This document shows positions 1 to 64,000 of a stretch of DNA of 64,000 nt, piece after piece. Under the pieces are notes generated by a model. It ran no database searches and was not told the origin of the DNA. It saw only the letters and a list, made by a program, of their open reading frames with translations. Numbering within the stretch: the first letter of the stretch is position 1; every line of letters starts with the position of its first letter. A program made the position numbers and the translations under genes. Source of the DNA: an uncultured Collinsella sp. (GTDB taxonomy: Bacteria; Actinomycetota; Coriobacteriia; Coriobacteriales; Coriobacteriaceae); the NCBI GenBank assembly GCA_900754275.1, contig CAAECF010000109.1, forward strand, positions 674 to 64,673, read 5' to 3'.

Positions 1-133
1 TGGTCGACTTGGAGAGCACCACCATGTCGATATGTTCCTGATCGCAGGCAGCAGCCGTATGGCGCACCACCTGGTCGTAGTAATACGACGTGGCCTCGGC
101 GCCCATGCCGCCGATAACTCCCAGCTTTTCCAT
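1..133 (-). CDS. Asp/Glu-racemase family protein (aspartate racemase-like), N-terminal part only; gene continues beyond window start
   Basis: Reverse translation from about 133 gives MEKLGVIGGMGAEATSYYYDQVVRHTAAACDQEHIDMVVLSKST, a typical Asp/Glu racemase N-terminus. An AAGGAGG RBS lies 5 nt upstream of the ATG. Not in the ORF track because it is truncated by the window edge. Confidence 0.6.
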   Translation of the reverse strand, partial: MEKLGVIGGMGAEATSYYYDQVVRHTAAACDQEHIDMVVLSKST

Positions 134-217
134 CGCCGCCTCCTTGGTGACGCTTGCGCAATTGCGCGTATCATACCCGCGCCCGCCCGATGTAAACCGG
201 ACGGGCGCCGCACTCAT

Positions 218-1474
218 CTACTTGTAATACGTCTTGAACAGCTTAAAGTGGCGCAGCTTGGTGTGCCACATGCGCAGCCAGCGGTTAAAGACAAAGTCGC
301 CCTTCATAAACGAAGGGTCGGCGCCCTTGCCTTCCTTGTCCAGGCGATGCACCTTAGCGCGCAGCTCGGGATCCTTGACGTACTTGTCGACGACGCCCAT
401 GGGAACGACCATCCACAGCGCCTCGTCCTGCGCCGTCACAAACTCCGGCTCAAACGGGCGGTTGAACACATACTCGTCCACCACATACTTGGCAACGTTA
501 AAGCCGCTGTTAGTGACGTAGTAGTTGCTGCGACCTTGGCGCGTGTTGAAATCGAAGAACTTAAACGAGCCGTCGCGTTCGTCGTACTTAACGTCAAAGT
601 TGGAATAACCCACAAAGTGAAGGTCCTCGAGCAACTTGCGCACGCCGCCCATGAGCTCGTCATTGGGCTCGGTGATGATACAGGCGTGGTTGCCGACACC
701 GTGAGGCTGATGCTCCTCGAGCAGCACGTGACCCAGGCACATCATGCGCACCTTGCCGTTGCGGTCGGAATAACTGGTGAGCACGCGCATGTACTCGTCA
801 TTGCCGGGCACGCGATCCTGCAAGATCAGGTCGTCGGTGTAGCCGCTGGCATACGAGTCGCGAATGACCTGTTCCAGCTCGGCACGGTCGGCAATCTCAT
901 AGGCCTTTTTCTGGCCCTCGAACTCGTGCTGCCACCACATGATGCCGTCAGAAGGCTTCAGAATCATCGGGTAAGGAAAATCGATCTGGTCGAGCACTTC
1001 GGCAGGTGCCTCGCCTTGGGCGTTCAGCATCGCCATGGTGAAGGTAAAGGTATGCGGATAGGGCACGCCATGCTTCTCGCACAGCTCGTAGAAGATCTCC
1101 TTCTTCTGACACTGCTCAAGCATGCTGTAGGGAGCGTAAGGCGCGACGATGTTATCCGCCAACTCATGGGCATCCTTGGCCTGAGCCACGAGGGCAACAT
1201 AGTTATCGCCACAGCCCACAAGAACAATCGTCTTATCGGCATGCGCTTGGGCAATGCCGTTGACGGTCCTGAGCATCACGGGCATGGTATCGATATCCAC
1301 GTTGGGCGTGTAGTCGATAATCTGGCTGCGGTACGCGGGACCCGTCTGGTACTTGCCAAAGACCAGGCTCTTGACCTGGTACTCCTCGTAGAAGGCGCGC
1401 GCCACCGAATAGGCGTTGATGTCGCCACCGAGCAGCACGGGAATAAACTCGCGCTCTGTAAACTGCAATGCCAT
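218..1474 (-). CDS. ATP-grasp domain carboxylate-amine ligase (D-aspartate ligase-like)
   Basis: 418-aa ORF with coding-like composition; the antisense 486-aa ORF is G/R/L-rich junk. Size and domain order resemble ATP-grasp ligases of the D-Asp ligase type. Lies immediately upstream of the racemase gene on the same strand. Confidence 0.6.
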   Translation of the reverse strand: MALQFTEREFIPVLLGGDINAYSVARAFYEEYQVKSLVFGKYQTGPAYRSQIIDYTPNVDIDTMPVMLRTVNGIAQAHADKTIVLVGCGDNYVALVAQAKDAHELADNIVAPYAPYSMLEQCQKKEIFYELCEKHGVPYPHTFTFTMAMLNAQGEAPAEVLDQIDFPYPMILKPSDGIMWWQHEFEGQKKAYEIADRAELEQVIRDSYASGYTDDLILQDRVPGNDEYMRVLTSYSDRNGKVRMMCLGHVLLEEHQPHGVGNHACIITEPNDELMGGVRKLLEDLHFVGYSNFDVKYDERDGSFKFFDFNTRQGRSNYYVTNSGFNVAKYVVDEYVFNRPFEPEFVTAQDEALWMVVPMGVVDKYVKDPELRAKVHRLDKEGKGADPSFMKGDFVFNRWLRMWHTKLRHFKLFKTYYK

Positions 1475-1867
1475 GGAAACTTCCTATCATGAACTGCCCA
1501 CACAACGGGCGGTCTTTGCGCAACTGATTTATTCTAGCGTGCCAAACCGCCGGCGCCCAAAGCTCCACCGTATCTATGGCAATCAGCGCAATTATCCAGC
1601 ATGAAATCCGCCCTCGCCGTGATGGGACCCTGTAGTTGCAAAACCCCACATGAGGCGACTTTTGATAAACAAAAACCCTCTCGACAGGGTTCCGTAACGT
1701 TAAAGTTGAACTCTATGGTTTCTCAACAATTCACCATTCCCGCAGGTCAAGGCCAAAGCCTCAAGTTCAACTTGACCCTTTAGAACCTTTAAGGTTCAAG
1801 TTGAGGTCGAAAGCAGTAGTAGAATACCGTTCGAACCATAACCTACGATTGATTGCAGAGGGACTGG

Positions 1868-3001
1868 ATGCAGCATTCGAATCATCGCACCGCAGCGTTC
1901 ATTGCGTCGAAGCCGGCTCGTATCATCACGAGCGCCGTGCTCGCCGTTGCGCTGACGGCCACGCCGATGCTCTCCCCCGTTGCGGCGTATGCCGCCTCGC
2001 AGGCAACGCAGGACCAGCTTTCCGCAGCCCAGCAGAAGATCGAAGCCGCCACGAGCGCCTACAACGACGCCCGCACCAAACTCGATGACCTGCAAAAGCA
2101 GATTGACTCCAATGAGGCAAGCATCGAGGAAATCGAGGCCAAGCTTCCCGAGCAGCAGGCCAAGGCAAGCTCCGCCATGCGCGATCTGTACAAGTATCAG
2201 AAGGGCACCAATCCCATCGTGAGCTTCCTGGTCAACGCACAGAGCCTGGGTGAGTTCATCACGACCTGCAAATACACCAACCAGATCACGAGCTCGAGCG
2301 TCGACGAGATCGAACAGCTTAATAACATGCAAACCGAACTCGAGCAGAACAAGGCTGAGCTCCAGCAGGCCAAGTCTCAGCTTGAGGCAGAGCAGAAAAA
2401 CGCCGAGGATGCGTTGGCTCAGGCCCAGCAGCTCCGCAGCGAGGCACAGGCAAAAGCCGAGCAGGAAAATGCCGCCGAGCTTGCCAAGCTTGAGGCCGAT
2501 AAGGCCGCTGCCGCCGAGAAGATCTCGGGCGAGGGCGTAAGCGGCAGCAATTCCAGCAGCCAGGCCACCAACACCAACACCACCATCGACACCACGGTGA
2601 ACAACGCCAATACCGGTAGCTCCGATTACGATTCGTTCATTAATGAGTGGACGAGCCGCATCGACAATTATCTCGCCGGCTCCCCCATGGCAGGCCAGGG
2701 CTATAACTTTGCCGTCGCCGCTTGGAATACCGGTGTCGACCCCCGTTGGTCCCCCGCCATCGCCTGCATCGAGAGCACCAAGGGTGCTTATTGCGCCAAT
2801 TCTTACAACGCCTGGGGCTGGAGTGCCCGTGGCGGCGGTTGGCGCAGCTTTGGCAGCTGGAGCGAGGGCATCTCCGCTCACGTTGCCTATCTGGGCGCCA
2901 ACTACGGCTCCACCCTTACCCCGGCAGCGGCCAAAAAGTACTGCCCGCCCACGTGGCAGGACTGGTACAACAAAGTCGCCGCTCAGATGAACCGCATCTA
3001 A
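1868..3001 (+). CDS. secreted coiled-coil protein with C-terminal putative cell-wall hydrolase-like domain (PcsB-like architecture)
   Basis: ATG at 1868 preceded by GAGGGA; the track start at 1853 is TTG. N-terminal hydrophobic signal/anchor, about 200 aa of heptad-rich Q/E/A/K coiled coil, then a Trp/Gly/Cys-rich C-terminal domain (CIESTKGAYCANSYNAWGW). Confidence 0.55.
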   Translation: MQHSNHRTAAFIASKPARIITSAVLAVALTATPMLSPVAAYAASQATQDQLSAAQQKIEAATSAYNDARTKLDDLQKQIDSNEASIEEIEAKLPEQQAKASSAMRDLYKYQKGTNPIVSFLVNAQSLGEFITTCKYTNQITSSSVDEIEQLNNMQTELEQNKAELQQAKSQLEAEQKNAEDALAQAQQLRSEAQAKAEQENAAELAKLEADKAAAAEKISGEGVSGSNSSSQATNTNTTIDTTVNNANTGSSDYDSFINEWTSRIDNYLAGSPMAGQGYNFAVAAWNTGVDPRWSPAIACIESTKGAYCANSYNAWGWSARGGGWRSFGSWSEGISAHVAYLGANYGSTLTPAAAKKYCPPTWQDWYNKVAAQMNRI

Positions 3002-3012
3002 GCGCAACTGCA

Positions 3013-3040
3013 AAGGGCCCCAATGGGGCCCTTTTCTTTT
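3013..3040 (+). terminator. rho-independent terminator (GGGCCCCAATGGGGCCC hairpin followed by TTTTCTTTT)
   Basis: Perfect 7-bp GC stem followed by a T-run directly after the stop codon at 3001. Confidence 0.7.
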
Positions 3041-4448
3041 AGGTAGCGGAGGTATCGACGACGCCGGTCGCATTGGCAATCGCGACTATGACGATCATGC
3101 ATAGGAGCAGCACACCCAATGCCTTGAGCCAGAGTTTCGCGAGTTTCTTGCCGCGATGGCTGTCGAGCAGTGCGAATCGCCGACGAAGACGGCGCTTATC
3201 GAGCAGCGCAAAATGCATAAGCACCATAAGGCCATCGACAAAGAAAAAATACTCGATTATGAGAAGCCACGTCGGGTAGCTTTGGTTTGCTCCCGTGGGG
3301 TGAAAGACGGCAAAGTGACTTCCGGCAAAGAACACAAGTAGCGAGAAGCAGACGAGCGCATTCCAAATGCGCCCCAGAGACTCCGGAACGCGAGAGAGCA
3401 GACCGCATGCAGCGGAGGCGGCAGGCCTAGGAAGCCCTGCGGGGTTCTGGAGCCCTTGGAGCGTCAACACCGTCTCCGAGGCCGGAGTACGGACAGGCGC
3501 AGGTGTAGGAGGCCGCACGGGGCGGCTCAGATCGTATGCCGAGCGCGTCGCCCGTCCCAACGCTTCCGCACTCGCAAAACGCTTGGCCGGGTCGAGCGCC
3601 ATCGACATGCAGACGGCATCGGCAAGTGGAGTGGGAATGCCACGCGCCTCGCATTGCTCGCGCATGTCGAGCCCTGGTTTAGGGTCGACTCCCGTCAAGC
3701 AGAAGAACAACAGGGCGCCAAGTGCGTAGACGTCGCTGCGCACACTCGTCTGCCCAAACCCATACTGCTCGGGCGGCGCATAGGGTCGCGTGCCAAACTT
3801 GACGGTGTCGGCATCGGCGCCATCGCGCCATACGCGCGCGATCCCCAAGTCGATAATCACCAGCGACGAAAACGTCAGGCCCTCATCGAGCGTACAGTTC
3901 GCACCCGTCACGATGATATTCGACGGTTTGAGGTCGCGATGGATCACCGGCGCCGACGTCTCCCCCGCCATTGCAAAACCGGCGTGGAGCTCGCCCACGG
4001 CATCGCATAGGGCAGGATACAATTCACGCGCATAATCGGGGGTGGCTCCCAGACGGTCCACCAGCACCCCGAGCGTCTCCCCTTCGATGTATTCCATAAC
4101 CACGTTGAGCTCGTCGCCCACACGACGACAATCGACGATTCTGGGCAGGTGCTCAAAACGCCTGCCTGCCCGCTGAGCGGCAAACAGACGCTCGTATGCC
4201 CCGCCGATTTGAGCCGAGGCATCGATGCGTTTACGGACAAAGGGGCCGAGCGAACCACCACCGGTTCCTTCAAAGTACACGAGCTCGGTTGTTTCAACGG
4301 ACGAGCGCCTAAGTACACGCTCCACGCGATAGCTGTCGTCGCGATCGAGCGACGCCAGATGTTCGGCAAGCGCTGCGGTCAGCTCGTCATCGGAATATGT
4401 TGTGATCTGAGTATCCATAGCCTCCATCATAGCGCAGGGCGCAGACAC
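3039..4448 (-). CDS. Ser/Thr protein kinase with C-terminal transmembrane segments (Hanks-type)
   Basis: HRDLKPSNIIV catalytic loop, DLGIA (DFG-like) and APE motifs, followed by a proline-rich linker and hydrophobic C-terminus. True start may be one of the internal Met codons a few codons in. Confidence 0.85.
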   Translation of the reverse strand: MSAPCAMMEAMDTQITTYSDDELTAALAEHLASLDRDDSYRVERVLRRSSVETTELVYFEGTGGGSLGPFVRKRIDASAQIGGAYERLFAAQRAGRRFEHLPRIVDCRRVGDELNVVMEYIEGETLGVLVDRLGATPDYARELYPALCDAVGELHAGFAMAGETSAPVIHRDLKPSNIIVTGANCTLDEGLTFSSLVIIDLGIARVWRDGADADTVKFGTRPYAPPEQYGFGQTSVRSDVYALGALLFFCLTGVDPKPGLDMREQCEARGIPTPLADAVCMSMALDPAKRFASAEALGRATRSAYDLSRPVRPPTPAPVRTPASETVLTLQGLQNPAGLPRPAASAACGLLSRVPESLGRIWNALVCFSLLVFFAGSHFAVFHPTGANQSYPTWLLIIEYFFFVDGLMVLMHFALLDKRRLRRRFALLDSHRGKKLAKLWLKALGVLLLCMIVIVAIANATGVVDTSAT

Positions 4449-4516
4449 CCCATGGCATCCGCGCCCCGTTCGTTTGCATCGTTGTTCGGCAGCTCCGCCG
4501 GCTCAGATATCAGCCG

Positions 4517-4939
4517 CTAACTCACCGTCTCCTCGCCAAAGCGATACAGCTCCTCGTTGACCTTTTGGAGGCTGCACCCGCGATCGATGCAAAAGATGAT
4601 AATCGCATCACGGCGATCCTTGCAGTTAAGGACGCTTACCCCGGCAGCCGTCAGTGCACGGTTGGTCTCTTTGAGCGTCAGCGCCATCGCAAAGGCAATC
4701 TGCAGCACCTTATTGCGACTCGGATTGCGCGAACCAGTAAAGATCTGATAGCCAAAGGTCTCGTTGAGGTCGGCCATACGCACCACGCGCGAACGCTCCA
4801 AGCCCTTTTCCTGCAGCAGCTGCTTCAGGTAGTCCGAAAGCGACGGGGCGGCAAAGTCGTGCTCCCTGATATAGCCATCGATGTTCGGCGCATCGAGAAG
4901 CTCATTGAGCAACTCCTCGGTCAGCTTTTTATCGGGCAT
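4517..4939 (-). CDS. XRE-family helix-turn-helix transcriptional regulator
   Basis: 140-aa ORF with a Cro/C1-type HTH-like segment (VVRMADLNETFGYQIFTGSRNPSRNKVLQIAFAMAL). Confidence 0.55.
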   Translation of the reverse strand: MPDKKLTEELLNELLDAPNIDGYIREHDFAAPSLSDYLKQLLQEKGLERSRVVRMADLNETFGYQIFTGSRNPSRNKVLQIAFAMALTLKETNRALTAAGVSVLNCKDRRDAIIIFCIDRGCSLQKVNEELYRFGEETVS

Positions 4940-4971
4940 ACGACTTCACCTCCCCCAGTGCATGCAACATG

Positions 4972-5415
4972 CTAGAAACCGCTTACGTCCGAACGCTCCC
5001 AGCTAGCAACCTGGTCGGGAGACACCGTACCCAGCGCCTCGAACTTCCAGGAGCCGCCCGCCTTCAGATGATTGGTGTTTGCAAGAGCCGTTCCAACCTG
5101 GTTGCCATCGGCATCATACAGAACATACTCAATCTGAATGTAGCTCTTTTCCTTGTCCGTGTTATTGGTCAGCGTGCCCGTGATCTTATAGGCAAACTGA
5201 TTGGAGGTGTCTTCAGCCTCGTCAGCAATGGTATACGGTTCTTGCGGTTCTTTTTGCTCCTCAGCCTGCTGTGTCGTCTCGGCAGGTTTTGCCGAATCGC
5301 TCGCAGACGAATCGGTTGAATTGCCACCCATAGAGCCCACGGCACCGACGATAACCAGCACCACGATGACGCCTAGGACAATCTTGCCGATCGGCTTCTT
5401 TCCCTCTTTTGCCAT
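4972..5415 (-). CDS. membrane-anchored DUF4352-like protein
   Basis: N-terminal TM helix, S/T/E-rich linker, beta-rich C-terminal domain (YKITGTLTNNTDKEKSYIQIEYVLYDADGNQVG). Confidence 0.45.
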   Translation of the reverse strand: MAKEGKKPIGKIVLGVIVVLVIVGAVGSMGGNSTDSSASDSAKPAETTQQAEEQKEPQEPYTIADEAEDTSNQFAYKITGTLTNNTDKEKSYIQIEYVLYDADGNQVGTALANTNHLKAGGSWKFEALGTVSPDQVASWERSDVSGF

Positions 5416-5579
5416 TATTCATCCTTCCTACGATCCGGCTACCGTGCCGGCACACAGCACATCATAGGAAGGATTGAATTTGAATTCATTAGCTGAGAGC
5501 TAAGGTTGCGGTAAACGGCCAATGCAGCTATCCAGACGCCGAGCAAACGCACTTTGCGTGACCGTCTGCTGGCAGCGCA

Positions 5580-5909
5580 TCAACCCACCGTGACGGATTT
5601 CCCGGTAAAGGCACTGATCATCAACAGGGCAAAGAACACCAGGTAGCTGACACTCAGCGGGTACGCAGTGATCAGGAATACGACCCAGCCGACATTGGTT
5701 TTACCGTCGGCACGGCGTTGCCCGCGATTGCGGCAGAGCCAAATCGTCACGCCGATGGCAGTGATAAACAGTACGAGTGCCGCCGCAGCCAGCCCAGCAA
5801 GCACAAACATCACGCCAATGCTCACAGCAATGACCGGAAGTAGCAGCAAACCACACCCGCATCCACCCGGACTATATACGGCAGATTGCCGACGTCGCCT
5901 CATCGTCAC
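5580..5909 (-). CDS. small integral membrane protein (3 predicted TM helices)
   Basis: 109-aa hydrophobic ORF; its stop overlaps the start of the upstream M20 gene (ATGA overlap), suggesting translational coupling. Confidence 0.4.
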   Translation of the reverse strand: MTMRRRRQSAVYSPGGCGCGLLLLPVIAVSIGVMFVLAGLAAAALVLFITAIGVTIWLCRNRGQRRADGKTNVGWVVFLITAYPLSVSYLVFFALLMISAFTGKSVTVG

Positions 5910-7108
5910 TCCATCACGAGCAATCGTTTGTAGACATCGAGGCCCTTGAGTAGGATTTCCTCGTCAAAGAGCATGGTATCGGTATGCAGAGCGCTCGTGG
6001 CATAGGCGGGGCAGCCATCCGAATCGCTCGGGTTTTCTTGACCCTCCGGCACGCCCGTGCCCAGCAAGAAGAACACGCCCGGCAGATGACGCTGATAGAA
6101 CGCGAAATCCTCGGCGATTAGCAGTGGCTCGTCCACAAGTTGCAGCTCGGACAAGGCAGGCGCAATGTGGGCGAACAGCTCGGGGTCGTTATCGACCGGC
6201 GGATAGCCCTCGGCAAAGTCGAGGTCGTACGTGCAGCCTGTTGCGGCGCAGGCCTCGTCCAACACGCGGCGCACGCCCTCGCGCGCACGGTCGAACATAC
6301 CGTCCGTAAACACGCGCAGGCTGCCAGCCACATGGGCCTCCCCCGCCACCGCATTGCAGACGGTGCCGGCCTGCAGCAGGCCGAACTTACCAATGCAGGG
6401 CTCGTCGGCACCCAACTCGTCCATGAGCTCGCGCTCGGAAACCAAGAACTTGGCCGCTGCCAGCGCGGCATCATGCGATTCCTCGACTGGAACGCCGTAG
6501 GTCTTGGCGATATGGATGCTCGTGCCATGGATATGAATGTGCGTCTCACTTGAGCGCGCCAGCAGCGGACCGGAACAGCTCGCCAACGTGCCGGCGGGCA
6601 AATCGGGCCATACGTGGAAGCCGAAGATGCGATCCGCCCCGTAGCGCTCGAATACGCCGCTCTCACACACCGTCTTGGCGCCACCGGTCGTTTCCTCGGC
6701 CGGCTGAAACACAAAGAGCACGTTGCGCTTGATGGCACCCGGCTGCTCACGAATCGTGCGATCGACATAAGTCGCGGCGGCAAGCACCATGGCCATGTGT
6801 CCATCGTGCCCGCAAGCATGCATCTTGCCGGGATGGGTCGAAGCGAACGCTGCCCCCGTTGCCTCGGCAATGGGCAGCGCATCCATATCGGCGCGAATCG
6901 CCGTGGCATGCGCGGCGCCAACGCCAGCGTCGAAGAAAGCGCAGACGCAGCCGGGGCACGGATGGGTCACCTCGCAGGCGAGCGGAGCGAGCACGCCTTC
7001 AATATAGGCGATAGTCTGCGGAAGATCGAAGTCGAGCTCCGGAATGCGGTGCAAGTCGCGACGATAACGACGGAGTTCTTGGAGCTCGGTCATAGGGATT
7101 CCTTTCAT
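5906..7108 (-). CDS. M20-family amidohydrolase (N-acyl-amino-acid deacylase; candidate N-acetyl-diaminopimelate deacetylase)
   Basis: HACGHDGH metal-binding motif and M20D architecture, 400 aa. The deacetylase role is inferred from the neighbouring dapH pathway. Confidence 0.75.
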   Translation of the reverse strand: MKGIPMTELQELRRYRRDLHRIPELDFDLPQTIAYIEGVLAPLACEVTHPCPGCVCAFFDAGVGAAHATAIRADMDALPIAEATGAAFASTHPGKMHACGHDGHMAMVLAAATYVDRTIREQPGAIKRNVLFVFQPAEETTGGAKTVCESGVFERYGADRIFGFHVWPDLPAGTLASCSGPLLARSSETHIHIHGTSIHIAKTYGVPVEESHDAALAAAKFLVSERELMDELGADEPCIGKFGLLQAGTVCNAVAGEAHVAGSLRVFTDGMFDRAREGVRRVLDEACAATGCTYDLDFAEGYPPVDNDPELFAHIAPALSELQLVDEPLLIAEDFAFYQRHLPGVFFLLGTGVPEGQENPSDSDGCPAYATSALHTDTMLFDEEILLKGLDVYKRLLVME

Positions 7109-7239
7109 AGGCGCGCGCCAGTTACCATCTTATTGTGCCGCAAGATTGCCGCACCCTTATTTCCAGCATATCCCTGCATTTTTTAAACGTTATATACGAA
7201 TACTCTTGTTTGGTAAAGTGCAACGTGATAGGGTCTTTA

Positions 7240-7425
7240 CCACTTGATAGAGGCGCGGGCACGAAGAGCCGCGGGCGAGCCGGCAGGCTTTGACCCCGTG
7301 GGGAGGCGAAACCCGCCGAACTGGGTTTTTCGGGCACGAACAACCTGGTGGGCCTGTGGGAAACACCCACAGGACTGTCTGCAGCAATGCGGGAGCGCTA
7401 TCCGGACATTGGGTCCACGCTATGC
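7240..7425 (+). ncRNA. lysine riboswitch (L-box) in the leader of the lysA-dapA-dapB-dapH operon
   Basis: Conserved L-box blocks are present in order: GATAGAGGCGC...GGGGAGGCGAAA...GCCGAAC...GGACTGTC...GGGAGCGCTATC, about 230-40 nt upstream of the lysA ATG. The 360-nt non-coding leader ends with a GAGG RBS. Confidence 0.7.
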
Positions 7426-7473
7426 GGATTCGATGCGCAGATGGCGCCGTCTGGATAGCGAGGTTTACGGGAC

Positions 7474-9783
7474 ATGGCATTGACCCCCAACGAGGCGTAT
7501 GCGGCCAAGCAGCCGTTTGTGAACAAGGAGACACTCGAGCATATCGTCGAGCAGTTCCCCACGCCGTTTCATCTATACGACGAGGCGGGCATCCGCCGCA
7601 ACATGCAAGAAGTGCGCGACGCCTTTGCATGGAACCCGGGCTTTAAGGAATACTTTGCCGTCAAGGCCAACCCCAACCCGGCGCTCATCTCCATTCTCAA
7701 CGAATACGGCTGCGGCTGCGATTGCTCGAGCTATACCGAGCTCATGATCGCCCGCTCGCTGGGCATCACGGGACACGACATCATGTTCTCTTCCAACGAC
7801 ACGCCGGCTGCCGACTTTGAGCTCGCCAACAAGCTGGGTGCCATCGTCAACTTTGACGACATCAGCCACATCGAGTTCTTTGAGCGTGTTGCGGGGCCCA
7901 TCCCCAAAACGGTCAGCTGCCGCTTTAATCCAGGCGGCCTGTTCCAACTCTCCAACGGCATCATGGACAACCCGGGCGACTCCAAATATGGCATGACCAC
8001 CGAGCAGCTCTTTGAGGCCTTCCGCATGCTCAAGGCCAAGGGCGCCGAGAATTTTGGCATCCATGCCTTCCTTGCCAGCAACACCGTCACTAACGACTAC
8101 TATCCCAAGCTCGCACGCATCCTCTTTAAACTTGCCGTGCGCCTGGAGCGCGAGACCGGCGCACATGTCGCCTTTATCAATCTGTCCGGCGGTGTGGGTA
8201 TCCCCTACCTGCCCGAGCAGCAGGCTAACGACATTCACGCCATCGGTGAGGGCGTACACGCAGCCTACGACGAGATTCTGGTCCCCGCCGGCATGGGCGA
8301 TGTGGCGATCTGCACCGAGATGGGTCGCTTTATGATGGGCCCCTACGGCTGCCTGGTCACCAAGGCCATCCACGAGAAGCAGATCTACAAGGACTATATC
8401 GGCGTGGACGCAAGCGCCGTCGATCTGATTCGTCCTGCCATGTATGGCGCCTACCACCACATTACGGTGATGGGCCAGCCGGGTGGCGACGACAAGACCA
8501 CAGCCCCCGTCACGAACACGTACGACATCACGGGCAATCTGTGCGAGAACAATGACAAGTTCGCCATCGACCGCGAGCTTCCGCATATCGACATGGGCGA
8601 CCTGCTCGTGATTCACGACACCGGCGCGCATGGCCACTCTATGGGCTACAACTACAACGGCCGCCTGCGCTCCGCCGAGGTCCTGCTGCGCCCCGATGGC
8701 TCGGCAGACCTCATTCGCCGCGCCGAGCGCCCGGGCGATTACTTTGCCACGCTCGACGTGCTGCCGTGCGGCCGCGAGCTGCTGGCCAAATCGCGCGCCG
8801 AAAGCGCCCGCCATCGCGCTCAGGACGAGCGCCTAGCAGTCGCCGCCCAATGGAACAAACGCGTCCAGATCGCGGAAGCGAAGGAGAAGAACATGGATAT
8901 CCGCAATCTCGAGGGCTCAATCGTCGCCCTTGTCACGCCGTTTAAAAAGGACGGCAGTGTCGACTTTGACGCGCTTGAGCGCCTTATCGATTTCCACCTG
9001 CAAAATGGCACTGACGCCATCCTCATCCTGGGCACCACCGGTGAGAGTGCCACGATGACCGATGACGAGGACAACTCCGTCGTCGCCGCTGTGGTCAAGC
9101 ATGTTGCAGGACGCGTCCCCGTTATTGCCGGCTCGGGCTCCAACTCCACGCAGACCATGCTCACCAAGTCGCTCACCTATCAGGGCCTGGGCGCCGACGG
9201 TCTGCTGCTCATCACCCCCTACTACAACAAGTCCAATGAAGAGGGTATCTATCAGCACTTTAAGACCGTCGCCGATGCCGTGGACATCCCCTGCATCCTG
9301 TACAACATCCCCGGCCGCTGTGGCTGCGGCATCAGCGAGCGCAACGTAGAACGCCTGGCCGCGCACCCCAACATCATGGGTATTAAGGAGGCCTCGGGCA
9401 ACGTCGCCTACGCGGCCAAGATCGCCCACCTGCTGTCAGACGACTTCCGCATGTACTCGGGCGAGGACGCGCTTACCGTACCGCTCATGAGCCTGGGCGC
9501 CTCGGGCACCATCAGCGTGTGGGCAGACGTGCAGCCGCAGCTCGTGCATGACATGTGCCGTGCCTATTTGGACGGTGACGTGGCGCGTGCCCGCGATATC
9601 CAAATTGCCGGCCAGCCGCTCATCAATGCCCTCTTTAGTGAGGTCAACCCCATCCCCGTCAAAGAGGCGCTCGCCCAGATGGGTATGATCGAGGCAAACT
9701 ACCGCATGCCGCTGTGCCCCATGGCAGACGACACGCGCTCTGCACTTACCGATGCTCTGAAGGGGGCTGGTCTGCTTGATTAA
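7474..9783 (+). CDS. lysA: single in-frame ORF of diaminopimelate decarboxylase (LysA, first about 450 aa) and 4-hydroxy-tetrahydrodipicolinate synthase (DapA, last 296 aa)
   Basis: N-terminus is an Orn/DAP/Arg decarboxylase fold (FAVKANPNP, GCGCDCSSYTEL, EVLLRPDGSADLIRR). No stop codon occurs before the DapA domain; the linker is about 45 aa. Confidence 0.75.
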   Translation: MALTPNEAYAAKQPFVNKETLEHIVEQFPTPFHLYDEAGIRRNMQEVRDAFAWNPGFKEYFAVKANPNPALISILNEYGCGCDCSSYTELMIARSLGITGHDIMFSSNDTPAADFELANKLGAIVNFDDISHIEFFERVAGPIPKTVSCRFNPGGLFQLSNGIMDNPGDSKYGMTTEQLFEAFRMLKAKGAENFGIHAFLASNTVTNDYYPKLARILFKLAVRLERETGAHVAFINLSGGVGIPYLPEQQANDIHAIGEGVHAAYDEILVPAGMGDVAICTEMGRFMMGPYGCLVTKAIHEKQIYKDYIGVDASAVDLIRPAMYGAYHHITVMGQPGGDDKTTAPVTNTYDITGNLCENNDKFAIDRELPHIDMGDLLVIHDTGAHGHSMGYNYNGRLRSAEVLLRPDGSADLIRRAERPGDYFATLDVLPCGRELLAKSRAESARHRAQDERLAVAAQWNKRVQIAEAKEKNMDIRNLEGSIVALVTPFKKDGSVDFDALERLIDFHLQNGTDAILILGTTGESATMTDDEDNSVVAAVVKHVAGRVPVIAGSGSNSTQTMLTKSLTYQGLGADGLLLITPYYNKSNEEGIYQHFKTVADAVDIPCILYNIPGRCGCGISERNVERLAAHPNIMGIKEASGNVAYAAKIAHLLSDDFRMYSGEDALTVPLMSLGASGTISVWADVQPQLVHDMCRAYLDGDVARARDIQIAGQPLINALFSEVNPIPVKEALAQMGMIEANYRMPLCPMADDTRSALTDALKGAGLLD
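8893..9783 (+). CDS. dapA: 4-hydroxy-tetrahydrodipicolinate synthase (DapA) reading frame with its own internal RBS and start
   Basis: MDIRNLEGSIVALVTPF start preceded by GAAGGAGAAG (6-nt spacer). Class I aldolase DapA motifs (TTGES, active-site Lys region GIKEASGN). Confidence 0.8.
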   Translation: MDIRNLEGSIVALVTPFKKDGSVDFDALERLIDFHLQNGTDAILILGTTGESATMTDDEDNSVVAAVVKHVAGRVPVIAGSGSNSTQTMLTKSLTYQGLGADGLLLITPYYNKSNEEGIYQHFKTVADAVDIPCILYNIPGRCGCGISERNVERLAAHPNIMGIKEASGNVAYAAKIAHLLSDDFRMYSGEDALTVPLMSLGASGTISVWADVQPQLVHDMCRAYLDGDVARARDIQIAGQPLINALFSEVNPIPVKEALAQMGMIEANYRMPLCPMADDTRSALTDALKGAGLLD

Positions 9784-10516
9784 GACCGTCATTATGGGAA
9801 CGGGCCGCATGGGCTCGCTCATCCGCACCACCGCCGAGGGCGTTGTCGACGCCGCCGGTCAACCCGTTTTTGATATCGTGGCCCAGATTGGCTTCGATTT
9901 GAGCAAGCTCGAGAACGCACCGGCTGCCGATGTGATTATCGACTTCTCGAACGTCGTGACCTTCGATGCCGTCGTCGCCTATGTCGAGCGCACGGGCGCG
10001 GCGTTGGTCTCGGGCACCACAGGCTACACCCCCGAGCAGATGGACCGTCTGCGCGAGCTGGGCCAGAACACCCGCGTTATGCACTCGGGCAATTACTCCA
10101 TCGGCATCGCAGCCCTGCGTCATCTAGTGGCCCAGGCCACGCGCGAGTTGCCCGGCTTTGACTGCGAAATCGTCGAGACGCACCATAACCAAAAGGTCGA
10201 CGCCCCCAGCGGTACCGCCAAGCTGCTGCTCGACGCCGTAGTCGAGGCCGAGCCCGAGACAGGCTACCACCCCGTCTACGGACGCGAGGGCATGTGCGGC
10301 GCGCGCGATCCCAAGGAGATCGGCATGCACTCGCTGCGCGGTGGCACTGTCGCCGGCGTCCACGAAGTGAGTTTCTTTGGCCAGGACGAGGAGGTCACGC
10401 TCACCCACCGCGCCACGAGCCGTCAGATCTTTGTCAACGGCGCCCTGGCAGCCGCGCAGAAGCTCGTCGCCCGCGAACCCGGCTTCTACACCTTCGACCA
10501 GGTCATGTTTGCCTAA
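9776..10516 (+). CDS. dapB: 4-hydroxy-tetrahydrodipicolinate reductase
   Basis: GTGRMG NAD(P)-binding motif and ETHHNQKVDAPSGTA signature. Overlaps the dapA stop by 8 nt (translational coupling). Confidence 0.9.
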   Translation: MIKTVIMGTGRMGSLIRTTAEGVVDAAGQPVFDIVAQIGFDLSKLENAPAADVIIDFSNVVTFDAVVAYVERTGAALVSGTTGYTPEQMDRLRELGQNTRVMHSGNYSIGIAALRHLVAQATRELPGFDCEIVETHHNQKVDAPSGTAKLLLDAVVEAEPETGYHPVYGREGMCGARDPKEIGMHSLRGGTVAGVHEVSFFGQDEEVTLTHRATSRQIFVNGALAAAQKLVAREPGFYTFDQVMFA

Positions 10517-10555
10517 CCAGGTATCAACCGAATCCACCCAAAGGAGAGATGGTAA

Positions 10556-11275
10556 ATGAGTAACGCAGCCGAGATGGATGCACAAGAGATTATCAACTAC
10601 ATCGCCACCGCGCCCAAAAAGACGCCCGTCAAGCTGTACGTGCGCGAGAAGCCCGGCATGAAGGTTGCCTGGGGCGACGCACATGTCTACGGCGGCCGTC
10701 GCGGCAAGACCGTCTTTGGCGACTGGGATGAGCTCAAGGCCATCCTCGATGCCAATGCCGACTCCATCGACTACTACGATGTCGAGAATGACTGCCGCAA
10801 CTCTGCCGTGCCCATGCTCGACCTTAAGGGCATCAACGCCCGCATCGAGCCGGGCGCGATCATCCGTGACCGCGTCGAGATCGGCGACCGTGCCGTCATC
10901 ATGATGGGCGCCATCATCAACATCGGCTCCGTTATCGGCGAGGGTTCCATGATCGATATGGGCGCCGTGCTGGGCGGTCGCGCCACCGTGGGCAAGAACT
11001 GCCACATCGGCGCCGGCACCGTGCTGGCAGGCGTTGTGGAGCCCGCCAGCGCCACGCCCGTCATCATCGAGGACGATGTCATGATCGGCGCAAACGCCGT
11101 GGTCCTGGAAGGCGTGCACGTGGGCAAGGGTGCTGTAGTTGCCGCCGGCGCCGTGTGCGTCGAGGACGTCCCCGCCGGCGCCGTCGTGGCCGGTGTCCCC
11201 GCCCGCGCCATCAAGATGCGCGACGAGAAGACCGACAGCAAGACCGGCCTGGAAGAGGGCCTGCGCCAGCTTTAA
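10556..11275 (+). CDS. dapH: 2,3,4,5-tetrahydropyridine-2,6-dicarboxylate N-acetyltransferase (DapH-type, hexapeptide-repeat)
   Basis: 239 aa. N-terminal DapH-specific domain followed by left-handed beta-helix hexapeptide repeats ([33 protein letters not shown]). RBS AAAGGAGAGATGG upstream. Confidence 0.8.
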
Positions 11276-11278
11276 TAG

Positions 11279-11306
11279 TTACGGCGTTTTACCAAACGCC
11301 GTAACG
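11279..11306. other. perfect 12-bp stem hairpin (GTTACGGCGTTT/AAACGCCGTAAC) immediately after dapH; no U-tract
   Basis: Seen directly in the sequence. Confidence 0.5.
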
Positions 11307-11459
11307 GCCCGACGCTGCAAACGCCCCTAAGCGGCAATCTGACGTTCAATCGTCGGTCGCGTACCGAAGTACGCTTCCCTCCTCTTTCACGTCACCTTGC
11401 TCGCTTAGGGGCGTTTTCGCTGACGTATGCTCGACCTGCAACGTAATTCAGCCCCAAGT

Positions 11460-11503
11460 AAAAAGGCCGAAGCCCTCATCCGGGGCTTCGGCCTTTATTT
11501 TTG
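11460..11503. terminator. bidirectional rho-independent terminator between convergent dapH and ndpA-like genes
   Basis: AAAAA-GGCCGAAGCCC-tcatcc-GGGGCTTCGGCC-TTTATTTTT. Confidence 0.8.
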
Positions 11504-11520
11504 CAGCGTCCAAGCGCAGT

Positions 11521-12534
11521 TTATCGATTCTCAATTGACCCGATATTCTTGAGCTCGATGGAGATGAGGCCGTTGGGCTCATTGACGAACTCGATGTACT
11601 CGGAGTTCGAACCCATCTCGGCCGGGAAGCTGATCTCGATGCCCGTGTCGGTACGGATCTTGTGATTGCGCACGGCCGCGCGCTCAACTTGCTTGCGCTC
11701 CACGGGAACGCGCTCAGGCACCTTCTCCTCAGTCAGTGCCGCGCGCACGCTCTCCTTGATAACTGGTTCGTCCTCAAAGACCTCATCGACGATATCCCAA
11801 GGCGGCAGCTCCTCGTCATCCTCGACTTTCTCGGCAACGGCAGCCTTAACCTTGGCGAGCGCCACGGCCGTGTTGGCACCGTGCTCCTCGGCGACTTCCT
11901 CGACCACACGCGTCACGGTGTCGATGACCTCCTTGCCCGATACCCCCGTGTCGCACTGCAGCAGGCCATCGGGAATGAGCATGCGATCCTCGCCGGCAAT
12001 CTTGCGCTTCTTATCCACATAGCCGATCTCCATGGTGCTTGCACGCACGATTGCATAGCTCGGCACCTTTTGCGAGGGGTTCGGCAGAATGGCGTAGTGG
12101 CGCGCGATGTCGTTGCGCACCTCCCCCTCTTCGCGGCCCACTTCGTGCATAAAAGCCTGCTTGGAGCCCAGCAGCATCACGGCAAACCAGCGGGCATCCT
12201 CATCGTCGTCAAAATCAGCCACGAGCACGTCGGTGGACTCGGCTTTCTCGGCTTTGGTGAGCTCGGAGGAGATAAACTCCGCAATCTGCTGCGACAGGTC
12301 CACGAACTCGCGCTCGCCAAAGAAATAGCCCTTGAGCTCACCACCAAACGCAGAGTTCTCGGCAAACGTGGCGCGTTTGTTGTCGGCCGAGGTACGAGCG
12401 CGCCGCAGGTGCGTGGTTACGAAATTACGCACGGTGCGGCTCTCGATATCCAACTCGCGCTGGCTCATAACGTTGACGGCAGAGTCAAAGTCCAGGATAT
12501 GCAGAATCGCGTGATTGATTTTCATATACGGCAT
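11521..12534 (-). CDS. nucleoid-associated protein, NdpA/YejK (NA37) family-like
   Basis: 337 aa. The N-terminus (MKINHAILHILDFDS) and overall spacing of conserved blocks resemble YejK; acidic central region. Confidence 0.5.
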   Translation of the reverse strand: MPYMKINHAILHILDFDSAVNVMSQRELDIESRTVRNFVTTHLRRARTSADNKRATFAENSAFGGELKGYFFGEREFVDLSQQIAEFISSELTKAEKAESTDVLVADFDDDEDARWFAVMLLGSKQAFMHEVGREEGEVRNDIARHYAILPNPSQKVPSYAIVRASTMEIGYVDKKRKIAGEDRMLIPDGLLQCDTGVSGKEVIDTVTRVVEEVAEEHGANTAVALAKVKAAVAEKVEDDEELPPWDIVDEVFEDEPVIKESVRAALTEEKVPERVPVERKQVERAAVRNHKIRTDTGIEISFPAEMGSNSEYIEFVNEPNGLISIELKNIGSIENR

Positions 12535-12636
12535 TCCGTTCTAGATCGATTTCGGCACGAACCAGTATAGCGGTCGAGCCCGCCCCAGGCGCATCGAAGA
12601 TTGGCGCATCGGGGACAGGTTGCTTTGTATCAATGG

Positions 12637-13797
12637 CTAGCGCAGGAGCTCGGACTGCCAAGCCTCGAGCTGTTCTGCCAAACTCTTGCCGGCAGCGGGC
12701 ACGTCGATCTGGGGTCGTTTGGGCAACAGTGCGCATTTAAGGATCGCCACGATGGTCTGCGAGATAAAGCGTCGCGTATCTTTGTCAAAGCCTTGCGCAG
12801 CCTGGAGCATCACGGGCAGACTCTCACGCAGATTTCCTGCGATATCCGCAAACCGTTCGGCGTCCGTAGCCTCAAACACGGAGAACAACGCATCTACAAA
12901 ACGCTCGCGCTCGCTAGGTGACACTGCAAGCAGCATCTCGCGAATGGAGCCATCAACGTATCGAGCACCGGCGGACAGGCGCTCACAGTATACGAAGTCG
13001 CAACCATCAACCACCCAGCTAAAGGGATTGTGCTGCAGCAGGCTGAACTCGGTGCTCTCAACGATGGCATAGTCCTCTTGTGTCTCGAACATCATGCCGA
13101 AGATCGACGACCGAGGTAGCGTCTTGTCGATTCGACCGGAAAGATCGGCAAAGGCGTTGCCGTTCAGAAACTCCTCGACGAACCCTGGACCATCATGGGA
13201 ATACGCCCGTTCGATTCGCTCACGGGCGACATCGGAGCACATCGCCGCACCGTACACCGCAAGGTTTCCGCCCTTGGAATGACCTCCGCACAAAAGCGGC
13301 CCGTCGATCGCATCCGCCGCCTCGTCCACATAACGCGCCGCGGATTCCTGGGCCGGCACAGGACACCGGAACGCCATGTTAAAGTCCTCTTTCCAGCCCA
13401 CAATCGTGCTGTCGGTCCCCCGGAAGGAAAGATAGCTAAACCCCGCCGGAAACCGGAACGCCATGGCTGCAAACTGCTCCGTCGCCACCACATCGCTCAC
13501 GGCACGATAGCCGCAAACGTGCACGCCGCGGTATCTGGGATTTGCTGCCACGGCCTCCAACAAGGCCCTGCTTCCCTCTGGGTCCCACAAGTCGTCAATC
13601 ATGTCCCGGTAGCACTCGGCACGCAGCAGTTCGCGTACGTCTAGGCCCTGCCAGTTCGTCAGCCCCGCCATATCACCCGGCAAGCGCAAATAGGACAACC
13701 ACGCAAAGACCAGGCTATCCACCGCGCAGAACGGCCGCTCCTCAAAGGGATCAAACGCCGTCTGGACATAGGTCAAAAAATTAGGCGAATCCGACAT
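12637..13797 (-). CDS. Mbeg1-like/DUF2974 alpha-beta hydrolase (lipase class-3-like)
   Basis: GHSKGG nucleophile elbow with downstream Asp/His candidates; 386 aa. Confidence 0.6.
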   Translation of the reverse strand: MSDSPNFLTYVQTAFDPFEERPFCAVDSLVFAWLSYLRLPGDMAGLTNWQGLDVRELLRAECYRDMIDDLWDPEGSRALLEAVAANPRYRGVHVCGYRAVSDVVATEQFAAMAFRFPAGFSYLSFRGTDSTIVGWKEDFNMAFRCPVPAQESAARYVDEAADAIDGPLLCGGHSKGGNLAVYGAAMCSDVARERIERAYSHDGPGFVEEFLNGNAFADLSGRIDKTLPRSSIFGMMFETQEDYAIVESTEFSLLQHNPFSWVVDGCDFVYCERLSAGARYVDGSIREMLLAVSPSERERFVDALFSVFEATDAERFADIAGNLRESLPVMLQAAQGFDKDTRRFISQTIVAILKCALLPKRPQIDVPAAGKSLAEQLEAWQSELLR

Positions 13798-13911
13798 GGC
13801 CCTCCCATCAACTATGGTGCATTGGAGTCAGGTTACTTTGCACCAAAAAGGCGCCCGGGCCGTGTGGACCCGGACGCCTTCATTGTAGCTTTTCGCTCTA
13901 GCGAGCTTGAT

Positions 13912-14862
13912 TTAGCAGGAGAAGTCGACGCTGTCGATGATGTCCTTGAGGGCCTTGGCGGAGACGGTGAGCTCATGCTGCTCGTCGTCGTTCAGCGGCA
14001 CGGGGACGCGGCAGACGACGCCGTCGCGGCCAACGACCGTCGGCATGGAGATGGCCAGATCGGACAGGCCATACTCGCCCACCATGAGCGAGGAAACGGG
14101 CAGAACGGTCTGCTCATCACGCATAACAGCGGTGCAGATGCGCTTAACGGCCATGGCGACGCCGTAGTAGGTGGCGTGCTTCTTCTCGATGATGGTGTAG
14201 GCGGAGTTCTTAACGTCCTCGGCGATGCGCTTCTCGGCAGCCTCATGCTCCAGGTGGCCGTGAAGCTCGCAGAAGGTGTTCAGCGGCACGCCGGCAACCT
14301 GGGCGCTGGACCAAGCGACAAACTCGGAGTCGCCGTGCTCACCCATGACATAGGCCTGAACGTCGCGCGGGTCAACCTCGACGTGGGCACCAAGCATCTG
14401 CTGCAGACGGCCAGTGTCGAGCACGGTGCCGGAGCCGATGACGTGGCCCTCGGGCAGGCCGGACATCTTGATGGCGGCGTAGGTCAGAACATCGACCGGG
14501 TTGGAGACGATGAGCAGAATGCCATCGAAGCCGGACTTCTTAATCTCGGGGATAATGGACTTAAAGATGCTGACGTTCTTGTTGACCAGGTCCAGGCGGG
14601 TCTCACCGGGCTTCTGGGCAGCGCCAGCGGTGACGACGATCATGGCGGCGTCGGCGACATCGGAATAATCGCCGGCGTAGATCTTCATCGGCTCGGCAAA
14701 CGTCATGCCGTGCGCGATATCCAGGGCCTCACCCTCGGCGCGGTTCTTGTCCACGTCGATGAGGACCATCTCGGAGAACAGACCGCTCTGCATCAGCGCG
14801 AACGCCGAAGACGAACCGACGAAACCGCAGCCGACAATAGCGACCTTCTTCTCGTTAACCAT
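13912..14862 (-). CDS. ldh: L-lactate dehydrogenase
   Basis: VAIVGCGFVGSS Rossmann motif, LIDVDKNRAEGEALDIAHG, substrate-binding Arg and His regions. ATG at 14862 with a GGGAG RBS. The track ORF extends upstream to 14940, probably spuriously. Confidence 0.9.
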   Translation of the reverse strand: MVNEKKVAIVGCGFVGSSSAFALMQSGLFSEMVLIDVDKNRAEGEALDIAHGMTFAEPMKIYAGDYSDVADAAMIVVTAGAAQKPGETRLDLVNKNVSIFKSIIPEIKKSGFDGILLIVSNPVDVLTYAAIKMSGLPEGHVIGSGTVLDTGRLQQMLGAHVEVDPRDVQAYVMGEHGDSEFVAWSSAQVAGVPLNTFCELHGHLEHEAAEKRIAEDVKNSAYTIIEKKHATYYGVAMAVKRICTAVMRDEQTVLPVSSLMVGEYGLSDLAISMPTVVGRDGVVCRVPVPLNDDEQHELTVSAKALKDIIDSVDFSC

Positions 14863-15063
14863 TAGAAACTCCCATCTCACTCCACAAACAAGCCGCCCGG
14901 GAACGACCCGAGCGGCTTGTCGTAATCCCAATACATCCAATCGGGACTTTGATTATGCTCCTATTCGCAGCCAAAAATCGACCGTTTACCGAAATTGTTT
15001 GCAGAATTCGTAAAATAACTGCACGAAATCGGTTTCGATATATTGACGAGCCAAAATAGCTTT

Positions 15064-16227
15064 CTAATACAGGCCCGCCTCGCGAATGGCCTCGACAGCC
15101 AAAGCGATCTGGTCGGGCGGCAAGACCAGCGCCATGCGCACGTGCCCCTCGCCCGAAGGACCAAAGCTCGCGCCCGGCGTCACCACAACGCCGGCCTTCT
15201 CCATAAGCTCCTCGCAAAACGCCATGGAATCGGTGCGGCCACCGGGAAGCTTGGCCCACACAAACATAGAGCCATGCGCGTTGGGGCGCTCCCAGCCCAA
15301 GCCCTCAAGACCGTCGCACAGGGCATCGCGGCGCTCCTGGTACTTCAGACGCTGCGCCTCGACCTCATCGCGCGGACCGTTCAGGCAGGCGATGGCGGCC
15401 TTCTGGATCGGGAAGAACATGCCAAAGTCGATCTGGCCGCGCAGCTTGGCAAAGGCCGAGACCACGTCCTCTCGGCCGACCAAAAAGCCGATGCGGGCAC
15501 CGGTGACGTTAAACGACTTGGAGAGCGAGAAGAACTCAACGCCCACCTCGAGCGCGCCGGGGTACTGCAAGAAGCTGCCGCCCGGCTCGCCGTTGAACAC
15601 GATGTCGGAGTATGCGTTGTCGTGAACGATCAGCAGGTCGTGCTCGCGGGCAAAAGCGATGATCTCCTCGTAGATCTCGGGCGTGCCCACCGAGCCCACC
15701 GGGTTGGCGGGCAGCGACACGATCATGTACTTGGCACGATCGGCCACCTCGGGATCGATGCCCGCCACATAGGGCAGGTAATTGTGCTCCGCCACCAGCG
15801 GATAATACTCGAGTTTGGCGTCGGCGATCTTGGCCCCCGCCTCAAAAACCGGGTAGCACGGATCGGGAACCAAAATGGTGTCACCCGGATCGAGCAGGGC
15901 CAGGCCCAAATGGCCCACGCCCTCCTGCGTGCCGTTGCACGACTGCACCATGGACGGCGTAATGCCCGAAACGCCAAAGCGACGCTCATAGTAATCGCAC
16001 ACAGCTTGCTTGAGTTCGGGCAGGTCGCGCAGGGCATACTTCCACATCTCGGGATCTTGGGCTGCCTGCGTGAGCGCCTCGACCACGTGGTCGTACGGCT
16101 TAAAGTCGGGCGTGCCCACGCTCATGTTGTAAATGGTCTTGCCCTGAGCCTTCAGCGCAAGCAGTTTGTTGTTGAGCGAGGCGAAGACCTCCGCGCTAAA
16201 GCGGTCGAGACGCTGCGATGCCTGCAT
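15064..16227 (-). CDS. class I/II pyridoxal-phosphate aminotransferase (aspartate/LL-DAP or N-acetyl-DAP aminotransferase-like)
   Basis: SLSKSFNVTGARIGF PLP-lysine motif, about 387 aa. AAAGGTGG RBS before the Met at 16227. Confidence 0.8.
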   Translation of the reverse strand: MQASQRLDRFSAEVFASLNNKLLALKAQGKTIYNMSVGTPDFKPYDHVVEALTQAAQDPEMWKYALRDLPELKQAVCDYYERRFGVSGITPSMVQSCNGTQEGVGHLGLALLDPGDTILVPDPCYPVFEAGAKIADAKLEYYPLVAEHNYLPYVAGIDPEVADRAKYMIVSLPANPVGSVGTPEIYEEIIAFAREHDLLIVHDNAYSDIVFNGEPGGSFLQYPGALEVGVEFFSLSKSFNVTGARIGFLVGREDVVSAFAKLRGQIDFGMFFPIQKAAIACLNGPRDEVEAQRLKYQERRDALCDGLEGLGWERPNAHGSMFVWAKLPGGRTDSMAFCEELMEKAGVVVTPGASFGPSGEGHVRMALVLPPDQIALAVEAIREAGLY

Positions 16228-16345
16228 GGTGCCACCTTTCGATATGAAAAACGCGGCGCTCCGACAAGAGCGCCGCGCGATACGGGCCATCAGATTGCAA
16301 AAGTGTAACGCTTGCAACCCCCGTATTGGTTCAATTTAGCCAACC

Positions 16346-18346
16346 TTAGTCAATCGGATCGAGCGCATCGATCTGCGCAAGCCACAGACGTGAGCTGGCG
16401 TCACTCGGCATACGCCAATCGCCGCGCGGACTGAGCGTCACCGAGCCCACCTTGGGACCATCGGGCAGGCAGCTGCGCTTAAACTGCTGGGCAAAGAAGC
16501 GACGATAGAACGTACGCAACCACGTGTGGACGGTCTTGACGTCGTAGACGCCCTCGAAGCTCTTGAGCGCCATGCGGTAGATCTTGCCCGGCTCAAAGCC
16601 AAAACGCAGCAGGTAGTAGAGGAAGTAGTCGTGCAACTCGTACGGGCCCACCAAATCCTCGGTCTTCTGCGCAATCTCGCCGTCGCCCGTGGGCGGCAGA
16701 AGCTCGGGGGACACCGGCGTATCGAGGATATCGAGCAAGACCTCGGCAATGCGCCCGCCAAAGACATCGGCGGCATAGCGTACCAGATGGCGCACAAGCG
16801 TCTTGGGCACGCTCGCGTTGACGGCGTACATGCTCATGTGGTCGCCGTTATAGGTAGCCCAGCCGAGCGCCAGCTCCGACAGGTCGCCCGTGCCAATGAC
16901 AAAACCGCCAGCCTGGTTGGCCAGATCCATCAGAATCTGCGTACGCTCGCGCGCCTGGCTGTTCTCGTAGGTCACGTCCTGCACAGCTGGATCATGCTCA
17001 ATGTCCTTGAAGTGCTGCTCCACAGCCGCGTGGATCGAAACCTCGCGGAAGCTCACACCCAGGTCGCGGGCGAGCGACTCGGCATTCGACTTGGTGCGAT
17101 GCGTCGTGCCGAAGCCGGGCATGGACACGGCTGTGATACCAGTGCGCGGCAGCCCCAGTGCATCGAAGGCACGCACGGTCACAAGCAGCGCTAGCGTGGA
17201 GTCCAAGCCGCCCGAAAGGCCGATAACCGCAGCCTTGGTACCCGTGTGGGCAAGGCGGGTCTTGAGGCCCGCAGTCTGCAGATCGAGGATCGTCTCGCAG
17301 CGCTCGGCCAAGTCGCCGTGGTCGGCCGGCACAAAGGGCGCGCGCGGGAAAACGCGGTCGATATCGCAGGCATCGCGCAGGACGGGCTCTTTGGCCAGCA
17401 CGCCCTCAAATGAAAACTCAACAGTCGTGGCCTCAGGCGCATCGTCCGCGCGCGTCCACGTCGTCGAGCGACGGCGCTCGGCAACCAGACGGTCGAGGTC
17501 AACATCGGCGATGGCCATATCGCAGGTAAGCAGTTTGGTCGCGGCGAGCTTGGAGCCGTTTTCGTAGACGAGGTTCTCGCCCGCAAAGACCATGTCGGTC
17601 GTGGACTCGCCCTCGCTCGCATCTGCATAGGCATAGGCACAGTACAGGCGCGCGCTCTGGTTGGATATGAGGCTGCGTCGGTAATCTGCCTTGCCGATAA
17701 TCTCGTCCGAGGCCGACGGGTTGAGGATCACCGTCGCACCGGCAAGCGCCATCTCGGTCGAAGGGGGCGCCGGCACCCACAGGTCCTCGCAGACCTCAAC
17801 GCCCAGCACCATATCCTCGGCACCCTCGTCACAGCAGCGGTAGACAAGCTCCGAACCCAGCGGAACCGGACCCTGACCGGCAAACTCGACCCACACGGGA
17901 TCTGCGGGCGCCGGAGCAAACCAGCGGCGCTCGTAGAACTCGCCATAGTTGGGCAGATACTTCTTGGCCGTGAGGCCCAAAAGCTCGCCCGCGCAGCACA
18001 CGGCGGCGCAGTTGTAGATATTCTCGGCAACTGCAACGGGAAGACCGATAGTAAAGACAATCGGCAGCTCACGAGTCTCATCGAGGATATGCACCAAAGC
18101 AGCCTCGCAGGCATGCAGTAATGTGCGGTTATGGAACAGATCGGCCGCGGTATAGCCGCACAAGTTGAGCTCGGGCAGTACCAGCGCGCGAACGCCGCGC
18201 TCAACAGCCGCGCGAACAGCCGCTAACGCAACCTCGGCATTGCCCTCGACATCGGCCACGCGAATCTGCGGCGACGCCGCCGCCACACGCAAAAAGCCAT
18301 CGTTCTTATTAGCCGAAACGCAGCATTGCCTTGTTGATCTGGACAC
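16346..18346 (-). CDS. nadE: glutamine-dependent NAD+ synthetase (N-terminal nitrilase/CN-hydrolase domain plus C-terminal NAD synthase domain)
   Basis: CN-hydrolase domain first, then the PP-loop SGGLDSTLALLV and the NadE C-terminal domain; 666 aa. Confidence 0.9.
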   Translation of the reverse strand: MSRSTRQCCVSANKNDGFLRVAAASPQIRVADVEGNAEVALAAVRAAVERGVRALVLPELNLCGYTAADLFHNRTLLHACEAALVHILDETRELPIVFTIGLPVAVAENIYNCAAVCCAGELLGLTAKKYLPNYGEFYERRWFAPAPADPVWVEFAGQGPVPLGSELVYRCCDEGAEDMVLGVEVCEDLWVPAPPSTEMALAGATVILNPSASDEIIGKADYRRSLISNQSARLYCAYAYADASEGESTTDMVFAGENLVYENGSKLAATKLLTCDMAIADVDLDRLVAERRRSTTWTRADDAPEATTVEFSFEGVLAKEPVLRDACDIDRVFPRAPFVPADHGDLAERCETILDLQTAGLKTRLAHTGTKAAVIGLSGGLDSTLALLVTVRAFDALGLPRTGITAVSMPGFGTTHRTKSNAESLARDLGVSFREVSIHAAVEQHFKDIEHDPAVQDVTYENSQARERTQILMDLANQAGGFVIGTGDLSELALGWATYNGDHMSMYAVNASVPKTLVRHLVRYAADVFGGRIAEVLLDILDTPVSPELLPPTGDGEIAQKTEDLVGPYELHDYFLYYLLRFGFEPGKIYRMALKSFEGVYDVKTVHTWLRTFYRRFFAQQFKRSCLPDGPKVGSVTLSPRGDWRMPSDASSRLWLAQIDALDPID

Positions 18347-18458
18347 TGGAGGCCCCTTCTACCCTGAGATTCAGTCTAACGGACGTTCACATATCTCTAA
18401 CTAGCCAAAGCAACCTCCCAGTTTACTGAGAGGCCAACCTGTGCTAAAAGCATGTATT

Positions 18459-18510
18459 TCAAAAATATCTTTAATTAAAAAAGGAGAAATCGATAATCGA
18501 CTTCTCCTTT
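18459..18510 (-). terminator. rho-independent terminator closing the minus-strand radical-SAM/peptide operon
   Basis: On the minus strand, AAGGAGAAGTCGAT-tatcg-ATTTCTCCTT hairpin followed by TTTTTTAATTAAAG. Confidence 0.7.
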
Positions 18511-18534
18511 AAGCGAGGCGAGTAAATTCCGAAA

Positions 18535-18645
18535 CTAATGGCAGAATTTATCCATGTAGTCCTCAAAGTCGAACACTTCCACCACGACGCCCTCTTCCTG
18601 AAACTCTTTCAGTTGCTCCAAGAGATCTTTGTTAATAACGTCCAT
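18535..18645 (-). CDS. 36-aa acidic small ORF, candidate RiPP precursor peptide: MDVINKDLLEQLKEFQEEGVVVEVFDFEDYMDKFCH
   Basis: Not in the ORF track (under 60 aa). A perfect AGGAGG RBS lies 7 nt upstream of the ATG. It starts 14 nt after the stop of the radical SAM gene, is on the same strand and is followed by the terminator. AT-rich like the rest of the islet. Confidence 0.5.
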   Translation of the reverse strand: MDVINKDLLEQLKEFQEEGVVVEVFDFEDYMDKFCH

Positions 18646-18658
18646 GCAGAAACCTCCT

Positions 18659-20980
18659 CTATCTAATCAATTGTAGTATATCTGCTTTCATGCAATTATC
18701 AACCAACTTGTTTAATTGCTCCTCGTTTGCCGATAGTCCCTCTTTTTTCAAAATGTCGCGCACCTCGTTCTTAGTAATCGGCTTTTCAAACAACGAAAGC
18801 AAAGCGAACGAAAAATCATTAACCGCACACATTCTATGGGTGGCACAACTCAGCAGTACTCTTAACCCCTCTTTTGAGCGTCCGACTTCTTTCACAAACG
18901 AACTTTTAACCAATTGAAAACCATTATCGTGCATTACATAATCGGCATCGATATTTGTATTCAGCAATCCATAATGCAACAGTTCTTCTATCGCCCTTGT
19001 CAGCTCGAGGTCGCCCTGATCAAGGATAAGAGAAATGCTACAATCGGCCTCCAATAAACGGGCCAACTTAAGGTATACCAACTGGGAAACAGCATAGACA
19101 TGATGGTATTCAGAATTATAGAAGTAGGCAAATGGCTCAACGAGCACGACAGAGGTCTTGGAATCCAGCCAGATTCGATCAGCTGGATTTAGACTAGTTA
19201 GCCGTCGCTTTACTTTGGTCAAATGTCCCTTATACCTGACAGCGTGAATAGAATCTAGGATCCAGGTCACCTCTGAAATATGAAGCCGCTGGGGCAAGTC
19301 AATTGTGTCGCTACCGTTTATGACCTCTTGCATATAAAAATCAATATGATGCTCATCAGATAAGGATTTTGCTTCATTTAAAGTTAAACCAGTGCCTGAA
19401 ACATAATCCACTTCGAGGCGCAAATCCTCATATTGGGACTTCGGCATTACAGAGACACCATACTTATCGGGATGATTCCAAACATCCGACCCCATAACGA
19501 GACCAAAATTCGTAAATCCTCTCGTGGAATATGGAACACCACATACCTGTTTTGAATAATTCAAAACATTCTCTGTATAAGCTAAGGTGTTCAGAGCCTC
19601 TTCTTTAGTTTCGGTCGGAAAGCCAATCATAAAGAATAGATGAACAGGAATACCCGCATTGAGACAATCATGGATATTGCGATCAATCCAATCAACTCTC
19701 GTGTTCTTCTTCATTAGATCAAGAACTCTTTGGTTGTATGACTCGAGGCCAAACTGAATCTGCCTACATCCACTTTGGTATATCTTGTTGAAAACGTCTG
19801 TACTTAGGGTTGGAGAGAACCTCGTTTCTCCATGCCAGAAAAACGTTTTTCCCGATGCGTTTATTTCATCCGCGAGTTGCTCCATTCTTTTGCCTTCGAA
19901 TGTTTCATCCACAAAAGAGAAAACTCTCGTGCCGTATTTTTCATTTAACCGACACATTATTTCAAATACTCTCGATATAGGCATCTTTCGGTAACAACCA
20001 CCGGTAGCACCGGGAATGGTGCAGAAGGCGCAATGATTAAAACACTGCCTAGAGGAATAAACCGGCAATATTAACTCAGGCATGAAGTATTTAGAAAGGG
20101 CGAAGCCATCGAAATCGGGAACTGTATCGTTGATAAATGTTTGCTCAATCCGATGGTTTTTATATATCTTTCCACCTTTAGCATGGCAAAGGTTTGGAAC
20201 ACAGTCGAGATTGTCATCACCAGAGTCAAGAGCCTCAAGAAGACGTGCAAGCGGCTCTTCGCCGTCATACATCATTATCGAATCAATGTATTCAAAAAAG
20301 GGATGCCATTCTTTCATGCAGTCATCTGCTAAACGAGTAATGTAATTGCCGCCCAATGAGACGTGTTTAACAGATGGACATTCTTCTTTAATCAGTTTCG
20401 CTAACGTAACTGCAGAAATCAATTGGAAACAGCCGCTCACCGAAATCCCAATAAACTCGATTTTTTCCCTCTGAATACGCTTAAGAAAGGCAGTTTCATA
20501 GAAGGAAATAAACGGATTATGCAAGGTATCCGCAAGCGATTTCATTATTTCTGGTGTCGAATAATAATCATAGGGCAGATCTATGGAGTTGAACGTGTAT
20601 TTAACTCCATATGAGACGTGATTTATGATATAGAGTGCATTTCTAAAAATGTTTTCAGCATATTGTCTTTCTTTTAGATTAAAGTATCTCTTCGATCTGA
20701 AAATATCTTTTGCCTCGTCAACATTAAGTGCTGACTTTTGTATCAACTCGATTGTTAATTGAACATTCGAACTAAACGAATCCTTTGATTCCCGATACCT
20801 TTTACAGCACTCTTCGACATGTCTAAAAGATAGGAGGTCATCGTAAAATTCCACGTTTAAGTCAACAATGTCAACTTTGTATTGTTCAACCTCTTGAAGA
20901 TATGACTTCAAAACAGGCAAGGCAAGATACGGCCCCACTGGACTCCATCCTGGGGGAAATACTAAAAGCGTTTTAGGCAT
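18659..20980 (-). CDS. B12-binding-domain radical SAM enzyme (class B-like) with about 200-aa C-terminal extension
   Basis: CFNHCAFC (CxxxCxxC) at residues 313-320. The preceding 300 aa have a cobalamin-binding Rossmann-like pattern (LLVFPP, VDIVDLN, IGISVSG, LGGNYIT). 773 aa, low GC. Confidence 0.8.
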   Translation of the reverse strand: MPKTLLVFPPGWSPVGPYLALPVLKSYLQEVEQYKVDIVDLNVEFYDDLLSFRHVEECCKRYRESKDSFSSNVQLTIELIQKSALNVDEAKDIFRSKRYFNLKERQYAENIFRNALYIINHVSYGVKYTFNSIDLPYDYYSTPEIMKSLADTLHNPFISFYETAFLKRIQREKIEFIGISVSGCFQLISAVTLAKLIKEECPSVKHVSLGGNYITRLADDCMKEWHPFFEYIDSIMMYDGEEPLARLLEALDSGDDNLDCVPNLCHAKGGKIYKNHRIEQTFINDTVPDFDGFALSKYFMPELILPVYSSRQCFNHCAFCTIPGATGGCYRKMPISRVFEIMCRLNEKYGTRVFSFVDETFEGKRMEQLADEINASGKTFFWHGETRFSPTLSTDVFNKIYQSGCRQIQFGLESYNQRVLDLMKKNTRVDWIDRNIHDCLNAGIPVHLFFMIGFPTETKEEALNTLAYTENVLNYSKQVCGVPYSTRGFTNFGLVMGSDVWNHPDKYGVSVMPKSQYEDLRLEVDYVSGTGLTLNEAKSLSDEHHIDFYMQEVINGSDTIDLPQRLHISEVTWILDSIHAVRYKGHLTKVKRRLTSLNPADRIWLDSKTSVVLVEPFAYFYNSEYHHVYAVSQLVYLKLARLLEADCSISLILDQGDLELTRAIEELLHYGLLNTNIDADYVMHDNGFQLVKSSFVKEVGRSKEGLRVLLSCATHRMCAVNDFSFALLSLFEKPITKNEVRDILKKEGLSANEEQLNKLVDNCMKADILQLIR

Positions 20981-20987
20981 ATCAACG

Positions 20988-22175
20988 TCACATCTTTCGC
21001 AAATAATTCAATTGAAACACAACTACCATCATAATTGAAAATACACCAAGTCCTGTAACGAGAATTGAGAACATCGCGATGCTCGTGAACAGCGAAACAA
21101 GGAGTGTTGAAATAACAACAGCAACCGATTGCAAAGACTCCCTAATTGAAAACAGGCTTATCGATTCAGATTCGTCTCTCGCCAAATCCTGCAGCGATGT
21201 TATGAGAAGCACATCTTGAATGGCGTTTCCGGCACCGACGATAAAAAGGAAAATAAACGATATCCCAGACGCATAGCGATAGCCAAACGCCAGATACGCA
21301 CCGAGCGCAAGATACGTCACAAAACAATATGATTTAACGCAATCGGAACCACTAATTAAACGACCATATATTGTATTTCCGAACAACAGTCCGATTGTAA
21401 GACTACTCTGAAGGAATCCGTATTGTATCGATGACGAGTCAAATTGCAATTGCGCAATAGCTGGCAAAAGAGAATTCAGAGAGCCGAATGCCACACCACT
21501 AGAAATATCGATTAATAGGAAACCAATTGCCAAGTGCTTCGCGCTAAGATCACTAAATGCAGTCCTGTTTTTTTCATTTTTGCTTATCCCCTCTTTATCA
21601 TTAACCTCGATAACCGACGGAACATCTCGCAGCAACCAGAACGACGCGGCAAAAGAAAGCGCGTCTAATGCAAGAACAGCCTCCGCCCCAAATTGAGCGA
21701 CAACAAAACCGCCGGCAACTGGCCCCAGAACCATCATCAAATTCTGCAGAAACCCAAACGAATTATTAATTACGTCGCGATTGATACTATTCGTATTGGC
21801 TCTTAACAACGAGTAAAAGCAGGGCATTTCAACCGTTCGGCAAAGCGATACCGCGCACGTAATAGCAAACATACTCCATTTACTATCAACAAAAATATAG
21901 CAAACGAATAATCCCGCGCGAATTAAGTCTGCCAATCTCATGGCCTGCAGTGTCCCGATACCCATCTTCTGAGGCAGCTGCGCGAGCGCAACTGAAAACA
22001 GAGAGGGGGCAAATCTGCAGCAGACCATCAAAGCAGTTGCAGAAACATCGTGAGTTACCTCGTAAATCAGCATTGGCAAAGCAATATTCGCACACCAATT
22101 GCCTATTTCGCTTATCCCTCTAGCAATATATAGGACCCGAACCGGACGGCTAGCTCTCAATACCGTGAACATCAC
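20988..22175 (-). CDS. MFS transporter (12 predicted TM helices), putative exporter
   Basis: 395-aa hydrophobic ORF with MFS-like helix pairs. 8-nt gap to the radical SAM gene. Confidence 0.7.
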   Translation of the reverse strand: MMFTVLRASRPVRVLYIARGISEIGNWCANIALPMLIYEVTHDVSATALMVCCRFAPSLFSVALAQLPQKMGIGTLQAMRLADLIRAGLFVCYIFVDSKWSMFAITCAVSLCRTVEMPCFYSLLRANTNSINRDVINNSFGFLQNLMMVLGPVAGGFVVAQFGAEAVLALDALSFAASFWLLRDVPSVIEVNDKEGISKNEKNRTAFSDLSAKHLAIGFLLIDISSGVAFGSLNSLLPAIAQLQFDSSSIQYGFLQSSLTIGLLFGNTIYGRLISGSDCVKSYCFVTYLALGAYLAFGYRYASGISFIFLFIVGAGNAIQDVLLITSLQDLARDESESISLFSIRESLQSVAVVISTLLVSLFTSIAMFSILVTGLGVFSIMMVVVFQLNYLRKM

Positions 22176-22431
22176 GATTAACCTCGTATTTCAGGCCTCG
22201 CTCATCCCTTAATAGGAATCCATAATCAACCAAGTACCGCCTCAACACGGCATAATCAGGATAGAGCTGTGACAGCACACGATTAACCTGAAGCTCCGTA
22301 TAACTTGTATTTAATTCAAAGAAAGAGACGGCCCATAGCAGCATGATTCTTTTATAGCTTTCCTTTTTTGGAATTGAAACCAGCTCGCCATTCTTGAGAA
22401 ATCGTTTTTTAAAGTCTATTAGCTCATCCAT
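22150..22431 (-). CDS. DUF2087-domain protein (putative small transcriptional regulator)
   Basis: YTELQVNRVLSQLYPDYAVLRRYLVDYGFLLRDERGLKYEV matches the DUF2087 signature. Overlaps the MFS start by 26 nt. Confidence 0.5.
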   Translation of the reverse strand: MDELIDFKKRFLKNGELVSIPKKESYKRIMLLWAVSFFELNTSYTELQVNRVLSQLYPDYAVLRRYLVDYGFLLRDERGLKYEVNRDVHGIES

Positions 22432-22510
22432 TCACATCCTCCATTTCATACGCATCTAATACTAAAAATGCATACGCTTTAGGTCATCGCATTCGGCTTC
22501 TATATTCGAA

Positions 22511-22750
22511 CTAAACTCGAACTAATCTAAATGATTTGCTCAAACACTCTTCGAAAGCTCGTTTTTCACTCTGAGTAAAACGCCCTTCCCAGTCAGTCCA
22601 CGAACAGGAAGGCAACTCACAGCGAGCGGAGTCGAAGCCCTCTGCCGTCGGTCGTTCAAAATGCACGACAACCTTTTCGATATCCCCATCTGTAATCAGG
22701 TCAGAATGAACGACCTCGGTACCGTCTTCGAATGTCATATACGGGTACAT
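22511..22750 (-). CDS. hypothetical 79-aa protein
   Basis: ATG at 22750 with a GAGGTGG RBS. The upstream part of the track ORF (to 23005) is GC-rich antisense of the neighbouring plus-strand gene. Confidence 0.35.
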   Translation of the reverse strand: MYPYMTFEDGTEVVHSDLITDGDIEKVVVHFERPTAEGFDSARCELPSCSWTDWEGRFTQSEKRAFEECLSKSFRLVRV

Positions 22751-22924
22751 CACGTAAACCACCTCGCAATCGTAAATCCAGTTTAGCATCAAGCTATTGC
22801 ACCAAAGACAGCAAGCCCCCTTGATGAGTTGATGGTATCTGTTAAATGTCACGTACGATTCGCATCTGGTGGGTACCCTGATGGCTACACGAAACGAAGC
22901 AGATTTACACCGGGAGGACCCCGT

Positions 22925-23875
22925 ATGACAACCAAGTACACCGACGCGCCGCGCACGCGCGTCATGACGCCAGCATCGCTCAACAACGGCGTGCACGAGA
23001 ACCATTCCATCGGACAGACCATGGCCATCGCGCCCAAAAAGGGCCTGTTTGACGACATTTCCATTCCCCAGATCATCGCCGGCGCCGCAGCTGCCGCCAC
23101 GAGCGTCGCACTTGCCTCCAAGATTGGTATCGCTGGTTCAGTAATTGGCGCCGCCGTGAGCTCGGTCATCACCGTTGTGTCATCGCAGGTCTACCGCCAC
23201 TTTATCTCTGCCAGCGCCGAAGCCATCAAAGGTACGCACGCCGCCGTCGACTACCCCGCCGGCGCCTACGAGCCCGTTGAGTTTAATGCCGAGGAGCACC
23301 TGGGCGGCGCCGCGACTACGCAGGAGATGCGCCAGATTGCGGGGCGCGCGACCACGGCGCGCGTTGCTCCCGACAGCCTGCGCGCCAAGGCGGCGGCAGA
23401 GCGCAGTCAGACGCAAAAGAAGGTCATCGTCTTCTCGATCGCCATCGCCATCGTCGCGGTCATCGCCTGCGCCGGCGCCATCCTTATCACCACCGCCGGT
23501 GAGGGTCTGGGCGAGCGCCCCGAGCCAATCCTTTCGTCGCGCACGACGGAAAGCGATGCAAATGGCAACACCCAGTCGCAAGACCAGCAGGCACAGACGG
23601 ACGGCACGCAAGACAGTTCCACCTCTACCGATTCGTCCTCGAATACCCAAAACCAATCGCAGGGCGCCGATTCTTCTGTGAACAACAGCGGCGCGCAATC
23701 CGGCACGACCGACTCAAGCCAAACGACTGACGGTTCGCAGCCGAACACGGGAGGCCAGACGAGCGACACCACGTCGGGAACGGGCACAGCAGACAGCAAC
23801 AACAGCAATTCGAGTGGCACCACATCGGGCACGGCATCTGACAGTTCAAGCCAAGGCACGACATCGGACAACTAG
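22925..23875 (+). CDS. membrane protein with two TM segments and long S/T/Q/D/G-rich low-complexity C-terminal tail
   Basis: GGGAGG RBS before the ATG at 22925. Hydrophobic stretches (IIAGAAAAATSVALASKIGIAGSVIGAAV; IVFSIAIAIVAVIACAGAILI) followed by about 130 aa of S/T/Q/D repeats. Confidence 0.5.
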   Translation: MTTKYTDAPRTRVMTPASLNNGVHENHSIGQTMAIAPKKGLFDDISIPQIIAGAAAAATSVALASKIGIAGSVIGAAVSSVITVVSSQVYRHFISASAEAIKGTHAAVDYPAGAYEPVEFNAEEHLGGAATTQEMRQIAGRATTARVAPDSLRAKAAAERSQTQKKVIVFSIAIAIVAVIACAGAILITTAGEGLGERPEPILSSRTTESDANGNTQSQDQQAQTDGTQDSSTSTDSSSNTQNQSQGADSSVNNSGAQSGTTDSSQTTDGSQPNTGGQTSDTTSGTGTADSNNSNSSGTTSGTASDSSSQGTTSDN

Positions 23876-24010
23876 GCGCTGCATCCCCAGATAGGCAACC
23901 TGTACAACGGACGCGAATCGATAGCGGTTCGCGCCCGTTTGCCTTGGGCGACGAGATGGCAAGCCCCGCGCGATGGTAAGATGCTTTGGTGTGTAAAGAG
24001 GAGATTTGCC

Positions 24011-25309
24011 ATGAGCAAGACAATAGTTACGCCCACGCTTTCGCTGGGCAACCACATCTATCTGTATCGCCTGCTGCGCGATGCGATTGGATGCGGCAAG
24101 CAAACGTTTATGACGCAGGTCGAGGAGGCACTCGCCGCTGGTGACATGGCCGCTTATGACCTGGGCTTCGAGTCCACGCGCGAGCTGCTCGAGGAGCTCG
24201 ACGACTGCATTAAGCTGACCGTCTTTAAGGGCGGTCGCCTGTATGCCACGGTCATCGCCAACGAGGCCTGGGATGCCGCCCTTGCCAAGGGCGAGGACAA
24301 GCCCAAGGCTGCCAAGGGAGCCAAGCAGTCCTACAAAAAGAAAAAACGCGGCGAGAAGGACCTCAAGGCCGTGCGCCCCAAGCACGTTAAGCGTCCCGAG
24401 CCTGAAGCCATGGTTGAAGCCGTGCCAGAATCCGAGCCCGAGCCCGAGATCGAAGTCGCTATTGAGGTAACGGCAGAAGCCGAAACCGAAATCACCGCTA
24501 CGACCGATCCCGAAGTCATATCCGAGCAGGAAGCCACTGCGGAGCTCAACGAGGCTCCCAAGTCGACAGCAGAAGAAGCCGCTAGCCAACCTGAGGCGTC
24601 TGCGCTCCAAAACAGCGATGTCTTTGGCGACGAGGCCGAGGACGATCAGCCCGCCGATCAAGACGCTACCGAGTCGGCGCCGAAGCCCGAGACGCCGCAG
24701 CCCGCCATCTCGCTCACGGTCGTCTATGACCCCGAGAACGCCAACGCCGGCATCACCACTATGGCATCCACGCCCATCGAAGCAAAGTCGAGCGTCGAGA
24801 ATGAGAGCGCGATGCAGGTTGAGTTTGAAACTGCAGCTGTAGACGCGCCCGTCACCGTGAAGCCCGCAGATTCCGCAGTTAAGCCGGAACCGGTGCCTGA
24901 GCCCGCACCCGTCATCGAATCCGTGCCCACCTCTACTTGCGACCAAGTTCCCGCACCGGCACCGGCTTCGGTACCCGCAGCGGCCCCAACCCCCGCACCC
25001 GCAGCGCCCGCCATCCCTGAGGACTTCCCCGTCGATTTCGCAACCGAGGTCTTCTGCCCCGGCCCGCTTCTGCACCAGTTGTCGACCTATCTCCCCTACG
25101 GCGCCGACACGCTCGGCATTGTCGGCGAGTACTACTGGATCGCCCGCGAGCGCGGTACCATCGAGGCCGCGCGAAACCGCGCAAACTTCCCCCTGTGCTA
25201 CACGCAGGCCGGCGAGCGCCGCGAGGTTACCGTGCGCATCCGCCGCAACACCACCGGCGGTCTCGGAGCCGCCTGGGCCATCGACAAGGTCGAAGCCCCG
25301 GTCGAGTAA
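24011..25309 (+). CDS. hypothetical protein with basic patch and E/P/A-rich acidic low-complexity centre
   Basis: AAGAGGAGA RBS before the MSKTIV start. The 540-aa antisense ORF is G/R/L-rich and rejected. Confidence 0.5.
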   Translation: MSKTIVTPTLSLGNHIYLYRLLRDAIGCGKQTFMTQVEEALAAGDMAAYDLGFESTRELLEELDDCIKLTVFKGGRLYATVIANEAWDAALAKGEDKPKAAKGAKQSYKKKKRGEKDLKAVRPKHVKRPEPEAMVEAVPESEPEPEIEVAIEVTAEAETEITATTDPEVISEQEATAELNEAPKSTAEEAASQPEASALQNSDVFGDEAEDDQPADQDATESAPKPETPQPAISLTVVYDPENANAGITTMASTPIEAKSSVENESAMQVEFETAAVDAPVTVKPADSAVKPEPVPEPAPVIESVPTSTCDQVPAPAPASVPAAAPTPAPAAPAIPEDFPVDFATEVFCPGPLLHQLSTYLPYGADTLGIVGEYYWIARERGTIEAARNRANFPLCYTQAGERREVTVRIRRNTTGGLGAAWAIDKVEAPVE

Positions 25310-25352
25310 AAAACGGCCTCGGATAGCCAATTTGACCATCCGAGGCCGTTTG
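25308..25352. terminator. bidirectional rho-independent terminator
   Basis: AAAAA-CGGCCTCGGAT-agccaatttgacc-ATCCGAGGCCG-TTT. Confidence 0.75.
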
Positions 25353-25364
25353 AATTCAGGCCTT

Positions 25365-25757
25365 TTAGTTGTCATCGGTGCATATAGACACCAGAGAAGC
25401 AAGCTCATCCTCAAGTTGCGGAGCAAAGTATCTAAAAGAAACCTGCGCTCCAGTCGGTATCGACTCAATCATATTCGCAGCATTATCTGAAACTCGGTAC
25501 GATGCAGTTTCACCTGTCTTCAAATCCTCTATTGAGCAGACAGCGTCTTCAGCATCAATCGACCTAAGCACGCCTTTTCCTTGTAACATCACATCGGCAT
25601 GCCCGCCAGCTATTTCTAATGAACCTGAGTCTGTCGCAGTCACTTCTCCGGAACCTCCGCGCGATATCTCTTCCTTTGTTGAACAGCCCACCAATGAAGC
25701 CATCAGCACCAAAGACAGAGCTAGTCGAATCGCCCTACTTCGAAAAAGTCGTTCCAT
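25365..25757 (-). CDS. lipoprotein (LVGCS lipobox)
   Basis: Signal peptide with LALSLVLMASLVGC, then a 110-aa soluble domain; lower GC than neighbours. Start within 25757-25784 is uncertain. Confidence 0.5.
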   Translation of the reverse strand: MERLFRSRAIRLALSLVLMASLVGCSTKEEISRGGSGEVTATDSGSLEIAGGHADVMLQGKGVLRSIDAEDAVCSIEDLKTGETASYRVSDNAANMIESIPTGAQVSFRYFAPQLEDELASLVSICTDDN

Positions 25758-26862
25758 AAGTCCACGCATAATAGCTCTGATCATACTTCAGGAAGGATAA
25801 AGATGAATTCCAGCCGTCCGCTATGCCAATCATCTGCCTTGTCTCTCCAGTTTTCTTACCAGTAAGTGTGGCGTAAGCCTCCGCTGTTACAGAATGGGCT
25901 GATCCGTTGTACAAACTCGCATGTAAAACATTCGGTCTATTAGAGTTAATCTCATTTTGAATGCTCGCGATAGCCGGAGAGGAGACAGTGCGGGCGATAA
26001 GAGTACTTCCTCTGCTTGCGCAGTAATTTGTAAACCCCGTTGCACAGGTTGATATCGGCGTTCCACCCAAAACAACGCCGGGAACAGTCTGTTCTTCATC
26101 GGAAAGAGCATGGGTATTGGTGTAATTCCATATCTGCATATATTGCGAAGGGTCGCTATATAAATTGGCAATGCCATACAGTTCCGCAACGTTCGAAAAA
26201 GCTGTCACCATACAAGCATAGTGGGCGGTAAGCCTCTTAATCTCGCTTTCATCATATGACATAAACTGAGAAATGGAACGAAATCCAGATACTGTGTAAT
26301 CCTGCATTTGAGTTGCGTAAATTACAACATCGTTCCAGCTTGAAGGTTTATTCGATAAAACGACAGGCCGTCCTTCTATGGAAACAGCCGGGATTGTTCT
26401 TCCGCAATTTGTTGTTATTGAACCGTCCAAAGATTGCACGCCGAATTCGAATGGATTGATCATTACGACTGGGTTATTGAAAGAATAAGACTCGACACCA
26501 AGATCTCCTCCCCGATCCATAGGGCTGACTAAGCCGTCTCCAAAACGATATCCCGTAAGTATTTCATCATCTGAAGCATCTAAAACCAAATAGCCCGCGG
26601 CTCTATTGGATGTCACAACCGGAACAATGTAACCAAGCGGGGACCCATCAACATCTACAAAAGGAATAGGGTCAGAAGGCGTATACGAATAGCCGAGGAG
26701 TCCCTTTATATATTTATCGGCAAGCTCTTGCGCAATTTCAGAAGTAAATTGTATCTGCTCACCATCAATATTGCCCGTCGAAGCAAAAACCTCTTTCGGA
26801 CGTGCGGCTAAGGCGACAATTGAAGACGCGACAAGTTGCAGAAAACGACGACGCGAAAGCAT
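25735..26862 (-). CDS. Tat-signal secreted protein, possible papain-like/C39-like cysteine peptidase fold
   Basis: MLSRRRFLQLVASSIVALAA twin-arginine signal. C-terminal region has Cys...His...GW spacing (TNYCASRG ... HASLYNG ... GWNSS). Lower GC. Confidence 0.5.
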   Translation of the reverse strand: MLSRRRFLQLVASSIVALAARPKEVFASTGNIDGEQIQFTSEIAQELADKYIKGLLGYSYTPSDPIPFVDVDGSPLGYIVPVVTSNRAAGYLVLDASDDEILTGYRFGDGLVSPMDRGGDLGVESYSFNNPVVMINPFEFGVQSLDGSITTNCGRTIPAVSIEGRPVVLSNKPSSWNDVVIYATQMQDYTVSGFRSISQFMSYDESEIKRLTAHYACMVTAFSNVAELYGIANLYSDPSQYMQIWNYTNTHALSDEEQTVPGVVLGGTPISTCATGFTNYCASRGSTLIARTVSSPAIASIQNEINSNRPNVLHASLYNGSAHSVTAEAYATLTGKKTGETRQMIGIADGWNSSLSFLKYDQSYYAWTYGTTFSK

Positions 26863-27104
26863 ATGTTCTTCTTTCTAGAGAAGCGACTTATAGGGTACTC
26901 CTATTCTATAATCTTTTTTGTAACGTTACAGCACTGGTTATATTTCAATTCGATTTGCTTATGTCCTTGCAACCCAATGCGTCTTTACGTTTTAAACGGA
27001 ATTAGAAAATCACTCATAGCAAAAACGGGCTTTAATCCCAAAGAGATGACTTTGATTATGAATCAAACCCGCAGCCAGGGCATAGCTGCAGTGCAATTGC
27101 TACA

Positions 27105-27135
27105 AGAAAGGCCGCCCTTGGTGGCGGCCTTTCTA
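27105..27135. terminator. terminator hairpin AGGCCGCC-cttggt-GGCGGCCT after ettA
   Basis: 8-bp GC stem with a T-rich flank on the minus strand. Confidence 0.6.
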
Positions 27136-27142
27136 CTTGCTA

Positions 27143-28822
27143 CTAGTCGCGCGTCAGCTTGCGGTGAATACGATGCGGCTGGGCTGCGTCCTCGCCCAGG
27201 CGCTCGATACGGTTGGCCTGATAGGCCTCGAAGTTGCCCTCGAACCAATACCAGTTGCCCGGATTCTCGTCGGTGCCCTCCCACGCCAGAATGTGCGTGG
27301 CGACGCGGTCCAGGAACATACGGTCGTGGCTAATGACCACCGAGCAGCCCGGGAACTCGAGCAGCGCCGCTTCGAGCGAGGACAGCGTCTCGACGTCGAG
27401 GTCGTTCGTGGGCTCGTCGAGGAGCAGCAGGTTGCCGCCCTGCTTGAGCGTGAGCGCCAGGTTCAGACGGTTGCGCTCGCCACCGGAGAGTACACCAGCG
27501 CGCTTCTGCTGGTCCTGGCCCTTAAAGCCAAAGCTCGCCACGTACGCGCGGCTGGGGACCTCGGTCTCGCCCACCATCATGTGGTCCAGGCCGTCCGAGA
27601 CGACCTCCCACAGGTTCTTATCGGGGTCGATGCCGGAACGGTTCTGATCGACATAGGAGATCTTGACGGTCTCGCCCACCTCGAGCTCGCCCGAAGTCAG
27701 CGGCTCCAGGCCCACGATAGTCTTGAACAGCGTGGTCTTGCCCACACCGTTGGGGCCGATGACGCCCACGATGCCGTTGCGCGGCAGGGTGAACGATAGG
27801 TCGTCGATGAGCACACGGCCATCGAACTCCTTGTGCAGGTGATGGGCCTCGAGCACTTTGTTGCCCAGACGCGGTCCAACGGGAATGCGAATGTCGGTCC
27901 AGTCGAGCTTCTGGCTTGCGCGGGCCTCGGCCTCCATCTCCTCGTAGCGTGCCAGACGGGCCTTGTTCTTTGCCTGGCGAGCCTTGGGCGAGCTGCGTAC
28001 CCACTCGAGCTCGGCCTCCATGCGCTTGGCGAGCTTGGCGTCGCGGTTGCCCTGCGCCTCGATACGGGCGGCCTTGGTCTCCAGATACGTGGAGTAGTTG
28101 CCCTTGTAGGGATAAAGGTGACCGCGGTCGACCTCGCAGATCCACTCGGCAACGTTATCCAGGAAGTAGCGATCGTGCGTGACGGCCAGAACGGCGCCCT
28201 GGTAGTTGTGCAGGAAGTGCTCGAGCCACAGGATCGACTCGGCGTCCAGGTGGTTCGTGGGCTCGTCGAGCAGCAGCAGGTCGGGAGCCTCGAGCAGCAG
28301 CTTGCACAGGGCCACGCGACGGCGCTCGCCGCCGGAAAGCACGTTGACCGGCATGTCGGAATCGGGCAGCTGCAGGGCGTCCATGGCCTGGCCGAGCTTG
28401 GAATCGATATCCCAGCCGTCGGCGGCATCAATCTCGTCCTGGAGCTTTCCCATCTCGGCCATGAGGGCGTCCATGTCGCAATCCGGGTCGCACATCTCCT
28501 CGCCGATCTTGTTGAAGCGATCGACCTTGGCGATCATATCGCCAAATGCCATGCGCACGTTCTCGATGACGGTCTTGTCATCGTCGAGCGGCGGCTCCTG
28601 GTGCAGGATGCCCACGGTGTAGCCGGGGGTGAGCCTGGCATCGCCGTTGGAGACCTCCTCGATGCCGGCCATGATCTTGAGCAGGGTCGACTTGCCCATA
28701 CCATTGGGGCCCACGACGCCGATCTTGGCACCGGGGTAGAAGCTCAGGGTCACGTCGTCAAGGATTACCTTGTCGCCATGGGCCTTACGAGCCTGATACA
28801 TCTGGTAGATAAACTCCGCCAT
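27143..28822 (-). CDS. ettA: ABC-F family ATPase, energy-dependent translational throttle EttA
   Basis: Two ABC cassettes (GPNGMGKST, GPNGVGKTT; two LSGGERRR signatures), 559 aa, EttA-like N-terminus MAEFIYQMYQARKAH. Confidence 0.9.
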   Translation of the reverse strand: MAEFIYQMYQARKAHGDKVILDDVTLSFYPGAKIGVVGPNGMGKSTLLKIMAGIEEVSNGDARLTPGYTVGILHQEPPLDDDKTVIENVRMAFGDMIAKVDRFNKIGEEMCDPDCDMDALMAEMGKLQDEIDAADGWDIDSKLGQAMDALQLPDSDMPVNVLSGGERRRVALCKLLLEAPDLLLLDEPTNHLDAESILWLEHFLHNYQGAVLAVTHDRYFLDNVAEWICEVDRGHLYPYKGNYSTYLETKAARIEAQGNRDAKLAKRMEAELEWVRSSPKARQAKNKARLARYEEMEAEARASQKLDWTDIRIPVGPRLGNKVLEAHHLHKEFDGRVLIDDLSFTLPRNGIVGVIGPNGVGKTTLFKTIVGLEPLTSGELEVGETVKISYVDQNRSGIDPDKNLWEVVSDGLDHMMVGETEVPSRAYVASFGFKGQDQQKRAGVLSGGERNRLNLALTLKQGGNLLLLDEPTNDLDVETLSSLEAALLEFPGCSVVISHDRMFLDRVATHILAWEGTDENPGNWYWFEGNFEAYQANRIERLGEDAAQPHRIHRKLTRD

Positions 28823-29007
28823 TTGCCTGTTTTATCCTTTCTACCTGCTGTTTCTCTATTCTTGTTTCGCCTAAGTGGAAACGAAATGGAAAAACCAGCT
28901 CTGAAACGTAACGAAAAAGGGGCATGGTTGCCCATGCCCCCTAATACTACCTGGGAAAAGTTCCCCCGGAACATACTATGAACTACGTACGCTAGTTTTC
29001 CGCAACC

Positions 29008-29721
29008 TTAGCGAGCGGCTCGCTGCGATTTGCGCCACAGCAGATACGAGTAGACGTAGACGGCTCCAACCGAACCAAACGCCAGAACCGCAATCACCGC
29101 GGCGACGACTTCACTCGAAAGCACGCTGCCTGCCACGCCCATCGCAATCAGGCCAACACCCAGCACCATAAAGCAGGCACCGCCAAAGCGCTGCGTACGG
29201 CGCCAGTTCTCGGGATTGGCAAGCGCCCAAGGCGTCTTGATACCGAGCGTATAGTTCTGCTTCACACGCGGCAAGTAGTTGCCTACGCCGATGAACAGCA
29301 AACCGACAACACCGGAAATCAGCACGTTGACCGAACCGACCGCCGGCACCACGCCCCAGACCGTAAGCTCTCCCAGCCAGCTTATGGCGCACATGAACAA
29401 GGTGAAGGCGATTACGAAGCCCTGATAGAACTTGCCCGAGGTTCGATATGCCTCACCTTTGGGATCGATGCGCGGCACCACGCAGAACATTGCGAGAAGC
29501 ACCAGAGGCAGCACGCCGAGCGCGGAGGCCATCCAGCTGGGACCCCAACCGTCGACGGCGCCGTTCGCGCCCCAGTGCGTGGGAATCTGCCCAGGCAAGC
29601 TCGGCATCACCATGAGGTGCGCTACGACATTGGCGACGCACAGAACAACCAGCGCAATCCACACGCGCGACGATACCCCCGTGGGGTGAATGCCCTTGTT
29701 TTCGTTATTCATCCTTATCAC
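29008..29721 (-). CDS. SdpI/YhfL-family membrane protein (DUF1648 plus SdpI-like)
   Basis: 237 aa, multiple TM helices; stop/start overlap with the upstream ArsR gene. Confidence 0.55.
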   Translation of the reverse strand: MIRMNNENKGIHPTGVSSRVWIALVVLCVANVVAHLMVMPSLPGQIPTHWGANGAVDGWGPSWMASALGVLPLVLLAMFCVVPRIDPKGEAYRTSGKFYQGFVIAFTLFMCAISWLGELTVWGVVPAVGSVNVLISGVVGLLFIGVGNYLPRVKQNYTLGIKTPWALANPENWRRTQRFGGACFMVLGVGLIAMGVAGSVLSSEVVAAVIAVLAFGSVGAVYVYSYLLWRKSQRAAR

Positions 29722-29983
29722 CTTCCGTGTTTGTAAAGCCCATAAACCAACCGATCAAGTCCTGCATGACGGTGGTGTTTAAGCTGTAAACGATGTTTTG
29801 GCCATGACGTTCATCGGTCACCAACCCGGCGTTTTTGAGCGTCGCCAAGTGATGGCTCAGCGACGGCTTACTGATATCGAAATGCTCGGCAAGCTCCCCC
29901 GCCGTGCAATTGCCCTCGCGCAGCAACTCCAAAATGCGCCGTCGCGTTGGATCGGCCAGCGCTTTAAAACCCTCTCCCGGCAT
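29705..29983 (-). CDS. ArsR/SmtB-family transcriptional regulator (SdpR-like)
   Basis: ADPTRRRILELL...CTAGELAEHFDISKPSLSHHLATLKNAGLV HTH. GAGAGGAGG RBS before the internal Met at 29983. Confidence 0.75.
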   Translation of the reverse strand: MPGEGFKALADPTRRRILELLREGNCTAGELAEHFDISKPSLSHHLATLKNAGLVTDERHGQNIVYSLNTTVMQDLIGWFMGFTNTEGDKDE

Positions 29984-30156
29984 AAGACCTCCTCTCATCA
30001 TCTCTCATGACGTGCACACTATACTCTGTATTTAGATGTTTGTCTAACTATCTAACCGCAATACTTCAAACCACATCAAAGTAAACGCCATCGCAGCCTA
30101 TGGGCGATTACCTATAATGGCGATAGCTAAAACACGACCCGCTTCCCCATCGGAGG

Positions 30157-30960
30157 ATGTCTATGACCGAAACCGCAGCCGCAATTTCCAACGAGACGCG
30201 CGACACCAAGCTCGCGATCATTATGGGGCGCGAGGCGCTCGATAAACTCGCCAGCTCCACAGTGCTGGTGCTCGGCTGCGGAGGCGTGGGCTCCAACTGC
30301 TGCGAGGCACTCGCCCGCGGCGGCATCGGTCATTTCGTCATTCTGGACAAGGACATCATCGCGCCCAGCAATATCAATCGCCAGGCCATCGCCTTTTACA
30401 GCACCGTCGGCAAGCGCAAGGTGGACGTGATGGAAGCCATGATTCGCGATATCAATCCCGCCGCCACCGTTATCAAGCGCACCGAATACCTGCTGAGCGA
30501 CAACATCGACGAGTTTTTCGCGAGCGTTTTGGAGCAGACGGGTGGCAAGCTCGACTACGTCGTCGACGCCATCGACACCATCTCGGCCAAGCTCACCATT
30601 GCCAAATATGCTCAGGACCAGGGCATTCGTTTGGTTAGCTCCATGGGCGGGGCCAACAAGCTCCATCCCGAGTGCCTCCGCTTTGCCGACATTTTCGATA
30701 CGGTACGTGACCCCATGAGCCGCATCATGCGCAAAGAATGTAAGAAGCGCGGCATCAAGAGCCTACATGTACTGTTTAGCTGCGAAGAATCGGTTAAGAC
30801 ACAGCCCCGCGACCCTTCCAATATCCACGAGCGCACCGAGTTGGGCACCGCCAGTTTTATGCCGCCCATCATGGGCCAGATGATTGCCGGCGAGGTTATC
30901 CGCCAGATCAGTGGCCGCGGCACCGAGCGCGTGCGCGCCGATGGCCAGCGCCTGGACTAG
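30157..30960 (+). CDS. tcdA: tRNA threonylcarbamoyladenosine dehydratase (TcdA/CsdL, ThiF/MoeB E1-like)
   Basis: VLVLGCGGVGSNCCEALARGG Rossmann motif and ThiF-family spacing. Confidence 0.75.
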   Translation: MSMTETAAAISNETRDTKLAIIMGREALDKLASSTVLVLGCGGVGSNCCEALARGGIGHFVILDKDIIAPSNINRQAIAFYSTVGKRKVDVMEAMIRDINPAATVIKRTEYLLSDNIDEFFASVLEQTGGKLDYVVDAIDTISAKLTIAKYAQDQGIRLVSSMGGANKLHPECLRFADIFDTVRDPMSRIMRKECKKRGIKSLHVLFSCEESVKTQPRDPSNIHERTELGTASFMPPIMGQMIAGEVIRQISGRGTERVRADGQRLD

Positions 30961-30974
30961 CGGAGCGCGCCGAG

Positions 30975-31757
30975 ATGGAGCCCCGGTTATTTGATGCACA
31001 CTGCCATCTTGATTTGATGACTTACCCGAATGCCGTTGCCGACGAAACCGCGGCTATAGGGCTGGGGGTCTTTGATTGCGGGGTCGACCCACGCGACTTC
31101 GCGGCAGCAAAAAAGCGTGCCAGCCGCTACCCAAACATTATCGCGGGCGTCGGCCTCCATCCCTGGTGGCTCGCCGACGGCCGCTGCGGTCCTGCCGAAG
31201 TCAATCTGCTTTGCGAAGTTACCGCCCAAGAGCGCTACATCGGCGAGGTGGGACTCGACTTTTCCGCGCGCTTTGCCGGAAGTGAGCCGCTACAAATGCA
31301 GGCACTTGACCGGCTCTGCGATACTCTCGTGCAGCGTCCTCTTGCCGGGCGCGTGATATCAATTCACGCCGTTCGTTCGGCAGGAACCGTGCTGGACGTG
31401 CTCGAATCGCATGGACTACTCATCCCAAACCCCGACTCCCCCGTTATCATCTTCCACTGGTTTAGCGGTACTTCGGACGAACTCGTCCGCGCGCGTAATG
31501 CGGGCTGCTATTTTTCCGTCAACGAACGCATGCTCGCGTCTAAACGAGGACGCGAATACGCACGACAGATTCCACTCGATCGTTTACTGCTCGAAACCGA
31601 TGCACCGGCGGAGGCAAACGCAGAAACAAGCGCGCAGTCGCTCATCAGATCACTCATAAGGACCTCAGAACGCATCGCCTCACCCAAAAACTGTGCCGCA
31701 AAGCACATCGAGTCGGAGGTTTTAGCGAATGCACACTCTGTTTTTAGCCTTCGCTGA
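30975..31757 (+). CDS. TatD-family metal-dependent hydrolase
   Basis: N-terminal FDAHCHLD metal-binding motif; 260 aa. Confidence 0.8.
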   Translation: MEPRLFDAHCHLDLMTYPNAVADETAAIGLGVFDCGVDPRDFAAAKKRASRYPNIIAGVGLHPWWLADGRCGPAEVNLLCEVTAQERYIGEVGLDFSARFAGSEPLQMQALDRLCDTLVQRPLAGRVISIHAVRSAGTVLDVLESHGLLIPNPDSPVIIFHWFSGTSDELVRARNAGCYFSVNERMLASKRGREYARQIPLDRLLLETDAPAEANAETSAQSLIRSLIRTSERIASPKNCAAKHIESEVLANAHSVFSLR

Positions 31758-31764
31758 CCCCTGT

Positions 31765-31990
31765 GGTCAAAAAACGTCAAATATGAGTACTGCTAGCGAA
31801 ATGGATACATTACTTTGAGCTTTACGACCACCAGAATAATCTACGATTGTCCATTAACTAACACTTTTACAGTCATTCCTCCTGCATTTTCGCAAGTTTA
31901 AACCCCTCCAAACGCTTAAATCACGTCTGAAGGGGTCAATTATGCTGCGACTAAATTAGTCACAGTACTCATATTTGGCATTTTTTGACC
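31765..31990. mobile_element. MITE-like element: 28-bp terminal inverted repeats flanking about 170 bp of AT-rich non-coding DNA
   Basis: Left GGTCAAAAAACGTCAAATATGAGTACTG (31765-31792) and right CAGTACTCATATTTGGCATTTTTTGACC (31963-31990) are reverse complements with 2 mismatches. The interior is AT-rich with no ORF. Confidence 0.45.
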
Positions 31991-32036
31991 ACCGAGTCAC
32001 AGGGAGGCGCTAATGCAGCTCCCTGAGCCCGCTCGG

Positions 32037-32900
32037 CTATTCGCAAATCGGCGCTCCATGGCCCCAAGAGCCTTCCATGCCGCATACGGTCGAGGCAAAC
32101 CCCGCCGCAAAGTCGAGTGCGCGCTCGATGGCCTCGGCGCCATCCTCGCCACGCTTGACAGAATCGAGATAGCACATCAGGAACGAGGTAAGGAACGAGT
32201 CACCCGCCCCCATGGTGTCCTTCATGTCTGCCACGGGTTTGGCATGCTGCCGATAGTAACGCTCGCCGTCATAGGCAATACAGCCCTCAGCGCCAGCCGT
32301 GGCCGATACAAAACGCGGACCCAGGCTCTTCACCCATGCCAGGCGCTCGCGAATCTCATCCTCGCTCGCGGCGTCTGCCGCGCTAAAGAATGCGAAGTCA
32401 ACGTAGGGAGCAATCTGCTCGTAGTACTCGTCGGTCGAATCGTCCGAGAAGTCAAACGAAACGGTAATACCCGCTGCCTTCAGCTTAGGCAGCTCGCGCT
32501 CGGTAAAGCAGTAGTTACCCGAATGGACCACATCAAACTGTTTCATATACGCCAAATCAAAACGATCGAGCACATAGCGCGCATCACCACGGATGCCACC
32601 CTCATTGGAGCCAAGGAAAACACGGTCGCCGTTAACGACGGTCACGCGCGCAGCACCATTCTCACCGATGAGCTGCTTGCATTTGGCTAGTTCAACGTCC
32701 TCATCCTCAAGACTCGCAATCACATGCCCGGCAGCAGCATCATTGCCAAAGATGCCCATATACGCGGAGCGCGCGGCTCCGCATTTCTTGGCATACACGG
32801 CAAAGTTCACCGCATTGCCACCCGGATACATAGTGTGGATATGCTCGTAGCGGTCGACGACGTTGTCGCCAAACCCAAGAGCATTAACGTTGAATGTCAT
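32037..32900 (-). CDS. PfkB-family carbohydrate/nucleoside kinase
   Basis: PfkB signature GAGDSF near the C-terminus; 287 aa from the Met at 32900. Confidence 0.8.
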   Translation of the reverse strand: MTFNVNALGFGDNVVDRYEHIHTMYPGGNAVNFAVYAKKCGAARSAYMGIFGNDAAAGHVIASLEDEDVELAKCKQLIGENGAARVTVVNGDRVFLGSNEGGIRGDARYVLDRFDLAYMKQFDVVHSGNYCFTERELPKLKAAGITVSFDFSDDSTDEYYEQIAPYVDFAFFSAADAASEDEIRERLAWVKSLGPRFVSATAGAEGCIAYDGERYYRQHAKPVADMKDTMGAGDSFLTSFLMCYLDSVKRGEDGAEAIERALDFAAGFASTVCGMEGSWGHGAPICE

Positions 32901-32960
32901 AGCACCGCCCCTCTCTTGTGCCAACGGAACCATTGTTGTGACAACGGTACCGCCCAGGAT

Positions 32961-33668
32961 CTACGCGAGTTCCAGCAGGTCCGGCAGCCGATCGATGATC
33001 TTGTCCGCGGCATCCTGGCTAAAGCCAAAGCGCTCCTCGCGCTTGGCGATTACCGTCAGACCGGCACGCTTACCTGCGGTAATGCCATACAGAGAGTCCT
33101 CCACACAGCAACAGCGATCCGCGGGCAATCCCAAACGATCTATAGCATGCAGATAGATATCAGGATCGGGCTTGCTGCGCTTGAACTGCTCGCCCGAGAC
33201 CAAAAACTCAAAGTAATCACGAATGCCACAGGTACCCAGCACCTCTTCGATATTGTTGAGAGGAGACGACGATGCCAGCGCAACGCGAACCCCACGTTCT
33301 TTCAGCCCCGCCAGCGTCTCGGCAACGCCGGGGTTGAGCAGTTTTCTATAGTCGCAGGAATACGCGCTCGCCCATACCTCATAGCGTGCCTCGGCAGCCT
33401 CGACGCTGAGCTTGCCCAAACCCGCACGCTCATGCCAATCGACGAGCACCTGCTGAAAATCACGGTGCGATGAACCAACAATCGCATTAAGCTCGTCGCG
33501 CGTCACAGAAATCTGCAGGTAATCGATAAACTTCTCGAGTTCCTTTTGATAGTAAAACTCGGTGTCGACCAAAACGCCGTCCATGTCAAAGATAACGGCG
33601 TCAAACGGAAATGCGGACACGGCACCCTCCCTAACAAAAGGACGCCCGCGAGCAGGCGCCCGAACCAT
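32961..33668 (-). CDS. HAD-IA family hydrolase (beta-phosphoglucomutase-like)
   Basis: VIFDMDGVLVDTE motif I with downstream HAD motifs; start codon uncertain. Confidence 0.7.
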   Translation of the reverse strand: MVRAPARGRPFVREGAVSAFPFDAVIFDMDGVLVDTEFYYQKELEKFIDYLQISVTRDELNAIVGSSHRDFQQVLVDWHERAGLGKLSVEAAEARYEVWASAYSCDYRKLLNPGVAETLAGLKERGVRVALASSSPLNNIEEVLGTCGIRDYFEFLVSGEQFKRSKPDPDIYLHAIDRLGLPADRCCCVEDSLYGITAGKRAGLTVIAKREERFGFSQDAADKIIDRLPDLLELA

Positions 33669-33684
33669 GCATTAATCGGCGATT

Positions 33685-34527
33685 CTAACCCAGCAGCTTA
33701 TCCAGCGCCACCGCAATGCCGTCTTCGTTGTTATTGGCGGTCACCATCTGGGCCACGGCCTTAACCTCGTCGACCGCGTTGCCCATGGCAACACCAGTGC
33801 CGGCCCACTCAATCATGGACTTGTCGTTCTGGCCGTCACCAAACGATACGACCTCGCTGGCATCGATACCCAACTTGGACAGGGAGCCCTCGAGCGCGCG
33901 AGCCTTATCGATGCCGGGCGCCGTAAACTCAAAGTACCAGTCGGCCGTAAACATACCCGAAAGCGTCTGAGTAAAGGGCGCGTACATCTCCTCGTAATGC
34001 GCTTGCAGATAGGCCGGGTCTCCCGCGGTGAGCAATTTGTCCACCGGATAGGCATCTACAACCTCATGGAGGCTCTCGACCTCACGGATCTTAAGGTCGC
34101 ACGCATCGCGCTCGTATTTGACGATATTCTTCTGCGAACCGTCCGGCAGTGTGATCATGCAGCGATACGAGTCCACGACGTGCAGGTCCCGACCGAGCGA
34201 GATCATGGGAATCACGTCAAAGTTGCGCAGGTGATCGAGCAGACGATGCAATTCGTCGACCGGCATGGCCTGGTCAAACAGTACCTCGTCGGTCTGGGCA
34301 TCGACTACGTGTGCACCGTTAAAGGCCACGAGCAGGCCATCATGATTGTGTAGGTCGAGCTCCTGACCAAGGGCGCGAAGGCCCCATGCAGGACGGCCCG
34401 AAGCCAGAATGAGCTTGATGCCCGATTCCTGTGCCGCGAGCAGCTTCTCGCGCGTACGCGGGCTGATGACCTTTTGGTCGTTGGTAAGCGTACCGTCGAT
34501 ATCCATTGCGATGGCTTTGATTGCCAT
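33685..34527 (-). CDS. Cof-type HAD-IIB sugar phosphatase
   Basis: MAIKAIAMDIDGTL motif I, LASGRP, C-terminal GDGQNDKSMIEWAG. GGGAGG RBS. Confidence 0.8.
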   Translation of the reverse strand: MAIKAIAMDIDGTLTNDQKVISPRTREKLLAAQESGIKLILASGRPAWGLRALGQELDLHNHDGLLVAFNGAHVVDAQTDEVLFDQAMPVDELHRLLDHLRNFDVIPMISLGRDLHVVDSYRCMITLPDGSQKNIVKYERDACDLKIREVESLHEVVDAYPVDKLLTAGDPAYLQAHYEEMYAPFTQTLSGMFTADWYFEFTAPGIDKARALEGSLSKLGIDASEVVSFGDGQNDKSMIEWAGTGVAMGNAVDEVKAVAQMVTANNNEDGIAVALDKLLG

Positions 34528-34676
34528 ATATGCCTCCCTGTCATTGAACAGCCTTGTCTGAGCCATCATACAGAACACCCGCGGCGGCGCTGTTTGCAAC
34601 GGGAAAAATGTCATATTGTCCCGAACATGAACGGCGCGTGGTCGTAAAGCTTTATCGCTCAGGTCAAATACGTCTG

Positions 34677-35351
34677 CTAGCGACGCTCATCCGTCGGTGC
34701 GCCCTCGACGATCGCGATGCCCGCCGATGCACCCAACGCGCTGGCGCCGGCCTCGATGAATGCGCAAGCCTCTTCATAATTATGGATACCGCCCGCAGCC
34801 TTGATTGCCACGGCATCGCCGAGCACCTCGTGCATCAGCCGCACGTCCTCGAGCTTAGCACCGCCATAGCTTCTGCCGGTCGATGTCTTAAGGAATCCCG
34901 GCTTAGCCTCCAGCGCAATCTCACAGACGCGACGCTTGGCGACATCGTCGCCGTCCAGCTTGCACATCTCGACAATCACCTTGTCAGTGATGCCATGCGC
35001 GCGACAAAAATCAGCAATGGCAGTCATCTCGCGCTCGATGGCAACAAAATCGCGGTCCTCGACCGACTCCTGATTCAAAACGTAGTCAATCTCGGTAAAG
35101 CCGCGCGCAGCGTATTCCTCAAACCTCGCAAGCTTCTCCTCAAGCGTCATAGTGCCCTGAGGAAAGTCGATAGCGCCGGCAAGGATGATGTCAGAGTCCT
35201 CGAGCATGGCGCGACCCGTCTCGTACTCCTGCAGGTTCGCAAATACGCAGCGGAAGTTGTACCTTAACGCCTTCTCGACATACTGCTCAAACGTGTCCTC
35301 GGGGGCATCGATATAGTCGATGTATTTATTGATGGGTTTGGCAAACGTCAT
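34677..35351 (-). CDS. deoC: deoxyribose-phosphate aldolase family (DeoC-like class I aldolase)
   Basis: FLKTSTG Schiff-base lysine region and IKAAGGI motif. Confidence 0.7.
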   Translation of the reverse strand: MTFAKPINKYIDYIDAPEDTFEQYVEKALRYNFRCVFANLQEYETGRAMLEDSDIILAGAIDFPQGTMTLEEKLARFEEYAARGFTEIDYVLNQESVEDRDFVAIEREMTAIADFCRAHGITDKVIVEMCKLDGDDVAKRRVCEIALEAKPGFLKTSTGRSYGGAKLEDVRLMHEVLGDAVAIKAAGGIHNYEEACAFIEAGASALGASAGIAIVEGAPTDERR

Positions 35352-35572
35352 GCTGGGCCTCCTTGTTCAGGACCGACAACCAATCCGTGGGTTCACGCGA
35401 AAAACCACGTTCAATGTACGCCCGATACGCAAGGGCAGCGTCCTCATTCCGACAAGCGGTATGAAATTAGCCTTAAAAGTATATTCATGGACAGCGAATG
35501 GCGCCGCACGCGGATGCCGACAGCAAGACATCTCCCCCTCTCAATACACCCTCATGCCCATTCAAAATAGCA

Positions 35573-35664
35573 AGGGGCCCGTATCCCAACGGATACGGGC
35601 CCCTTTCGGCCATGACCTATCTCAGCAACAAAGACTACTTGCGGTGAGCGCGGTAGAACTCGAT
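35573..35664. repeat. attL-like direct repeat: copy of the pgi terminator hairpin plus 32-bp identical core (last 10 codons and stop of pgi)
   Basis: GACTACTTGCGGTGAGCGCGGTAGAACTCGAT (35633-35664) is identical to 39137-39168. The hairpin GGGGCCCGtATCCcaacGGATaCGGGCCCC matches the one at 39075-39106. Confidence 0.6.
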
Positions 35665-36128
35665 CGCACCATCTTATCCGCGCCGGGGCACGTTCGCATA
35701 GCGTGGCGCGTGACGGTTGCAAAACCACCCCATTTGAAACAAACGCAAAAAAGTACTTGCAAAGACACGTTCCGACATATAAGTTGATAAAAGACCGCCG
35801 TTGCGGTTTTAAGTAGATCGAGCATATGAAGTTTCAGTTTTTAGCGTGTAAGAGAAAGAAGATCGGCAAAGTACAACCCCAAACGCAATGACAACTTAAT
35901 GAGGTAACTGCCACATGTGAGGCACCCAGGGCATTGCTGTCTCGATTTTGAGCACGATGCCTTCCGCCTTGCATGGGCCGTTCCATCCCGCCCCTGCAGC
36001 AACTGCCTCACGGGCTCATTGAAAACCGCATAGCACCCCAACGTCAGCACATCACCCACGGCAAGCACATCACTCACGACAACCAACACATCAACAAACA
36101 GCACGAACATCAACCGATTGGAGAAGCT

Positions 36129-37019
36129 ATGACAAACCACCACGCTGAAGACGGCGATAAGAAAAGCATTTTGGATGCCCGCATTGAGCGAGCATATGCA
36201 AACGAATATGACGCCGCCTTTGCCGCCGCGACCATCAAGAACTACGCGTCGCTACCGCTCGCGACGATCTTGGCCGACCACCCTCAACTGCTGAAGCGCT
36301 GCACAAGGATCATGGGCGACCCCGACATTCGCAAGCTGACAGACCCCTATGCCCCAAAACGCGACAACGATTCGTACGTTCTTACCGTAGGCTGCCTAGC
36401 CCATATGCTTACGGCGCTCGACACGAAACTCAAGCTCGAATGGGAACCCGACGAGCGTCATGAACTCGAAAGCAAGCGGAACACCCTGCGCACCGCACTG
36501 TTCCTTCCGTTGGACGGCCTCAAGCGCTGCAACGTCGAGCTCAATACACAGGCGCAGCAAAAGCCCGGGACCACGGGGCAGAAAACTCCAAGACCCCATG
36601 CGGCCATCGTCGACCGCAACCGATATAACCGCATGACCGCGCACTTTTCCGCCGAGGGAGCAGCCATAAGGACGCTGATCGACCTGCTGTGCCTCCTGAG
36701 CATCAACGAGCTATTTGAGGGCTATCTCGCCCTTGTTCCCGCGACGGCACCCAAGTCGGTAGCAAAGATCATCGAGACCTGCAGACGCCAGTTTGAGCGC
36801 CATCGCAATGGCAGCGAGATGAACGCCAGCATCGCGCAGTACTACGCGGCTCATTACAAAAATGACGGATGTGCCCCTATCGAGCATCAGCTGCGGCTCG
36901 CCTACACCACGCCCGTCGCAACGCTCCATCGCTTTGGAACCCTTGGCGCTTGCGAGCCGCACGGACAGGCAGCCTGCCCCACAACCGAGCTCGATCTCAG
37001 GCTCGGACGAACCCTGTAG
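36129..37019 (+). CDS. hypothetical protein (inside the inserted element)
   Basis: GGAGAAG RBS before the MTNHHAEDG start; 296 aa, no recognisable motifs. Confidence 0.4.
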   Translation: MTNHHAEDGDKKSILDARIERAYANEYDAAFAAATIKNYASLPLATILADHPQLLKRCTRIMGDPDIRKLTDPYAPKRDNDSYVLTVGCLAHMLTALDTKLKLEWEPDERHELESKRNTLRTALFLPLDGLKRCNVELNTQAQQKPGTTGQKTPRPHAAIVDRNRYNRMTAHFSAEGAAIRTLIDLLCLLSINELFEGYLALVPATAPKSVAKIIETCRRQFERHRNGSEMNASIAQYYAAHYKNDGCAPIEHQLRLAYTTPVATLHRFGTLGACEPHGQAACPTTELDLRLGRTL

Positions 37020-37082
37020 CCCGCCAGCCCCTCCGCGGGCAGCGACTCTATTCCGCAACACCACCAACAGAAAGGAGTCCTC

Positions 37083-37700
37083 ATGGACACCAATCATTCC
37101 CCCATCATCAGCCCCCTCACCATGCGTGAATCCGCCCGAGGTATCACGCTCACCAGCATTTACGATGAGATGCTCGCCCGTCGCGAGCTCTTCGTCATGG
37201 GAAACATCGAAACCCCGATGGCCCACGACCTATGCCAGCAGATCCGCCTGCTCGATGCCACCGACCCCAGCCGCCCCATCACCATATTTGTCGCCAGCGC
37301 CGGCGGAAGCGTGCGATCGGGTCTTGCGATCTATGACGCCATGCGCCTCGCATCGTGCCCTATCCGCACCGTCTGCCTGGAATTCGCCGCGTCCATGGGC
37401 GCCGTGATCTTTATGGGCGGCGACGATCGCCGTATGGCGCCCCATGCAGAGCTCATGATTCACGACCCGCTGATCCCCCAGGGGGCAGGCGGCTCGGCAC
37501 TTGCGCTGCAGGAAACCAGCCGGCGTCTCATGCAGACCCGCAAGACCCTCACGCAAATCCTCTCGGACCGCAGCGGCCTCACGCCCAAGCGCATCCAGTC
37601 CCTCACTGCAAAAGACACCTACCTTTCGGCCGAGCGCGCCGTCGAGCTCGGCTTTGCCCACGAAATCCTCTCGACCACCAAGGAGGTCGCCCATGTCTAA
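37083..37700 (+). CDS. ClpP/S14-family serine protease-like protein
   Basis: FAASMGAVIF (GxAASMG catalytic Ser) and MIHDPL (His of IHQP) motifs; 205 aa. Confidence 0.7.
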   Translation: MDTNHSPIISPLTMRESARGITLTSIYDEMLARRELFVMGNIETPMAHDLCQQIRLLDATDPSRPITIFVASAGGSVRSGLAIYDAMRLASCPIRTVCLEFAASMGAVIFMGGDDRRMAPHAELMIHDPLIPQGAGGSALALQETSRRLMQTRKTLTQILSDRSGLTPKRIQSLTAKDTYLSAERAVELGFAHEILSTTKEVAHV

Positions 37701-38997
37701 CCTCGCCAGCCGCCTCGCCGCATCTGAGTCCGCATCGTCCACCATCCTCGCCAAGGATCGAACGCTTTCCTGCGACACCCGCCAAACGGGACTCAACAAC
37801 AACGCACTTGTAATCGGCCCCTCGGGAGCCGGCAAGACCCGAAACGTCCTCAAGCCCAACCTGCTGCAAATGAACGCAAGCTACATCGTGCTCGACACCA
37901 AAGGCACGCTCTGTCGCGAAGTGGGACCCGTGCTGGCAGCCCACGGTTACCGCGTGCAATGTCTCAACTTCGCCGACCTCAACACCGTCCCGGCCCTTGC
38001 GCCCGGCATCGAGCGCTGCGGCTACAACCCCCTGAGGCACATTCGCCGCAAGGCGGACGGCAGGCCCAACCAGCAGGACATCCTCTCGGTGGCAAAGGCC
38101 ATCTGCCCCATCGAGGACAACAACCAGCCTTTTTGGGATCATGCGGTGGCAAACCTGCTGTCGTGTCTTATCGCCTACGTCACCGAACAGCTACCCGCCG
38201 ACGAGCAGACGATCAGCTCGGTCATCAAGCTGATCGAGCACCTGCAGGACGGTGCCACGGCCCGATTGTTTGACGATCTGATCACGACCGACCCCCAAAG
38301 CTATGCCCTCTCGCTATGGCGGCGCTACGCCATTACGCAAAATGCCGAGCGCATGCACGCGAGCATCGTCGGCATCCTTGCCGAAAAGGTCATGTGTCTG
38401 GGATTCGACGGTGCGGCACAGCTCTATCGTGAGTGCCATCAGGTGGACTTCGCTTCCATGGGACACACCCCCTGCGCCCTGTTTGTAACCGTAAGCGATA
38501 TTGACCGCAATCTCGATCCGCTGACCGGCCTCTTTATTACGCAGGCGTTTATGGGCCTCATTCGCGAAGCCGATAGGCAGCCCGACGGCAGCCTGCCCGT
38601 GCCCGTGCGCTTTATGCTCGATGACTTCGCAAATCTGCAGATCCCCCAGATCGACAACGTGCTCTCGATTATCCGAAGCCGCAACATCTGGGCAACGCTG
38701 CTATTGCAGTCGACCAACCAGCTCGATGCGCTCTACGGCGAGGCGCGAGCTCGCTCCATCATGGGCAACTGCGACACGCATCTGGTGCTGGCGTTCCAGG
38801 ATCCCGAGAGCGCCCGGGTGTTTTCCGACCGCGCCGACGCACTGCCCAGCACGCTCATGGCGACGCCGATCGATCGCTCGTGGCTCTTTGTACGCGGTCG
38901 CACTCCCGAACAGGTCGAGCGCTTTAGGCTCGAAGACCATCCGCTCTACGGGGAGCTGCCCGAAGCGCAGCGAGACCATGCGGAGGCCGAGATCTAG
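37693..38997 (+). CDS. type IV secretion coupling protein (VirD4/TraG/TraD-family conjugative ATPase, short form)
   Basis: Walker A GPSGAGKT, Walker B-like LDDFANL. AGGAGG RBS; start overlaps the ClpP-like stop. Confidence 0.8.
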   Translation: MSNLASRLAASESASSTILAKDRTLSCDTRQTGLNNNALVIGPSGAGKTRNVLKPNLLQMNASYIVLDTKGTLCREVGPVLAAHGYRVQCLNFADLNTVPALAPGIERCGYNPLRHIRRKADGRPNQQDILSVAKAICPIEDNNQPFWDHAVANLLSCLIAYVTEQLPADEQTISSVIKLIEHLQDGATARLFDDLITTDPQSYALSLWRRYAITQNAERMHASIVGILAEKVMCLGFDGAAQLYRECHQVDFASMGHTPCALFVTVSDIDRNLDPLTGLFITQAFMGLIREADRQPDGSLPVPVRFMLDDFANLQIPQIDNVLSIIRSRNIWATLLLQSTNQLDALYGEARARSIMGNCDTHLVLAFQDPESARVFSDRADALPSTLMATPIDRSWLFVRGRTPEQVERFRLEDHPLYGELPEAQRDHAEAEI

Positions 38998-39074
38998 GCG
39001 CAGGGTTCTCGCAGCGCGCGGCGCCCCGGCGATGTTCCGCAAGGGCCGTGCGCCCCGGGACCACGGCAAAGCAA

Positions 39075-39168
39075 AGGGGCCCGCATCCGATAGGATACGG
39101 GCCCCTGACTATAAGGCGCGATGCGTTAACAGCAGCGACTACTTGCGGTGAGCGCGGTAGAACTCGAT
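39075..39168. repeat. attR-like direct repeat contiguous with the intact pgi 3' end (terminator hairpin plus 32-bp core)
   Basis: See the 35573-35664 feature. Confidence 0.6.
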
Positions 39169-40833
39169 GAGCGCCTGGGTCGAAGCGTCCTGCTCGGCCT
39201 TGGCGGCGTCGTCGTGGAAGGCCGGGGTGATCTGCTTGGCAAGCTGCTTGCCCAGCTCGACGCCCCACTGGTCGTAGGAGTCAATGCCCCAGACCGTGCC
39301 CTCGACAAACGTGATGTGCTCGTACAGGGCGATGAGCTCGCCGAGTGCGAACGGGGTCAGCGTGTCGCCGAAGATCGAGGTCGTCGGACGGTTGCCCTCA
39401 AAGCAGCGGGCCGGGACGATCTGCTCGGGCGTACCCTCGGCACGAACCTCGTCGGCCGTCTTACCAAAGGCGAGTGCCTTGGTCTGGGCCAGGAAGTTGC
39501 CCAAGAACAGCTCGTGCACGTCCTGACCGCTGTCGGTCGCAGGGTTGGCAGTGTTGGCGAAAGCGATAAAGTCGGCCGGAACCACCACGGTGCCCTGGTG
39601 CAGCAGCTGGTAGAAGGCGTGCTGACCGTTGGTGCCGGGCTCGCCCCAGAAGATCTCACCGGTGTCGGAGGTCACAGCGCTGCCGTCCCAGCGGACATGC
39701 TTGCCGTTGGACTCCATGGTGAGCTGCTGCAGGTAGGCCGGGAAACGGTGCAGATACTGGCAGTACGGAAGCACGGCGTGGCTCTTGGAACCGAAGAAGT
39801 TGACGTACCAGACGTTGAGCAGGCCCATCAGCGCGACGGCGTTGTTCTCGAGCGGGGTGTTGCAGAAGTACTCGTCGATGGCATGGAAGCCCTCGAGGAA
39901 CTGCTGGAAGCGCTCGGGGCCGAGCACGACGATCAGCGACAGGCCCACGGCGGAGTCGACGGAGTAGCGGCCGCCGACCCAGTTCCAGAAGCCGAAGGCG
40001 TTGGCGGGGTCGATGCCGAAGGCCTCGACCTTCTCGAGTGCGGTGGAAACGGCGACGAAGTGCTTTGCCACGGCCTCGGCGTTCTGCTCATCGGAGCCGT
40101 CGATGGCGCCCTGAGCCTTGAGCTGCTCGAGCATCCAGGTCTTGACTTCGCGGGCGTTGGTGAGGGTCTCGAGCGTGGTGAAGGTCTTGGAGACGATGAT
40201 CACGAGCGTGGTCTCGGGATCCAAACCCTTGAGCTTCTCGGCCTGATCGTTGGGGTCGATGTTGGAGATGTAGCGGCAGTCGATACCGGCGTCGGCGTAG
40301 GGACGCAGGGCCTCGTAGGCCATGACCGGGCCCAGATCGGAGCCGCCGATGCCGATGGACACCAGGTGCTCGATCTTCTTACCGCTTACGCCCTTCCACT
40401 CACCGGAGCGCACGCGCTCGGCGAAGGCATACATGCGGTCGAGGACCTCGTGCACGTCGGCGACGACATCCTGGCCGTCAACGATGAGCTGGCCCTTCTC
40501 GCTTGCCGGACGGCGAAGCGCGGTGTGCAGAACAGCGCGGTCCTCGGTGGTGTTGATGTGCTCGCCGGAGAACATGGCGTCGCGGCGCTCCTCGAGCTTC
40601 ACCTCGCGGGCAAGATCGCACAGCAGCTTGACGGTCTCATCGGTCACCAGGTTCTTGGACAGGTCAAAGTGCAGGTCACCAGCGTCAAAGCTCAGCTTGT
40701 TCACACGCTCGGGATCGGCAGCGAACCAGGCCTTGAGGTCGATGCCCTCGGCCTCGAGCTTCTCCTGATGGGCCTCGAGCGCCTTCCAAGCGGCGGTCGA
40801 CGTAGCGTCGATAGGTGCGGCAACAGTTGCCAT
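39139..40833 (-). CDS. pgi: glucose-6-phosphate isomerase (long eukaryote-like form)
   Basis: 564 aa from the ATG at 40833 (GAGGAGG RBS). PGI signatures DxxGGRYSxxSAVG and GxLxxxHxxTxxxLK regions. Confidence 0.9.
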
Positions 40834-40956
40834 AAAGTCCTCCTCAGCATACGGGCACACACCTCCATGCGCCCGGATAATCAGATGCCCCTATTCTAGC
40901 GCAGGTCAAGACCGTAATCAGCGAGCGTTGCCAATCCGCCCCCAAACGGCGACCGA

Positions 40957-41024
40957 CCAAAAAGGGACAGGTTTATTTTGGCAGGTCAAACGCTTTACCA
41001 ACCAAAATAAACCTGTCCCTTCCT
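40957..41024 (-). terminator. very long perfect hairpin terminator (18-bp stem GGGACAGGTTTATTTTGG/CCAAAATAAACCTGTCCC, 20-nt loop, then T-run on minus strand)
   Basis: Seen directly; follows the stop of the 41033-41608 gene. Confidence 0.6.
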
Positions 41025-41032
41025 GGCAGGTA

Positions 41033-41608
41033 TTAGGCCGCGGCGCACACGCTGCCGAGCAACTCGCGCAGAGGAGACCCAATGCCCTCAAGCAGTTCGG
41101 GAGCGATAATGGCAAAAACGGGAACCTCGCCGGCTCCCACGACGGCAGGCACTTTGCCCTCCGAGACAATACATCCATAAGGGACAAAACCGTCTTCGCC
41201 GGCATCGAGCGCCGCCATGCGACGCGCGAGTTCGCGCGCAAAGCCGGCGGTATCGGCATCGCCGATCGCCAGGACAAAGTCCACGCCTTCGTCGGTCGCC
41301 AGGGCTACGGCCTCATCGACCAAATCGTCTCCCCCGTCGCCCCCGACCAAGCCGCAGCGAAAAAGCACGCGTTCGAGCAGAGCTCGATCAAGCGAGCCGA
41401 GCGCCGCCGAGACGAGCTCATCGTGCGTATGTTTGTCACCGCCCAACACGACCAGCGCCTTGGTGCCACCGTAGTGAGCGACCAATCGTCCGCACCAGCG
41501 AGCCACGTCTCCATCCGCAACAAGGCGCGTCGGCATACCAAACCCATAATTGACCATCTTTTCCACAACCCTTCCGTGCGTATAGGCGGTATCGATCGTT
41601 AGGCTCAT
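41033..41608 (-). CDS. hypothetical protein (weak resemblance to the N-terminal part of Fe-dependent alcohol/glycerol dehydrogenases)
   Basis: 191 aa. GGTKALVVLGGD and VDFVLAIGDADTAGFAR resemble nucleotide-binding segments; product uncertain. Confidence 0.35.
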   Translation of the reverse strand: MSLTIDTAYTHGRVVEKMVNYGFGMPTRLVADGDVARWCGRLVAHYGGTKALVVLGGDKHTHDELVSAALGSLDRALLERVLFRCGLVGGDGGDDLVDEAVALATDEGVDFVLAIGDADTAGFARELARRMAALDAGEDGFVPYGCIVSEGKVPAVVGAGEVPVFAIIAPELLEGIGSPLRELLGSVCAAA

Positions 41609-41698
41609 GCTACGAAGCGAGCTTTTCCGAGCTGTTTCGCGCTCTTTAGGGCTGCGTTAAAAACCCGATGCAGCCGCACGACCATACCCGCCAAAAAG

Positions 41699-41756
41699 GG
41701 ACAGGTTTTGACGGTGTCTGGTCGAGCGGGTATTATCGAACAGGTATTCGATAAGA
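41699..41756 (+). promoter_or_regulatory. SOS-type promoter: TTGACG-17nt-TATTAT with overlapping LexA (Cheo-like) box CGAACAGGTATTCG
   Basis: Near-palindrome ATCGAACAGGTATTCGAT immediately downstream of the -10 element and upstream of the Y-family polymerase gene. Confidence 0.55.
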
Positions 41757-41758
41757 AC

Positions 41759-43285
41759 ATGTGTTTGATGGGAGGACGCGTGGCGCACGAGCAGCACACC
41801 TACATCTGCATCGACCTCAAGACGTTTTATGCCAGCGTCGAGTGCGTGGACCGCGGGCTCGATCCACTCACCACCAACCTGGTCGTTGCCGACGAATCAC
41901 GCGGACGCACGACCATCTGCCTCGCCATCACACAGGCCATGAAGGACCTCGGGATACGCAATCGCTGCCGTCTGTTCGAAATTCCCGATGGCATCGACTA
42001 CATCAAAGCCGTACCGCGCATGCAGCACTACATGGAAGTATCGGCGCAGATCTACGGTATCTATCTGGAATACGTCAGCCCCCAGGACGTGCACGTCTAC
42101 TCCATCGATGAGTGTTTTATCGACGTAACGCCCTATCTGGACCTCTATCACACCGATGCGGAAGGGTTCGCCTGCACGCTGCGCGACGAGGTCTTGGCGC
42201 GCAGCGGCATCACGGCGACGGTCGGCATCGGCCCCAACCTATTCCAGGCCAAGGTAGCGCTCGACATTACCGCCAAACACGTACCCAGCCGCATCGGTAT
42301 ACTCGACGACGAGACCTTTCGCAAGGATATCTGGTCCCATCGCCCCATCACCGATATCTGGGGCATCGGCCCCGGCGTGGCAGCACGACTCGAAAAATAC
42401 GGCGTCTTCGATCTGATGGGTGTCGCCGCGCTCGACGAAAACCTGCTCTACGACGAGCTCGGCGTCAATGCCGAGTATCTTATCGATCACGCCTTTGGTC
42501 GCGAGCCGACAACCATCGCTGATATCCAAGCCTATCGCCCGCAGGTGACCTCGACCACCACGGGACAGGTGCTCTCGAAGGGCTATGCCTACGAGCAGGC
42601 CTACACCGTCTTGCGCGAGATGATCGACAACGCCGTACTGGACTTGGTCGATAAGCACGTGGTCTGCGACAGCATCTCGCTCTTTGTGGGCTACGCGAAC
42701 GAGCGGGCCGACATCCGCCGACTCGACGCCAGCGGAACGGCACAGTATATAGACGGCTGTGGGCACCTGCGCTCGAGCACCTCGGGCATCGAGCCCGCAG
42801 CGACCGACGGTCCCGAGCTCGCGCCCCGTGCTCCCAAGCCCGTCCAGCGCGATGACGAACGGCGCCGCCTGGTGCGCGAAGCGCAGGCAATCGATGGCAT
42901 CTTTGTGGGAGAGCATGGCGGCAAACCGCGTGGTGGCTATGCCGCACTCTTTGCGCACTCCAACGCCTCGCGAAAGCTACCCGAGCGCACCAATTCGTTT
43001 AAGAAGATCATGGGCTATTTCGATGAGCTCTGGGCGCAGACTGTCGATCCCAAACGACCGGTCAAGCGCATCAACCTGGGATTTGGCAACCTCATGCCCG
43101 AGGAATTTGCCACCATCGATCTGTTCAGCGATATCGAGGCCGATGAGCGCGAGCGCGACCTGGCGCGCGCCGTCCTGGCCGTGAAAGGCAAGTACGGCAA
43201 GAACGCGCTCGTCAAGGGATTAAGCTTTACCGCCGGCGCCACCGCGCGCGAACGCAACGAACAAGTTGGAGGACACCGTGCCTAA
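41759..43285 (+). CDS. Y-family DNA polymerase (UmuC/UvrX/DinB-like translesion polymerase)
   Basis: ICIDLKTFYASVEC (catalytic Asp region), SIDECFIDVT, UmuC-type fingers/palm order; about 509 aa. Confidence 0.85.
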   Translation: MCLMGGRVAHEQHTYICIDLKTFYASVECVDRGLDPLTTNLVVADESRGRTTICLAITQAMKDLGIRNRCRLFEIPDGIDYIKAVPRMQHYMEVSAQIYGIYLEYVSPQDVHVYSIDECFIDVTPYLDLYHTDAEGFACTLRDEVLARSGITATVGIGPNLFQAKVALDITAKHVPSRIGILDDETFRKDIWSHRPITDIWGIGPGVAARLEKYGVFDLMGVAALDENLLYDELGVNAEYLIDHAFGREPTTIADIQAYRPQVTSTTTGQVLSKGYAYEQAYTVLREMIDNAVLDLVDKHVVCDSISLFVGYANERADIRRLDASGTAQYIDGCGHLRSSTSGIEPAATDGPELAPRAPKPVQRDDERRRLVREAQAIDGIFVGEHGGKPRGGYAALFAHSNASRKLPERTNSFKKIMGYFDELWAQTVDPKRPVKRINLGFGNLMPEEFATIDLFSDIEADERERDLARAVLAVKGKYGKNALVKGLSFTAGATARERNEQVGGHRA

Positions 43286-43703
43286 ACCCAAACAACAGCC
43301 CGTGCGCCCGCCGACCGCCTTCGAGCGCCTGGCGGACCCCGAGGGCAGACGCCGCGCCGCCGACCCCAACCTCACTGCCAATGGTGCCGTGCGCGCCAAC
43401 CGCGCCGCACAGTTTATGCCCTTTGCCGCCCTCACGGGATACTACGAACTCGTGCGCAAGCAGGAAATCACCGTCGAGCCAAAACGTGAGCTCACGGAAG
43501 AAAAAGCCCTCGTGCTTTCTAAAAAACTCGAGGGTCTCAAACGTGGCGACTTGGTTCGTGTCACCTATTACGATACATACGGCTATCGCAGCCGCACCGG
43601 CATCCTCGACGAGGCGCTCCCCGCCTTCAAGCTCCTCAAGCTCCGAGACATCGCCATCGACTTCGACGACATCCAAGACATCGAACTGCGCGGACGAGCC
43701 TAG
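43266..43703 (+). CDS. YolD-like protein (UmuD-functional-analogue family, partner of UvrX/YqjW-type polymerases)
   Basis: 145 aa; overlaps the polymerase stop by 20 nt. YolD-like pattern FMPFAALTGYYE...VTYYD. Confidence 0.55.
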   Translation: MEDTVPKPKQQPVRPPTAFERLADPEGRRRAADPNLTANGAVRANRAAQFMPFAALTGYYELVRKQEITVEPKRELTEEKALVLSKKLEGLKRGDLVRVTYYDTYGYRSRTGILDEALPAFKLLKLRDIAIDFDDIQDIELRGRA

Positions 43704-43729
43704 CCAAGGAAGCGCATCCAGAGCGACGC

Positions 43730-44113
43730 TTACAGCGTCATGACGTAGTAGCCCGCGTCTTTCACGGCCGTCTCGAGGACACCACGATCAACCGGCTGCT
43801 TAGAGCGCACGCGTGCCGTGTGGTCCGCATACGTCACCGTTGCCCACACACCATCCAGCGCATTGAGGGCATTGGCCACGTTCTGAGCGCAGCCGTCGCA
43901 ACTCATGCCGCCGATGAGCAGCTCATCGCTATAGGGATAGTGTGACGCATCGGTATCCACCACAACAACCTTTTTGGCCTTCTTGCCGCTCGCACCATCG
44001 CTGCAGCAACTCTTCCCGTGTGTCGAAGCGGCAATGCGACGCAACCCAAAAAACATGCCGACGGCAATGACGGCCAGCACGATGAGATTCGCAGGGTTGA
44101 GCAAGTCACTCAT
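43730..44113 (-). CDS. membrane-anchored heavy-metal-associated (HMA) domain protein
   Basis: N-terminal TM helix and Cys-rich stretch (KSCCSDG) plus a C-terminal HMA domain with GMSCDGC metal-binding motif. Confidence 0.55.
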   Translation of the reverse strand: MSDLLNPANLIVLAVIAVGMFFGLRRIAASTHGKSCCSDGASGKKAKKVVVVDTDASHYPYSDELLIGGMSCDGCAQNVANALNALDGVWATVTYADHTARVRSKQPVDRGVLETAVKDAGYYVMTL

Positions 44114-44288
44114 GCGTTCCCCTTTCAAGTAGCACTATCTAGATACCCCCCATGGGGTGTCCCCATCTTAACCCAAAATCATGTCCGTTCGGTCAATAGT
44201 TTCCCTATTCAAACTTTTTAGTTGACCAAGGCTTACTTTCGTGTATAAGTTTTCCTAGGCTAACAAGTGAGGGCTCGAAAGGGGCAAC

Positions 44289-44993
44289 GTGACTCGAACC
44301 ATTGACATCCCAACATACCAAACGGCTGTCGTGCGCAACTGCTCCCCTACGCTCGCAGGTATCAAGCCGGCTTCACTCTTTACCTATCCCGGCGTTTACG
44401 CCAACCAAAACGGAAAACCCGGCGCCGCCCATATCGAAGAGCGACGCTCTCGCCTGCTCGCCGTCATAGCCCAATGCAACCGCGAGCTTCAGCCACTCGG
44501 GATCCATGTGAGCGTTTTGGTCTGGCGCCCCTGCGGAGCGCTCATCTATGTGTACCGCCCTGCGGACCTTATGCGATACCTCTCCGACCCCCGCGCCATG
44601 ACGGCGCTTGTCACCGAAGGTTACGATGTCCACAACCTGCCCGCATCCTTGGTGCATCTCGCCGCGCGCATCACGCTGGCAAGCAGCAATGCCGCAGAAA
44701 GTGCCTATGACGGCAGCGTCTGCGCACTCGCGCGAAATAGGCACTGCGATACGGGCTGCACGTGCGAGTTCCCCCACGAAATTGGCTATTTTTTGGGCTA
44801 TCCCTACGAAGATGTCCATCAGTTTATCGTCCAGCACGGCGAAAACTATAAGGTCTTTGGCGCATGGAAGGTATACACAAACGTTGAGCAGGCGCTCACG
44901 ACCTTCGATTCCTATCGCGCATGCACGCAATACCTTACCTACATCTATCAACAGGGCTGCACTCTGGGACAACTTGTCCAGGCAACCCGATAG
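44289..44993 (+). CDS. DUF3793-family protein
   Basis: N-terminal CSPTLAGIKPASLF motif typical of DUF3793; 234 aa; adjacent to a flavodoxin gene, as is common for this family. Confidence 0.5.
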   Translation: MTRTIDIPTYQTAVVRNCSPTLAGIKPASLFTYPGVYANQNGKPGAAHIEERRSRLLAVIAQCNRELQPLGIHVSVLVWRPCGALIYVYRPADLMRYLSDPRAMTALVTEGYDVHNLPASLVHLAARITLASSNAAESAYDGSVCALARNRHCDTGCTCEFPHEIGYFLGYPYEDVHQFIVQHGENYKVFGAWKVYTNVEQALTTFDSYRACTQYLTYIYQQGCTLGQLVQATR

Positions 44994-45039
44994 AGCATAC
45001 AAAACGCGGCCGCACGCCGCACAACCGAAAGGAAGACAT

Positions 45040-45459
45040 ATGAGCAAGATCGCCGTCGTCTACTGGAGCGGCACGGGCAACACCGAGGCCATGGCAAACC
45101 TCGTCGCCGAAGGCGCCACGTCCGCGGGTGCCGAGACTGAGGTCATCCCCTGCGCCGACTTCTCTGCCGACAAGGCCGCTGAATATGATGCCTTCGCCTT
45201 CGGCTGCCCAGCCATGGGCTCCGAGGAACTCGAGTACGATGAGTTCCAGCCGATGTGGGATGAGGTCAAGGAGACTCTCGACGACAAGAAGGTCGTCCTC
45301 TTTGGCTCCTATTCGTGGGCCGAGGGCGAGTGGATGGACAACTGGAAGGCCGACGCCGACGAGGCTGGCGTCAACGTCGTGGACTCCACCATCTGCTACG
45401 ACGCGCCCGACGACGAGAGCGAGACCGCTTGCAAGGCCCTCGGAGCCGAGCTCGCGTAA
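45040..45459 (+). CDS. short-chain flavodoxin
   Basis: MSKIAVVYWSGTGNTEAMA FMN-phosphate loop; 139 aa; GAAAGGAAG RBS. Confidence 0.85.
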   Translation: MSKIAVVYWSGTGNTEAMANLVAEGATSAGAETEVIPCADFSADKAAEYDAFAFGCPAMGSEELEYDEFQPMWDEVKETLDDKKVVLFGSYSWAEGEWMDNWKADADEAGVNVVDSTICYDAPDDESETACKALGAELA

Positions 45460-45512
45460 CGAGCCCAGGACCTCCAAAAGAGCCTGCATCAAAGCGCATC
45501 CCCATCCCTACA

Positions 45513-45554
45513 AAAGAGCGGGGGCTGGATTCAAGTCCAGCCCCCGCTCTTTTG
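45513..45554. terminator. bidirectional terminator with 18-bp perfect stem (AAAAGAGCGGGGGCTGGA...TCCAGCCCCCGCTCTTTT)
   Basis: Between the convergent flavodoxin and ABC ATPase genes. Confidence 0.8.
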
Positions 45555-45576
45555 TAACGGCAGTTACATCAACCGG

Positions 45577-46329
<753 letters not shown>

Positions 46330-46341
46330 GATAGGACCTCC

Positions 46342-47628
46342 TTACAGACCGGCGATGTGATCGGCGGGCGTCGCGACAACCTGTCCGGCGCTCTTGGCGG
46401 GACGCTTCTTCTTGGTCTCGGTCGTGCCCAAAAGCCTCGCCTCAAGACCGCTCACCAAGCGAGCGAGCGGCAGGGTGATGACCAGATAGAACAGGGCGGC
46501 AACCACGTACGGTGTAATGGAGCCCGTCGTGGCCACGATGGTACGGGCGTTCATGACGATCTCGACCACACCCACGGCGGCAAGCAGCGACGTATCCTTG
46601 TAAAGCAAGATAAACTCGCTGGTCAGCGTAGGCAAAACATTGCGGAACGTCTGCGGAATCATAACGTAGAGCAGCGTCTGGAAGGCATTCATGCCCAGAG
46701 AGCGAGCAGCCTCGTTTTGGCCCTTGGGGATCGATTGAATACCGGCGCGGAAGATCTCACACAGATAGGCAGACGAATTCATGGCCATGACGATGACGCC
46801 GAGCACGTAGTCATCAACCTTGACGCCGGCCAACGGCAGACCGAAGAACGCGATATAGATCTGCAGGAACGCCGGCGTACCGCGAATGATATTCACGTAG
46901 ATGCCGGCGAGGCAGCGCAGGATGCGCGACTTGGAGATGCGCATGAGCGACAGGGCGAAACCGAAGGGAATTGCCAGCGGAAACGCCACAAGCACGATCG
47001 AAAGCGACATGAGGAAGCCCTTGAAGACGATCGGCAGGCTCTGGACCAAAATGACCGGGTTCAGGAACAGGCGCAGGAACATATTGGAGTTCCAAGCCTC
47101 GACCCACGGCTGCTCTTTAAGGTCGGCCAAGAAGTTATCGAAGGCCGTCACGCCCTTGATCTCCACCGACGGAATCTTGGAGATCTTCTTGGTCGAGCCA
47201 TCGGCCAAAGTGCAGGTGCCGCTAAAGGCCTCATCGCCGCCCTCGACGGGGAAGGTCACGCCGTAAACCTCGACACGGAAAAAGCCGCCGGCAGGCGCCG
47301 TCTCGCCAAAGTCGATCTTGAGCGTCTGGCCGTCAGCCTTGCACGTGGGCTTCATGGGCGTACGATCCATGAGGTCCTCGCCCGAGAGCATCGTCAATCG
47401 CGTGTCATCGGTACCAAACGTCGTGCCGTCGACAAACGTCAGCGAAAGACCGCTCAGCTCCTCATCGGCATCGGCTTGGACCTCCCAGGTAATGCGCGTC
47501 TCGGTACCGCCGACCACAGCGCTGCCCGAACCGGTGTTGGGTCGGGCGGTAATCTTTGCGGTCTCAAGCGCCTGGGCGGTCGTGGGCGCATATGCCCCCG
47601 CGCAAACCAGCGCGAGCGCCACGGCCAT
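46342..47628 (-). CDS. amino-acid ABC transporter permease with about 230-aa N-terminal extracytoplasmic domain
   Basis: C-terminal 250 aa are a HisM/GlnP-type permease (EAARSLG EAA loop). N-terminus has a signal/anchor plus an uncharacterised domain. Start ambiguous (ATG at 47628 or an upstream TTG). Confidence 0.7.
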
Positions 47629-47819
47629 GACGCAGACTAGCTTTTGGAGCAAGGCGGGCAGTGGAAAATGCTGCTCCACGGCCCCTTTGTTCAGTCGAGA
47701 CAAGGTGGCTCCTATCGTAGAAGTTGCCGGCAAAACGAGACGGAAACACTCTCCGTCGAGAGAAGCGCAAAGGCCCTCTCCGCAAAACGGAAAGGGCCTA
47801 CACGCAATCAAGCATCTAT

Positions 47820-48680
47820 TTACTTGATGCTGTACTTAGCCATGAGGGCGTCGACGGTACCGTCGTCGGTCAGGTCCTTGATGGCCTGGTTGATGTCGTC
47901 CTTGAGCTTGGTGTTGCCCTGGTTGATGGCGATGGCGTACTCCTCGCCGGTGCTGATCTGCTTAATGGTCTGGCAGGTGTTGAACTGCTCGGCGGTCAGC
48001 TGGCTGGCAACGGAGCGGTTGGTGACTACGGCGTCACCCTTATCGGACTGCAGGGCGCTGAAGCACTCGGTAGCGTCCTTGTAGGGGACGATCTTGGCCT
48101 TGGGGAAGTTCTCCTGGGCAAAGGACTCGGCGGTCGAGCCAGACTGAACGATGATGGTAGCGTCGGCGTTGTTGAGCTTCTCGCTGTAGTTGTCGGCCGT
48201 GATGTCGGTGTTATCGACCTTGGTCACGATAGCCTGATCGTCCATGTAGTAGGAATCGGAGAAAGTGACTTCCTTCTCACGCTCGGGCGTGTCGGTGATA
48301 GCCGCGATGGAGACGTCGTACTTGGCGCCCGAAGCGACACCCGGAACCAGCGTGTCAAAGTCATTGTTGACGTACTCGACATCCAGGCCCAGCTTGTCAC
48401 CGATAGCCTTGATGAGCTCAAGGTCAAAGCCCTGGTAGTCGCCGTTGTCATCCTTGTACTCAAACGGCGCGTACTCGGCAGAGGTGCCGACGGTCAGCGT
48501 GCCGTCCTTGACGAGCGCGTACTCCTTGGAGCCGTCGACCTTCTCGACCTTAGCGTCGTCAGAGCTGCTGGAACCGGCATCAGAACCAGAGGTGGCGTTG
48601 GACGAACCGCAGCCCGTCAGAGCAAGGGCGAGCGCCATAGCACCCGTGGCGGCAAATGCGCCAAGCTTCTTCAGCTTCAT
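47820..48680 (-). CDS. amino-acid ABC transporter substrate-binding lipoprotein
   Basis: Signal peptide with LTGC lipobox and a type 2 periplasmic binding fold. GGAAGGAGA RBS before the Met at 48680. Confidence 0.85.
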   Translation of the reverse strand: MKLKKLGAFAATGAMALALALTGCGSSNATSGSDAGSSSSDDAKVEKVDGSKEYALVKDGTLTVGTSAEYAPFEYKDDNGDYQGFDLELIKAIGDKLGLDVEYVNNDFDTLVPGVASGAKYDVSIAAITDTPEREKEVTFSDSYYMDDQAIVTKVDNTDITADNYSEKLNNADATIIVQSGSTAESFAQENFPKAKIVPYKDATECFSALQSDKGDAVVTNRSVASQLTAEQFNTCQTIKQISTGEEYAIAINQGNTKLKDDINQAIKDLTDDGTVDALMAKYSIK

Positions 48681-48827
48681 AATCAGTCTCCTTCCGGTGA
48701 CCTCGTTTGATTCAGAGGTCTGCAAAAACTGTTGGCTATTATGCACCCGGAATTACGAATCTGCAATGAGAAAACTGATTGAAACAAACCCATAACGTGA
48801 ATGGAATACTCTACTTTGTGACAGTCA

Positions 48828-49694
48828 TTACTGCTGCAATGACCTTAATAGTCTAATTTCAGCTGCATAACCTGCAAGTTCGTTCGGAGTCTCCAAAATA
48901 AACGGCAGCGAACGCAAGTGGCCATTCGATACAATATTCTGTATAACCTGCATACCGCCGCCAAACTCTTCACCACCCAGGTAGCCCTTACCGATGCACT
49001 CGTGGCGGTCCTTATGGGCGCCGCAGGGATTCTTGGAGTCATTGATGTGTACGGCGCGCAGGCGCTCGATACCCACCACACGATCGAACTCGTCAAGCAC
49101 ACCGTCAAGATCGTGGACGATGTCATAGCCGGCGCCATTCACATGGCAGGTGTCTAGGCAAACGCCCAGCTTGGCCGACAGCTCGGGGCGTTTGCCGGCA
49201 ACACCCTCAATGATGAGCGCCAGTTCCTCAAAGCTGCGGCCCACCTCGGTGCCCTTGCCCGACATGGTCTCGAGCAGCACCGTCGTCTGCTGGCCCTCAA
49301 ACATCACCTGACACAGGGCGTCGACAATCATCTGAATGCCGGCGTCGGAGCCCTGCCCCACATGCGCACCGGGATGGAAGTTGTAGTAGTTGCCGGGCAG
49401 CGCCTCCATGCGCCGCAGGTCCTCTGCCATAGCCTCCAAGGCGAACTCGCGCGCCCGCTCTTTGGCAGAACAGGGGTTGTAGGTATACGGGGCATGCGCC
49501 ACCAGCGGTCCAAAGTCGTTTTGCGACATAAGCTCGCGCAGAGCCGCCACGTCATCCATGTCAAGTTCTTTTGCCTTGCCACCGCGCGGGTTGCGCGTAA
49601 AGAACGCAAAGGTATTGGCGCCAATGGACAACGCCGTCTCCCCCATTGCCCGATAGCCCTTCGTCGTCGAAAGATGACACCCGATCGTCAGCAT
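48828..49694 (-). CDS. nfo: endonuclease IV (apurinic/apyrimidinic endonuclease)
   Basis: Nfo metal-ligand motifs ([31 protein letters not shown]). GAGGAGGGAG RBS before the Met at 49694. Confidence 0.85.
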
Positions 49695-49712
49695 CTCCAG
49701 CTCCCTCCTCAT

Positions 49713-49790
49713 CAGTTGCGGTGAAATACGGTCTATTGGTGCCCTATTTTGGCGCAAACAGACCGTATTCCACCGCAAGTTATAAAAGGG
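49713..49790 (-). promoter_or_regulatory. conserved about 75-nt leader hairpin element, copy 1 (5' UTR of nfo)
   Basis: TTATAACTTGCGGTGGAATA-[CGGTCT...AGACCG]-TATTTCACCGCAACTGA, immediately upstream of the RBS. Confidence 0.5.
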
Positions 49791-49847
49791 GCATCAGGGG
49801 CAAAGGCCTCCAAGGCATTCCAGGCGCTGGCGCCATGCCCCCACGCA

Positions 49848-50840
49848 CTAAAGTTTCAAGCGAATCGCATCGATAATGCGCGCGCAGCGCTGCGTGGCGG
49901 CAAGGGGCATGACGGGACTCTCGAGTTTCCCCGCCCGGATGAGCTGGGTCGCATGCTGGATTTCGCCGTAGAAATCATCGATCTCAAACGGGGCATTTAT
50001 TTCGAGCGTTCGACCGTCGGAATACTTCACATGGGCGAGCTCGGGGCGATGGAGACGCTCGATTTCCAACGAGCCTCGCTCACAGACAATCGTTAAGCGG
50101 CTTTCATATGTTGCTTTGCCGTCGCACACCATATGAATGGGTATACCGCCGACGCTCATACGGATCTCGTCGGCCCAATCGACGCGGCCGCCTGATACGT
50201 CACGCCAGCGAACTTCACGGGATGAAACCTCGCACGCGCCCGCGAGCAAATCCTCAAACCAACCGACCGCATAGCAGCCCATGTCATATAGACAGCCGCC
50301 CTGCAACGAATCAAGCAGATAGCCCGAAGGAGGCTCGCCGTAATCGAGCTTTTGCACGCTTTCAATCGAGACAATACGGCCAAGCTCACCCGACGCAAGC
50401 AAGTCCTTCACGCGAGTGCGCATCGGGCAAAACCGATTCTTCATCGCCTCCATAAACAGCACGCCGCGCTCACGAGAGGTGGAGGCAATCGAGAGAGCCT
50501 CTTCCTCACTCAAAACGGCCGGCTTTTCGCACAGCACGGCCTTTCCCGCGCGCAGTGCCCGACAGACCCAATGCGCATGCATGCCATGTGGAAGAGCCAA
50601 GTAGATTGCGTCGACATCGGGGTCGGCAATCAGCGCATCATAAGCCACATCGCCGCTATCGTCAGCCGTGGCATAACTGTGCGCGGCATCAATCGAAAAC
50701 GCCCTGCAAAACTCCTCAACATGCGAAGGAGTGCGGCCGGCGGCAGCCACAAGCCGTGCCCCGTCCACCTCCTTGAGCGACGATGCAAATCGATGCGAAA
50801 TGTGTCCAGCGCCCAAAACGCCCCAACAAACCTCACGCAA
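49848..50840 (-). CDS. Gfo/Idh/MocA-family NAD(P)-dependent oxidoreductase
   Basis: N-terminal WGVLGAGHISHRF Rossmann motif and EKP motif (VLCEKPAV). Start is probably a TTG near 50840; ambiguous. Confidence 0.65.
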   Translation of the reverse strand: MREVCWGVLGAGHISHRFASSLKEVDGARLVAAAGRTPSHVEEFCRAFSIDAAHSYATADDSGDVAYDALIADPDVDAIYLALPHGMHAHWVCRALRAGKAVLCEKPAVLSEEEALSIASTSRERGVLFMEAMKNRFCPMRTRVKDLLASGELGRIVSIESVQKLDYGEPPSGYLLDSLQGGCLYDMGCYAVGWFEDLLAGACEVSSREVRWRDVSGGRVDWADEIRMSVGGIPIHMVCDGKATYESRLTIVCERGSLEIERLHRPELAHVKYSDGRTLEINAPFEIDDFYGEIQHATQLIRAGKLESPVMPLAATQRCARIIDAIRLKL

Positions 50841-50880
50841 ATCATCACATGAATCCCGATGACCCGCGACAGCCCCCTTC

Positions 50881-50960
50881 AGTTGCGGTGAAATAGTTCC
50901 TGTTTGGCCCCTATTCTGCCGCAAACAGGAACTATTCCACCGCAAGTTATAAAAGGGTCA
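50881..50960 (-). promoter_or_regulatory. conserved leader hairpin element, copy 2 (5' UTR of the Gfo/Idh/MocA gene)
   Basis: Flanks identical to copy 1; the internal stem has compensatory changes (GTTCCT...AGGAAC). Confidence 0.5.
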
Positions 50961-52166
50961 TGAGGAGCGCGTTTTGCCGAAGGCCTTAAGCACCGCCGTC
51001 ACGGGACCAGGCTGGAAACGTCGGCGCACATCGTCGAGACGCTCGGGAATATCGATGTGCTGTGGGCAGTGGCGCGCGCATTTGCCGCACTTGACGCAAT
51101 TGCTCACGAGCTTGGGCTCGCTCGTGCGCACCGCACTCGCCGTAAAGTATTGCGACAGCCCCGTAAACCAGCTGTGCGCATAGCTCGCGTTGTAGGCGGC
51201 AAAGCAGCCGGGAATGTTGATACCCTTGGGGCATGGCATGCAGTAGCCGCATCCCGTGCAGGGCACACGGTTCGATTTCTCAAACTCCATCAACACGCGC
51301 GCAATCGTGTCGAGCTGGTTGGCAGTCATCGAATTCGGCAACGCGAGGTCTGCCAGTGACGAATTCTCATCCACCTGCGCGATATCGGTCATACCCGAAA
51401 GCAGCATCGTCACCTGAGGATGATTCCACACCCACGAAAGACCCCAGGCGGCAGGAGTGCGCAAATGCGGGTCACGGGCACTATCGAGCACAGCGCGGGC
51501 CCGTGGCGGCAGCTTGCCCGCTAAACGCCCGCCCAGCAGCGGCTCCATCACAAAAACCGCGAGCCCGCGCTCCGCAGCCGCCATGAGTCCTGCCGTTCCC
51601 GCTTGGTAACGCTCGCCGGCATAGTTGTACTGTATCTGGCAAAAATCCCAGTCATATGCGTCAAGCATCGTCAGGAAATCCACCGCGCTGCCGTGGTACG
51701 AAAAACCAATCTGGCGAATGCGCCCCGCCGCCTTTTGACACGCGATCCAGTCCTCAATGCCCAATGCCACCACACGTTCCCACTGGGCGGGCGAGGTAAT
51801 GTTATGCATGAGGTAATAGTCGATATGGTCGGTCCGCAGGCGCCGCAGTTGCTCATCGAAGAACCGGTCGAAATCCTCCGCGCACTTGCACGAAGCATGC
51901 GGCAACTTGGTCGCCAGCAACACCCGGTCACGCAGCCCCAAGCGCTCAAGCGAGGCGCCCACGCACGCCTCGTTACCGGGATAGAGATACGCGGTGTCCA
52001 GATAATTAATCCCCTGCTCCACCGCACGGGAAATGATGGCATCGGCTGTCTTCGCATCCGGACGTCCCGGCGCACCGGGAAACCTCATGCAGCCCAGACC
52101 CAACGCCGAGATACGGTTGCCGCTTTTGGGGTCAACGCGATATTGCACGGCCCCTCCCTTCGCCAT
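50958..52166 (-). CDS. aldo/keto reductase with C-terminal 4Fe-4S ferredoxin-type Cys clusters
   Basis: AKR N-terminus (ISALGLGCMRF, YLDTAYLYPGNE) plus C-terminal CTGCGYCMPCP and CVKCGKCARHCP motifs. Confidence 0.7.
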   Translation of the reverse strand: MAKGGAVQYRVDPKSGNRISALGLGCMRFPGAPGRPDAKTADAIISRAVEQGINYLDTAYLYPGNEACVGASLERLGLRDRVLLATKLPHASCKCAEDFDRFFDEQLRRLRTDHIDYYLMHNITSPAQWERVVALGIEDWIACQKAAGRIRQIGFSYHGSAVDFLTMLDAYDWDFCQIQYNYAGERYQAGTAGLMAAAERGLAVFVMEPLLGGRLAGKLPPRARAVLDSARDPHLRTPAAWGLSWVWNHPQVTMLLSGMTDIAQVDENSSLADLALPNSMTANQLDTIARVLMEFEKSNRVPCTGCGYCMPCPKGINIPGCFAAYNASYAHSWFTGLSQYFTASAVRTSEPKLVSNCVKCGKCARHCPQHIDIPERLDDVRRRFQPGPVTAVLKAFGKTRSS

Positions 52167-52473
52167 CAGCGCCCCGGCAAGGCGAAACACAATGGTCACG
52201 CAGCCGAAACATCGTGGAATCGCAATCGAGAACGTATCGTAACGCAGCAGAAATCGAGCTGTCACGGCACCGCTTTAACATCAGCAAAAAGCCCGATGAA
52301 AGGAGCCGGACATGACCACGCGCATGTCTTTGCGGTCTGCCCTGCAGCGTAGCGTCCAGGCAAACGTTTCTTTTTTATAACAGCCGCCCCGCGCACCCAC
52401 CAATCACCCTGGCAGCATACAATCCATCAGGCGCCCCTTACGCGGGCGCCTTTTACATGGGGAGATGATTCAC

Positions 52474-53388
52474 ATGCAGATCAACAAGGTCGCCTTTATC
52501 GGCAAGGGCGGCGTCGGCCTGCTCTACGGCAGCATGATCGCCCGGGCGCTCGGCAACGACGCCGTCGAATACATCATGGATGACACCCGTTTTGAGCGTC
52601 ACGCGGGCGATGCGCTCACTGTCAACGGCAAGCCCTGCGATCTCACGTCCGTCCGCGCCAGCGAGGCGACGCCCGCCGATCTGGTCATCCTGACAGTCAA
52701 GACCACCGGTCTCGACCAAGCACTCAAGACTATGGAGCGCGTCGTGGGACCCAACACGCTCATCGCCTCGCTATGCAACGGCATTACGAGCGAGCAAAAG
52801 ATTGCCGAACGCTTTGGCTGGGAGCATACCGTTCTTGGTATCTGCCAGGGCATGGACGCCGTGTTCCTCAACGGCGCGCTCACCTTTACCAATGCGGGCG
52901 AGATCCGCTTTGGCGCGGCGGCCGGCACGGACCCCGCGACCGTCGCCGCTATCGACGGGCTCTACACGCGCTGCGGCATCGCCCATACCGTCGAGGACGA
53001 CATCGCTCACCGCATGTGGGCCAAACTCATGCTCAACGACGGCATCAACCAGACCTGCATGGCCTACGGCGGGACCTACGGAAGCGCCACGGAGCCGGGC
53101 TCCGAGCAGCGTCGCTGCTTTGTTTCCGCCATGCGCGAAACGCTTGCGGTCGCCAACGCCGAGGGCGTTGAGCTGACCGAGGCAGACCTGACGCAAATGG
53201 TGCACCTCATCGAGGGAATCGACCCCGCCGGTATGCCCTCAATGGCTCAAGACCGCATCGCAAGGCGCAAAACCGAGGTTGATGAGTTCGCGGGCACCAT
53301 CTGCCGGCTCGCAGCCAAACACGATATCCAGGCACCGCAAAACGAGTGGCTCTATCGGCGCATCCGCGATATCGAGAAAAACTGGTAG
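52474..53388 (+). CDS. 2-dehydropantoate 2-reductase family (ketopantoate reductase, PanE/ApbA-like)
   Basis: VAFIGKGGVG N-terminal Rossmann motif plus an ApbA C-terminal domain; about 304 aa. Confidence 0.7.
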   Translation: MQINKVAFIGKGGVGLLYGSMIARALGNDAVEYIMDDTRFERHAGDALTVNGKPCDLTSVRASEATPADLVILTVKTTGLDQALKTMERVVGPNTLIASLCNGITSEQKIAERFGWEHTVLGICQGMDAVFLNGALTFTNAGEIRFGAAAGTDPATVAAIDGLYTRCGIAHTVEDDIAHRMWAKLMLNDGINQTCMAYGGTYGSATEPGSEQRRCFVSAMRETLAVANAEGVELTEADLTQMVHLIEGIDPAGMPSMAQDRIARRKTEVDEFAGTICRLAAKHDIQAPQNEWLYRRIRDIEKNW

Positions 53389-53426
53389 CGCCAACTCGCC
53401 GCATTCAACAGCCTTAACAGCAAAAC

Positions 53427-53460
53427 CGCCGCAAGGGAACCTTTCCCCTGCGGCGGCCTT
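53427..53460. terminator. hairpin CCGCCGCAAGGG-aaccttt-CCCCTGCGGCGG (terminator-like)
   Basis: Between the panE-like gene and a small minus-strand ORF. Confidence 0.5.
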
Positions 53461-53497
53461 CATCTTCGTCTACGATCGGCGGCCGATCTCACAACAG

Positions 53498-53704
53498 TTA
53501 GCGTTGCGACCCCGGCACCTCGTCCTCATCGTCGCGACAAAGGACTACGCCCGCACTTCCCAGCAGCGCGGCCGCGATCAACACGCCAACCACGATAGAG
53601 GCAGCCTCACAAGACCCCTGCATGCCCGCGACGAGCGCGGCCGTGGGACCAAGGCAGCCAAGCATCAACGCGACGGCGGCAATGGCAATATCTCGAGCGT
53701 TCAC
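53498..53704 (-). CDS. small hydrophobic protein (2 TM), hypothetical
   Basis: 68-aa ORF, mostly hydrophobic; weak. Confidence 0.3.
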   Translation of the reverse strand: MNARDIAIAAVALMLGCLGPTAALVAGMQGSCEAASIVVGVLIAAALLGSAGVVLCRDDEDEVPGSQR

Positions 53705-53890
53705 AAGACCACTTCCTCCACGAGAAAGACCTTATTTCTCATGAACTAGTGTGCCCCGCGCCCATATGCGCGACGTACCGTCACGGTAAGGGCTCTGTTA
53801 GCTCAAGCGCACACATAGAACGGGCGTCCTTACGTTGCCCTAAAGCTCGGTAAAGACGCCCGTCCGCCAAATATCCGTGATGCAGAACAA

Positions 53891-54667
53891 TTACCAGCCA
53901 GTGTAGTAGTCGGTGGTTCCGGCTGCGCAGCCGGAGTCATAGACCTTGCACTCGCCCTTGGATCCGGTAAACGTGGAGCCCTGAGCCTTATCGCCCGCGG
54001 CCACGACGTAGTAGCCATCGGAATCGCGCCAAAAGCCCTCGGAATCCTGCGTCCATTCGCCCGTGCGGTGGTGATACAACACGTTGCTGCTGTAATAAGT
54101 CTCGCGGCGGCCGTTATAGTTATTGACGCCGCTCGAGCGCGTCAGGCCCGAGCCGTTCGCGTAATACGCAGCAGACGCGTAAGACGAGCCGGAGCCGGCG
54201 TTGTAATACGATGCCTGAACGGCCTCAGCGGCCTCTGCTTCGGCTGCGGCAGCCTCGAGCGCCTCGCGCTTGGCATCCTCAAGCGTGGAGCGAAGCTCGT
54301 CGAGCTCGGTCGACTTGGCATCGACCTCCCCCATCGTCAACAGGCTAGCCGCACCGTCGATGCAACCCTGCAGCACAGCGCGCTCGTCATCGGTAGCATA
54401 GTCGCCATACATATTCATAATGATCTGAGCGCGCATCTCCAGGGAGTCGCGCTTTGCCCCCATCGAGGCATTCCACTCCTGCATAGAGCCATAACCATCG
54501 CCGCGGTAGTCGACGGGCTGCACCAGCGTCGCCTCGGAGGGCGTTGATCCGACTGTATCGGATAGCGTTGCCGCGTGGGCATCAGTTGCGCTGGCGCCCG
54601 CCAAAAGTGCCACGGTCAGAGCGGCGGAAAGGGCGGCGGCTTTCGGTTTTCGTGAATCGATCCTCAT
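53891..54667 (-). CDS. secreted protein with Gly/Tyr/Ser-rich C-terminal domain
   Basis: Signal peptide AAALSAALTVALLAGASATDAHA after the Met at 54667 (GGAGG RBS). C-terminal YY/G/S-rich region. Confidence 0.5.
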   Translation of the reverse strand: MRIDSRKPKAAALSAALTVALLAGASATDAHAATLSDTVGSTPSEATLVQPVDYRGDGYGSMQEWNASMGAKRDSLEMRAQIIMNMYGDYATDDERAVLQGCIDGAASLLTMGEVDAKSTELDELRSTLEDAKREALEAAAAEAEAAEAVQASYYNAGSGSSYASAAYYANGSGLTRSSGVNNYNGRRETYYSSNVLYHHRTGEWTQDSEGFWRDSDGYYVVAAGDKAQGSTFTGSKGECKVYDSGCAAGTTDYYTGW

Positions 54668-54979
54668 GTAGCTGGAAACCTCCGTAGTGTGTTTTTGCTG
54701 CGTTTGAGCTGCGTGTGATTCGATCGCGCTGCATAGTACCCCGAGCAAATCGCGACCTGCGGTTTTACTCAAAAGGCGCACGTCAATTGCGTAAAACTCA
54801 CATCCTCTCAACAGGAGTTTTCCACAACTCAAATGCATAAAGCGTGTCGAAAACCCTGTTTTTGCACCCTCTCTATGCAAATAAGGCGCCTGTGCAACCA
54901 TTGTTCGCACAGGCGCCTTGAGCAGGCATTTTATGCAGTTATACCTATCGAGTCGCAAGGGGTCCTTGCACAAGTCGCC

Positions 54980-56290
54980 TTACTCGTCCAGCGCGGCGAA
55001 GGCCTGCTTCAGATCCCAAATGATATCCTCGGCGTTCTCGGTACCGATGGAAAGACGGATCGTGGAGGGCGTGATGTTCTGCTCGGCGAGCTCCTCGGCA
55101 GAGAGCTGGGAGTGCGTGGTGGTAGCCGGGTGCACGACGAGCGACTTGACGTCGGCCACGTTGGCGAGCAGCGAGAACACCTGCAGATGATCGATGAACT
55201 TCCAAGCTGCCTCCTGGCCACCCTTAATCTCAAAGGTAAAGATCGAGGCACCGCCACGGGGGAAGTACTTCTGATAGAGCTCGTGATCGGGGTGCTCAGG
55301 CAGGCTCGGGTGGTTCACCTTGGCGACGTGGCTGTCACCAGCCAGGAACTCAACGACCTTCTTGGTGTTCTCGACATGGCGGTCAACGCGCAGCGACAGA
55401 GTCTCGGTGCCCTGGAGCAGGACCCAGGCGTTGAACGGACTGATGCAAGCGCCCTCGTCACGCAGCAGGATAGCGCGGACATAGGTTGCGAAGGCGGCGG
55501 GACCGGCAGCCTCGGCAAACGAGACACCGTGGTAGGAGGGGTTGGGCTCAGCAATCTGGGCGTACTTTCCGCTCGCCTTCCAGTCGAAGTTACCGCCGTC
55601 GACGATCACACCGCCCAGCGAGGTGCCGTGGCCGCCGATGAACTTGGTTGCAGAGTGGACGACGATGTTGGCACCATGCTCCAACGGACGGAACAGATAC
55701 GGGGTGCCGAAGGTGTTGTCGACGACAACCGGCAGACCGTGCTTCTTGGCGATCTCGGAGATGGCGTCGATGTTGGGGATGTCGGAGTTGGGGTTGCCGA
55801 GCGTCTCGAGATAGATGACCGTGGTGTTGTCCTTGATGGCACCCTCGACCTCTTCCAGGTTATGGGCATCGACAAACGTGGTCTCGACGCCAAACTGGGA
55901 GAGCGTATGCTCCAGCAGGTTGTAGGAACCACCGTAGATGGTCTTCTGAGCCACCACGTGGTCACCGGCCTGGGCAAGAGCCTGCAGGGTATAGGTGATG
56001 GCAGCAGCGCCGGAGGCGACGGCAAGACCTGCCACGCCACCCTCGAGTGCGGCGATACGGTCCTCGAAGACGCCCTGGGTGGAGTTGGTCAGACGGCCGT
56101 AGATGTTACCGGCGTCGGCAAGACCAAAGCGGTCGGCGGCGTGCTGGGAGTTGCGGAACACATAGCTCGTGGTCTGGTAGATAGGCACGGCGCGGGAGTC
56201 GGATGCGGGATCGGCGCTCTCCTGGCCAACGTGAAGCTGCAGGGTATCGAAACCAAAGGTGTGCTCGGGGTTGTTGATGAACTGGCTCAT
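54980..56290 (-). CDS. metY: O-acetylhomoserine sulfhydrylase (PLP-dependent Cys/Met metabolism family)
   Basis: 436 aa; PLP-lysine region HSATKFIGGHGTSLGGVIVD; typical MetY N-terminus. Confidence 0.9.
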   Translation of the reverse strand: MSQFINNPEHTFGFDTLQLHVGQESADPASDSRAVPIYQTTSYVFRNSQHAADRFGLADAGNIYGRLTNSTQGVFEDRIAALEGGVAGLAVASGAAAITYTLQALAQAGDHVVAQKTIYGGSYNLLEHTLSQFGVETTFVDAHNLEEVEGAIKDNTTVIYLETLGNPNSDIPNIDAISEIAKKHGLPVVVDNTFGTPYLFRPLEHGANIVVHSATKFIGGHGTSLGGVIVDGGNFDWKASGKYAQIAEPNPSYHGVSFAEAAGPAAFATYVRAILLRDEGACISPFNAWVLLQGTETLSLRVDRHVENTKKVVEFLAGDSHVAKVNHPSLPEHPDHELYQKYFPRGGASIFTFEIKGGQEAAWKFIDHLQVFSLLANVADVKSLVVHPATTTHSQLSAEELAEQNITPSTIRLSIGTENAEDIIWDLKQAFAALDE

Positions 56291-56352
56291 GATGATCTCC
56301 TTGATCGAACAAAAGTAAATTAATTAGAGAGAAGTAAGTCGCTGTCTCCTGA

Positions 56353-56406
56353 TCACGCCGACGGGCGCAAACAGGAGCCCGGCATTCGTCTTGGTAAGCA
56401 ATTCAT
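56353..56406 (-). CDS. candidate 17-aa leader peptide (MNCLPRRMPGSCLRPSA) in the metY 5' leader
   Basis: ATG preceded by AAGGAGG with a 7-nt spacer, inside the 270-nt metY leader. Contains 2 Cys and 2 Met codons. Speculative. Confidence 0.2.
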   Translation of the reverse strand: MNCLPRRMPGSCLRPSA

Positions 56407-56563
56407 ATGCGGGCCTCCTTTCGCATCCCGGTTCCGTGGTCGGTTTAATTACCTACCGCCTTTGTGTGTTTTGAATAGTACGAGCATTGTTTCGCTCGGT
56501 CAATCACTTAAAAGCGCTAACCTGTTATCGGTTTTATAGATAACGCTCGAAAGGACGGCGCCG

Positions 56564-57502
56564 ATGACCCTCCAGCAGCTTCGTTTCCTAATCGCCGTAG
56601 CAGAGTCCGGCTCAATCAATGCCGCAGCTCAACGCCTCTATACCGCTCAGTCCAACATCTCAAACGCCGTCAAAAGCCTGGAACAGGAGCTCCACCTGGA
56701 GATCTTTACGCGCTCCAGCCGCGGCGTCACGCTCACCAACGACGGCACCGAGCTTTTGGGCTATGCGCGCCAGGTCGTAGAGCAGGCCGACATGCTCGAG
56801 GCGCGCTACGAGGACGGCGGCACCCCGCAAGCCCGCCTCGCCATTTCCGCCCAGCACTACGCCTTTTCGGTCGAGGCCTTTGTCAACGTGGTCGAGCGCT
56901 GCCGCGACAGCAAGTTCGAGTTCATCATGCGCGAGACCACCACATCGCAGATCATCGATGACGTCCGCGCATTTCGCAGCGATATCGGCATTCTGTATCT
57001 GGATGACTTTAACGCCCGCGTTCTGCAGAGGGCCTTCGCCGATGCCCGCGCAAGCTTCCATCCCCTCTTCGACGCGACGGTCCACGTCTTCGTTAGCGAG
57101 CGCCACCCGCTCGCACGCCGCCCTCAGCTGTCCCTTGCCGACCTTACACCCTATACGCGCTACAGCTTTGAGCAAGGCACCTCGAACTCCTTCTATTACG
57201 CCGAGGAACCTTTTAGCTATATCCCTTGCGACCGCAACATACGAATCTCGGACCGCGGAACACTTACTAACTTACTTATCACGTCGAACGGTTACACCCT
57301 GTCGACCGGTGTCCTCTCCAATGAAATGCAATGGGGTATGGCATCGATCCCGTTAGCAGACGCCCCAACGATGCACGTAGGCTATATCATGCACGACGAG
57401 CGCAAGCCCTCTCCCCTCTTGCAGCAATACCTCGACGAGCTCAACCGCATCATCCATGCCAACCAACTGTCGGAAGACGGGGTAGAAATCGTAAATTGCT
57501 AG
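56564..57502 (+). CDS. LysR-family transcriptional regulator, divergent from metY
   Basis: N-terminal HTH (LQQLRFLIAVAESGSINAAAQRLYTAQSNISNAVKSLEQEL) and LysR substrate-binding domain. Confidence 0.85.
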   Translation: MTLQQLRFLIAVAESGSINAAAQRLYTAQSNISNAVKSLEQELHLEIFTRSSRGVTLTNDGTELLGYARQVVEQADMLEARYEDGGTPQARLAISAQHYAFSVEAFVNVVERCRDSKFEFIMRETTTSQIIDDVRAFRSDIGILYLDDFNARVLQRAFADARASFHPLFDATVHVFVSERHPLARRPQLSLADLTPYTRYSFEQGTSNSFYYAEEPFSYIPCDRNIRISDRGTLTNLLITSNGYTLSTGVLSNEMQWGMASIPLADAPTMHVGYIMHDERKPSPLLQQYLDELNRIIHANQLSEDGVEIVNC

Positions 57503-57565
57503 CCCCCGGCGGGCATGGCGCTACAATGGTCACCCACACGAAACGTACCCAACGAAAGGAAGCCC

Positions 57566-58051
57566 GTGAAGGTCATCATCTATACCGACGGCTCGGCCCG
57601 ATCAAATCCGGGACGCGGCGGCTACGGCGCCGTACTCAAATACACCAACCCCGCCGGCAAGACCTTCACCTCCGAGCTTTCACGCGGCTACGCCAAGACC
57701 ACCAACAACCGCATGGAGCTCATGGCGGTCATCGTGGCGCTCGAGGCGCTCAACCGCCCCTGCGAGGTCGAGGTCCATTCCGATTCGCAGTACGTCGTCA
57801 ACGCTTTCAATAAACACTGGATCGACGGCTGGAAAAAGCGCGGGTGGAAAACTGCCAACAAGCAGCCCGTTAAGAACCGTGACCTGTGGGAGCGCCTGCT
57901 TGCCGCAAGGAGCAAGCATAAGGTGGAGTTCATCTGGGTTAAGGGCCACGCCGGCCACGAGCTCAACGAGCGCTGCGATGAGCTCGCCACCACGGCGGCC
58001 GACGGCAGTAACCTCGATATCGACACCGGCTTTAACGAGAGCGACCTGTAA
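57566..58051 (+). CDS. rnhA: ribonuclease HI
   Basis: IYTDGS...NNRMEL...HSDSQYV...[18 protein letters not shown] catalytic DEDD/H motifs. Probable GTG start at 57566 with a GAAAGGAAG RBS; the track ORF starts at 57515. Confidence 0.8.
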
Positions 58052-58124
58052 CGGCGTTTTCGCACGCTTTTGTGTCCTCCCGCGCTACACTCGTCCTGTA
58101 GGCCAAACAACGCAAGGGGGACAC

Positions 58125-59231
58125 ATGCTGCGTATCGCAACCATCGGCACGTCCATGATCACCGACGACTTTATTCAGGTCGTCAATGCCAACGACCAGG
58201 CCGTATTCGTAGGCACGCTCTCGCGCAATGCCGAGCGCGGCGCCGCCTTTACTGCCGAGCACGGCGGCGAGCGAAACTTTACGTCACTCGATGAGCTTGC
58301 GGCAGCCGCCGGCGTCGATGCCGTCTACATCGGCAGCCCCAATGCGCTCCATTACGAGCAGGCGCTCGCCTGCATCGCCGGTGGCAAGCACGTCATCGTC
58401 GAGAAACCCTTCTGCGCCACCGAAGCGCAGGCGCTGGAAGTCTTCCGCGCTGCCGAGGCAGCAGGTGTCGTGGCCCTCGAGGCCATGCGTCCCCTCCACG
58501 ATCCCGCCTTCCACGCCATCGAGGACGCCCTGGGCGAGATCGCCCCCATCCGCCGCGCCTCATTGCGCTTTGGCAAGTATTCCTCGCGCTACAACGAGAT
58601 TCTCGCGGGACGCGCCACCAATATCTTCGACTGCCACATGGCCTCGGGCTCCCTCATGGACATTGGCGTCTACACCGTCGAGCCCATGGTCGAGATTTTC
58701 GGCATGCCCTCCGGCCTTACGAGCATGACTACTCTGCTCGACCCCACCACGCGACAGCTCACGCACGGCCCCATCGACGGCTGCGGTTCCATCCTCGCCA
58801 GCTACGGCGGTGGCCGCATCTCCGTCGAGCTCGCGCACTCCAAAATTACGAATGACCTGCTGCCCTCGCAGATAGAAGGCGAGCGTGGCACTATCCAGAT
58901 CGACCATCTGTCCACGCCCCGCAACGTCCGCATCGACTATCGCGGCGACGTCGTACGCGGCTCGGCGACCGAGGCACCGCGCGAACAGGGCGAGAACGGC
59001 CGCGTGCTCGACCTGCCCAAATCGAGCAACACTATGGAATACGAACTCACAGACTTTATCACCGCCATCGGCGGCATCGATAACGTTAAGGAAGAGATTT
59101 GGGAGACCCCGGCAGGACGCCACGAGCTTGGCCACTACCGCGATGTCACGCTCGTCTCACTGCGTATCATGGATGCCGTGCGCCGGCAGGCCGGCATTAC
59201 CTTCCCGGCCGACGCAGGCAAGCAGGCATAG
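58125..59231 (+). CDS. Gfo/Idh/MocA-family oxidoreductase
   Basis: MLRIATIGTSMI N-terminus, EKP motif (VIVEKPF); 368 aa. Confidence 0.8.
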   Translation: MLRIATIGTSMITDDFIQVVNANDQAVFVGTLSRNAERGAAFTAEHGGERNFTSLDELAAAAGVDAVYIGSPNALHYEQALACIAGGKHVIVEKPFCATEAQALEVFRAAEAAGVVALEAMRPLHDPAFHAIEDALGEIAPIRRASLRFGKYSSRYNEILAGRATNIFDCHMASGSLMDIGVYTVEPMVEIFGMPSGLTSMTTLLDPTTRQLTHGPIDGCGSILASYGGGRISVELAHSKITNDLLPSQIEGERGTIQIDHLSTPRNVRIDYRGDVVRGSATEAPREQGENGRVLDLPKSSNTMEYELTDFITAIGGIDNVKEEIWETPAGRHELGHYRDVTLVSLRIMDAVRRQAGITFPADAGKQA

Positions 59232-59233
59232 CG

Positions 59234-59644
59234 ATGGGCCTCTTCGATACGTTCTTCTCCAGCGTCACCGGCGGCAGTCGAGAGCCTCAAAAACCATCAA
59301 ACGTCGAGCTCGAGCTGCGCCGCAGGCTTACCGTACTCGCAAGCGACGAGGCCACTCAAGACACTCCCCTGCGCTATTTCCTGCACTGGACGGGGCAAGT
59401 CCAAGGCGTTGGTTTTCGCTTTACCAACACCAACCTCGCGCAGGCACGCGCACTCACCGGCTGGGTGCGTAACATGGAAGACGGCTCAGTCGAGATGGAG
59501 ATACAGGGAGCTCCGGCAAACATCCTATCTCATCTCGAGGCGCTTCATGCCTCCTACGAGCGCATGGGAACGCGTTTTCGCCTCGTAGACGCCCAGGCCC
59601 GAGCCCCACTTGCCAATGAAGACGGTTTCAGTCCTCATTATTAG
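59234..59644 (+). CDS. acylphosphatase-like domain protein
   Basis: VQGVGFR and GWVRN...DGSVE acylphosphatase motifs after a 45-aa N-terminal extension. Confidence 0.6.
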   Translation: MGLFDTFFSSVTGGSREPQKPSNVELELRRRLTVLASDEATQDTPLRYFLHWTGQVQGVGFRFTNTNLAQARALTGWVRNMEDGSVEMEIQGAPANILSHLEALHASYERMGTRFRLVDAQARAPLANEDGFSPHY

Positions 59645-59705
59645 TATTGTGTGCTAAATACGGTATCATTTACCTACGACCGTTAATAGAAAAGAGGCGG
59701 GGCGC

Positions 59706-60086
59706 ATGGCGGTGCAAAGAAGGAATACCAGGCAGCGAAAGCTGGTTCTTGACGCCGTGCGCCAAAGCTATAACCATCCCACCGCCGACGAAATCTACAA
59801 CGTCGTGCGCGCGCAGGATGACAAAATCAGCCGCGGTACGGTCTACCGCAATCTCAATCTCTTGGCCGACGCCGGCGAAATCCTCTCCATCAAGACGCCG
59901 GGCGGCAGCCGCTTCGATCGCACGATCGAGCCGCATGCGCATATCATCTGCACCTCGTGCAGCCGCGTCATCGACGTACCGCTCCCCTTCGATACCCAGC
60001 TCGACGCCAAGGCGTCCGAGCAAATCGGCTGGCACGTCACGTCGCACTACACCATCTTCGAGGGTCTCTGCCCCGACTGCCGGTAG
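59706..60086 (+). CDS. Fur-family metalloregulator (Zur/PerR-like)
   Basis: DNA-binding helix, HAHIIC...C and C-terminal CPDC zinc motif; 126 aa. Confidence 0.85.
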   Translation: MAVQRRNTRQRKLVLDAVRQSYNHPTADEIYNVVRAQDDKISRGTVYRNLNLLADAGEILSIKTPGGSRFDRTIEPHAHIICTSCSRVIDVPLPFDTQLDAKASEQIGWHVTSHYTIFEGLCPDCR

Positions 60087-60163
60087 ATGTTCGGGACATG
60101 CCTTAAAATCCACCTTTCCGCGCTTTGCAGCAAAAAATAGATTTCTAGGCATGTCCCAAATGT

Positions 60164-60961
60164 CTACTCAGCAAGTAGACGACGCAGCTCTTCTTCGACC
60201 GTGTGCACGTAACGGACGCGGTCGTTGATGTCACGCATAGAGGGATTGCAGCTCTCCATTAGATAAGGATGGCCCACTACGTTGAGCATGTCGCGGTCGT
60301 TTTCGTTATCGCCAAACGCCATCATCTCATCGGGCGAAATACCCAGGGCACGACCGTAATCGGCAAGCGCGGAGCCCTTGCCCGAACCGAAGCCGATAAA
60401 GTCCGTCCACTCGGTTCCCGACGTCATCACGTCAACACGGTCGCTAAAGAGGCGCTCGAAATACTCCAGGGCCGCCGGCTGATCCACCTCGGGCGTCTGG
60501 AAGGCAATCTTAATGACGTCCTCGTCGATGTCCTCGGGGCGGTCGACCACCGCCACATCGCAGTGGACCTCATAGCGCAAATGGTCGACGAACGCATCGT
60601 TGCCGCTCATGGTGTAGAGGTGTCCCTCACACGAAAGGGTCACGTCGGCATGGGGATACGCAACCACGGCATTCGCGATATCCAGAGCAAGGCTACGCTC
60701 CATGGAACGCTTGACAACGGCACGCCCCCCGCTCATCACCAGGGCTCCGTTTTCGCATACATAGGCGAGCTCATCGGCCACCGGGGCAAACAGGTAGCGC
60801 AAGCTCGCATATTGACGGCCGCTCGCCGGCATAAACACGATACCGCGACGATGCAGTTCATCGATGAGTTCAAAGGCCTCGGAACGCGGCTCGCGCTCCC
60901 CCGGATGCAGCAACGTGCCGTCCAAATCGCATGCAATCAGCTTGATTCCCTCAAGACCCAT
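60164..60961 (-). CDS. Cof-type HAD-IIB phosphatase
   Basis: IACDLDGTLL motif I, PASGRQ, GDNENDRDML motif. Confidence 0.8.
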   Translation of the reverse strand: MGLEGIKLIACDLDGTLLHPGEREPRSEAFELIDELHRRGIVFMPASGRQYASLRYLFAPVADELAYVCENGALVMSGGRAVVKRSMERSLALDIANAVVAYPHADVTLSCEGHLYTMSGNDAFVDHLRYEVHCDVAVVDRPEDIDEDVIKIAFQTPEVDQPAALEYFERLFSDRVDVMTSGTEWTDFIGFGSGKGSALADYGRALGISPDEMMAFGDNENDRDMLNVVGHPYLMESCNPSMRDINDRVRYVHTVEEELRRLLAE

Positions 60962-61044
60962 ATGCTTTCCCCCAAAGCACCTCATCAACAGCAAGACGGA
61001 CTTTGAATAGTTGCCTCTCAAAGTCCGTCTTACTCATACGCACG

Positions 61045-61623
61045 TTAACCGCGCGCCTTTTTTACGATCGTAAAGTCTGGAGCCATACTCACAACGGCAT
61101 CCGCCGCACTCGACGCAAAGCGCCGGTCCGCATCGAGTTCACGGGTAACCACCGAGAGCCGAACGCCCTCGACGCCCCGGAGCATGCGGCCCAAAACAGG
61201 CTGTACCGGCGTATACATGCGCACGGTATACTCGTCCGAATCGCCTCGGAAAAGCGGCGCGTGCATATTGCCGATCTCCCAGCACGCATGTGCGAGCGCA
61301 ATCGGGTCCATGCGGTCAACTTCGACCAAATAAACCTCGGCACTGCGCAGGCGCACGACAACCGCCACGGGTACCATGCCCGAACGGTCGATGGCGAGCA
61401 CGTCGCCGTCGGTAAGACGACCGTCGTCGGCAGCATCCAGCCGAACATCGACCGTGCGCCCCAGCTCCGTCACGCCCACAAGCGCGCATACATCAGCCTG
61501 GTCCCAATCGAGCATCAGCTCGTCAACTTCAAAGACCCCGCCCAACTTCCGGCGAAGCAGGAGTTCATAGGACGGATCGTTGAGATTTCCCAAGCATGTC
61601 GTCGAAACCAAGCGTTCAGGCAT
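61045..61623 (-). CDS. UreE-like metallochaperone domain protein
   Basis: LAHACWEIGNMHAPLF resembles the UreE C-terminal signature (LAKACYHLGNRHVPL). N-terminal beta-domain pattern is also similar. No His-rich tail and no urease genes in the window. Confidence 0.45.
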   Translation of the reverse strand: MPERLVSTTCLGNLNDPSYELLLRRKLGGVFEVDELMLDWDQADVCALVGVTELGRTVDVRLDAADDGRLTDGDVLAIDRSGMVPVAVVVRLRSAEVYLVEVDRMDPIALAHACWEIGNMHAPLFRGDSDEYTVRMYTPVQPVLGRMLRGVEGVRLSVVTRELDADRRFASSAADAVVSMAPDFTIVKKARG

Positions 61624-61626
61624 ACT

Positions 61627-62055
61627 CTAACCCTCGACCTCAACGAGCTCGATATCAAAGTTGAGGTCCTTGCCGGCCAGCTCGTGGTTGGCGTCGAGCG
61701 TCACGGCCTCGGGCGTTACGTCTATGACCACGGCGGGGACGGGCATGCCGCTCGGCGTGGACAGGAAAAGCTTCATGCCCTTCTCGATCTGCTCGATGTT
61801 GGGAACCTGTTCGGCCGGGAAGGTAATAACCATCTCGGGATTGTGCTCGCCGTAGGCATCGGCAGCAGGAATGTGCACGGTCTTCTTCTCGCCCACCTGC
61901 ATGTCGACAACAGCGGCGTCGAAGCCCTTGATCATCTGACCGGCGCCGCAGGTAAACTCCAGCGGCTCGCCGCGATCGTAGGAGCTATCGAACTGCGTGC
62001 CGTCGTCGAGCGTGCCGCGATAATGAGTCTTGACCTTCTTGCCCTGGTTGGACAT
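61627..62055 (-). CDS. FKBP-type peptidyl-prolyl cis-trans isomerase (SlyD-like)
   Basis: KVKTHYRGTLDDGTQFDSSYDRGEPLEFTCGAGQMIKGFD FKBP fold with an IF-domain insertion. Stop is 3 nt before the UreE-like start. Confidence 0.8.
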   Translation of the reverse strand: MSNQGKKVKTHYRGTLDDGTQFDSSYDRGEPLEFTCGAGQMIKGFDAAVVDMQVGEKKTVHIPAADAYGEHNPEMVITFPAEQVPNIEQIEKGMKLFLSTPSGMPVPAVVIDVTPEAVTLDANHELAGKDLNFDIELVEVEG

Positions 62056-62175
62056 GGTAACCTCCGTGATAAGGGCGGCGCACAACGCGGGCCGCCGTGA
62101 ACATATGGCGCTAACTATACCCTAGTCATACAATTCAAAGACAGTTTGCAAAGAAACGCTGCAACCGGAGGAACC

Positions 62176-63189
62176 ATGGCATATCCCGTATTTGACCTAC
62201 ACTGCGACACCGCCGACCGCATCGGCTGGGCCACGCTCGATCTCGACCTGCGCTTTACCGCCGGCACCGACGGTTATTTCCCCGGTGACGAAACGCATCC
62301 GCAAGATTTCGACCTCATCGAGGGCAATGCCTGCGCCATCTCGCTCGCAAAGATCGGCAACACGCCATGGGCACAGTGCTTCGCCACGTTTGTCCCCGAC
62401 GAGATCCCCACCGCCCACGCCGCGCGCTTCCAGGCGCAAATCATGGCGCACATGAGCGGCCAGGCAATGCTCAACCACGACCGCATGGTCAACGTGCGCA
62501 GCGCCGCAGACATTCGCCCCGCGCTCAAGGACGGCAAAGTCGCCTGCATCCACACCATCGAAAACGCCACGTTCTTTGCCGAGGACCCCGCGCTGATCGA
62601 GGTGCTCAAGAGCCTGGGCGTACTCATGTCGTCACTCAGCTGGAATGCGCAGGGGCCGCTCGCGAGCGGACACGATACCCACGCCAGCCTCACCGCCGCC
62701 GGCATCGAGGCACTTACGCAGATGGAGCACGCCGGCATGGTGCTTGACGTCTCCCACCTCAACGATGAGTGCTTTGACGAGGTTGTCGCCCGCGCCACGC
62801 GTCCCTTCGTCGCCAGCCACTCCAACTCCCGTGCGGTTTGCGGCGCCAAACGCAACCTTACCGACGACCAGTTCCGCACCATTCGCGACATGGGTGGCAT
62901 CGTCGGCCTCAACTACTGCAGTGAGTTCCTTTCCAACGACGCAACCGACAAGACTGCCGCAGACGTCACCTTCGACCAGCTAGCGGCACATATCGAGCAC
63001 TGGCTCGACCTGGGCGGCGAGGACGTCATCGCGCTCGGCGGCGACTGGGACGGCGCCACTGTGCCCGCTTTCCTCTCCGATGCCAGCAAGATGCCCGAGT
63101 TCCAGAACATGCTTTCCAAACATTTTGGCAAGACCGTGATGCAGAAGCTCTGCAGCGACAACGCGCTTGCCTTCTTCGAGCGTTATTAA
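62176..63189 (+). CDS. M19-family membrane dipeptidase
   Basis: VFDLHCDT N-terminal metal-binding motif, HxD and downstream His ligands; GGAGG RBS; 337 aa. Confidence 0.8.
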   Translation: MAYPVFDLHCDTADRIGWATLDLDLRFTAGTDGYFPGDETHPQDFDLIEGNACAISLAKIGNTPWAQCFATFVPDEIPTAHAARFQAQIMAHMSGQAMLNHDRMVNVRSAADIRPALKDGKVACIHTIENATFFAEDPALIEVLKSLGVLMSSLSWNAQGPLASGHDTHASLTAAGIEALTQMEHAGMVLDVSHLNDECFDEVVARATRPFVASHSNSRAVCGAKRNLTDDQFRTIRDMGGIVGLNYCSEFLSNDATDKTAADVTFDQLAAHIEHWLDLGGEDVIALGGDWDGATVPAFLSDASKMPEFQNMLSKHFGKTVMQKLCSDNALAFFERY

Positions 63190-63263
63190 TTTCACATCCC
63201 TTGAGCGGGCCGGCATGCCGAACGGTCGACATGCCGGCCCGTCCCCAATCTGAAGGACCGCTT

Positions 63264-64000
63264 TTGACGCAGCAGTTTACGATTTCCGTATCCCGACCGG
63301 ATGGGACGCCCATCCCCGTCGTCGTTACCAAAAAGCGCGTCAAGAACTTCAACCTACGCGTCACATCGAGCGGTGAGGTCCACGCAAGCGCACCGCTCGG
63401 CGCCAGCCGCGAGCGTATCGAAGCGTTTGCGAAGCGCAACAGCGCCTGGATTATCAGCCGACTTGCCCAGCGCGAGCAACGTCAGACGACGGCACAGGAG
63501 TCGCTCAGTCCCCGCTCGATCATTGCACTTTGGGGCAAGCCCATCACGGTACAGGATGCGCTCGATCACAACTTTGCATCACCCGCACCGCGACCCAAGC
63601 AGGCTACCTTCGCAAGTTTTATGGGTACCGACGAGCCAAGTGGGTGCACGCAGGCAAAGCAGCGCACAGCCCTCGACGGCCTAACGCCCAAAGAACTCCA
63701 GACCCACATCGACCAGCTCTATACGTCCGAAGTCACTTCGGCGCTACGCGATATTGTGCACGCATACGAAATCGCAATGGGCGTCGCCGTTTCCCGCGTT
63801 TCCGTACGCAGCATGAAAACGCGTTGGGGCTCATGCACGCCCAAATCCGGCGCCGTTCGCATCGCACGAGAACTTGCCGCCTATCCCGTCGAATGCCTCG
63901 ACATGGTTGTCGCCCACGAGCTCGTCCACTTGCTCGAGCCAAGCCACAATCAGCGGTTTCACGCCCTGCTCGACACGTACTGCCCCAACAATAGAGCGCT
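63264..64000 (+). CDS. YgjP-like/DUF45 (M48-family) metal-dependent hydrolase, 3' end beyond window
   Basis: Open frame from a TTG at about 63264 (GAAGGA RBS) to the window end. SMKTRWGSC and HELVHLLEPSHN signature motifs. Absent from the track because it is truncated at the window edge. Confidence 0.65.
   Translation, partial: MTQQFTISVSRPDGTPIPVVVTKKRVKNFNLRVTSSGEVHASAPLGASRERIEAFAKRNSAWIISRLAQREQRQTTAQESLSPRSIIALWGKPITVQDALDHNFASPAPRPKQATFASFMGTDEPSGCTQAKQRTALDGLTPKELQTHIDQLYTSEVTSALRDIVHAYEIAMGVAVSRVSVRSMKTRWGSCTPKSGAVRIARELAAYPVECLDMVVAHELVHLLEPSHNQRFHALLDTYCPNNRA

Follow-up and report, generated by a model that had tools for sequence, protein, structure and literature searches.

ERIC sequences are imperfect palindromes that lie strictly between genes and in either orientation, often in transcribed regions at gene ends, and they occur in low to moderate copy number and are stable at orthologous sites. 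REPs that lie within ~15 nt of stop codons affect the expression of the upstream gene. The two hairpin elements in this study lie in a 64,000-nt stretch of DNA from an uncultured Collinsella sp. (the window), and are judged to be an intergenic repeat of this REP/ERIC/MITE-like sort, the kind of sequence being known and this particular repeat being new. It is likely that they are members of a family of palindromic repeats, ~85 bp long, that is dispersed between genes and restricted to Collinsella, and that the four compensated differences between them mark two subfamilies rather than the adaptation of a leader.

The element resembles ERIC/IRU, as well as RUP and BOX, in being an imperfect palindrome (~85–130 bp) that is strictly intergenic, found in either orientation and located near gene ends, often in transcribed regions, with a low to moderate copy number and stable presence at orthologous sites of related species. 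It has no sequence similarity to ERIC/IRU, however, its host is an actinobacterium (Coriobacteriia), and its core arms are much more uniform than its interior. With REP/BIME/REPIN sequences it shares an extragenic hairpin, a preference for positions after stop codons and between convergent genes, hot spots that it occupies together with a second repeat family, and a role as a recombination substrate, but it is one palindrome of ~85 nt starting AAGTTGCGG rather than a doublet of short (20–40 nt) units, it has neither a 5' GTAG-type tetranucleotide nor a palindrome within an arm, and its copies number in the tens rather than the hundreds. Like MITEs such as the Neisseria Correia elements, it is small, non-coding, palindromic from end to end and dispersed in intergenic DNA, and, as with Correia elements, it may supply expression signals to a neighbour, possibly the Shine-Dalgarno sequence of nfo. 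Its conservation, however, peaks in the inner arms and not at the extreme termini as in MITEs, and a parent insertion sequence with matching ends was not found in the 1.4 Mb of Collinsella DNA searched. The literature, including a search for the arm sequences themselves, yielded no description of the element.

The two copies in the window

The features of the locus, all on the minus strand, are the following:

48828..49694 (-), nfo-like gene (endonuclease IV / deoxyribonuclease IV), downstream neighbour of copy 1 (Pfam AP_endonuc_2, E = 1.4e-48)
49703..49791 (-), repeat copy 1, between the oxidoreductase gene and nfo (sequence, fold and covariance model)
49848..50840 (-), Gfo/Idh/MocA oxidoreductase gene (Pfam GFO_IDH_MocA and GFO_IDH_MocA_C3)
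50873..50957 (-), repeat copy 2, directly 3' of the aldo/keto-reductase stop codon (sequence, fold and covariance model)
50958..52199 (-), aldo/keto reductase with a C-terminal 4Fe-4S dicluster domain (Pfam Aldo_ket_red and Fer4_9)

Along the direction of transcription the order is reductase, copy 2, oxidoreductase, copy 1 and nfo, and these two are the only copies in the whole window. On the minus strand copy 1 reads TTATAACTTGCGGTGGAATA-CGGTCT-GTTTGCG-CCAAAATAGGGCACCAAT-AGACCG-TATTTCACCGCAACTGA-TGAGGAGGG, with its core at 49718–49776 and the ATG of nfo at 49694. Its full layout is CCCC-TTTTAT-AACTT, followed by the core (GCGGTGGAATA, CGGTCT ... AGACCG, TATTTCACCGC) and then AACTG-ATGAGGAGGG. 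Copy 2, with its core at 50885–50943, has the same flanks and the inner stem GTTCCT/AGGAAC; it begins right after the TGA of the aldo/keto-reductase gene (50960–50958), which places the core 14 nt from the stop codon. A repeat finder grouped the two as a 95-nt family of 80% identity, and they score 85.3 bits (E = 1.6e-19) and 82.6 bits (E = 7.9e-19), respectively, against the covariance model. Both fold into one long hairpin, copy 1 at -52.2 kcal/mol (z-score -7.8) and copy 2 at -50.3 kcal/mol (z-score -7.5), with 0 of 200 shuffles as stable in either case.

An earlier, sequence-only reading of this DNA had described two hairpin elements with identical flanks upstream of both genes, and these were matched exactly on the minus strand; the four stem positions at which the copies differ (CGGTCT/AGACCG against GTTCCT/AGGAAC) are compensated in four cases out of four, as it had stated, and the Pfam matches back its naming of nfo and of the Gfo/Idh/MocA oxidoreductase gene. 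Its placing of a ribosome-binding site right after each hairpin may hold for nfo, where a purine-rich tract 3' of the copy 1 hairpin lies 8 nt before the ATG, but not for the oxidoreductase gene, whose likely start is a TTG (50840) ~33 nt further downstream of copy 2. A Shine-Dalgarno role for the tract is thus plausible for nfo only, of the two downstream genes. In the predicted fold of copy 1 the outer stem consists of CCCCUUUU paired to GAGGAGGG, and this 3' half is probably the Shine-Dalgarno sequence of nfo.

The oxidoreductase gene lies between the two copies, which are direct repeats of each other, and its codon-usage score is low relative to its neighbours (42, where a neighbour of similar length scores 179). 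The nfo-like product is 100% identical to a protein named deoxyribonuclease IV of Collinsella aerofaciens in the sources, and every match returned by the protein search was 98–100% identical.

A family of intergenic hairpins in Collinsella

When one genome per species was scanned for the pattern, in line with the search for further members that the sequence-only reading had proposed, at least 119 loci were found, nearly all of them in Collinsella or Coriobacteriaceae, with at least 135 copies in unrelated flanks, which cluster into ~45 flank-defined sites. The consensus runs CCCC-WWW-AT / AAGTT / GCGGTGGAATA / 6-nt inner stem / variable tip / inner stem' / TATTTCACCGC / AACTT / AT-WWW-GGGG. 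Between non-orthologous copies the similarity stops 6–13 nt beyond the core, conservation fading gradually outward with no sharp end, and the flanking NA/NA dinucleotides are part of the palindrome. None of the 135 listed copies lies inside a called gene. A C. aerofaciens record holds 0 copies in 250 kb, and BLAST gives six places across its 900 kb; by extrapolation the copy number would be ~15–25 per genome, low for a classical REP family.

No Rfam 15 model, Collinsella-1 included, matched the element at the gathering threshold, which agrees with the earlier statement that it is not any named RNA family; a lysine riboswitch at another position is the window's one gathering-level match, and at E ≤ 10 the element region matches only microRNA-hairpin models, below threshold. 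Collinsella is a very common genus of the human gut and a very diverse one, and the analysis gives its annotators a defined repeat family and a working covariance model; without such a definition, copies would keep being flagged as candidate structured RNA. There was no phage match to suggest carriage by phages. The three supposed viral contigs that matched contain housekeeping genes, PolA and YaaA among them, and the single "plasmid" match is a 900-kb chromosome-like record.

Each of the 134 copies that were folded forms just one hairpin; on average it has 27 bp and a folding energy of -41.9 kcal/mol. Paired cells make up 83.7%, against 31–44% with slid partners, and 16–34 double changes are seen at inner-stem pairs, the inner stem taking the form of several discrete self-complementary variants across the family. 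Conservation is much stronger in the arms of 11–16 bp than in the interior and falls on paired positions, and variation is greatest in the tip and loop of the hairpin. Even where the otherwise invariant arms have changed, in two diverged copies, the change is fully compensated: A-T to T-A in L094 (GTGATATA/TATATCAC) and A-T to G-C in L200 (GTGAGATA/TATCTCAC). Base pairing has been preserved through compensated changes, and the claim that the covariation reflects a selected folded structure stands in that pairing is conserved family-wide, but the leader function attached to it does not, with copies scattered over ~45 sites. G-U pairs outnumber A-C mismatches ~2:1 on one strand, which hints at a strand-specific folded form that the repeat-family explanation leaves unaccounted for. 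Insertion of the element into pre-existing hairpins was considered as well, and native outer-flank pairs scored no better than swapped pairs.

Exchange between copies and origin of the family

Both copies are carried by 80 metagenome loci orthologous to the window, and in these the element is far less variable than the adjoining intergenic DNA. The nfo site has two discrete alleles, CGGTCT/AGACCG in 51 loci and GTTCCT/AGGAAC in ~20, with no intermediates, and every single change seen there is uncompensated. The four compensated differences do not represent stepwise evolution at the two loci; they separate two subfamilies that already existed. Two loci (L103 and L195) combine the GTTCCT allele at the nfo site with the loop of the neighbouring copy too, and in about one quarter of strains the whole stem-loop at the nfo site has been replaced by the neighbour's version. 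Adjacent copies are homogenised by gene conversion, that is, they evolve in concert.

Copies also recombine with each other across the genes between them. It is common for a single gene to lie between two direct copies, with a copy of its own close behind it, and four presence/absence polymorphisms are bounded exactly by copies. The genes concerned encode a primase-helicase of the TOTE type, a class of conflict gene, an AAA_14/DUF4143 ATPase, a HipA-like protein and a hypothetical protein. The single elements in L042 and L055 are chimeras whose crossover points differ, which is the signature of general homologous recombination. Recombination between direct copies, with a variable crossover point, removes or adds the genes that they bracket, and the family offers a clean small example of hairpin-preserving evolution, of concerted evolution of neighbours and of the way in which gut bacteria acquire and lose accessory genes through repeats.

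The chimeras also bear on the proposal that the elements form a hitherto unknown, integron-like gene-cassette system of an actinobacterium, in which a host recombinase reads the folded hairpins on the G-U-favoured strand and inserts or excises single defence and toxin-antitoxin genes, each with its own 3' copy. The bracketing of single genes, the four exactly bounded polymorphisms with their accessory genes and the strand preference for G-U pairing all speak for it, and attC sites are likewise imperfect palindromes of similar size behind single genes, with conserved stem pairing, a variable centre and bracketed genes that are gained and lost. In attC (R''(RYYYAAC)...R'(GTTRRRY)), however, crossover is fixed in R', whereas here it varies between independent events, and the arms read AAGTT...AACTT, the reverse of the attC order of AAC...GTT. 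No array next to an attI site was seen and no integrase was noticed beside the copies, their polarity has no relation to GC skew (positive at 11 of 26 sites), and many of them flank ordinary housekeeping genes. Such a system is therefore considered very improbable.

Flank-pair BLAST, run over 290 kb of C. aerofaciens and every locus retrieved, gave several candidates but recovered no empty site, and so neither a target-site duplication nor a sharp element boundary can be demonstrated. One candidate (L114/L097) proved to be occupied and rearranged, and at another, site 12 of C. aerofaciens, a different repeat is present. In 1.4 Mb of Collinsella DNA neither the copies nor the solo arms, which are truncated copies or chance matches, had a transposase or any other partner enzyme beside them. 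A RAYT-like partner of the REPIN-RAYT kind was looked for in the one Y1_Tnp (IS200-like) gene seen, at 20955–21767 of L205 in one genome fragment, and its flanks are without the element. Spread may have occurred by a non-autonomous, MITE- or REP-like process.

Genomic context and possible function

Typically, 7–30 nt separate the stop codon from the core. Among 66 site contexts, 29 are convergent, 35 co-directional and 2 divergent, while background gene pairs are 11–17% convergent, 63–77% co-directional and 12–21% divergent, so that convergent contexts are enriched and divergent ones nearly absent (chi-square p ~1e-9 to 1e-16). At many convergent pairs the element makes up nearly the entire intergenic region, as at site 1 (17 nt, core, 17 nt) and site 27 (14 and 13 nt either side). 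In co-directional contexts its polarity runs along transcription in 21 cases and against it in 14, and at the firmly oriented sites the count is 8 with and 8 against.

These contexts are hard to reconcile with the proposal made from the sequence, in which the element, as a structured 5' UTR (riboswitch-like, a thermosensor or a processing site), would be a cis-regulatory RNA leader controlling nfo and the oxidoreductase gene. Both window copies do lie in sense orientation upstream of genes, the outer stem of copy 1 pairs with the probable nfo Shine-Dalgarno sequence in a region conserved in 76 orthologous loci, and a start codon follows close behind the G-rich tail at a handful of other sites (2, 0, 15 and 40). 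Across the family, however, the two orientations relative to transcription are about equally frequent, only 2 contexts are divergent, promoter-type regions against 29 that are convergent, the distance to downstream start codons ranges from 5 to 400 nt (median 108), and the adjoining genes are functionally unrelated. The tip, where any ligand pocket would be placed, is the most variable part, and an Rfam match is absent. The copies thus form a short repeat scattered in non-5' contexts, mostly after stop codons, an outcome that the sequence-only reading had itself named as refuting, and the leader reading, which we regard as very improbable for this locus, is already refuted at the level of the family. 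A false lead, the supposed nfo leader RNA, is thereby removed. The avoidance of promoter regions also argues against a double-stranded DNA operator or cruciform to which a dimeric protein would bind, be it a nucleoid protein, a global regulator or a reader of half-sites in the manner of Rex or ParB. The strong conservation of the arms relative to the interior would suit such a protein, and the arms' GTGAAATA/TATTTCAC bear what we take to be a resemblance to Rex and parS half-sites, but these half-sites stand 37 bp apart in an order opposite to that of parS and Rex boxes, and the arm changes in L094 and L200 keep the pairing while altering the sequence that a protein would read. There is very little likelihood that the element is an operator of this kind.

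More weight can be given to the possibility that the copies are factor-independent bidirectional terminators or 3'-end stabilisers by primary selected function, their repeat character being secondary, although this too seems doubtful. As with intrinsic terminators, copies lie just past stop codons; the hairpins are very stable, the element fills convergent intergenic regions such as those above, and T-runs of at least 4 are slightly commoner on sides entered by transcription (14%, against 4%; p = 0.013). The same figure means that 86% of transcription-facing sides have no such T-run, unlike intrinsic terminators, and canonical terminators with a GC stem and T-run are present in the same genomes. 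A stem of 27 bp is far longer than is usual for terminators, and 75-nt identity across unrelated sites is left unexplained. In the window the copies lie between co-directional genes with no internal promoter predicted, so full termination would silence nfo, and a scan for promoter and terminator consensus sequences called nothing at either copy.

Under the preferred reading of a dispersed repeat family, the element probably acts as a 3'-end hairpin. Once transcribed, it would form a 3'-end structure of the upstream gene, either as a barrier to 3' exonucleases or as a weak, U-tract-independent terminator. Should such hairpins help to determine the 3' ends of mRNAs or mask ribosome-binding sites, each genome would have dozens of genes whose expression is affected. 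In the window both hairpins would lie within intercistronic RNA, and the Shine-Dalgarno sequence of nfo would be hidden in the outer stem of copy 1.

The palindromic element in the window

The minus strand of the window carries two copies of a palindromic repeat of about 85 bases, copy 1 before nfo and copy 2 before a Gfo/Idh/MocA oxidoreductase gene. Their flanks are identical (TTATAACTTGCGGTGGAATA ... TATTTCACCGCAACTGA), and the core (conserved arms and a variable inner stem) lies as follows:

49718–49776, minus strand: core of copy 1, inner stem CGGTCT/AGACCG
50885–50943, minus strand: core of copy 2, inner stem GTTCCT/AGGAAC

Two copies with the same flanks and differing inner stems had been described in the sequence-only reading, and this is borne out by a repeat finder (a 95-nt pair, 80% identity) and by folding, in which each copy forms one long hairpin (−52.2 and −50.3 kcal/mol, z −7.8 and −7.5, with no shuffle as good). 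The predicted fold also joins a C-rich run (CCCCUUUU) 5' of the hairpin to a purine-rich run 3' of it. At copy 1 this latter run, GAGGAGGG, lies 8 nt upstream of the nfo ATG at 49694, and the hairpin may here occlude the nfo Shine-Dalgarno sequence. The G-run of copy 2 is not the ribosome-binding site of the oxidoreductase gene, as the probable TTG start (50840) lies about 33 nt beyond it.

The three co-directional genes of this region encode an aldo/keto reductase with an Fe-S domain, the oxidoreductase, and an AP_endonuc_2 (nfo-like) protein identical to a Collinsella aerofaciens protein named deoxyribonuclease IV by the sources. Each copy is an open reading frame that is in phase with the gene following it (49778–49692 and 50945–50838, minus strand). 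The nfo and oxidoreductase frames begin at TTG codons within the element, so that mechanical ORF lists stretch both genes into the repeat, and such in-phase codons could mislead start-codon annotation.

A dispersed family at the 3' ends of genes

The element is dispersed, sits at gene 3' ends independently of orientation, and keeps its hairpin. Rfam contains no family matching it, which agrees with the earlier remark that no named RNA family was recognised, and a literature search of partial coverage returned no paper describing it; a prior description is possible. Scanning one genome per species with the pattern GCGGTGRAATA-N25-55-TATTYCACCGC gave at least 119 matching loci, nearly all from Collinsella. 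The loci listed hold at least 135 copies with unrelated flanks, which fall into about 45 sites when grouped by similarity of their flanks. In base profiles the arms are prolonged by AAGTT and AACT(T/G), at least 90% conserved though outside the search pattern, beyond which there is merely a weak CCCC-WWW-AT / AT-WWW-GGGG pattern; in an all-against-all comparison, similarity between non-orthologous copies ends 6–13 nt beyond the core. With a covariance model built on 69 oriented copies, a search of the 64-kb window recovered only the two known copies, and 733 kb of fetched loci added only about six more, which are diverged. In an annotated C. aerofaciens record the model hit nothing over 250 kb and two copies over another 40 kb (a stretch picked for its BLAST match); BLAST marked six places in this 900-kb record. 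These low counts therefore suggest, by extrapolation, a copy number of tens per genome, not hundreds.

Genes were called with a home-made codon-usage gene caller, and none of the called genes contains any of the copies listed. Convergent gene pairs account for 29 of the contexts at the sites listed, co-directional pairs for 35 and divergent pairs for 2, against 11–17%, 63–77% and 12–21%, respectively, in background DNA of this kind (chi-square p about 1e-9 to 1e-16, indicative only, as site contexts are not fully independent). The distance from stop codon to core is usually 7–30 nt, and that from core to downstream start codon is far more variable (5 to 400 nt, median 108). In several convergent pairs the element makes up the whole intergenic region, as in the 93 nt between the YafQ toxin and DegV genes in the record's own annotation. 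Element polarity is intrinsic and is given by one position in the arms, where 73 of the 135 copies listed have G-T in place of a Watson-Crick pair. It runs with transcription in 21 co-directional contexts and against it in 14 (8 vs 8 at firmly oriented sites), and shows no relation to local GC skew. Such a pattern of context and orientation is characteristic of REP/ERIC-like elements.

All 134 copies tested fold as a single hairpin (mean 27 bp, −41.9 kcal/mol). Of the cells in a 69-sequence alignment, 83.7% are paired, compared with 31–44% when partners are slid, and four of the inner-stem pairs show 16–34 double changes. The inner-stem changes amount to a few discrete variants (GTTCCT/AGGAAC, CGGACT/AGTCCG, GGGAYT/AGTCCC and, at the nfo site, CGGTCT/AGACCG), and chimeric, mismatched combinations occur too. 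The search pattern itself accounts for part of the arm invariance in this alignment (an ascertainment effect). Among copies found by the model only, two have fully compensated arm changes, GTGATATA/TATATCAC (locus L094) and GTGAGATA/TATCTCAC (L200), and others have wobble-type changes. Together with the family-wide double changes, these compensated arms support the selection for pairing proposed from the window. The strand set by the arm G-T pair has more G-U pairs than A-C mismatches (96 vs 49; 44 vs 17 site-weighted) and folds 5 kcal/mol better on average, a preference that is inflated by shared subfamily ancestry and is only a hint.

Exchange between neighbouring copies

Neighbouring copies evolve in concert, and recombination between them adds or removes the genes they bracket. 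In metagenome loci with the same oxidoreductase (91–100% identity), chosen without regard to the element, both copies are present in 80/80, and the element varies far less than does the adjoining intergenic DNA. The nfo site has two alleles only, CGGTCT/AGACCG (n = 51) and GTTCCT/AGGAAC (about 20), the second including the neighbour copy's loop in the two loci where the full sequence was checked (L103, L195). No half-converted stems occur among these orthologous loci, and single-base variants at the site are all uncompensated. The inner stem-loop was therefore swapped as a block, by gene conversion with the neighbouring copy, 1.2 kb distant, as donor. Of the four compensatory substitutions reported previously, the compensated differences are real, but they did not evolve stepwise at the nfo site. 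Family-wide there is one true compensated step, between CGGACT/AGTCCG and the nfo-site CGGTCT/AGACCG, with the mismatched intermediate CGGTCT/AGTCCG at site 2.

Some orthologous loci show decay. In the L155/L172 lineage and in L153/L196 the arms of the copy preceding the oxidoreductase gene have degenerated and the nfo copy is intact; in L155 and L172, at about 2876–2910, this decayed copy contains a 17-nt tandem duplication (TGTGATGGAATAGTTCC twice). Repeated 1-nt deletions in the same motifs of both copies (CACCGC to CACGC, GGCG to GCG) in metagenome contigs L121, L195 and L172 have the appearance of systematic errors of sequencing or assembly, not of real variants.

Many loci have one gene flanked by two direct copies, each gene having its own copy close behind it; such bracketed genes, of which the window oxidoreductase is one, often have poor codon-usage scores. 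Four presence/absence polymorphisms have boundaries exactly at copies:

TOTE-type primase-helicase: two copies in L071; one in L005, L010, L031, L047, L017
164-aa hypothetical protein: two copies in L052; one in L042, L055
AAA_14/DUF4143 ATPase: two copies in L059; one in L074
HipA-like protein: two copies in L107; one in L089

The TOTE gene (L071 3185–6169, minus strand; 994 aa) combines an AEP-TOTE primase with ResIII/DEAD helicase domains and represents a conflict or defence system. It is inserted between a YafQ toxin gene and a DegV gene in a single Collinsella MAG, with a copy of the element on either side. Where a locus has one copy, this is a chimera of the left and right copies. The crossover points differ between L042 and L055, which points to general homologous recombination between the direct repeats rather than to a recombinase with one fixed cut position.

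The differing crossover points also count against an attC-like recombination site, and the element lacks the defining features of integron attC. The sequence-only reading of a 5' leader RNA does not hold for a repeat scattered at this scale in non-5' contexts, in mixed orientation and at gene 3' ends. A double-stranded DNA operator likewise fails at least one direct test. Termination as the primary function is a plausible account of the element's activity; the defining features of intrinsic terminators are absent, with a T-run of at least 4 following the hairpin on only 14% of transcription-entered sides.

The element works like ERIC/REP/MITE-type intergenic repeats and probably spread by a non-autonomous mechanism. 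At the RNA level it probably serves the upstream gene as a 3'-end hairpin, as a stabiliser or weak terminator. It is no more than a candidate MITE, as no empty site was recovered, and it lacks the defining features of REP-RAYT systems. No partner enzyme was found: none of the solo arms in 1.4 Mb of Collinsella DNA adjoins a transposase gene, and the element is absent from the flanks of one Y1 transposase gene in C. aerofaciens, a candidate domesticated (RAYT-like) transposase:

L205 20955–21767 (NZ_OY725717.1 220955–221767), minus strand: IS200-like Y1 transposase gene, 270 aa, weak MarR-like C-terminal match

This gene stands alone between suf and nifU genes, with no TnpB partner.

Other repeats and features nearby

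Site 12 is a hot spot, where C. aerofaciens has a different palindromic repeat in the element's place. This second Collinsella palindromic family directly abuts element copies at other sites, an arrangement reminiscent of enterobacterial BIMEs (mixed repeat clusters). These and further features are:

L200 23400–23530 and 13684–13740, and flanks at sites 13 and 15 (e.g., L023, L038): second palindromic family, GGTAGTCATTGGGGACGTTCTT...AAGAACGTCCCCAAYGACTACC
Window 11277–11439; L205 42196–42345 and 24017–24192; L200 16728–16874 and 23262–23441: stretch of about 150–170 nt, 73–88% identity
Window 31938–32023; L071 6378–6412 / 6573–6607; L102 260–474: further short repeat
Window 35572–35664 and 39074–39168: canonical-looking terminator-like hairpin, AAGGGGCCCGTATCC...GGATACGGGCCCCT, two copies 3.5 kb apart
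Window 7240–7408, plus strand: lysine riboswitch RF00168, 79.3 bits, well over the gathering score, unrelated to the element

The 150–170-nt stretch, which came to light as a flank of the copies at sites 0 and 9, could belong to the second family or represent a third. In L071 the short repeat precedes the inserted TOTE gene as a 35-nt inverted pair, and it has a window relative at 80% identity. About 20 nt from each terminator-like hairpin lies a 39-nt repeat, 92% identical between the two loci, and the pairing of hairpin and repeat suggests a duplicated gene 3' end.

Two database records deserve mention. The contig of L076 (CAVGCW010000044.1), from a MAG labelled Alloprevotella, is probably binning contamination, as its flanks are orthologous to Collinsella loci. 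The 900-kb C. aerofaciens "plasmid 6" (NZ_OY725717.1) carries ribosomal protein, recA, rho and tRNA-ligase genes and is therefore chromosomal sequence filed as a plasmid.
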